A stretch of DNA of 64,000 bases from Octopus sinensis (lineage: Eukaryota): the NCBI RefSeq assembly GCF_006345805.1, contig NC_042998.1:76818001-76882000 (forward strand), in the 5' to 3' direction. This document shows positions 1 through 64,000 of this stretch, one piece after another (within the stretch, counting starts at the first letter, position 1; each line of letters opens with the position of its first letter). A program made the translations under genes and the position numbers. The notes beneath the pieces are model-generated. The model was not told the origin of the DNA, did no database searches, and saw only the letters and a program-made list of their open reading frames with translations.

Positions 1-32
1 ACTGGTCAAAACCTTTCTAAGTTATTCTAAGT

Positions 33-87
<55 letters not shown>

Positions 88-96
88 AATATATAT

Positions 97-130
<34 letters not shown>

Positions 131-392
131 GTATATAATATATATATATAACATATATAATATATACAACATATATGATATATGCATATATAATATATAT
201 ATAAAATATATGATATGATACATATATATAACATATATATGATATATATATATATATATATATAATATATAATATGTATATAATATATATATAATAGGTT
301 TACAATATATATAATGTATATATATATATAATATATAATATATATACACATAATAATGTAATATGTATATATATAATATATATATATATATA
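33..392. repeat. (TA)n-rich degenerate microsatellite
   Basis: TA dinucleotide run with interruptions; the overlapping YI-repeat ORFs are artefacts. Confidence 0.95.
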
Positions 393-404
393 ATCTCTTT
401 ATTT

Positions 405-555
405 TCTCTTTTCATTTTCTTTCCTTGTTTCTTTCAGTGTTCCTCTCTGTGGAAGAGCGTAGGCTCGAAACGTTAAAGACTTTTCACTTCCCGTGCGTTA
501 AACTAATACATCTGATTGTTGTCTAGAACACCTGCCTTTTTTGTGAATTTTCCCT
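405..555 (+). mobile_element. Penelope-like terminal (pLTR) fragment, family A, carrying a hammerhead-like motif
   Basis: CTGTGGA-AGAGCGTAGGCTC-GAAACGTT-AAAGA, then a T-rich tail ending ...TTTCCC(TA)n; homologous to 13147-13282 and 15604-15760. Confidence 0.65.
442..479 (+). ncRNA. minimal type I hammerhead-ribozyme-like motif (CUGUNGA core variant)
   Basis: core CTGTGGA, helix II GAGC-gtag-GCTC, GAAAC GTT, imperfect helix I. Confidence 0.45.
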
Positions 556-1336
556 ATATATATAATCTCGCATGCATACAGATTGATATGTACATATCTG
601 TATATATTATATACACATATACATACGTACACATGGATATATACATGTGTAAGTATGTATGTATAGATCTATGTGTGCGCGCGTGTGTGTAATTTATAGA
701 AAAGTAAAAAAAATAATACGTATAAATATGAGAATTCGATTTCAAGTATATCCATCCTGCATATCTCACTTTTATCATTTTCGTATAAAAAGAAGGTTCG
801 AAAACTTTCAAACAATAAATATATTTCAATATTTTGTCTGTTTGGGCATTAGGATTACTTTTCATATATTTAGACTGTTTATCATTTAAAGGTTGAAGAT
901 AAGACCGATATGATCGTCAATGAAATTAAAAGTGAAAATTCTTCACAGTATAACTGTAGAACAAACATTTGATATAAATCTGGTAAAATTGTGAAATATA
1001 CTTGAATTGAAAACTACATCTTTGGAAGTTACGTGACGAATATATAACTGTATACAGTATATACAGCCATCCATCCACTCACACATCCATATATAAGCAA
1101 ATATAGTTTATCTCAATATCCTTTTTTTCCCTTTGCTCTATATACGTACATAGTTATATGATATATATATATATATATATATATACATACATGTGTGTGT
1201 ATATATATTGCCAAGTTGATCTGCCCCACATGTATTGACCCTGTTAATGCTAGTCTTAGTTACAGAGAATACTTATAAATATTAAACATTACGTAATAGG
1301 CAAGTCTAAGTGCCATGTTCACTATTTACAATATCT

Positions 1337-1555
1337 AAGGCGGCGAGCTGGCAGAATCATTGGCATGCCGGGTAAAATGCTTTTGCGGCATTTCGTCCGT
1401 CTTTACTCTCGGAGTTAAAATTTTTTCGAGGTCGACTTTGACTTTCATCATTTTGGAATCGATAGAATAAGTATCAGTTGAACACAGGTCGATGTAACCG
1501 ACTTACTCCCTTCCTAGAAATTGCTGGCCTTGAGCCAAAATTTGAAAGCAATATT
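1337..1555 (+). mobile_element. tRNA-derived SINE, family 1 (AAGGCGGCGAGCTGGCAGAATC head)
   Basis: A-box-like head; central GAGGTCGACTTTG..TTTCATC..TCGATA.AATAAGTA.CAG; many homologous copies in the window. Confidence 0.85.
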
Positions 1556-1640
1556 TGCAATATCTACTTGAAAGAAGAAAAAGATTTATCTGGTTTGTCT
1601 CAATCCCCCATTGGGATTTCTTCAGTCAAGAAATACACAT

Positions 1641-1661
1641 CTATCTATCTATCTTCTCTCT

Positions 1662-1753
<92 letters not shown>

Positions 1754-1807
1754 GATATCTATGTGAATACACATACAAACACACATACATACATACATAC
1801 ACACACC

Positions 1808-1845
<38 letters not shown>

Positions 1846-1860
1846 CATGCATATATGTAT
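1641..1860. repeat. compound (TATC)/(CT)/(CA)/(TA) microsatellite
   Basis: direct inspection. Confidence 0.9.
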
Positions 1861-2849
1861 ACACAGAAATGCACATACATCCATATATACTTATATACAT
1901 ACTTTAAACAAAGAAGCATACGTAAATTACCCATATACAGGCATCTATCAATCCTCAGTGACAAACCATAACTTCTATTACAGACGAAGCGATTGCGTCG
2001 TTTACTGCTGAAGGAGACTACGTTCACATCTGGTCATTAGAGTGTGTATTCGAGTCCTCTATTTGCGGAAAGTATGTATGCCCATGTCGATCGTTGATGA
2101 AAGGAAATGAAGTGGTGGTTACCTTCATGTGTTTTCTCGATATATTGGATATAGTATCTCGATCTCCCTCATGTCACACTGTCGTATTAAATAAAGAAGC
2201 GTCATGTCTGATAATATGGTAAGAAAATAATCATGGTCTCTGAAGATGGCAAGGATACTGATGAATAGCTTTGATTGTAGACCATTTGACTAATTTCGAT
2301 CTGGAGCTAAAGAAAGAGTTTACAGAAAAGTGAGGTGTAAAGGGGAGTGAAGACCACGAGAAAGACTGCGTTTACTATAGTAAGCCATGTTGGTCAATGC
2401 GTATTATCGGAGTAAGAATATCTCAGGACAAAGCTGTTTTGAAATAGTATAATCGTTTACTGATAACGAAGGCCAAAGTTGCAGCAGAAAGTCTTCCTTT
2501 AGAAACGTTAATTTTACCTTTAGGTGTTGACATTGAAAGCAATAATACCAAAATAGTTGCTTCACATTTAGAATAGGATAAACTGTCATACTATTGATTA
2601 TTATAGGACGGAACCCAAATAATTTCGGAAGATTGTAGGCCTGCTACCTGCTGGATATGAGGTTCATAATAGGGTAGGCTGAAAGATTCATCAGCTGACT
2701 TTGGAGGAGTGATGCTAGAACTGTGAAATATTGCATGCATTTCAACCCTTCTTACTTATAACTGTTTAATTTCTTTCGGTGGAAACTGACAGCTGACTGC
2801 TGAAAGAAGACTTCAAATGTAATTAGTAGCGACTTCTGAAAATCGACAA

Positions 2850-3202
2850 AAGTTGACATCGGGGTGTGACGAAGTGGCTGTAGAAAAAAGGTTTAACCCC
2901 TAAGGACATTCATGCTGGCATGGTGGCTACTTTTAGAGATGATGTTCCAGGTTTATCACCAGTACAAAAGTGGGTAGCTGAATTTAGGAGCGGAAGGGAG
3001 AGTCTTGAAGACGACTCAAGATTTGGACTTCTGCATGAGCCACCACCGAGGAAAACATTGGTGACGGATGCCAGCTGATTGACTATTAATATAAATAGCA
3101 ATGGTATTAGCATATCCTGTGAGAGAATTGAGAACATTCTGCACAATGAAATCGGCATGACGAAAGTTTCTGCTCGATGGGTGCCACGTCTTCTAACACC
3201 CC
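2850..3202 (+). mobile_element. mariner transposase N-terminal fragment (degenerate)
   Basis: translates KGLTPKDIHAGMVATFRDD..VQKWVAEFRSGRESLEDD and, further on, KVSARWVPRLLT (mariner HTH plus WVPHEL-type motif). Confidence 0.8.
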
Positions 3203-3329
3203 TTAAGTGAGGGGGCATATTTTACCCGAAACTCATCATTTAACTACCTAAATATCTATGTATATATACGCATGCACACACACACACATTTATATATATA
3301 TATATATCTTAAGAATAGTTAAATTAGGT

Positions 3330-3665
3330 TCTTAAGTTGCATTCTGGTAACGTAAGTATTTTAACAATAATTATTTATCCATCATATAATGAAGTATCAA
3401 TTGTTTGTCAGTCGAGTTGTGGACAAAAGAAGAAAGACAAGGCCACACTCAAGACAACATTGAAAAGATGTTGTGACTTAGTGCAGTTTACTTGGAAGCA
3501 TCTTGTTCAGATTACCCATTGTAGCATATTGATGTGTGTTCTGGAGTTCAGCATTCTGAATCTGATATGACCAGAAAAGCTAAAAAGAAGAGAGTTGCAC
3601 GGAAAGCAAGAGTCCCACAGGACCTTGACTGATGTTAGGTGCCCCCCTTGTAACTGTATACCTCA
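3330..3665 (+). mobile_element. RTE-type LINE 3' ORF fragment (degenerate)
   Basis: GQKKKDKATLKTTLKRC..TWKHLVQ resembles the RTE C-terminal GGQKKRYKDTLK..WE.LAQDR region; paralogue at 13300-13562. Confidence 0.6.
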
Positions 3666-3894
3666 AGGCGAAATTGACCTAAAAAAACCTCCTCAGGGCT
3701 TACAAACATTAAAGTTGATAACCTCATCGCCTTCTGGGACATGAATTACTGTCTCTCTATCTATCTATCTTTCTATCTGTTTGTGTATCTATCTATCTAT
3801 TATATATGCATTACATATGTCATTATTCAATTTTTATTTCACCATTTCTTGCTAATAAAGAAAGCGCAAGTTTCTCTCACTCCCCTCTCTCTCT

Positions 3895-3897
3895 CTG

Positions 3898-3928
<31 letters not shown>

Positions 3929-3934
3929 TATATA

Positions 3935-3996
<62 letters not shown>

Positions 3997-4043
3997 CATA
4001 TACATATGAATATACATATATAAATATATATATAAATAGATAC

Positions 4044-4078
<35 letters not shown>

Positions 4079-4116
4079 TACATATATATATATACACACA
4101 TAAATATATAAATAGC

Positions 4117-4185
<69 letters not shown>

Positions 4186-4198
4186 GTACATATATATA

Positions 4199-4241
<43 letters not shown>

Positions 4242-4277
4242 ATACACATATATATAAATAGATATACGTATATATTA

Positions 4278-4353
<76 letters not shown>

Positions 4354-4370
4354 ATATATACATATATAAT
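3895..4370. repeat. (TA)n microsatellite
   Basis: direct inspection. Confidence 0.95.
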
Positions 4371-4439
4371 TCCAACTCTGTTTTTTATGGTTTATTTATA
4401 TTCTTTTTAATATTAATGTAGAATATAGAATATAGTAGG

Positions 4440-4580
4440 TGCAGATATAACTCTCTACTTGAGTGGGCCATAGTGCCCAAATTCTGACTTGAAAGACTTC
4501 ATCAGGTGGTGCTATTAAGTTAGACATGGCCTGGGCCAATAATGGCCGAAACCTATCAAAGTATCAAAGTATAGTATAAA
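4440..4580 (+). mobile_element. LINE 3' tail fragment (ATCAGGTGGTGCTATTAAGTTAGACATGGCCTGGGCC...GGCCGAAACC)
   Basis: same tail follows the LINE at 7675-8337, where a mariner interrupts it, and recurs at 13035-13070. Confidence 0.55.
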
Positions 4581-4716
4581 TAGTATATATAGTAAAATGA
4601 AATGAAGTATTGATTGTCTTATTGAATAGATGAAATATTGAATATCAAATATTAAGGGACTAGTATACTTTCTTTCATTAAAGCAAGGTCTTAGATTGTG
4701 ACAGGAGTGTTTCAAT

Positions 4717-4827
<111 letters not shown>

Positions 4828-4894
4828 ATATATAAATATACATATATATATATAATATGTACATATATATATATAAATATAAATATAGTGGTTT

Positions 4895-5445
4895 TTACAG
4901 TGGCCCTCTCAGATATGACCTTAAGTGCCCTGACAGCCACCCTTGAAAGCTACGCAGATGATACGAATGTTTCGCAGAAAATACAGAATCCCAGCGATGT
5001 TGCACACCTGCACCAGGAGTAGGACTCAATTTACAGACGTGCTAAGGATAATATGCAGTTTAATGCAGGGAAATTCCAAGCCCTGCGCTATAAGCATCCA
5101 AAACTGAATATGAACTACAGAGTACACTTGCCCACAGGAAATTTCAATCACAGAACCTAAATCAGTGAGGGACCTAGGTACAGAAATGAGTGATGATACC
5201 TTTTTCTAAGTGTACATTACCAGGTGGCGACAAAGTGCAGACGACTGGCTGGATGGATCCTGAGAACATTTAGAACCAGAGATAAGGAAACCCTGATGGT
5301 CTTCTGGAGGACATTCGTCCTCAGCCCCTTGGATTACTGCTCATAGCTATGGTCACCCACCAGTGTGAAATTAACAGCGGATCATGAAGCAATCCACAGA
5401 AGATTCACCAAAAAATCGACTCTTTGCAGCTGCGCAACTACCAGG
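4895..5445 (+). mobile_element. CR1/L2-group LINE reverse transcriptase fragment (pseudogene)
   Basis: SYADDT motif, NMQFNAGKFQAL, WILRTFRTRD; homologous to 31300-31850. Confidence 0.85.
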
Positions 5446-5495
5446 AATTTATATATATATATATATTTCAATAAATAAATAAATGAATGAATATT

Positions 5496-5605
<110 letters not shown>

Positions 5606-5607
5606 GA

Positions 5608-6438
5608 TATCTAGATTCATCTCCCTAGCTGTTGCCATGCTGGGACATCGCCATTTGGTGTTGCTACATAATTTTACTTCACGAATTCTTTTTAGGATTT
5701 GACATTAGGTGCATGAGGGAGTTTGATGCCGCTGCCCTTATCTCCACCTACTGCCGCAAAGTTGGCTTTTCTGGGACACTTGACAGTTTAGAGGTCCAGC
5801 TTATTTTGAAGACACCTACATCCAACTTTGCAGGTCTCTCAGATCCTTCGGGAGGATATTGAAGAGCAGTGGACCTCTGAAGACCAGGCTATGCACTATG
5901 CAGTGGCGCCCAGTTCTAGTATTTGTGTAACTCTCGATGCCAACGTTTGTAACAAGTTCTTCCAGGATCTTCCATATGTATATGATCGAATATCTTTTTT
6001 GACTACGCTCAAAGGAATAGAGTCTTAATTTCTTAATCTTTCCCAGTAGCTTATGTGCTGCATAGAAAGTATCGTTTTTGTGTAGCTTCGATAGATTGCC
6101 TCAAGTTCTGATATTAACTTGACACTGGGTGGTGACCATAGCTGAGAGCAATAGACAAAGTGGCTTAGGACAATTGTCCTCCAGAGAACCATCATGGTTT
6201 CCTTATTTCTTGTTCCAAAAGTTCTAAGAATCCATCTAGTCAGCCGCCTGCATTTCATTGCCAATTTAGCAACAAGCACATGGAAAGATGCACCATTACT
6301 CATGTAGATGCCCAGGTCTCGCACTGACCTTGGCTCTGTGAATGCAATCCCTCCAGGTCCAGTTTATTTAATGGGTATCCCATTTAGTTTTGCATGGTGA
6401 TAGCATAATGCTTGAAACTTTTCAGCATTAAACTGCAT
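5608..6438 (-). mobile_element. CR1/L2-group LINE 3' fragment with 3' tail (internally deleted)
   Basis: ORF 6025..6324 MRDLGIYMSN..LSHFVYCSQLWSP; reverse complement of 31460-32325, including the tail CCAAATGGCG.TG.CCCAGCATGGC. Confidence 0.9.
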
Positions 6439-6521
6439 GCTATTCTTTAACTCGGAGTTTTATTATGTAAACCGAAAAATGGTCAAACATTACATATATA
6501 TATATGTGTATGTGTGGGTGT

Positions 6522-6553
<32 letters not shown>

Positions 6554-6621
6554 GTATTTATATATATATATACAAAAATAAATATATATATGTATATAAA
6601 TATATGAATATGCATAGATAA

Positions 6622-6654
<33 letters not shown>

Positions 6655-6662
6655 ATATAATA

Positions 6663-6707
<45 letters not shown>

Positions 6708-6987
6708 CACATACACAAATATATAAATATTTCGTTTTGGGATTTGGTTGGCAGATACTTTATATGAGTTCGTTTGTTGAAGCATATTCTGTTGTGTCTG
6801 TTGAAAAGTTTGCAAGACGCAAAGAAAATTTTAGGATAATAAAAATAAGGAATAAGTGGTTATTTTACCGGGTTGTGTGTTAAATTATAAGGCACAAAAA
6901 GAAAATAACTCTTCCCTGACACACATTATAGATAAAAAAATATATATGTAAATATATTTATATAAATGTGCACTGTATCATCACTCA

Positions 6988-7041
<54 letters not shown>

Positions 7042-7119
7042 GGATGAAAAGGGACAGACGAGTTGATATATATGAAAAAACATGTCAAGATAGAACATGC
7101 TAAAATAATTTTATAAAGA

Positions 7120-7535
7120 ACATTTCAGTACAGGTTTCGGTCATTTGAAACCTTTTCAACTGTAACAATTAAAAAATTAAATTTAGAAAAATTAAAACAA
7201 GAGTTTTTTTTAAAGAATATTTGTATAGTGTTCATATATAAGTGGCATGTTCCTTGTTTCTGCCTTTCTCTGTCTCTCTTGTTTGCTCTTGTGGGTTCAA
7301 GGTCCATGTGAATTCTTGGTAGGGAAGAAGAAGAGAAGAAGAAGAAGAAGAAGAAGAAGAAGAAGGAGAAGGAGGAGAAGGGGAGAAGGGGAGGAAGAAT
7401 TTGGGATTGCCTTGATTGTCGTTGGTCAGTGGTTGCTAGCACTTTCTGCTGTTCAATTCATGAAAATATTTCTATTGGAAGGTTTGTTTATAGAATTTGC
7501 GTAGGTGTTATACTAAAAAGCATTAGTAATAAAGT
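7120..7535 (-). mobile_element. Penelope-like element 3'/terminal fragment, family B
   Basis: homologous to 10590-11200, with the same terminal motif and internal (AAG)n; hammerhead-like motif at 7126-7162. Confidence 0.6.
7126..7162 (-). ncRNA. minimal hammerhead-like motif with U3-A8 core (UUGAAAA)
   Basis: minus strand reads CAG TTGAAAA GGTT-tcaaat-GACC GAAAC CT GTA CTG: helix I CAG/CTG, helix II 4 bp, GUA triplet. Confidence 0.5.
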
Positions 7536-7674
7536 TAAGGAGAAGAGGGGGGAGAAGAAGAAGAAGATGAAGATGATGATGGCGATGACGATGATGATAA
7601 TGATGATGATGATGAAGAAGAAGAAGAAGAAAGAGAAGGGTCTCTTTCTTCTTCTTCTTCTTCTTCTTCTTCTC

Positions 7675-8337
7675 AGTTGGAGTGCTCACATCAACAATAA
7701 GGTCGATATAGCTCGCATGATGAGCCCCTGGATATTAAGAACCTTCCAGTCCACAGAACAAGGTGTCATCATTCCACTTTTCTCCTACTTTGTACGGCCA
7801 CACCTCGAATACTACTGCCCCTTGTGGTCTCCCCATACAAAACAAAACATCTCGAAAATTGAATCACCCCAGAAGGCTTTCAGTAAACGAATTAAAGGCA
7901 TGACTGATCTAGATTACTGGGACAGCCTTAAAGCCTTGAAACTCTCTCCCGCGCCGCCTCGAGCGGTACATCATTTGCACGATGTGGAGAATATACCGCT
8001 AGCATTGCCCAAACCACCTGAACATTAGCTTCAAGATTCATCCAAGACTGGGACCACGGGTGATGCGTCCCCTGCCCAATTCAGGTTCACAACATGTAGG
8101 TATACTGCGACAAAATTTCGTTTCTTCACAGGCCCTGCCCTGTTTAACATTGTCCCAAAACTGATCAAAGAAGAATAGGATCCCATCACCTTTAAAGTGA
8201 GTCTGGACAAATTTCTTCAAGGAATACCAGATAAGCCACCAATACCTGGATACAACACACATTCACCAAAACCTCTCTACTTGATACCACAAAACTTGAC
8301 TTAAAAAGGATTTAAATAATCCTATCAGGTGGCGATA
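7675..8337 (+). mobile_element. CR1/Jockey-group LINE 3' fragment (second family)
   Basis: LSWSAHINNKVD..WILRTF..FVRPHLEYYCPLWSPH; the 3' tail is split by a mariner and resumes at 9854-9880. Confidence 0.85.
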
Positions 8338-9853
8338 TTAGGTTGTCAAGAATGTTCTTGCGGTTTTCAACATTTAAATTCAGATGCACATATCTCGGCT
8401 CAAACAAAACTTTATTAATCGAAATAAAGATCATCATAATCAACACACTTTTGCCAATGCGAATCAAATTTATTTATGCCAGTATCGTAAAAATCCTGCG
8501 TTCTGGTGGCTATAAAGTCGTTGAAGGTGTGTTTGGCATCGTCTTGGTTTGGCATCGTCTTGGTCACGCAGGAAGTTGTCGAGATGCTTGAAATAGTGAT
8601 AATTGGTAGGCGTGAGGTCTGGTGAGTATGGTGGATGAGGTAGAGTTTCGTAGCCCAATTCGTTCAACTTCTGCAGGGTCAGTTGTGCGACGTGCGGCCG
8701 CGCGTGGTCGTGGAGAAGAAGTGTTCCTTTTCTATTGACCAATGCTGGTTGTTGTCGGAGTTTCTTATGCATTTCATCCATTTGCTGACAGTACTTCTCC
8801 GCCGTAATGGATTCGGCTGGATCCAAAATCTGTGATGAATGAGACCGGCTGCAGACAACCAAAGATTCACCAACCGTTTTTTGATGCAACTTTGACTTCG
8901 GGAAAAGCTGTGGAGCTTCGTCGGCGTCCAACCATTAAGTTGAGCGTCGCCAGTTGTATAAAGAATCCAGTTTTCATCGCAAGTATCAATCTGGAAGGCG
9001 GCGAGCTGGCAGAATCGTTAGCACACCGGGCGAAATGCTTAGCGGTATTTCGTCTGCCGTTACGTTCTGAGTTCAAATTCCGCTGAGGTCGACTTTGCCT
9101 TTCATCCTTTCGGGGTCTATAAATTAAGTATCAGTTACGCACTGGGGTCGATATAATCGACTTAACTCCTTTGTCTGTCCTTCTTTGTCCCCTCCTTGTT
9201 TAGCCCCTCGTTGGCAATAAAGAAATAAGTATTAATCTGGTCGAGAAACGAGTCGTTCTTGCTGCGTAAAAGAAGGTAAGACGACACTTCAAAACGGCGT
9301 CTTTTTTGGTTGTCATTCAATTCGTGCAGTACCCATTTTTCAAGTATTTTTGTTTTTCTAATCTCTTTCAAGTGGTTGGAAATTGTCGTATACGTTACAT
9401 CTAATTTAGAAGCAAACTCTCGAACTGTTGTGCGTAGATTCGCTTCCACTAAGGCTCTAAGTTGATCGTTGTCAACATCTGATGGCCAACCACTACGCTT
9501 ATCCTCTTCAAGACTCCCGTCACCGCTACGAAATTTCTTGAACAACCATGGTGCTGTACGTTCATTAGTGGGTTCTAGGCCAAATGCATCGTTGATATCG
9601 CGAGCTGTTTCAGCAGCCTTTTGGCCTAGCTTTAAATGGAATAAGAAAATTGTGCGAATTTGCCTTTACTCCATGTTGTATTCAACGTTCCTGAAAAAAT
9701 ATTTAAAAAGAAAAAGAGTAACACGATTCGATAGGGCGAAAACGGGCTTTAAAATGATATATAAAGTAAAAGTAATTTAACGAAAATTAATTTGAAAATA
9801 CATAATTTCAACCCAAAATTAAAAATTCATCAAGAACTTTCATGATAACCTAA
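8338..9853 (-). mobile_element. TIR-to-TIR mariner transposon with disrupted transposase
   Basis: TIRs TTAGGTTGTCAAGAATGTTCTTG and CAAGAACTTTCATGATAACCTAA; TA on both sides (8336-8337, 9854-9855); motifs KWVLHEL, LLHDHARPHVA, HPPYSPDLTP; stops, frameshifts and a SINE insertion. Confidence 0.95.
8995..9226 (+). mobile_element. SINE family 1, complete copy with 14-bp TSD
   Basis: TSD AAGTATCAATCTGG (8981-8994) and AAGTATTAATCTGG (9227-9240); B-box-like GAGTTCAAATTCC. Confidence 0.95.
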
Positions 9854-9893
9854 TATTAAGATAGACATGGCCTGGACCATGTATATATTTAAG

Positions 9894-9951
<58 letters not shown>

Positions 9952-10433
9952 TATATCTTTGAAGTTCTGTATTTGTGTGAATGTGTATAGAATAATCAGT
10001 TGAATAAAGTTAAAACATGGTATGATTTTCACGTCTTTTATTATGGTATTTTAATATTTTAACATTAAAAAAAATGTTATAATACTCATAAAGTTAAATT
10101 AACGCTTTCATACATAGCGTACTTATTAGATTTCAAATGTGTTTAACTAATAGTTGAGTTCTTGACAACTTTAGTGCCTCTGAGAACACTCCAGGGAATG
10201 CATTATCGGAACGCTTACGAGTCCACAGACCACAAATCCAGAACACTGACGTTCGCCAAATTGCACTGAGCGAACATACAGAGACATGTGGTCAGAAAAT
10301 GCTTCCAATTTCTCCCTTCCACAAATTACATGGCACAAATGAGGTTGTAAGAAACACAAAATAAAAACGTTTCATCAAAATGCTCAAACCCGAACGGAAA
10401 CAACAGTAATAATACTAATCAACGATGTGGATT

Positions 10434-10478
<45 letters not shown>

Positions 10479-10498
10479 TTACCATCATTACACTACAC

Positions 10499-10589
<91 letters not shown>

Positions 10590-10592
<3 letters not shown>

Positions 10593-10889
10593 GAAAATTC
10601 TAAAATAATTTGATCATGAAAAACCTTTTAGTACCGGTTTCAGTCTTCGCAACTTTTTTAACTTAGAGTAAAATCTGGAAAACAATTAAATTGTGGAAAA
10701 ATTAAATGAAATGTTTTTTAAAAAATATTTCCATAGCTTTCAAATACAAAGGACATTTTCCTTTTTTCTGTCTGTCTGTTTCTCTTTTTTACTCTTGTGA
10801 AGGCTTGGTAGTAGGTAGTAGTAATCCTAAAAGTATATTTGATATGAGTTCTTGGTTTTGATTGTTTAAGCAGCAGTAGCCAAGAAGAA

Positions 10890-10924
<35 letters not shown>

Positions 10925-11790
10925 AGAAGAAGAAGAAGAAGAAGAAGAAGAAGAAGAAGAAGAAGAAGAAGAAGAAGAAGAAGAAGAAGAAGAAGAAGAA
11001 AAGGGAGTAGGAAAAGAAGAAAAATATGGGAGTGATATGACAGTCGTAAGATGTTGGTGGAATCCTCTTAAATGTTCAAGTGACCCTAAAGTGTTTTGTT
11101 GTGGTTGTAATAGTAGAGATTGGAATTGTTCTGAATAAATTCATGGGCAGTGACTGTTCTGAATATATCGTTTTTAATATTTGCGTGGATATTATACTAA
11201 GGCCCTTCTAGTAGTGTCATTCGTGGTGGATGCATTAAAATAGGGTTTATATTATGTGATAAAAAAATGACTCTTTGCTAATGCGCTGATGGTAAGTTAC
11301 ATCGTCCCTGAATTTATAGAGGGGAAAATTCTGAGGCTGGGTTGTTTGTTAGTGGGGCAAATGTCGATCTGTTCGCTGAATGCTATTTTTCTGTATTCTC
11401 GAATTCTGATCTGGGATCTATGTAGAATCGTCCTTCGAGGTAAACTGTTTTGGTTTCGCCTATGTATTGCGCAATTTAATACATATATTAAGTTTTCCGA
11501 AGCACATGTGAAGTTGTTTTTTTCACTGTAAAACGTTGGTCTTATTTGAAAGAGAACTCCGATCCCTCAATTAGGTTGATGCAAATTTCACAGCTAGGTC
11601 TTCCGCATTTTTAACTGACGACTTCAATATTGTTGTCGAGTGTACTTGGGCTTGTGTTAGGGGACTTTTCATAGATTTGTGTTGCCTTTTGGTCTTAAAG
11701 ATGGTGTGCGTTTGGAGGATTAAATTCATTCTGTGGTCCCTTTTTAGTAGGGGAATGTTCTGGAGGATGGTGTCGAAGGCTTCATTATTA
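10590..11790 (-). mobile_element. Penelope-like retroelement remnant (GIY-YIG endonuclease region plus terminal repeat), family B
   Basis: minus strand: HNPLNNEAFDTILQNIPLLKRD..KTKRQHKS, then NFTCASENLIYVLNC (GIY-YIG-like); hammerhead-like motif at 10630-10663; flanked by (TA)n. Confidence 0.75.
10881..11000. repeat. (AAG)n microsatellite
   Basis: direct inspection. Confidence 0.95.
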
Positions 11791-11839
11791 AGGGGGTTGT
11801 GTATGGGATGTATATGTATGTATATATTTATATATATAC

Positions 11840-12205
11840 CACATGGTTCCGGGTTCAGTCCCACTGCGTGGCATCTTGGGCAAATGTCTTCTGCTATAGC
11901 CCCGGGCCGACCAATGCCTTGTGAGTGGATTTGGTAGACGGAAACTGAAAGAAGCCTGTCGTATATATGTATATATATATATATGTATGTGTGTATATGT
12001 TTGTGTGTCTGTATTTGTCCCCCTAGCATTGCTTGACAACCGATGCTGGTGTGTTTACGCCTCCGTCACTTAGCGGTTCGGCAAAAAGAGACCGATAGAA
12101 TAAGTACTGGGCTTACAAAAAAATGTCCCGGGGTCGATTTGCTCGACTAAAGGCGGTGCTCCAGCATGGCCGCAGTCAAATGACTGAAATAAGTAAAAGA
12201 GTAAA
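11840..12205 (+). mobile_element. tRNA-derived SINE, family 2 (5'-truncated; CORE-like centre, LINE-derived tail)
   Basis: B-box-like GGTTCAGTCCC; CATCTTGGGCAAATGTCTT; tail GGCGGTGCTCCAGCATGGCCGCAGTCAAATGACTGAAA matches the LINE 3' end near 32280. Confidence 0.85.
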
Positions 12206-12744
12206 GGTGTATATGTATATAAATGCATACATACATATGTGTGTGTGTACAGATATGTGCACACACACCCCGCCACATATATGTAGTGTAACTGAGGACA
12301 ACCTGAAAATATATATTTCAGATAATTCGATGATGTATTACATATGTGTCAATAATGAATAATCTAATCAATTACAAATCATTTCATCTGAGAACGGAAA
12401 TATCAAATTATTGTCGACGTCTAATGAACTGATCTATAATTGATTTGAAGACTGATTGTTGAGATGTATGTAATAAAATATCTTACACAAATAATTTGCG
12501 TTGTGGTTTTTGTTCTGTTAAAATATACGTTGTTCTTATTAATACGTTATCACGCAAATCCATATTTATGCTTCACTGAGTGTATGACGAGGGTGTGGAA
12601 TTTAAACTTTCTGTAAAATTTTGGCATATTTAGCGCATCAAGAACTCTATTTTTTCTTCTTGAGCCTCAGTATTTATTAGTGAGGATACTCGGATTCCAG
12701 GCGTACTAATGACCGAAATCGTAACATCTCCCCCATCATGAAAA

Positions 12745-12895
<151 letters not shown>

Positions 12896-13070
12896 AAATG
12901 CGAAGTAATGCCGAAGTATTCTAATTATGCTATTTCAGAAGGTTCAGAAAATATACAATTAAATGTCAACTTAGAGAATGGGTTATGACAACCAAAGAAT
13001 GACCGTGATATGAAGTATCTTTAAATGTTTTTTTCAGGTGATGCTATTAAGTGAGGCATGACTTGGGCCA

Positions 13071-26520: not shown

Positions 26521-27882
26521 CAAAAACAGGTTGTCTTATCACAACAAAATTATAAAATCCACTCGACTTAATATATTGTGGGTAAGAGAAAGCGATATCG
26601 ACAAATTCTGCAAAGAAGTGATTTCACAGGAACCTCGCGTTCGAAAAGATGAGAGATAGAGAGAAGTCATACGACTAGGGAACGAGACCAATGAAATGCT
26701 TCATAGGATAATGAATAAAAGTTAATATACGATGGAAGTTTTAAAGATTCTTGAAGAATATGAACGGAGTATTTACTAATAAACTAACTCAGTACTGAGA
26801 ATAGACTGGGGCTTCAAGTTTCGCCAAACGCCTAATTCAACCTGTAAGCTATTAGGCAAAACTTGGAAGTTCTAGTCATCTCGAAATCATGGAGTCCTGC
26901 CTGATTATCAGGACATTCTTCTTCGCATGTACCTGTTCTTGCTGGACCATCCTTAGTACGGCAATATTTCGTTTTATCCATTATCTAGGGCACTTTTCTC
27001 ATTCCAGTCGAGATGTATCTTTCGTTAGAGAATATATACGTCAGTCAGTGAAGATAAACAGTGCGCATAAATCTTAAAAGTCCTTCTAGATTTGTGAAGT
27101 TTGAGCGACATATGTCTAATATGAACATTTGCAAGGAAAACATGGTCATGTAAGACTTACAGCAGAGAGAACATCACTAAAAATTCTTCGGGACTAGATG
27201 GTGGGTATAAATAGGGGAGTATATTAGACATACAATTCAAGTTTAGTTGAAATCCTGACAGTCACTGAAGAAAAGCAGAAAATAGAGTTGCTTTTATTTT
27301 TATGTGTGTTTCGCTTTCTCGCTAAACAATTAGACTAACGTTTTATTATAGAATACAGTGTTATATAAGCGTTGAATACTTTCACAAATCTTATAATTTC
27401 TGTGATTCTTAGATACGAACACTTTTAACTTAAAATTTAACACCTGAATCATTTCACGGTTGATAAGATATTGAGGTATAAGTAAGTGTAGAGATAAATG
27501 TAATAGAATAAGCAAATTATGTATGAACTTGGCATGCATGAATCTACATGGGAAGGAAGAAACATGGCAAGATATAAAAGAAAAATATGAAGTATAAACA
27601 AATATAGGGAAATATGAAGATAGAAGGTACGAGAAGGAGGAAACCGTAGAGAATTGATATAAGAATATAAAGGGAGACAGAAGACATAATAATAATAAAA
27701 AAAATAGACAAGAATACTTAGAGGTTCGATTAACCAAGATAACAGGATAGAATTTATGAGAGATAAAGCAAATAAGAACATTTATCATTTGCTACAGACA
27801 AAAAACTGCGCTTGCGCGGTAGATTTGAGAAATTTTAATGTATAATGATTTGCCTCGTACTTATGCGTTTAATCTAGGCGTG

Positions 27883-28085
27883 CCTGTTGATGAAGAGTTC
27901 GCCTAGCAAATTATTTTGATGGCTAAACACAGTCTGAAACCTTCGTCAAGGAGATAGATGGTAAATGTTTTTATTTTTCATTCCCTTCAGTTTTTATCAC
28001 TAATAGTGGTGGCACTTTAGGTGTTCCTTCTAGCGTGACGGAAATCCTATGATGGATACATCTTATGTGTTTAAATGTACACTGT
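27883..28085 (+). mobile_element. PLE-terminus-like remnant with hammerhead-like motif
   Basis: CCTG TTGATGA AGA[~36 nt]TCT GAAAC CTTC GTC AAGG, then a T-rich tail ending in (TA)n. Confidence 0.4.
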
Positions 28086-28216
28086 ATATATATACACATA
28101 CACGCACACACATGAGTAACGGAATGGAGTAGACAAGATCCGGGCTACATGTGTTTCGTAGTGAGTAGAACATCAGAAATATTAAATATCCAGGCTAGGT
28201 ATACACTGGATTTTAT

Positions 28217-28251
<35 letters not shown>

Positions 28252-28644
28252 ATTTTATTTTATTTATTAGCGAATAAAAATTCCGGGGTCACAGGGATGC
28301 AAATAAAATGAATTATTCTCGATAAGGAAATATATGTTATTTAGAGATAGAAGTCCCCATGCACTTCATCAAATCGTAATATACATCACCATATCATAGA
28401 ATTTTATTTTAATAATATGCTAATCAGTTCTAAATTTCTCTTCTACACGGGTTTCATGAGGTGCGTTTAACGTTCCATAGACACTCAGTCTTTTACAAAA
28501 ACGTGTCTTAACTGCAACCCCAATCATCAGGGCTCTTGGTAACTTTATTATAATTCAATAACAATTTCTATATTTTAATATTTTAACAGTTACGAATGTA
28601 ATTAACAGACAAATATGCGCGTGTGCAAATAAATTCGCCGTCTC

Positions 28645-28681
<37 letters not shown>

Positions 28682-28684
<3 letters not shown>

Positions 28685-28780
28685 TGTGATCACGTAACCG
28701 ACCAGACCATCAGATGTTGTAACACATCGCTGGTCACAATGCGTTCGCATTGTTATTTTTTAGCCTTCGAATGACGCCAC
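28682..28780 (-). mobile_element. SINE family 3, 3' fragment
   Basis: matches 22633-22730. Confidence 0.8.
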
Positions 28781-28791
28781 ATATATATATA

Positions 28792-28875
28792 CTAGCAATA
28801 TGACCCGTCGTTGCCGGGTCATAGTGCTAGTGCATGTATATATGTGTATATATATGTGTACATATTACATGTACA

Positions 28876-28911
<36 letters not shown>

Positions 28912-29839
28912 TTCACATAAAATACAAAATACAAAGTTATATCTTGATATCGCTAGTGATAACAATACTCAAAATATGTAACAGACTGGAATTGTAGGCC
29001 CGTCTCTTGCAATTTCGATCAATTGTATCTTGTCCTCCCTCTTGTATAGAAGTGTGGCTACAATCCAGCCTAGCTCTACTGCTGGGTGGTGGTGGCATTT
29101 TTAACTTTTATCCGGGACGTCCTACGTCCCAGATATAAAGGTAAAAATAAAATATTTCCACTTTGAAAGTTCGAGTCGAGTACTCCCTTGCACGATCGGT
29201 TGACTCGAACCTTGCTTCTATTGTGGCGAATTTACCGCCTCTGATTAGATACCTTTCATAGTCGCACCAAGACACTTTTCGATGGCGCTTTCCTTCAGGT
29301 GTTCAAATCATTTTTCTCTATATTGTATACTTTATAGACAATAGTCTTTACTTTAATTTAATTTTTTATTATCTATCTGGACTATTCCATTTCTGCACGC
29401 TAATTTTATTTTTAATTTATTCCCATTCATGTGAAATCACTTATTCAAGTTCAAGTCATTGATGCAATTTTATACCAATTGCTATTTTTACTTTTGTTAT
29501 GATTATATTATACTTTAGTTTGATTTTAATTATTACTTACTACATATAATTCAATTGTTATTATTATTTTTATAGTTAAAGTGAAAGTATCTGACATACA
29601 ATAGAGAAACGTTTTTGTTTCACTTTTAACACGTAATACTGAAATAGTGGAGAATATATGATATTGCTATGGGCTCGCTCTAGGCAAGGAGTTGAACATT
29701 TTTTTTTGCCCATGAAACTACATGGAGCCGAAGTAAGGCATGTGTAAAATTTGAACGGAATTGGTTGTGTAGTTCTCAAGTTTTAGGGAAACACACAGAC
29801 AGACAGACAGACACACATTCTCAATTTTATATATATAGA
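28792..29839 (-). mobile_element. non-autonomous Helitron (~1.05 kb)
   Basis: minus strand starts A|TCTATATATATAAAATTGAGAATGTGTG(TCTG)n and ends with hairpin GACCCG-gcaacga-CGGGTC then ATATTG-CTAG|T; inserted at an AT site with no TSD. Confidence 0.85.
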
Positions 29840-30484
29840 TATATATATATATATCAGTATGTGAGAATGCCTGTGTGCGCCGCGCTTGCGCTCGCGTGAG
29901 TGTACAGAAAGTAAGGTATACAGAATGAGTGAGCAACAAATAGAATGGGCAGAAGAGAGTAAATAATGTTGATACAAAGAATTCAGAAAACATACACATT
30001 GTCTGGCTTAACAAAAACACACAAAAAAACATGTACAACGATTTCCTCAAATTTCAATTATGCCTCGTCTCAGATGTATGATTTCTCCTGGTAAGGCAAA
30101 GGTTAGTCGTTTCGTTGGTTGGATTTGTACACAGTATATTACTGGAATTTAATTCATTAAAACAAAATCTGATTTATTAACGCCACAGGGATTGCAGTGA
30201 GCTAACATAGATTTTGGAATGTTCGACTAAGCAAAAACATAACTATGATTTCAAGTTGCTGGCAGTAATAATCTCCTTAATTGTAACTGTTGTTAAGCTT
30301 TGGCTTAGAAATATATATTTACTTCTGCCAGAATATGAAACCTTCTCAAGTGCAAACAGTTAGCCGGATTTTCTGACCCGATTAAATGCTTAATTATTAC
30401 CTAACTTCGGTTTTGTAGGACGCAGCATGGAATATCTTACATTTGAGCTAAAAAAAGCAATATATACTAAAAATTCCATACATC

Positions 30485-30750
30485 TTTTATTTTTTAACTG
30501 TTTCATTTGTTGGACATCAGCCACGTTGGGACACGACCATGAAGGGTTTTAGTCAAACGAGACAAATCCTGTGTTTATGTTTTAAAGTCTGGTACTTATT
30601 CTAGTGGTCGCAATTGTCGAACCACAAAGTAACGGGCCGCAAAAAAGCCAACAAAATTGTCAAGCGGTGGGATGAGGCACACAAAACGGCACACATACAT
30701 ACATGACGGGCTTCTATTTTCCTCAACCAAATTCACTTAGAAGGCTTTTC
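30485..30750 (-). mobile_element. SINE family 2, diverged partial copy
   Basis: reverse-complement similarity to 11920-12205. Confidence 0.65.
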
Positions 30751-30785
30751 ATCTCTCTCTCCCTCTCCTTCTCTCTTTCTCTCTC

Positions 30786-32338
30786 TCTTGCATTTCCTTT
30801 TTCAGAGCTTCCTTGCAACTGGCAAACTTCCAAGAAAACTGAAGGAAGGTAAAATATGCCCTATTCATAAAGGCAGCGCGGAGGCCAGGAACTACAGACC
30901 TATCACTCTGACCTCACACATCAGCAAGGTCATGGAACGAATAGTCAGAAGGAAACACATCGCCTTCCTTGAAGAAAATAACTTGCTGCCTGACACCCAA
31001 CATGGTTTCCGACCAGGAAGAAGCTGCCTAACTCAGCTATGACTGGGTGCTGAAACAACTGCTCAACCACCCAAATGTGGAAGTGTTATATCTCGACTTT
31101 GCAAAAGCCTTTGATAAAGTCGATCATGGAAGATATGTCACAAACTGCGTGATCTTGGCATAGATGGAAAATTGGGAGAATAGCTTCATGACATTCTGAA
31201 GGATAGAAGCCAGGTGGTAGTAGCCAATGGGGCAACCTCCATTAACACGCAAATAGTGAGCGGTGTTCCACAAGGCACTGTTTTGGGACCACTACTGTTC
31301 ATAATGGCCCTCTCGGACATGACCTCAGCCACGCAGAGAGCCACGATCACAAGTTATGCAGATGATACAAAAGTTTCACAGGCAATACAGAACCCTGAAG
31401 ACACTATGCACCTGCAATGTGAGCTGAACAAAATATACAAGTGGGCTGAAAAGAATAACATGCAGTTCAATGCTGAAAAGTTTCAAGCTTTATGCTATCA
31501 GCATGCAAAATTAAATGCAATACCCAATAAATACACTGGACCTGGAGGGATTGCAATCCCAGAGGCACAATCAGTTCGAGACCTGGGTAATGATGCAACC
31601 TTTCATGTGCATGTTGCTAAATTGGCAATGAAATGTAGGCGGCTGACCGGATGGATTCTTAGAGCCTTTAGAACAAGAGACCAGGAAACCATGATGGTCC
31701 TCTGGAGGATACTTGTCCTAAGCCACTTTGACTATTGCTCTCAGCTATGGTCACCATCCAGTGTCAAATTAATCACAGAACTTGAGGCGATCCGACGAAG
31801 CTACACGAAGAAGATAGCCTCTGTGCAGCATATAAGCTATTAGGAAAGTCTCAAGAGATTAAGACTCTATTCCTTAGAGCGTAGGCGAGAAAGATATGCC
31901 ATAATATACATCTGGAAGATCCTGGAAGGACTTATCCCAAACTTTGGCATCGAGAGTTACACAAATACCAGAACTGGGCCCCACTGCATAGTGCCAAGGA
32001 CTCCAAATTTGCCATCAAGATGTAGGATAAGATACTATGATAGCCTGAGCTTCAGAGGTCCACAGCTCTTCAATATCCTCCCGAAGGACCTGAGAGACCT
32101 GAATGGGGTGGATGCAGATGTCTTTAAAATAAAACTGGATCTCTTCCTGTCAGGTATCCCAGATGAACCAATTTCACGGCAGGAGGTGCAGATGAGGGCA
32201 GCTGCATCGAACTCCCTCATGCACCAAATGGCAATTGCTAAAAAGCATTCGTGAAGTAAAATCATGTAGCAACACCAAATGGCGGTGCCCCAGCATGGCC
32301 ACAGCTCGTGAGCTGAAACTAGATAAAATATAAAATAT
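30786..32338 (+). mobile_element. 5'-truncated CR1/L2-group LINE with nearly complete RT domain (pseudogenised) and 3' tail
   Basis: NYRPITLTSHISKVMERIV, QHGFRPGRSCLTQL, YLDFAKAFDKVDHG, SGVPQGTVLGPLLF, SYADDTK, HFDYCSQLWSP; stops and frameshifts; AT-rich tail. Confidence 0.95.
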
Positions 32339-32339
32339 A

Positions 32340-32366
32340 AATATATATATATATATATATAAAAAT

Positions 32367-32424
<58 letters not shown>

Positions 32425-32438
32425 TATATATGTATGTA

Positions 32439-32532
<94 letters not shown>

Positions 32533-32546
32533 TGTATATATGTATG

Positions 32547-32606
<60 letters not shown>
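32340..32606. repeat. (TA)n microsatellite
   Basis: direct inspection. Confidence 0.95.
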
Positions 32607-32608
<2 letters not shown>

Positions 32609-35600
32609 TAAGGAATGTATGAGGTGGTCCAAGTTTGTTCGGGCTGCTAGAAATAGCTTTAAATATACTTTAAACCACACCCAACTCTATTAGAAACGGA
32701 GGGACATGTTTGATAATGTGCCCTTAGATACATACTGTTTGACAAAGTAATAGAGAATGGTCATGAATATCTCTGGTCATAAATGCAAGGCGCGATGATC
32801 CTCAACATTCTAACATGTCGCCAACTATCTGACTTATTGTCGATGTGTAATTACTATTGACAGCGAATTAGGAGAGTTATTAGAAAGTGGAACGAAATAT
32901 TTTGACATATGCCTTCCTTCACTTAGTGTTCTGAGTTCAAATCTCGCCGAGGATCACTTTACCTCACGTCTTTCTAAAGTCGATAATAAAGTGCATTCCA
33001 GGGTCCTGGATTAGCGGAATGAATAAAGCATCAAGGAGGGTGCATTGCCATATATTTCTTGGCACTTAGTGATGTGAATCAAAATCCCTCGCAGGTCTAC
33101 TTGGGTGGTTGTCGTAATCACAATTTAGCACTATCATTTGGTCTATATCTGCCTTCAACAGAATCCATACTATAGCAAGCATTTGGTTCTGAACTTTTCC
33201 TGGGAACGGGCTGATCAACAACAATAACAATAAACCGAATTATTAATCCTGGAAAACGATAAGCTTTTTGAATGATTTTAGCTAAAATTATGTAAGAGGT
33301 GGGTGTCAAAATATTCTAAAATAGTTCTCAACATTTCCTTCTACACCTTTTAAATTTTTTATTTGGCTGAGAAGGATGAGGTGTGGCTATAGACTCGCAG
33401 GTCTTAGATTACTGTTGAGATCGACATAGTTAACGGTTATAACAGTTGCAGGAAAATCATGTGCTTAAAGCTACATGTGGACTCAACACTTTGGGAGGAA
33501 GACCTGAGCATAATGATTAATGCAGGGTTTAGAATTAGGTAAAATGATGGTGCCCGGAGAAATCATTCTGAGGAAATATGAGCACTTGTATGGAGAAAGG
33601 ATGAAACTGACCACCTCCACTGAGTAGAAGCCGCTCTAGAGAAAAGGCAGATTGCATACTATGTCACTGTGGATCAAACTTTAGCGTGTGTTTGTAAGAA
33701 TGTTCTCTACTAATGAATCCACTGGCTTTCCATTGGACTGTTGGCCAGGTACTCAGCTGTCTGCCTCTGCAGGGGTTGTAGAGTGTTAGTAATTTCATGC
33801 AGAAGAAATCTCCCAAGAAGGTCAATATCTGTGATGCATGTTTTGGTATGTTGAAGATGTAAGTTAAGCAGGAGAGATCATCAGAATTTGTAGGTTCTGT
33901 TTATACGCTGTTTACGTTATTGAGGGCCGATATTATTTAATTTATACGGGTAATAAAATTTTGCTTTGCGCTGTTGAGGAAAATCTGATGAATTCATCGG
34001 AGGATGTTTTAGAATTCTGTTTATAGAGCGAATGCTTGCTTATGTTACATATCGATTACCCTTATGGATGTTAGGGAAGAATTAAGGGTAGTATCATCTG
34101 TATGGGAGTGGAGTAGTTGCAGATGAAGGCAATAGGTATAATAGTGGAGGACCAACAAGAAAGAAAACCCTGGAATCATAAGAGGCGATACAGTGTGGGC
34201 TAGAGAGAGAAAGAGAGAGAGAGAGGGAGTGTTACATAGATATGGATAGACAGAAAGAGAGAGAGAGACAAAGGAGAGGGATAGAGTGAGAGAGAGAGAA
34301 ATAGAGAGGGTGAGAGTGAGAGAGAGAGAGAAAGAGAGAGGGTGAGAGAGAGAGAAAGAAAGGGAGAAAGAGAAAGAAAGGGAGAAAGAGAAAGAGAGAG
34401 CTTTAAAACGACATATCTCTTAGGAAAGCCTCTTGTGCATAAGTCGGAAAATGGAACGCGCCTATAGACATGTAGAGTAAAAAACACATAGTCGAAAGCA
34501 AGAACACCGTTTTCACAAAATTCTGAGTTCGAATTCTGCCGCAAGGAACTTGCTTTTCATCCATTCACCAGAGGGTAACCAAACGTATTAGGAATTTAAT
34601 GAACGGCTCAATCAACTTTACAAGACCTTTATTAATTTAATGAGTTGCGTCAGAGATAGAAACCGATATCAGTATTCTGTACAGCGAAGCACCAAAATAT
34701 CCTCAGGGAAGCATTTACTTTTGAGCTTTTATGTTTAAAGCCCTTGTTTTAAACTTAATTAAAACATGTCTGACACAGCCTGACAGTAATTTGTCATTGC
34801 TAATTTATACGAGAATATTTGATATCAGAGATAGCAAATCATCCTTTGTAGTCAATCCATGTCATACTTGCAACATCTGTGTTACTGTAAGTCATTAATG
34901 AGATAATCGTTATATCTATAATTCTTTCTTTCATATCAATTCTGCTTTATCTAATAAGATGCGTTGATGAGCAGGAATTCTTAATGAAAGAATAGACGAA
35001 AAGGTCTGTAAATGATCGTTTATTTAAGTAAATAGCAATATGAAAGTTAGGGATCCGAGGTGTTAACGTAACGCATTATCTCAATAGAAGTATTTCTGCA
35101 TTTGGTTTCTCCCATAAATTACAATAGTCGATAGGCCTCGTATCTAGTCGGTAAAATATCGGTATACCGAAGAAAAGCTTGATAGTTCGAGTTCGTATCT
35201 CGCAACAATCTCTGATTGTGAATTCTCGACATCTAACTGAAAAATGATTGCCGTTTGTATATGCCGATATACATTAGCCAGTGTGTATCTGTACTACAAG
35301 TTTTAAATAGCTCTAGAAATTTGCTTGGTAAATGAAGGTCAAACTTCGCGAATGTACCTTCGTCAAAATGAAAATAGTCCATGGATGTCAAATAATCTGA
35401 TAATGAGATTCTGAAAGTCATCACACGAATTGTTGCTAGTGCAGTGGACTAGCTGACATTTTTTTATAGACTAAAGAGTACGACTACATTTCTATTTGAT
35501 ACAGATCGGAGTAATACCTAAATGAATATTCAGTACGTCGAAGAAACTCCGTCATTTATTGCATGGTGTCCCTTGCTGGTTAACTCAGATGTAAAAAATA

Positions 35601-35694
35601 TTCATGGTATATTTCCTTATAAACACCTAATACGATTATTGAATTTATCAGGGTTAATGCATTAAGGAAAGAACAATATATTATATTCAGTAAT

Positions 35695-35820
35695 AATCCT
35701 TTCTATTATAGGCACAAGGCCTAAAATTTGGAGGAGTGGGATAGTCGGTTACATCGACTACGGCACGCAACCGGTGCTTAATTTATCGAAACGATGAAAG
35801 GCAGAGTCGCCGTCGGCGAA
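35695..35820 (-). mobile_element. SINE family 1, 3' part
   Basis: GGCACAAGGCCT.AAATTT...TTTATCGA..GATGAAAGGCA.AGTCG. Confidence 0.7.
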
Positions 35821-36026
35821 TATATATAGTGATAAGATTCATTAAAGATGCGGTTTACAAAACTTTTCGAATTACAGCTAACACTTCGTCATGCTTGTTG
35901 ATTCTCAGCAAATAGAAACGGGACGCTTCCATGTTAGAAGCTAATAATTAAATATTGGCAGCATGTTTGATTTTCAGCAATAAAATAAAATAATATATAT
36001 GTGTGTGTGTGTGTCTATATACATAA

Positions 36027-36065
<39 letters not shown>

Positions 36066-36067
<2 letters not shown>

Positions 36068-36925
36068 GTGACAATTATTCGGTTACCATAATAAAACTCC
36101 GAGTTTCTGATGTCGGGGCGGAAATCTACTCCGGCATCTCGTCTGTTATTAAGACAAACGGAAATGCTTTGTAATGACCGTTAAACAAAGGGAAATTACT
36201 ATGTAAATGACGTTATTAAGAAACTGTGGACCACGAGGTCACGTAGTTTGTGGGCTCATTTGAAGGGGGGAAGGGTAGCTTGGAAAAGATGAGCGAAGTG
36301 GAATGGTCGGACTGAAGTCGCCGGAAAGCTCGGAGAATGGTAGTTGGAGGGGCAGGGTGGAGGGGAATTAAGTAAGGGAAAACGGAAGACGGACAACGGC
36401 AAGGGCTGCGTGGATGCGGTGAGGGGATATCGACGAAGGATGAAGTGGCGAGCCATGTGTTGAGACTGAGTTTCAAAGTCGTGGTTTTCACTGCAGGGAC
36501 TTCAGACGGAGGGATTGGGAGCTTGGTGTGGGTAGTGTGGGAGGAGGAGAAGTTAAAGTATGAGTGTGATTGGGTGTGTTTGTAGTGGATGGAAGTAGTG
36601 AGAGCGGAGTTGTGTTGTTGACCGAAATGTCGAAAAAAGTGACAGAAGTGTTGGAAATAGTGCAGAAGAATTCGAAGGCAGGATGGAAGTATTGGACAAA
36701 AGAGAGGAAAGAGTCTAGTTGTTCGCGGTAGAGTGAATTCGCACCGATACAACTGTCAATATAATGACCGTATAGTTCGGGAGTGGGCCAAATGAATCCT
36801 GAAAATATTTGGGCCTCAATGTAGCCATCGAACAGGTTCGCATAGTTGGGGCCCATTCTCATTCACATGGCCACTCTCGAGACATCTTGGTAAAATTCCT
36901 CCGCGAACGAGAGACAGTCGAACTC
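36066..36925 (-). mobile_element. Penelope-like retroelement RT remnant with terminal hammerhead-like motif
   Basis: minus strand: RMGPNYANLFDGYIE..YGHYIDSC (PLE RT motifs) and IHYKHTQSHSYFNFSSSH; motif at 36090-36150; ends at (TA)n. Confidence 0.85.
36090..36150 (-). ncRNA. hammerhead-like motif at the PLE terminus
   Basis: minus strand reads AATAA CAGACGA GATGCCGG[14 nt]CCGACATC A GAAACTC G GAGTT TTATT: helices I, II and III can all be drawn. Confidence 0.45.
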
Positions 36926-37032
36926 AATATATAAGAAAAATGTTATCCTCACGAAATGTGATTAAGGGAGCCAAAGCACCTATATTGTAATATTGCAAGA
37001 AAGAGTTAAATACTCTTAATGCTATAAGCGCG

Positions 37033-37040
37033 CTATATAT

Positions 37041-37072
<32 letters not shown>

Positions 37073-37132
37073 ATATTATATATATATATATATGTATATA
37101 TGTGTGTGTGTACATATATATATACATACATA

Positions 37133-37164
<32 letters not shown>

Positions 37165-37172
37165 CATCCATA

Positions 37173-37204
<32 letters not shown>

Positions 37205-37341
37205 CATACATATATATATATATAATATATATAATATATAGATATATATATATATATATATATATACATACATATATATATATTATATATATATATATAT
37301 ACATACATATATATGTGTATATATATATATATATATATACC

Positions 37342-37438
<97 letters not shown>

Positions 37439-37442
37439 ATAT
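37033..37442. repeat. (TA)n-rich microsatellite
   Basis: direct inspection. Confidence 0.95.
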
Positions 37443-37535
37443 GTTTATCTATCTTATCTTTTTTCTTTTCTCACTCTTATCTTACCCCCTCTCTATATAT
37501 ATTTACCACACACTCTCTCGCTCTCTGTAAATGTA

Positions 37536-39119
37536 CAGTTGCCGCCAAAACGTTCAGAACGGCATTGTTTTCGCCAGAAAAGTAGGTATAAGTTTTTATT
37601 AAAGCTGTTTTATATTCTATAATTTTCACAGACAATAAATACAATATTAGTTGGTATTTTCCGAGATTTTGGTATAATTTGAGTGGATAATACAAAAGTT
37701 ATGATATAGTGATTTACTGCAAAACCCATGGTGGCCAAAATGATCAGAACGGTTGAAAAAATAACAAAATAATCAAAAAGTGACAGAGAATGCTGGAATT
37801 ATTTCATATTTAGTGTGAAGCCCTTTAGTTTCAATCAAAGTTTGACATTTTTGACTGCATGGGGAAATTAAATATTCACTTTCTTGCTGGGTGATCTTAT
37901 TCCGTTCTTCCTGAAGGGCATTCCATAATTGCTCGGTTGTTTTAGGATTTCTGGCTTTCAAGCGTCCTCCTAGAATATTCCACACATTTTCAATAGGATT
38001 GAGGCCTGGGCCTTGAGCAGGCCAATCCATAACAATAACCTTTTCAGCCTTGAGGAAGTTCATGACCACCTTAGCCTTGTGATATGGGGCATTGTCCTGC
38101 ATGAATATGGGTGGTCGCTTAGTTGAATTTCTCAGCACAGGAAAGACATGATCTTTTACAGGTTGTTTATAAACTCCTGCATTTACCTTTCCATGTAATC
38201 GCAGCAAAGGGCCCACAACATCTCCAGATATCATCCCCCAAACCATGACACTTCCTCCACCGAATTTAACACTAGTCGTAAGGCATTTAGGTGAAAATTT
38301 TTCATGTGCTTTTCCCATCTGTGTCAAATAACATAGACTTAGATTCATCACTGAAATGCACCGTTTGCCATTTTTCTTGAGACCACAACACATGTTCGGT
38401 TGCAAAGGTAAGACGACACTCTTTATTCTTAGAGCTGATCAGTGGCTTCACTGCAGGCGCTCTTGCTTGTAGGTCATGTTCAACTAAAGGACGAGACACA
38501 GTTTTTCGAGATAAAGTTTTCTTCAGTACAATGCTCATTTCCCGAAAAACAGCAGCAGCAGTTTTACCATAGCACGGTCTTCTCTCTTGGTCGTTTTTCT
38601 TGGCCTACCTGTAGACTTTCTTGCTTCACACGAACCACAATCATCGTAGACCTTAAGAATACCGTGAACAACACTTTTTGACTTGTTAACAATCTTTGCA
38701 ATAGACCTAATACTTAAATTATCCTTCTTTCGAAGCTTAATAATCTGCTGACGAATTGGTAACGGAGTAAGTGGCATTATATTAACAAACTACACTGCAG
38801 CTATTCTTACTAATGTTTATTAAACGAACTGTCACGTAAACAAATTCAAAACATTAGAGTTCGACGTTTAAATATACTAAAACATGGAGTAAAAGCAACC
38901 GTTCTGATTATTTTGGCCGCCATGGGTTTTGCAGTAAATCACTAAATCATCCATTACTTTTTTATTATCCTCTCAAATTACACCAAAATCTCAGACAATA
39001 ACAAATAATATCGTATGTATTGTCTGTTAAAATTATAGAATATAAAACAACTTTGATAAAAAATTATATCTACTTTTCTGACGAAAACAATGCCGTTCTG
39101 AACATTTTGGCCGCAACTG
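37536..39119 (-). mobile_element. Tc1-family DD34E transposon with ~220-bp IR/DR-type TIRs and frameshifted transposase
   Basis: TA|CAGTTG...CAACTG|TA ends; TIRs 37536-~37755 and ~38896-39119; transposase in 3 frames (38777 to ~37800) with GRPRKTT, HFSDESK, FMQDNAPYHKA, WPAQGPGLNPIE; 34 residues between D and E. Confidence 0.95.
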
Positions 39120-40094
39120 TATATCGCTCATTGAGTATGTATGTTTGTGTGTGTGTATGTATGTGTGACAGGAATTTCATTATACCGACGGACTGATTTT
39201 AAAAATTCTGTGTAAAAGATAATTATTTAAATCTACTTTTTTGTTAGTAAATATGTTTTCCACACACACACACACACACACAAACTTGCTTGGTGTAGAG
39301 TGTTAAAAATTTGAATTACAAGATATTTTCGTTGTTGCTAAAATCTCAGCAATGGACCACGCATCATTAGTCCATAAAACGTGTTCATGGCGAGAAAAAG
39401 TTTGAAAAACATCAATACATGCCAGAGTGAAAAAGAAACGAGGAAGGCACCAGGTGTGCTTGAAAGAACAACTAAATCTCCTTTAAATCACACACCATTT
39501 CGTTCGAAAATGATTTTGAAATTATAAACAACAAAAAAAATGCAGATTAGGATTGTCTATATTTTAAAACAATGAGTAACAAAAGTTCGAAAAACAAGCT
39601 GAAATTTATTGTGGAGAGGAGTTTTAATGAAAAAATGAAAAGAAAATTCCCCGTTGTTTTTAAACTACGTTCCATTTTCTTTTTGAAAATGAAGGAAGTG
39701 GGGATTGTAATGGTGATAGAAGAAAAAAAAAAGAGGGAAAAATGACCAAATTCAGTATGAATGAAGTACGGGGTTCTGAAACAATTCATGGATTTTCCAA
39801 AAGGTCTTTTTTTTGTACCGAAAAGGTATCTGTCAATGTTTATAGGTGCATGGTGCAAATAAAAGAAATCGGTCCGGAAGCGGGACGGGAGGGTGTAATT
39901 ATAAATTTTCAAAAATTTAATTTTCATAAAAAGATTTTCCGTAAGTGTCTTGTGAGAAACCAAATTGGTAAAATCCCCCGTCAAAATAGAGAAAATCGAG
40001 TTTATGTGGGTGTGCTATTCCGAAATTCCGCCAAGGTATTCTACTGTGAAAATTGCCCGGCAACGACGAGTTACTCAACTACTGTGTGTGTATA

Positions 40095-40306
<212 letters not shown>

Positions 40307-41112
40307 GGAGAAGGAACTCAAAGGTAACTGAAACTTTGCAATATTATTTTATTCACTTACTTTTATATGTTCATACTTTTATTGCCTTCAAAGTATTCTC
40401 CATTTGAAGCCATGCATCGGTCCAGACGCGGTTTCCACTATTTGAAGCAGTCACGGAATTCTTGCGGATTGATGCCTGTTAACGCCTCTGGCGTTTTTTC
40501 CTTCGCCTCTTCTATATTACCAAAATCTTTTTTTCATTCGGTGGAACAAAAAATAATGTCGCAGGGAGCAAGATCGTGCGGGTGGGAATGCGGGGTCACA
40601 CCATTTTTGGTCAAAAACTGTCTCAAACGCTAGGCGGTGTGCGCAGGCGCATTGTCGTGATGAAGCCACCACTCTCCACTTTAGCAAAAGTCAGGCGTTT
40701 CGTCTCACCACGTCTCGCAAAACTTTCAGAACTGCCAAGTAAAATATCTGGTTAACAGTTTGATCACAAGGAACAAATTCTTTATGGACAATTCCTTTCG
40801 CATCGATGAAACAAATCAGTATCGTCTTAACATTGAACTTCTCCTGGCGCGCTATTTTGGGGTTTGGTGACGTCGAAAGCTTCCATTGACTTGATTGATA
40901 CTTCGTTTCCGGGTTATAGCCGTAGCACCAGTTTTCGAAACCGGTGATGACTTTCGAAAAACAGTCCAGATCAACTGTTCTTTTAATTCACGACACGCAT
41001 CCTGTCGTGACTGTCTTGGATCTTCCGTGAGCAAGCGAGGAACAAATTTTACTCCAACCCTTTTCACTCGCAATTCCTCGCTCAAAAATCGTTGGCAGGA
41101 GCTTCAGGACAC
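40307..41112 (-). mobile_element. mariner transposase remnant (internally deleted)
   Basis: minus strand: LSEELRVKRVGVKFVPRLLT, HHDNAPAHTA, HPHDLAPCD, C-terminal EYFEGN. Confidence 0.85.
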
Positions 41113-41425
41113 ACTACTTAGGCAATTGTCCTGCGACGGTCTTCCAAGATAGGTAAGATAGAATAAGTACTAGGCGCACACTCTCCTACCCTGATGTAAT
41201 CTCCAGGGATACAGGCATCCAGCAACAGGACCTCCGTAATGCTATGATGGACCGTGAAGTCTGGCGCAACATGGTAAATTCCATTGTCTCGACCACGGTC
41301 GAACAAGGATGATGATGACTAGGCTTTAAAAAATAAATGAATTTGTTCGACTTAAAACCAAGGCGGCGTTCTAGCATGGCCGCAGTCAAATGACTGAAAC
41401 ACGTCGAAGAATAAAAGAATAAAAT
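41113..41425 (+). mobile_element. SINE family 2 3' part, interrupted by an RTE 3' end
   Basis: GATAGAATAAGTACTAGGC|...|ACTAGGCTTT...GGCGGCGTTCTAGCATGGCCGCAGTCAAATGACTGAAAC. Confidence 0.75.
41176..41317 (+). mobile_element. 5'-truncated RTE-type LINE 3' end with (GAT)n tail and 7-bp TSD
   Basis: translates SYPDVISRDTGIQQQDLRNAMMDREVWRNMV; TSD ACTAGGC at 41169-41175 and 41318-41324. Confidence 0.75.
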
Positions 41426-41623
41426 ATATTATTTTGACGCTCGGGTAAAATGGAAAGACATTAATACATATATCCATCCATCCATCCATCCATCCATGCA
41501 TACATCCATCCATCCATCCATGCATGCATACATACATACATACATAAATACATGTCCACATGTTGTTCCCTCATCTGTTTCTGTCTTGTTTTCAGCATAT
41601 TTGAACCATATATACATACCTAC

Positions 41624-41719
<96 letters not shown>

Positions 41720-42224
41720 GTGTGTGTATATGTGTGTGTACAATCTCTTTCTCTCTCTCTGTCTATATATATATATATATATATTATATATATTATATGT
41801 ATATATATTAACACACGCATATACAAATATGCATACATACATTTTTAATAAATATATGTGTTTCAATCAGTTAGTCACTCTCAATATTTTTATCTTGATA
41901 AAGATATACACGCTTACATACATATATTCATTTGCATGAACATGTATATATACATATGTATGCGTGTATATAGTAACGATCGACTAGAATGACTGCTCAA
42001 AAAATGATTGTAGAATAAAAAATTTCTTTTTGATAAATTTAGTTAATTTTTTTTAAATATATAAATTCTATTAATATGAATTACATATACTTAGAAATAT
42101 ATGTGTGCTGTTAACATGTCTATATGCATGAATCTATAGTATAGGCATACCTAAACTCACACCCACATGCACACCCCTCACACAGGATGTTCACATATAT
42201 ATACATACACACATCTACATACAT

Positions 42225-42259
<35 letters not shown>

Positions 42260-42469
42260 AACCTACACATATATATGTCCACATATGCATACGAACAGAT
42301 AGATATATATGAAAATATATGTAGGTGGGTATGTATGTATGTGCGTATGTATATTCATATGTATGTAGCTATCTATCTACCTTACTGCTTTATTCATATT
42401 ATTTAGGTGTCTTTATATTTTTCTGAAATATACAAAGAAACACACAAACACGCACACATACACACGTAT

Positions 42470-42583
<114 letters not shown>

Positions 42584-42882
42584 GATGTGTGTGTATATAT
42601 ATATAATATATATATATGTATACGCCTATAAACATATAAATATATAAAACAAGAAACCGCAATGAAGAAATCACACGTATTTTTTTCTGCCTAGACATTT
42701 CCATATCAAACTTTTTTTTTTTTTTTTGAATTCTTACATTTTTACCCACTGTTGTTATAAAGCTTGATGTGTTTCTTTTTATTCTTGCTTTCGGAGATGA
42801 GTTTATCTTGTTGATATTTGAAATAATTTCTGAACGATAAAATATACGTCTCGCGATTGATCACACTTCAAAAAGACTAATA

Positions 42883-42883
<1 letters not shown>

Positions 42884-42913
<30 letters not shown>

Positions 42914-43350
42914 TGTATGTATGTATGTATGTATGTATGTATGTATGTATGTATGTATGTATGTATGCATGTATGTATGTATGCATGCATGTATGTATGT
43001 ATGTACGTATGCATGCATGTATGTATGTATGTATGTATGTATGTATGTATGTATGTATGTATGCCTGTATGCATGTATGTATGTATGTATGCATGCATGT
43101 TTGTATGTATGTATGTATGTATGTATGTACGTATGCATGCATGTATGTATGTATGTATGTATGTATGTATGTATGCCTGTATGCATGTATGTATGTATGC
43201 ATGCATGTTGTATGTATGTATGTATGTATGTATGTATGTATCTATGTATGTACGTATGTATGCCTGTATGCATTTATGTTTGTATGTATGTATGCATGTA
43301 TGTGTCTATGTATGTTTGTATGTATGCTTGTGTGTATGTATGCATGCATG
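42884..43350. repeat. (TATG)n microsatellite with variant units
   Basis: direct inspection. Confidence 0.95.
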
Positions 43351-43872
43351 AATTGCACATATGCATGTGTGTATATATGCATGCACACATGTGTGTATAT
43401 ATATTTATATGCGTATGAGTGTGTGTCTACGTGAGACCTGTGGGAGTATTGTTTATGTGGTTATATATATGTATACACTCAAATCTATATGTACACACAT
43501 ACGTTTAAATATCTGCATAATATATATACATATATATACATAAATACATATAAATATATACATATATATATACACATACATATATACACATACATACATA
43601 TATACATATATACATGTATACATATGTATATACATATATACATATGTATATACATATATATACATACATACATATATACATATATACATATGTATATACA
43701 TATATATTATATATATATATATACATACATATGTATATACATAAATACATATATATATTCATACATATATATATATATTCATACATATGTATATACATAC
43801 ATACACACATATATATACATATATATATATATATATATGAATATGTATATATATATATACATAGATACATGC

Positions 43873-43903
<31 letters not shown>

Positions 43904-44305
43904 CACTTATACACACACATGTATGCATTTATATATATGTATATACAAATATACACATGCACACACATGTAGCTGTACGCACACATGCATAGCATCACTC
44001 ACAGACCTGTGCATGCATGCATGTATGTGTGTGTGCTTGTGTGTGTGTGTGTGTGTGTATGTGTGTGTGTGTGTGTATATAATATATATTAAATATATTA
44101 TTTATAATTATATGCATGTGCATGCATTGTAAGTCAAGTTGACACTGCTCTCAATATTAAATCATCCCACCAGTAAATATTCTGTTGTTAAGCCCGAGAC
44201 TGGCTTTAAAATGATAAACTTATTCTAACATACAAACGCACACAAACACTACCGCATACGCACATACACACACATAAACATGCATGTATATTTATGTATT
44301 TATAC

Positions 44306-44650
44306 AACAATTGCAGCGTGGAAGGTGTTTATAAGCCATTTAAGAAACACACAAAAGCCGTTCAATTCACTTCAACATTTAAGTTTAATTTCTCAAAATA
44401 TTTTCGTCGCTAAAATCCGCGACCTGTTCACTGACAAAAATCCGTGCTGCATCTCATTTTTGTCAGTGAACAGGTCGCGGATTTTAGCGACGAAAATATT
44501 TTGACAAATTAAACTTAAATGTTGAAGTGAATCGAACGGCTTTTGTGTGTTTCTTAAATGGCTTATAACACCTTCCACGCTGCAATTGTTTTCGTTTCAG
44601 CACACGATCTCAGATCAAATTACTTGCTATGCGAGTACATCTCCGTAATA
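44306..44650 (+). mobile_element. fold-back PLE-terminus-like element: 136/135-bp inverted arms, 14-bp spacer, ~60-bp tail
   Basis: arms 44306-44441 and 44456-44590; hammerhead-like motif at 44459-44508. Confidence 0.8.
44459..44508 (+). ncRNA. hammerhead-like motif with G3-C8 core (GUGAACA)
   Basis: TTTGTCA GTGAACA G GTCGC-ggatttta-GCGAC GAAA ATAT TT TGACAAA: helix I 7 bp, helix II 5 bp, palindromic AATATT at helix III. Confidence 0.55.
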
Positions 44651-45156
44651 TGTATTATATTTATAATTATATACATGTATATTCATGTAGATATGTATAA
44701 ATATGCTTGTGTGTGTGTTTGTGTGTATATTGTTGTGTATGTGTATCACCCCATGTGTTCATATAGTTATTTATATTTGCATGTACTTCTTTATACAATA
44801 TTTTCAAATTATTTTCGTCTGTATTTCGCTCCCCCCACCCTTTTATTCCTTTACGTGTACATTTTAAAGCATCTTTCGTTCGCAAGAACCTTTTTTTTTT
44901 TGTTAAAGGATAAATTATATACGTTGTTTCATCATATAATATGTTGGCATTTCTTCATTAAGATAAAAAAGTATATTTATTACGGATAAACCTACAAAAA
45001 TGTATTCAAATTTTATTAAAGGAGATTAAGAATGATAAATATTATGGTACTCTGTCTATTAATTGCGTTTCGAATATTATGCATTCGAACTTATTTCTTG
45101 TTTATTACTGTGAAGATGAGTTCGTCAAAATAGCCATAGGGCGCACTGTTCATCGT

Positions 45157-45204
<48 letters not shown>

Positions 45205-45487
45205 ATGTGTGTGTGTGTATACATGTGGGTGTGTGCGTGCGTGTATTTGTGTGTGTATATAATATATATTAAATATATTATTTATAAATTATATGCATGT
45301 GCATGCATTGTAAAGTCAAGTTGACACTGCTCTCAATATTAAATCATCCCACCAGTAAATATTCTGTTGTTAAGCCCGAGACTGGCTTTAAAATGATAAA
45401 CTTATTCTAACATACAAACGCACACAAACACTACCGCATACGCACATACACACACATAAACATGCATGTATATTTATGTATTTATAC

Positions 45488-45833
45488 AACAATTGCAGCG
45501 TGGAAGGTGTTTATAAGCCATTTAAGAAACACACAAAAGCCGTTCAATTCACTTCAACATTTAAGTTTAATTTCTCAAAATATTTTCGTCGCTAAAATCC
45601 GCGACCTGTTCACTGACAAAAATCCGTGCTGCATCTCATTTTTGTCAGTGAACAGGTCGCGGATTTTAGCGACGAAAATATTTTGACAAATTAAACTTAA
45701 ATGTTGAAGTGAATCGAACGGCTTTTGTGTGTTTCTTAAATGGCTTATAAACACCTTCCACGCTGCAATTGTTTTCGTTTCAGCACACGATCTCAGATCA
45801 AATTACTTGCTATGCGAGTACATCTCCGTAATA
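45488..45833 (+). mobile_element. second copy of the fold-back element
   Basis: inverted arms span 45488-45773, followed by the same tail. Confidence 0.8.
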
Positions 45834-46099
45834 TGTATTTATATTTATAATTATATACATGTATATTCATGTAGATATGTATAAATATGCTTGTGTGTGT
45901 GTTTTAAAGAAACAATGTTGTTTTGTTAGTCTTTGATAAATGACGGTAATAGTATCGTCGGTGTTTTGTCTTATTTCATTTTAATACGAAGTTATATCTG
46001 TTTTACTGTCCGTTATCAGAATGAAATGATTTTATGCGAACAGAAAGCAGCTGGATTTGTCCACTTTTGGCTATACGATATTGAAACCGCAACGATACA

Positions 46100-46300
46100 C
46101 CTTTCTATTAAAAGCAGAAGGCCTAAAATTTCGGTGGATTACATCGAACCCAGTGTTTCATTGCTACTTAATTTATCGACTCCGAAAGGATGAAAGGCAA
46201 AGTCGACCTTCGTGGAATTTGAAGTCAGAATGTAAAATCACGAAGAATGCCACTTAACATTTCGCCCGGCGTGCTGACAATTCTGTTAGCTCGTTGCCTT
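46100..46300 (-). mobile_element. SINE family 1
   Basis: TTTATCGACTCCGAAAGGATGAAAGGCAAAGTCGACCT...TTCGCCCGGCGTGCTGAC.ATTCTG..AGCTCG. Confidence 0.85.
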
Positions 46301-46584
46301 TGAAACCACAACGATATTAAACACAGAAACATAACTAATTTCAGCTTGCAGTCACCATATGAATCTTTTTTTTCCCGTCATACATTAGAACAACTGGTAA
46401 ATTGTTGCCGAAGGAAGCCTCTAAGTGGTTGCTCGATTTTCTAAAATTTGCAGTCAAATCGCATCCTCTCCACCTTAGTAAAAATGATGTTGGATATGGT
46501 CTTAAGTTTCTTGCACATAAAAATAAATTCCGGATGAAGGCTGAGCGGGACTTAACAACAATAATACCAAAAATAGTAACAACT

Positions 46585-46617
<33 letters not shown>

Positions 46618-47119
46618 ACAGAAGTAGCAGCAATGGTAGTAACAAGTAACAAGAATACCATCGACAACGTCACATTGAAGATTATTGTATGGAAAGAGTT
46701 AAAGAATTTGAAACCGGAAATGATGATTTTATCATTTACTTCAACGTTTATACGATCCATTTCTGCCCGTATTTGATAGGCAAGAGCAATACCGCTCTAA
46801 TATCAGATCATTCACAAATTAAACTAAGATGCTGGAGCGCTTATGAAATCAGGAACACTATTGTCCCAATCTAAACATGAAAGACTAATAAGGAAATAAG
46901 TACAATCATTAAAATCTCCGATGAAACGCTAAAGTTTTTATTATAAATTATCATGTTGTTTTAATGAAACAAGATATCAATGATTTAAAACATCTTGAAC
47001 TAAAATGACTTCGGCTAAAGTAATGAAATACAGATGCATATATCAACAGCTACGTAAACAAACATATAACTCAGGAACTCAAAAATATACAAACGACTAT
47101 GTTTATATTTACGCGATTA

Positions 47120-47629
47120 CCGTAAATCCTCGAGTATAATCCGCATCTTTTCCCCCAAAATTTAAAGGTCAAAAACCCTAGTGCGTACTATATACGAGGT
47201 TTAAAATGAAAATGATTTTCTAAGCAATGTCCGAATCTCTATTTGCTGTCCGGAAATGTTTATTCAGACGCATTTTGTGATGTCGGGCGCGAAAATACCT
47301 TAAGCTAAGCTTGAAAGCAATGAAGTCATAAAAGAATCATCCATAACATGCAGTAAGCAACATTTATTAAACGTTATAACTGTTATTTCTTTATTTTCTG
47401 GAAACAAAATGCACAAAAATGCTACACGTTTGCATTATGTTATATATACAATAATAAAGGACGTTACCGTATACAGTTTTACAAACCAAGGACGTTATTT
47501 AGACCTCCTTAACTCAAGTTAGAGAAGGGAAGCGTATTATACACAAGGTTTAGGCTTTTCAGAGGTACAACCCCCTAAAAATCCCCTGCGTATTATACCC
47601 AAGTGCGGACTATACTCGAGGATTTACGG
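47120..47629. mobile_element. MITE (510 bp), Tc1/mariner superfamily (pogo/Tc2-like CCGTA ends)
   Basis: TIRs CCGTAAATCCTCGAGTATAATCCGCA and TGCGGACTATACTCGAGGATTTACGG; TA on both sides; subterminal GCGTA.TATA..C.AG repeats; no ORF. Confidence 0.9.
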
Positions 47630-47908
47630 TACTTAAAAAACAAGTATACATACAGTTTATTCATATAAGCGAGCCAACGAGTGTGGGTCGTTGGACCGGC
47701 TGGAAGAAAACAGTGAAATCATTCTACAATCAAACCATACTATCTAGATTAAAGAATGTGTAGATTTGATAATGAAGTACTAGCTACTGCTTAGACGGAC
47801 GTGATCTACTGCGGCGCCTTTGAATTGAGTACAAATTTAAACATAATGAGTCTTCATACATACATACATACATACATACATACATACATACATACATACA
47901 TACATACA

Positions 47909-47939
<31 letters not shown>

Positions 47940-48084
47940 GTGTGTGTGCATATATATATATGTGTGTATATATATGTGTGTATACATATATGTGAGTCTG
48001 TGTGTAATATCTCTTCTATTTTTTAATTATTATAAATCTTCCACAAAGGTACAAAGCTCCATCATTGGGATGTAGTTAGCACAA

Positions 48085-48214
48085 ACAAATTTACATTTGG
48101 AACTTGTGGAAAGTCTTGCATATTTTTACTGTTCCACTCACAAATTGCACTTGTAATGTACGGATCAGCCGGTCAATTTCTCTTTCTGAAAATGATCCCA
48201 GTTTATTCAGATTC

Positions 48215-48215
<1 letters not shown>
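48085..48215 (-). mobile_element. RLE-type LINE C-terminal fragment
   Basis: LNKLGSFSEREIDRLIRTLQVQFVSGTVKICKTF; homologous to 53586-53720. Confidence 0.5.
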
Positions 48216-48246
<31 letters not shown>

Positions 48247-48609
48247 GTATGTATGTATGTATGTATGTATGTATGTATGTATGTACACACAACGGCAGAT
48301 ACACACTGGAATATGTTATATCAGAAATATTTGCAAATATTCGAAACCAAGGCCATGTATATACTCGAATATAGACACTGAAAAATTGGTAAGTACCAAG
48401 AATATCAAATCGTCTATTTCGCTAGAAACAGGAGCTTAAATAAATAACACATTTAACGACTTGAAAATATAGGCTATTGTATATAATATAACCCTAGGTA
48501 TGTAGTATGTGTAAAGGAGAAATAGAGAGAACGGTCACAAGTTCACCAAGGTCGGAATAACATTAATCATAAGTGTACTGGATAAGCACTGAACTTTTGG
48601 GCTAAACAA

Positions 48610-48985
48610 CAATAACGGTTTTAAATTATGGCGCATGACCAGTAAATCTAGGAAGAGGTGGGTTAGTCGATTATATCGACCCCCAGAACTCAACTGTTAC
48701 TTATTTTATCGATCTCGAAAGGGAAAAAAAAAACATAATGTGAAGACAACAGTGGTAGAGTTGAAGTTGGAGCGTAAGGCTGGAAGAAAGGTTGTTAAAA
48801 ATCCCATCCCAACTCTACTGGCGTACTAACAATTCTCTCAGTTCGCTGCAACAATAGGAGAAGCAAAACTCAGCATACACACATTTTGATTTCAAATTTT
48901 GGCACGAAGATAGCAATAAGTCAGTTACATTGACTTATTTTATCGACCCCAAAAGGATGAAAGGTAAAGCCAACGTCAGCGGAAT
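48610..48985 (-). mobile_element. two diverged SINE family 1 copies
   Basis: TTATTTTATCGA.C.C.AAAGG..GAAAGG core occurs twice. Confidence 0.6.
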
Positions 48986-50299
48986 AAGCAGAAATATATC
49001 AAAAACATGAACATAAGGTAATTAATTAGAAAATGATTTACTACTGAATCCTAATATATAGTTACTACTAATGTCGACTAACACAAAATTAACCCTATTC
49101 GAACTGACTTATGATGAAAGATATTTTAGTCGTGACCATCCCATATAGTTTGCATATATCCAAGTCTAACCCGTAAAATATAATGTACTCAGTCAGGACA
49201 CTGGATGTTCCGGCTGCAAGTTACGTAGTCACACTGACTGTTAAAACAATCGAAACAATAAATAAAATGAAAGGCCGGGGTAGGCAAAAATATGAAATTT
49301 AATAAAATAAGTCAGAATAAAATAAATCGACAGAAAATCAAGACGACTTTTGGCAAAATTTGAACTACTAACTGTTAAAGTTGACAACGCGTCACAGGTA
49401 TATGCCTTAGAAGAATGAGGAAACAAATCTGATATGGTTTAAAAAACTAGAGTAACTGAATTAAACACTTTATTCGAATAAACAAAGGACAGTTCACCAC
49501 AAGAAATTATTAAACGCTTTCCAAACGAAATGTTTCATGCGATATACAATAAAATATAGAGATATGTTGTTGAACAAGTTACCCGACACACAGATTCGTC
49601 AAAAAATTATAGACACAAGCATATAATTACGAATATATTGTAGAATGAATAAATTCATCAGAGTTACAGTTAAATTAGAGAGCAATCGAGGAAGTGAACA
49701 TCATCAGGGAACTTTCATTCTACCAGTGACAATTCCCCCAAAGAATTAAATAAACCTAAGTGCAGTTAACACAGAGCTACATAGAACTACATGGGTCACT
49801 GCTGAAGGGCTGACATTTGTGGTTCAGGATCAGTGCGACCCCACTCAATGTTGTATGTAAGTTTTGATAAGACCTTCGGCTACATACGAGTACAAGCTGG
49901 ATGCTCCACTCAAGTTGCGTTAGAATATGCACGAAGATATGACAAAATTGCTATTTATATTTAATATAATATGAATTAATAAACGAGAGAGTTAGCTGCA
50001 GGAAATTGATATAGGTATTTTCCATCGATAATATTATTAGCGACCAAACCAAAGTTGATAAAAGTGAATAAATAAATAATAATAAAAATAAAACAGTAGA
50101 AAGTGATTTCTTAAAGATCTCACTAATGCACATCAGATACTTAATATGGTACATACGATTATTACATACAGTATTTTCACTTCAGATAAAATAAAACAAG
50201 TTTATAAATGAGACATGGGTGAGCATGTAGGACAAATCAAATAAAGTCCAACAAACATTTAAATGCAAACAACAGAAATAGAATGATCCCAAGAAATAC

Positions 50300-51640
50300 A
50301 ATTGAGATTTACTTTATTATATTACACACAGGTGAGGTGAAATAAACATTAAAGATACTTTGCCCCAGGTAGAAACTGCAGCAGCTACTCAGAGGCTTTG
50401 CAAGCTCTTCTAATTCCATGGCAAAATATATTCTTTATATAACGTACATACGTACAAATAAATAATTTGAACAAAGAAAACAAAGGAATCAATTAACACA
50501 AATAGAATAAAAATGAAAAGGTTTTCAATTGAAACGAAGCAAAGCGAATTTTTTTAGTACAAATAAATGAAAGCTAATCGACTTAAAACAAAATAAACGC
50601 TATCTCAAAAACTGCACTCGGTTTAGTCAGTACGTATAATCTCTTTCATGATATCTTCTTATAGTGATTGTAAAAAAGAAGGCAGTTTAAGATAGGTCAG
50701 AAGTGCTAATCTTTCAAAAGGTTAACACCACGTCTGTCTTGCTCATATTGTCCAAAATAAAATTAATGATTAAAACACAATGGACCACGTTAGTCTAATG
50801 GACACGAGCACACCAGCATACTAAGAATATGAAGCAAGTGAAAATCCCCTAGGATTAATTAGTTTAAGAATTCTTTGCTGAAAAACCTGAACGCTAGAAG
50901 TCAATAAACTCCTAAGTAGACCAGGATTAACAGTTCATTGACTATTGGACAGGTAAACAATATTAATTTCCCAAAATTTAAACACCAGAAGCCATATCAA
51001 ACTGTAGGCCTATAATTTACGCGCGAACAAGTGCAGTAATAATATATTACCGGTGATACAGAGAAAGATGCAGGAAAAAAATGTTTAGTTGTACACAGCA
51101 ATTTTAAACAAACTGTGATTTATAGAAAACAGCAAAAATTAGCTTTAGCTTTGCTGGATTTATTGCTGAAAAGTGTTTGATAATATACTCCACCTTTTGG
51201 ATGGATATGAATAAAGTAACGCCAAGACGAGATTCATCGACCAAGAAATTTGAACCATCCCCTCTATCTATGAATCTTTTTAAATAACCTGTCTACTCTG
51301 TTGACTTTTTCTAATTCCGTTGATTAATAAGTCAAATGAAAGAAATCATCTGTAGATACAAATGCAAGGAACAGCCGTATACTGTATAAGAAAGTGTTTA
51401 AAATATTTATTTGAAACAAATAAGTTTGAAAACCTATAAAATGTTGTTCATAAACTCAGTCAAAACATAAAATTGAATACGAGATTAGTCAAATTAGTAA
51501 AAGAAAGAAGAGGTAAGTTAGCTAAAACTAGAATTAAATTCGACTTCAATATCAGATTCAGAAAATTGGACATGTTTATACCAATGCTCAGGAGGAGATA
51601 AACCTGATATAAGAAGATCCAGACTAACTAATTCACTGAA
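50300..51640 (+). pseudogene. old, heavily decayed R4/Dong-type LINE RT region
   Basis: ordered remnants KSP.IN..KNSLLKNL, NCRPII, then a stretch resembling EQKGCRK..C..QL and WI...KVFDNILH (compare KSPG.D, NYRPITC, WIDY.KAFDSVPH); AEGLTFVVQDQ-like piece near 49800. Confidence 0.5.
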
Positions 51641-51707
51641 CTTTTCAACCTCTGTTCACTTTGATGAAACGCATGCACAACCACGTTTTATCATCATACC
51701 TGCTAAT

Positions 51708-52145
51708 AAGGCGGCGAGCTGGCAGAATCGTTAAGTACACCGGCGCAAAATGCTTGGCAGCATTTCGTCCCTCTTTACATTCTGAGTTCCACCGGGGTAG
51801 ATTTTGCCTTTTATACTTTCGAGGTCGATAAAATAAGTACCAGTTAAGCGCTGGGGTCAATGAAATCAACTTAACCGTTTTCCCGAAACTATTCTCTGCT
51901 AACGTTAAGCCAGCACGCTGGCAGAATCGTTAGCACGCTGGCAGAATCGTTAGCACGCTGGACAGAATGTTTGGCGGTATTTCTTCCGGCCTTACGTTCT
52001 GAGTTCAAATCTGCCAAACGCCGACTTTGCTTTTCACATTATTTCGGGGTCGATAAAATAAGTACCACTCAAATATTGAGATTGATGTAAACGACTTCAC
52101 ATCGCTCCTGCATAAATACTGGCTCTGGGCCGAAATTCGAAACCA
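51708..52145 (+). mobile_element. two adjacent SINE family 1 copies
   Basis: heads at 51708 and ~51910; the second has a tandemly repeated 20-bp head segment. Confidence 0.85.

Positions 52146-64000: not shown

What the first reader, a model, noticed from the sequence alone, without database searches (positions are those of the whole stretch)
7126..10663. Second PLE family with a U3-A8 hammerhead core (copies at 7126-7162 and 10630-10663)
Seen on the minus strand: CAG-TTGAAAA-GGTT(tcaaat)GACC-GAAAC-CT-GTA-CTG and AG-TTAAAAA-AGTT(gcgaa)GACT-GAAAC-CG-GTA-CT. The outer helix II pair covaries (G-C versus A-T), the triplet is GUA, and helix III is the palindrome ACCGGT in the second copy. The second copy has lost G5. 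It lies at the end of a GIY-YIG-bearing Penelope remnant, which ties the motif to a coding PLE. Inference: with the G3-C8 family, this window shows two alternatives to the canonical C-G pair at positions 3-8 in independent families.
Basis: partly seen in the sequence, partly recalled or inferred. Interest (0 to 1): 0.7.

Follow-up and report, generated by a model that had tools for sequence, protein, structure and literature searches.

The report
Penelope hammerhead with U3-A8 core
The two motifs are damaged copies of the small hammerhead RNA motif carried by an abundant family of Penelope-like jumping genes; their U-A core swap is the family norm but is already published, and the intact version is predicted to cut itself only weakly, if at all.

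Summary
Observation confirmed. Both motifs are minimal type I hammerheads from two subfamilies of one Penelope-like retrotransposon (RT, CxxxxCxxC linker, GIY-YIG). They are separate truncated insertions, not the two ends of one element. U3-A8 is the master state, not decay: 3,993 genomic matches against 4 canonical C3-G8 matches with the same tail. A young subfamily has near-identical tandem copies. Both window copies are damaged (copy 2 lost G5; copy 1 lost the helix III palindrome). The variant is known: Cervera and De la Pena 2014 report U3-A8 in Schistosoma Penelope-like elements, with the same UUGAAAA core, and Perreault 2011 report it in nature. This scan also noted it before on other DNA. 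In related elements all four Watson-Crick pairs occur at 3-8. One feature I did not find in what I read: U3 faces a fixed A17, so U3-A17 is predicted to pair over the cut site (0.83 in the young dimer), like the inhibitory C3-G17 pair. Cleavage is untested, and none of 30 copies holding the ORF start begins at the predicted cut. New member of a known kind.

The parts
7126..7162 (-). Minimal type I hammerhead, copy 1 (younger subfamily): core UUGAAAA, 4-pair helix II, GUA triplet, predicted cut between 7129 and 7128. Damaged: helix III ACCUGU instead of ACCGGU, one helix II pair turned to a wobble.
7030..7615 (-). 5'-truncated non-coding 3' end of the Penelope-like element (3' UTR, pseudo-LTR, tail), ending in a (TA)n tract
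   Evidence: (blastn to a young unit)
10630..10663 (-). Minimal type I hammerhead, copy 2 (older subfamily): G5 changed to A, A10.1-U11.1, intact ACCGGU palindrome, 2-pair helix I, predicted cut between 10632 and 10631
10590..10736 (-). Pseudo-LTR of copy 2, followed by a (TA)n tract
   Evidence: (74.8% to the young unit)
11216..11801 (-). Decayed coding remnant of the same element: end of the RT region, CX2-5CxxC linker and GIY-YIG endonuclease, with stops and frameshifts
   Evidence: (tblastn E 1e-51)

Best explanation
These are two damaged copies of a minimal type I hammerhead motif with a U3-A8 core that sits in the pseudo-LTRs of an abundant Penelope-like retrotransposon family, and the intact version likely works as a slow, dimer-dependent self-cleaving RNA. 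Shown: the motif, its fixation in about 4,000 copies, its place in both terminal repeats of an RT plus GIY-YIG element, and tandem copies 4.4 kb apart. Inferred: two motifs in a tandem transcript pair through the ACCGGU palindrome to form two cores; U3-A8 stands in for C3-G8; any cut falls after GUA. Predicted: U3 can instead pair with A17 over the cut site and slow the reaction. Most transcripts that were copied into the genome were uncut or religated. The two window copies are probably inert.
For: Genome-wide counts with one tail: U3-A8 3,993; C3-A8 83; U3-G8 65; C3-G8 4; about 1.4 doubles are expected from independent decay. In 29 copies picked by flank only: U3 29 of 29, A8 28 of 29, A17 29 of 29. 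Pfam RVT_1 above its cutoff on a 748-aa frame. Motif in both terminal repeats; three in tandem with units 98.1% identical. The minimum-energy dimer of young copies gives helix II within each strand, and helices III and I between strands. Between subfamily consensuses the core plus helix III differs at 0 of 17 positions against 26 of 160 in flanks, with two double changes that keep or create a pair. Published: U3-A8 in Cercyon elements and low dimer activity of minimal motifs (PMC4209133); U3-A8 active in vitro per PMC3088659.
Against: No cleavage was measured. None of 30 copies holding the ORF start begins at the predicted cut: 26 run through the motif and 4 start roughly 30-110 nt past it (read by eye). 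The conservation test is borderline (Fisher p 0.058). In the older subfamily helix I has only 2 pairs and forms with probability 0.02. The GIY-YIG match is 21.6 bits, just under Pfam's 22.6 cutoff. In a Poseidon element, hammerhead mutants did not affect insertion in vitro (PMC11167929).
Confidence: 0.65

Rival explanations
1. The motif is a hammerhead homologue that no longer cleaves. U3-A17 pairing and a short helix I keep it off, and it is kept as a structural or dimerisation signal (ACCGGU palindrome) or by descent alone.
For: Predicted U3-A17 pairing 0.83 and 0.74 in young dimers against 0.0 in two natural C17 copies. All sampled copies with the motif carry it uncut. Cervera and De la Pena do not exclude functions other than cleavage.
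Against: The catalytic positions, not only the palindrome, are unchanged across three subfamily consensuses, and both double changes strengthen helices I and II. G17 variants with the analogous trap still cleave, 8- to 100-fold slower, in tertiary-stabilised hammerheads (PMC3884650).
Confidence: 0.3
2. The copies are decayed versions of a canonical CUGANGA hammerhead, or a chance match in A-rich DNA.
For: Both window copies carry damage. The closest relatives with a motif are canonical C3-G8, so the distant ancestor probably was.
Against: 3,993 U3-A8 against 4 C3-G8 matches, with controls of 2 each. Near-identical young copies all read UUGAAAA.
Confidence: 0.02
3. The AG just before U3 is a splice acceptor, so the working ribozyme forms only after splicing supplies a new helix I strand, as described for Drosophila virilis Penelope.
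For: A U-rich tract and AG precede U3 in all three subfamily consensuses. The D. virilis intron ends at helix I.
Against: No clear GT donor lies nearby upstream (read by eye). None of the 26 genomic copies with a 5' motif has a junction at U3. The AG is also helix I, pairing with CU, which explains its conservation.
Confidence: 0.08

Closest known systems
U3-A8 minimal hammerheads of Cercyon Penelope-like elements, Schistosoma mansoni families 3 and 4 (Cervera and De la Pena 2014, PMC4209133)
   Same: Type I minimal motif in pseudo-LTRs, U3-A8 core (family 4 has the identical UUGAAAA), palindromic helix III, over a thousand dispersed copies.
   Different: This family has no extra base between 9 and 10.1, a 4-pair helix II, a 6-base palindrome and A17; the two S. 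mansoni examples have G17 and U17 (text taken from a PDF figure, columns may be off).
Hammerhead of the Neptune-like element of Marsupenaeus japonicus (row in Fig. S3 of PMC4209133; called Neptune-like in PMC8557442)
   Same: No inserted base, 4-pair helix II with A10.1-U11.1, extended palindromic helix III, A17.
   Different: Its core is canonical C3-G8, so position 3 cannot pair with A17.
Neptune or Nematis clade Penelope-like elements (Craig et al. 2021, PMC8557442)
   Same: C-terminal GIY-YIG preceded by a CX2-5CxxC motif, (TA)n targets, tandem and inverted pseudo-LTRs, optional frameshifted ORF1 (seen here).
   Different: No named reference element was in my tree, so Neptune against Nematis is not resolved.
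C3-G17 trapped hammerhead (Kalweit and Hammann 2013, PMC3884650)
   Same: Position 3 is complementary to position 17, proposed to cover the cleavage site.
   Different: There it is an engineered G17 variant; here it would be a weaker U-A pair fixed in a natural family.

Membership tests
Minimal type I hammerhead of Penelope-like elements | Core N3-UGAN-N8-A and GAAA with a Watson-Crick pair at 3-8 | tested here: met
   UUGAAAA and GAAA in all three subfamily consensuses; window copy 2 fails at G5
Minimal type I hammerhead of Penelope-like elements | Helix II closed by a purine-pyrimidine 10.1-11.1 pair, usually G-C | tested here: met
   G-C (often decayed to G-U) in younger, A-U in older subfamilies; pair probability 0.9 or more in 4 of 4 intact copies folded
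Minimal type I hammerhead of Penelope-like elements | Short palindromic helix III that allows a dimer | tested here: met
   ACCGGU, 6 of 6 pairs, forms between strands in the predicted dimer; window copy 1 has 4 of 6
Minimal type I hammerhead of Penelope-like elements | Helix I of 2 or more pairs around an NUH site | tested here: met
   GUA; 3 pairs plus an extension in younger, 2 pairs in older subfamily
Minimal type I hammerhead of Penelope-like elements | Extra base between positions 9 and 10.1 (usual, not universal) | tested here: not met
   Absent here; also absent in the 3 closest relatives with a motif and in published rows
Minimal type I hammerhead of Penelope-like elements | Located in both pseudo-LTRs of the element | tested here: met
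   L101, L189, L191, L192 and others
Hammerhead ribozyme (activity) | Self-cleavage after N17 | not testable with these tools
   Only assembled contigs were available; genomic 5' ends do not mark the site
Endonuclease-bearing Penelope-like element | RT followed by a C-terminal GIY-YIG domain | tested here: met
   RVT_1 E 5.5e-8 above cutoff; GIY-YIG E 2.7e-4 just under cutoff; many homologues carry both families
Endonuclease-bearing Penelope-like element | Tandem, partial-tandem and inverted repeats with a tail past the hammerhead | tested here: met
Neptune clade | CX2-5CxxC linker and (TA)n targets | tested here: met
   CGRPNCGIC before the GIY-YIG domain; (TA)n at ends; the linker is shared with Nematis
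Neptune clade | Placement with named Neptune elements in an RT tree | not tested
   The tree held no named reference elements

The most novel reading that the evidence does not exclude
This family has fixed a self-blocking hammerhead: U3 pairs with A17 over the cut site, the natural counterpart of the forbidden C3-G17 pair, so the RNA stays whole for reverse transcription until the element's protein or a partner strand opens it. That would be a built-in brake explaining how a Penelope-like element keeps a ribozyme in its own template, and it is testable with one A17C change.
Probability: 0.25. Interest if true: 0.55.

Novelty: new member of a known kind. Interest (0 to 1): 0.27.

Why it matters
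As a U3-A8 hammerhead it adds one more host to a published variant. It is useful as a test case: a young, high-copy family with a non-canonical core shows that the swap does not stop the element from spreading. The U3/A17 combination gives a cheap test of the open question of whether Penelope hammerheads are meant to cut efficiently at all. It also shows that searches fixed on CUGANGA miss thousands of motifs in this genome.

Tried and rejected
Rfam scan: no hammerhead among the 150 of 337 rows shown, which are microsatellite matches. One element spanning 7126-10663: rejected; the copies are different subfamilies with unrelated repeats between them. 5' ends at the cleavage site: 0 of 30. Expression: no RNA holder listed; four runs guessed to be RNA were laid as contigs, which cannot show starts or ends; no joints were listed and none of the loose ends shown (52 not shown) fell at the cut site; uninformative. 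Whether related species keep U3-A8 and A17 was left open. A competing hairpin across the GAAA was suspected by eye but did not appear in the folds of intact copies. Link of the 358-bp U3-A8 repeat to a coding element: one of 20 stretches had a hit, which I took for an unrelated fragment. Papers not held: Lunse et al. on dimeric Penelope hammerheads, Przybilski and Hammann on 3-8 exchanges, Nelson and Uhlenbeck; any of them may already cover U3 with A17. Searches for that combination found no report, but the library lacks most subscription papers.

Full report
Observation. Both motifs are on the minus strand as written. A first descriptor scan of the window returned these two and one weak A3/A8 site. 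The flanks of the two copies are homologous but diverged. The window lies in a 2.7-Gb genome, G000.

Family consensus. For copy 1, 30 loci were picked by the upstream flank alone, so the core could not bias the choice (40 of 1,884 candidates scored). Among the 29 non-self loci, U3 is in 29, A8 in 28 and A17 in 29. For copy 2 the query included the motif (40 of 1,891 scored): U3 29 of 29, G5 27, A8 28, A10.1 28, U11.1 28. Exact patterns with the same GAAACCGGTAC tail give, genome-wide, U3-A8 3,993, C3-A8 83, U3-G8 65 and C3-G8 4, with reversed-pattern controls of 1 to 3. Independent decay of a U3-A8 master predicts about 1.4 doubles. U3-A8 is therefore the master state. The damage in the window copies (G5 lost in copy 2; palindrome and one helix II pair changed in copy 1) is private. 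Copy 1 is predicted to misfold as a monomer (helix II probability 0.0).

The element. L101 has the motif in two direct repeats about 4.3 kb apart with coding sequence between them. A 748-aa frame from L140 matches RVT_1 above cutoff and GIY-YIG just under cutoff. A CxxxxCxxC motif precedes the endonuclease, which PMC8557442 gives for Neptune and Nematis elements (passages). Insertions end in (TA)n and often carry an inverted 5' part. L189 and L191 each hold three motifs in tandem about 4.4 kb apart; the L189 units are 98.1% identical. All frames seen are broken by frameshifts; whether these are assembly errors was not tested. In the window, the coding remnant at 11216-11801 belongs to copy 2, and copy 1 is a non-coding 3' fragment. 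They are two insertions.

Signs of selection. Clustering 185 distinct hit sequences (some redundant, from overlapping loci) gave three subfamily consensuses. Oldest against youngest, the core plus helix III differs at 0 of 17 positions and the flanks at 26 of 160 (p 0.058).

Mechanism. Folding two intact young copies together gives the double-hammerhead layout: helix II within each strand, and the 6-pair ACCGGU helix III and helix I between strands. In the same folds U3 pairs with A17, with probability 0.83, 0.74, 0.39 and 0.02 in four A17 copies and 0.0 in two natural C17 copies. The folding model does not see the tertiary 3-8 pair, so this is a predicted competitor only. PMC3884650 (first two fifths and passages read) describes the proposed C3-G17 trap, 8- to 100-fold slower cleavage of G17 variants, and an unshown result that G3-C8 works better with G17 than with C17, which fits a general 3/17 rule. 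Against a major role for cleavage: of 30 copies holding the ORF start (40 of 106 scored), 26 run through the motif uncut and none starts at the cut. PMC11167929 (first half read) found protein-dependent cleavage, no effect of hammerhead mutants on insertion in vitro, and no RNA reads ending at the site.

How unusual. PMC4209133 (first half of the text and two of three parts of the supplement read) reports about 1,300 U3-A8 motifs in S. mansoni Cercyon elements, one family with the same UUGAAAA core. PMC3088659 (passages) reports natural U3-A8 and cites its activity in vitro. In 83 loci related by RT, 27 carry a strict motif: 31 hits, of which 26 C3-G8, 3 U3-A8, 1 G3-C8 and 1 A3-U8, against 0.4 per shuffle. 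A quick tree of this family and 34 of those 83 loci (SH-aLRT support only) puts the four U3-A8 cases in four places, and the three closest relatives with a motif are C3-G8 without the inserted base. So the swap recurs. This genome also has canonical families (3,311 matches against 736 controls), the G3-C8 family and other U3-A8 families with C17 or U17. Earlier notes of this scan describe U3-A8 Penelope hammerheads in other genomes; I did not check them.

What may be new. None of the three U3 rows among the 56 in Fig. S3 of PMC4209133 has A17, nor do the three U3-A8 relatives. Searches found no report of U3 with A17, but three key papers were not held and figure content is not searchable.

Verdict. 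A real, family-wide U3-A8 minimal hammerhead in a Neptune-like Penelope element; a new member of a known kind. Interest 0.27. The self-blocking reading has probability about 0.25 and would merit 0.55.

Noticed in passing
window 6798-6834, + strand: A third U3-A8 hammerhead-like motif from a different repeat family (1,810 search candidates). Related copies read helix I CUA/UAG, UUGAAAA, an inserted G, a 5-pair helix II and U17; this copy has lost the 5' strand of helix I. No Penelope-type frame in 15 loci.
   Followed up: partly
L196, L191, L101 (full-length copies): A 410-aa first frame overlaps the RT-EN frame in the -1 phase at T TTT TTA, intact in 49 of 50 junctions read, with a similar heptamer near the RT frame start in three relatives. 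Likely a programmed -1 frameshift; a frameshifted ORF1 is noted for some Penelope-like elements.
   Followed up: partly
L237-L243 and L202-L210 (G000 C1, C2): A repeat of about 358 bp, often in tandem pairs, with a U3-A8 hammerhead, a 5-6 pair helix I and GUC triplet; looks like a non-autonomous retrozyme-type element. One canonical C3-G8 look-alike with the same helices appears.
   Followed up: partly
window 44399-44510 and 45581-45690: The G3-C8 motif occurs four times as two inverted pairs inside a local duplication. It has the inserted base and U17, so G3 could wobble with U17.
   Followed up: partly
L024 / L085 (G000 C16 near 39.177 Mb): An unbroken 347-aa frame with ankyrin-like repeats, resembling a myosin phosphatase targeting subunit (name recalled, not tested), lies just upstream of a fragment of this element; possibly a retrocopy.
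   Followed up: no
window about 7680-8340 (+) and 8410-9700 (-): Between the two copies lie a fragment that looks like a LINE 3' end and a decayed mariner-type transposase with a short repeat inserted (read; family names recalled from motifs, not tested).
   Followed up: no
window 10197-10391 (+) and 36510-36946 (-): Two more weak matches to the RT-EN protein, probably remnants of other Penelope-like families.
   Followed up: no
L335-L337; P0027, P0070, P0073, P0076: Relatives of this retrotransposon protein are filed under bacterial genome bins, probably host DNA carried into the bins.
   Followed up: no

What the first reader, a model, noticed from the sequence alone, without database searches (positions are those of the whole stretch)
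44459..44508. Hammerhead-like ribozyme fold with a swapped G3-C8 core pair inside a fold-back element
Seen: TTTGTCA-GTGAACA-G-GTCGC(ggatttta)GCGAC-GAAA-ATAT-TT-TGACAAA. This gives a perfect 7-bp helix I, a 5-bp helix II and the GAAA strand. The core reads GUGAACA instead of CUGANGA, so C3 and G8 are both changed and still pair. Established: C3-G8 is a tertiary Watson-Crick pair in the active hammerhead, and Penelope-like elements carry minimal type I hammerheads whose palindromic helix III allows dimeric cleavage (here AATATT). Inference: a compensatory double change is what selection on catalysis would leave, and standard CUGANGA searches would miss this family. Caveat: the predicted cleavage triplet is UUU, which is normally poor. 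Copies are also present in the duplicate (~45641-45690) and, with one helix I mismatch, on the minus strand in the left arms.
Basis: partly seen in the sequence, partly recalled or inferred. Interest (0 to 1): 0.8.

Follow-up and report, generated by a model that had tools for sequence, protein, structure and literature searches.

The report
Swapped-core hammerhead in octopus retrotransposon
A 50-base motif carried by thousands of copies of a Penelope-type jumping gene is a small hammerhead RNA whose two paired core letters are swapped (G3-C8 instead of C3-G8); sister families of the same element carry the usual or other pairings at the same spot, so it is likely a natural, apparently unreported variant, though self-cutting is untested.

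Summary
The motif is real (44459-44508, with three more copies in the window). The fold-back is not a separate element. It is the short end (pseudo-LTR plus tail, with an inverted partner and a 12-bp target duplication) of an autonomous Penelope-like retrotransposon that encodes RT and GIY-YIG. A full pLTR-ORF-pLTR copy carries the motif at both ends. The G3-C8 core has 6,733 exact matches in the genome. At the same position before the ORF, four related families carry C3-G8, U3-A8 or U3·G8, with compensatory changes in helices II and III. This is good evidence for a true minimal type I hammerhead under selection. Older subfamilies include G3·G8 copies (9 of 129; 0 of 121 in the youngest), possibly a fossil intermediate. 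Activity is not shown. Copies show no specific 5'-truncation peak at the predicted cut, G3·G8 lineages still spread, and no raw RNA reads were available. Engineered G3-C8 is known to be partly active and natural U3-A8 is known. Nine literature searches found no natural G3-C8, but four key papers were not held. Verdict: new variant of a known kind.

The parts
44459..44508 (+). Minimal type I hammerhead motif with G3-C8 core (core 44466-44472, extra G 44473, helix II 44474-44491, palindrome AATATT 44495-44500, predicted cut 44501/44502)
   Evidence: covariation
44456..44645 (+). Sense arm: 5'-truncated pLTR end of a Penelope-like element, with hammerhead, 5' UTR, ORF start and tail
   Evidence: matches the 5' pLTR/ORF start and 3' pLTR of the full element L201
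44306..44455 (-). Inverted arm, from the common 5' end (G-AGATG) to the first end site (ATTGTT)
   Evidence: 95% complementary over about 285 nt with the sense arm; same layout in other genomic copies
44389..44438 (-). Hammerhead motif in the inverted arm, with one helix I change
44558..44645 (+). Start of the PLE ORF (ATG at 44558; one-base deletion in this copy, intact MAYKHLPRCN... in the duplicate at 45740)
44591..44645 (+). About 55-nt tail between the two preferred end points (inferred reverse-transcription start sites)
   Evidence: loose ends at L201:3191 and 3249 followed by (TA)n in public runs; PMC11167929
44293..44304 (+). Target-site duplication, left (TATGTATTTATA)
44649..44659 (+). 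Target-site duplication, right (one base shorter here; exact 12-mer in the duplicate, 45475 and 45832)
45202..45904 (+). Local duplicate of 44022-44720 holding the second copy (motifs at 45641-45690 + and 45571-45620 -); recent duplication or assembly artefact
   Evidence: 97.7% identity, differences within the element mostly one-base indels in runs

Best explanation
The motif is the minimal type I hammerhead of an autonomous Penelope-like retrotransposon family, with a natural G3-C8 core pair, and it likely cleaves after U17 weakly, as a dimer or with help from the element's protein. Shown: it sits about 20 nt after the element's common 5' end and about 50 nt before the ORF start in each pseudo-LTR. 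A full copy has two motifs in tandem. Related families keep the 3-8 pair as C-G, U-A or U·G at the same position. Inferred: the RNA starts at (G)AGATG. The RT starts internally at two sites 30-90 nt into the ORF and copies back to the 5' end on both target strands. This produces thousands of ~200-bp copies and fold-backs like the one in the window, with 12-15 bp target duplications, mostly in (TA)n. Those copies came from uncleaved RNA, so cleavage is slow or not needed for insertion. G3-C8 is inferred to be derived from a C/U3-G8 ancestor, possibly through a G3·G8 stage.
For: Full element L201: motifs at 3061 and 7422, ORF from 3157 with one frameshift. L203 has a 1,042-codon open frame with RYVDD, a CX3CXXC linker and YIG. 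Closest Atlas clusters carry RVT_1, HTH_animal and GIY-YIG. Best named homolog is an Octopus vulgaris RT-domain protein at 55%. 6,733 G3 matches against 3 for the reversed control. Families found by protein homology carry the motif at the same place: B (C3-G8, A9C) and D (U3-A8). C (C3-G8, most of 366 matches) and E (U3·G8) have recognisably homologous N-termini. On 10 sequences the 3-8 pair is CG 4, GC 2, UA 2, UG 2; helix II is 100% paired with two double changes; 15.2-16.2 is AU, GC or GU; covariation 0.388 against 0.220 shuffled (0 of 500). Subfamily-level changes hit 0 of 42 structured positions and 9 of 70 loop or flank positions (p=0.013). All four unsearched hallmarks of PLE min-hammerheads listed in PMC4209133 are present, covariation included. 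Engineered C3G/G8C partly restores cleavage of a PLE hammerhead, which is protein-assisted (PMC11167929).
Against: No cleavage assay. No specific truncation peak: about 64 copies start at the cut (18 of 30 of 107 matches), about 11 at -5 (3 of 30 of 108), but about 117 at +7 (14 of 30 of 250; 11 distinct events). The first 100 of 694 matches looked flat by eye. G3·G8 masters produced several copies (a clade with support 0.89). The cleavage-competent dimer (-28.8 kcal/mol) is predicted less stable than two monomers (-30.8) or the best dimer (-32.7). Helix I is only 57% paired across families and poor in D. The 10 aligned rows were picked with patterns that demand helix II and the core, so those scores lean towards the structure. 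PMC11167929 found that hammerhead mutants do not affect insertion in vitro.
Confidence: 0.6

Rival explanations
1. It is a real hammerhead descendant that is now practically inactive. G3 arose first and disabled it, C8 later restored pairing or simply drifted to fixation, and the fold is kept as a protein-binding or RT-positioning signal or for 5' UTR control, not for cutting.
For: G3·G8 lineages retrotransposed. G8 occurs in about 4 independent ORF-linked 5' copies. There is no cut-site peak. Family B lacks the conserved A9. In PMC11167929 no RNA reads began or ended at the cut and mutants inserted normally.
Against: The youngest subfamily is fixed for the Watson-Crick partner C8 (118 of 121 arms, 0 G8). 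The catalytic U4 G5 A6 and G12 A13 A14 are invariant in all 10 aligned rows from 5 families. A purely structural role would not need the 3-8 tertiary pair, which forms in the active conformation (recalled, Martick and Scott 2006).
Confidence: 0.3
2. It is an efficient ribozyme in vivo that routinely processes tandem PLE transcripts. Dead G3·G8 cores are over-represented in long ORF-linked copies because only uncut RNA can be copied through the 5' motif.
For: G8 occurs in about 4 of 7 independent ORF-linked 5' copies (by eye) against 3 of 117 arms in samples not selected on the core. In L202 the 5' motif is G·G and the 3' motif G-C. Truncations are about 6-fold more frequent at the cut than 5 nt upstream.
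Against: Thousands of copies retain the whole G3-C8 motif, so most templates were uncut. Truncations are as frequent at +7. The ORF-linked sample is tiny and includes duplicated loci.
Confidence: 0.08
3. It is a chance hammerhead look-alike inside a palindromic MITE-like DNA element.
For: The window copy is a near-perfect fold-back, and Rfam gives no hammerhead match.
Against: The element is the end of an RT/GIY-YIG element. It has an asymmetric tail and 12-15 bp target duplications. Homologous families carry the canonical core at the same position.
Confidence: 0.02

Closest known systems
Minimal type I hammerheads (min-HHRs) of Penelope-like elements (Cervera and de la Pena 2014, PMC4209133)
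   Same: Located in the pLTRs; extra nucleotide between 9 and 10.1; G10.1-C11.1; palindromic 15.2-16.2; mostly scattered truncated copies
   Different: The core pair is G3-C8. That paper reports C3-G8 and, as a variant, U3-A8 in Schistosoma; the parts read do not report G3-C8.
Natural U3-A8 core hammerheads (Perreault et al. 2011, PMC3088659 section 8)
   Same: Compensatory change of the 3-8 tertiary pair
   Different: Here purine and pyrimidine are swapped, which needs two transversions, and a G·G state is seen among older copies
Poseidon element of Anolis (PAc) with engineered C3G/G8C hammerhead (Frangieh et al. 2024, PMC11167929)
   Same: Hammerhead near the ORF start; two internal RT start sites defining a tail; AT-rich targets; double mutant partly active
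   Different: There G3-C8 is a laboratory mutant, here it is the fixed natural state. Here the ORF starts 3' of the motif and the tail is about 55 nt.
Named C-terminal-endonuclease PLE clades (Neptune, Nematis, Hydra; Craig et al. 2021, PMC8557442)
   Same: RT followed by a CX2-5CXXC linker and GIY-YIG; (TA)n targets; inverted 5'-truncated copies; endonuclease region resembles Nematis by eye
   Different: Not Hydra (that clade has YRDD, a CxCX5C linker and no CCHH). About 20% identical to the 781-aa PLE family of the same genome. About 70 extra residues between RT motifs A and B'. Pfam RVT_1 and GIY-YIG miss it.

Membership tests
Type I hammerhead (PLE min-HHR) | Core N3-UGA-N-N8-A and GAAA with a 3-8 base pair | tested here: met
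   GUGAACA and GAAA; 3-8 paired in 10 of 10 rows with four pair types. The literal CUGANGA consensus is not met.
Type I hammerhead (PLE min-HHR) | Helix II starting G10.1-C11.1, with an unpaired base after A9 | tested here: met
Type I hammerhead (PLE min-HHR) | A15.1-U16.1, palindromic short helix III, H17 | tested here: met
   AAUAUU then U17; 15.2-16.2 covaries
Type I hammerhead (PLE min-HHR) | Helix I closing the motif | tested here: met
   7 bp in this family; only 57% of cells paired across families because of bulges and a weak helix in D
Type I hammerhead (PLE min-HHR) | Position in the pLTRs of a PLE, two in tandem | tested here: met
   L201 positions 3061 and 7422
Type I hammerhead (PLE min-HHR) | Self-cleavage after position 17 | not testable with these tools
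   The genomic truncation proxy was inconclusive; only contigs were available for RNA
Rfam hammerhead families | Match to a covariance model | tested here: not met
   No hammerhead model at E<=10 on 44445-44560
Penelope-like element (EN+) | Single ORF with RT and C-terminal GIY-YIG | tested here: met
   Motifs in L203 and L160; Atlas neighbours. Pfam itself gave no hit.
Penelope-like element (EN+) | pLTRs, inverted 5'-truncated copies, tail, AT-rich target with duplication | tested here: met
Hydra clade of PLEs | DKT, RWK, CxCX5C linker, no CCHH | tested here: not met
   Here DKS, RWR, CX3CXXC and C/C/H/H residues in the endonuclease (against PMC8557442 section 11 and supplement)
Nematis or Neptune clade | Placement in an RT tree with reference elements | not tested
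   No reference sequences were on hand as tool records; the linker motif fits either clade and the resemblance to Nematis is by eye only
MITE or other DNA transposon | Symmetric terminal inverted repeats, transposase partner | tested here: not met
   Asymmetric tail and an RT partner

The most novel reading that the evidence does not exclude
This is a catalytically active natural hammerhead with a fully swapped G3-C8 core, fixed in a recently active retrotransposon family through a mismatched G3·G8 stage that survives in older genomic copies. One genome then holds a natural series of all the pairings at the 3-8 position (C-G, U-A, U·G, G·G, G-C). The host elements may also be an unnamed PLE lineage with a telomerase-like fingers insertion.
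Probability: 0.35. Interest if true: 0.62.

Novelty: new variant of a known kind. Interest (0 to 1): 0.46.

Why it matters
Hammerhead searches assume CUGANGA, sometimes U3-A8, so a G3-C8 family with thousands of copies in one animal genome is invisible to them. If it cuts, the natural core consensus has to widen. Some PLEs scored as lacking a hammerhead may then be worth re-searching. The five related families, with the G·G copies, give a ready-made natural series for asking whether PLE hammerheads are selected for cleavage or only for their fold. That question is still open, because cleavage was dispensable for insertion in vitro (PMC11167929). If it does not cut, it is a well-documented case of a ribozyme fold retained after loss of catalysis.

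Tried and rejected
MITE or DNA-transposon reading: rejected. Separate non-autonomous family or retrozyme: rejected, because the short copies equal the pLTR and ORF start of the autonomous element. The 781-aa PLE family found with Pfam GIY-YIG is not the partner; it has its own U3-A8 hammerhead. Hydra-clade assignment, first noted in my notebook, was withdrawn. Genomic cut-site signature: no specific peak; classification was by eye on 30 loci per pattern, and 5 of the 30 junctions at the site are explained by helix I microhomology. RNA: no RNA holder listed on record; 24 runs, all Logan contigs, which cannot show ends. The metagenome scan gave 14 relatives; only L332 had a clear hammerhead (C3-G8, after the ORF), L330 had a possible diverged core by eye, and none had G3-C8. 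Rfam on the whole window listed only hairpin or microsatellite matches among the top 150 of 337. A PDB profile search gave one weak RT hit. Splicing against cap copying for the 5' G was not resolved. Families C and E had no long ORF for the tree, so polarity is inferred. Papers not held: PMC5785218 (Lunse 2016, PLE hammerhead variants), PMC1986816, PMC3334697 and PMC5850863; any of these could already report natural G3-C8. Supplements of PMC4209133 and PMC3088659 were not read.

Full report
Observation. The 50-mer folds by itself into helix I and helix II at -14.7 kcal/mol, z -3.4; in longer context the fold persists but is no more stable than shuffles. A strict G3-C8 descriptor gives 2 hits in the window against 0.025 per shuffled window. 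The four window copies are two arms of one insertion (44306-44645) within a 97.7%-identical local duplication. Rfam has no hammerhead match here.

What the fold-back is. A DNA search of the 2.72-Gb genome G000 returned many 94-100% identical copies (40 of 551 candidates scored). They typically have an inverted arm ending at one site and a sense arm with a further ~55-nt tail. Of 21 loci parsed, 12 have only (TA)n-type matches on both sides, 2 gave no repeat, 4 show clear 12-15 bp target duplications, 1 is ambiguous and 2 are the window itself, whose duplicate has an exact 12-mer. 541 copies extend upstream. Following them led to a microsatellite-rich 3' UTR and an ORF with RT and GIY-YIG motifs (L160, 793 open codons), and to a full pLTR-ORF-pLTR copy, L201, with the motif at both ends and the ORF starting MAYKHLPRCN. 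The window's tail is that ORF start. The best named homolog is an Octopus vulgaris protein (55%), so the host is probably an octopus. This layout of inverted truncated copy, tail and AT-rich target is the one described for PLEs (PMC8557442 passages). Internal RT initiation at two sites explains the tail (PMC11167929, parts 1-2 of 4). Loose ends followed by (TA)n fall at the two end points in public runs, and the G3-C8 core appears in runs labelled organisms A, C and D.

Is it a hammerhead? The G3 core pattern has 6,733 matches (reversed control 3); palindromic insertions count twice. The same pattern with A, C or T at position 3 has 364, partly decayed copies and partly other families. A protein search with the N-terminal 248 residues found paralogous families at about 27-43% identity. 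Upstream of their start codons lie the same motif with C3-G8 and A9C (family B) or U3-A8 (family D). Family C (C3-G8, cleavage triplet UUC; most of the first 100 of 366 matches) and family E (U3·G8) were found by pattern and have recognisably homologous N-termini by eye. In an alignment of two copies per family, the 3-8 pair is CG 4, GC 2, UA 2, UG 2. Helix II is fully paired with two double changes, 15.2-16.2 is AU, GC or GU, and the covariation score is 0.388 against 0.220 shuffled and 0.055-0.196 slid. Caveats: I picked the rows with patterns that require the core and helix II, five families are few events, and helix I is only 57% paired across families. Within the family, frequent subfamily-level changes fall at 0 of 42 structured and 9 of 70 loop or flank positions (p=0.013), with some bias because several selecting patterns overlap these columns. 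The features PMC4209133 lists as arising unsearched in PLE min-hammerheads are all present (parts 1-2 of 4 read).

History of the swap. An N-terminal tree places this family as sister to B plus D (support 91/92). The one metagenome relative with a clear motif has C3-G8 (1 of 14 loci), as do all rows of the hammerhead table in the supplement of PMC8557442. G3-C8 is therefore inferred to be derived. Among 279 arms assigned to subfamilies (divergence from column majority 2.9, 3.5 and 6.7%), G3·G8 occurs in 9 of 129 G3 arms of the two older subfamilies after collapsing likely duplicates, and in 0 of 121 of the youngest (Fisher p=0.003). Background C-to-G change is about 1%. The excess comes largely from ORF-linked loci; in samples not selected on core or ORF it is 3 of 117 against 0.6% background. 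G8 arms need about 9 steps on the arm tree but include one clade with support 0.89. A G·G master therefore existed; whether it is a retained intermediate or a repeated reversion is open.

Does it cut? Not shown. G8C alone lowers the rate about 100,000-fold and C3G partly restores it (PMC8495972 passage). The double mutant of a PLE hammerhead is partly active, needs protein, and cleavage was not needed for insertion (PMC11167929). A G3-C8 variant was more active with G17 than with C17 (PMC3884650 passage, data not shown), so U17 here avoids a G3-C17 pair (inference); family E also has U17, so it may predate G3. The cleavage-competent dimer is predicted about 2 kcal/mol less stable than two monomers. 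As an in vivo proxy I counted copies beginning at the cut: 18 of 30 loci of 107 matches, against 3 of 30 of 108 at -5 and 14 of 30 of 250 at +7. A window-wide pattern looked flat in its first 100 of 694 matches. There is no specific peak. RNA runs were contigs only. The window copy lacks the upstream sequence and its arms would pair with each other, so it is a fossil rather than a working ribozyme (inference).

Novelty. Natural U3-A8 is known (PMC3088659 section 8; PMC4209133). Nine searches found G3-C8 only as an engineered mutant. Passages of PMC6765202, PMC6155905, PMC6962438 and bioRxiv 10.64898/2026.07.22.740005, and part 1 of 2 of PMC2920678, added nothing on it. Lunse 2016, Hammann 2012, Przybilski 2007 and Arkhipova 2017 were not held. 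Earlier scan notes mention G3-C8 candidates in a phage and in protist PLEs (unchecked); none matched this sequence. Verdict: a new variant of a known kind, with unusually good comparative support and no functional proof. Interest 0.46.

Noticed in passing
L203:2952-6077 (-), L201:3157-6368: The RT has 133 residues between motifs A and B' against 64 in the 781-aa PLE family. That is a ~70-residue fingers insertion in a C-terminal-endonuclease PLE, a feature PMC8557442 assigns to N-terminal-endonuclease clades and some Coprina. 162 homologs were found. Possibly an unnamed PLE lineage.
   Followed up: partly
window 44455; L201:3035-3050: The base before AGATGCAG is G in 40 of 59 contexts, while upstream-containing copies have C or T, and the sequence beyond the G varies. 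This suggests a copied cap at an initiator-like start. The upstream CTAAC...TTTCTYAG also looks like a 3' splice site (541 copies).
   Followed up: partly
L121-L129, L095-L120: A young 781-aa PLE family with intact ORFs carries a U3-A8 hammerhead in its 3' end.
   Followed up: partly
window 16794-17314: Tandem pair of another fold-back PLE end that holds the 3' half of a hammerhead resembling Hydra-clade motifs.
   Followed up: partly
L398, L400, L404, L405, L414: Family B replaces the conserved A9 with C in several ORF-linked copies, a second unusual core.
   Followed up: no
L202:6697 and about 970 (-): One element has G3·G8 in its 5' motif and G3-C8 in its 3' motif.
   Followed up: partly
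window 7159 (-): Another hammerhead-like motif with a U3-A8 core, also seen in GIY-YIG locus L103.
   Followed up: no
window 31184-32250 (+), about 37780-38440 (-), about 8470-8930 and 9160-9670 (-): Fragments that by eye resemble a LINE RT and Tc1/mariner transposases (family names recalled, not tested).
   Followed up: no
window 57650-59140: Near-identical local duplication (97.6%), like 44022-45904; may be an assembly artefact.
   Followed up: no
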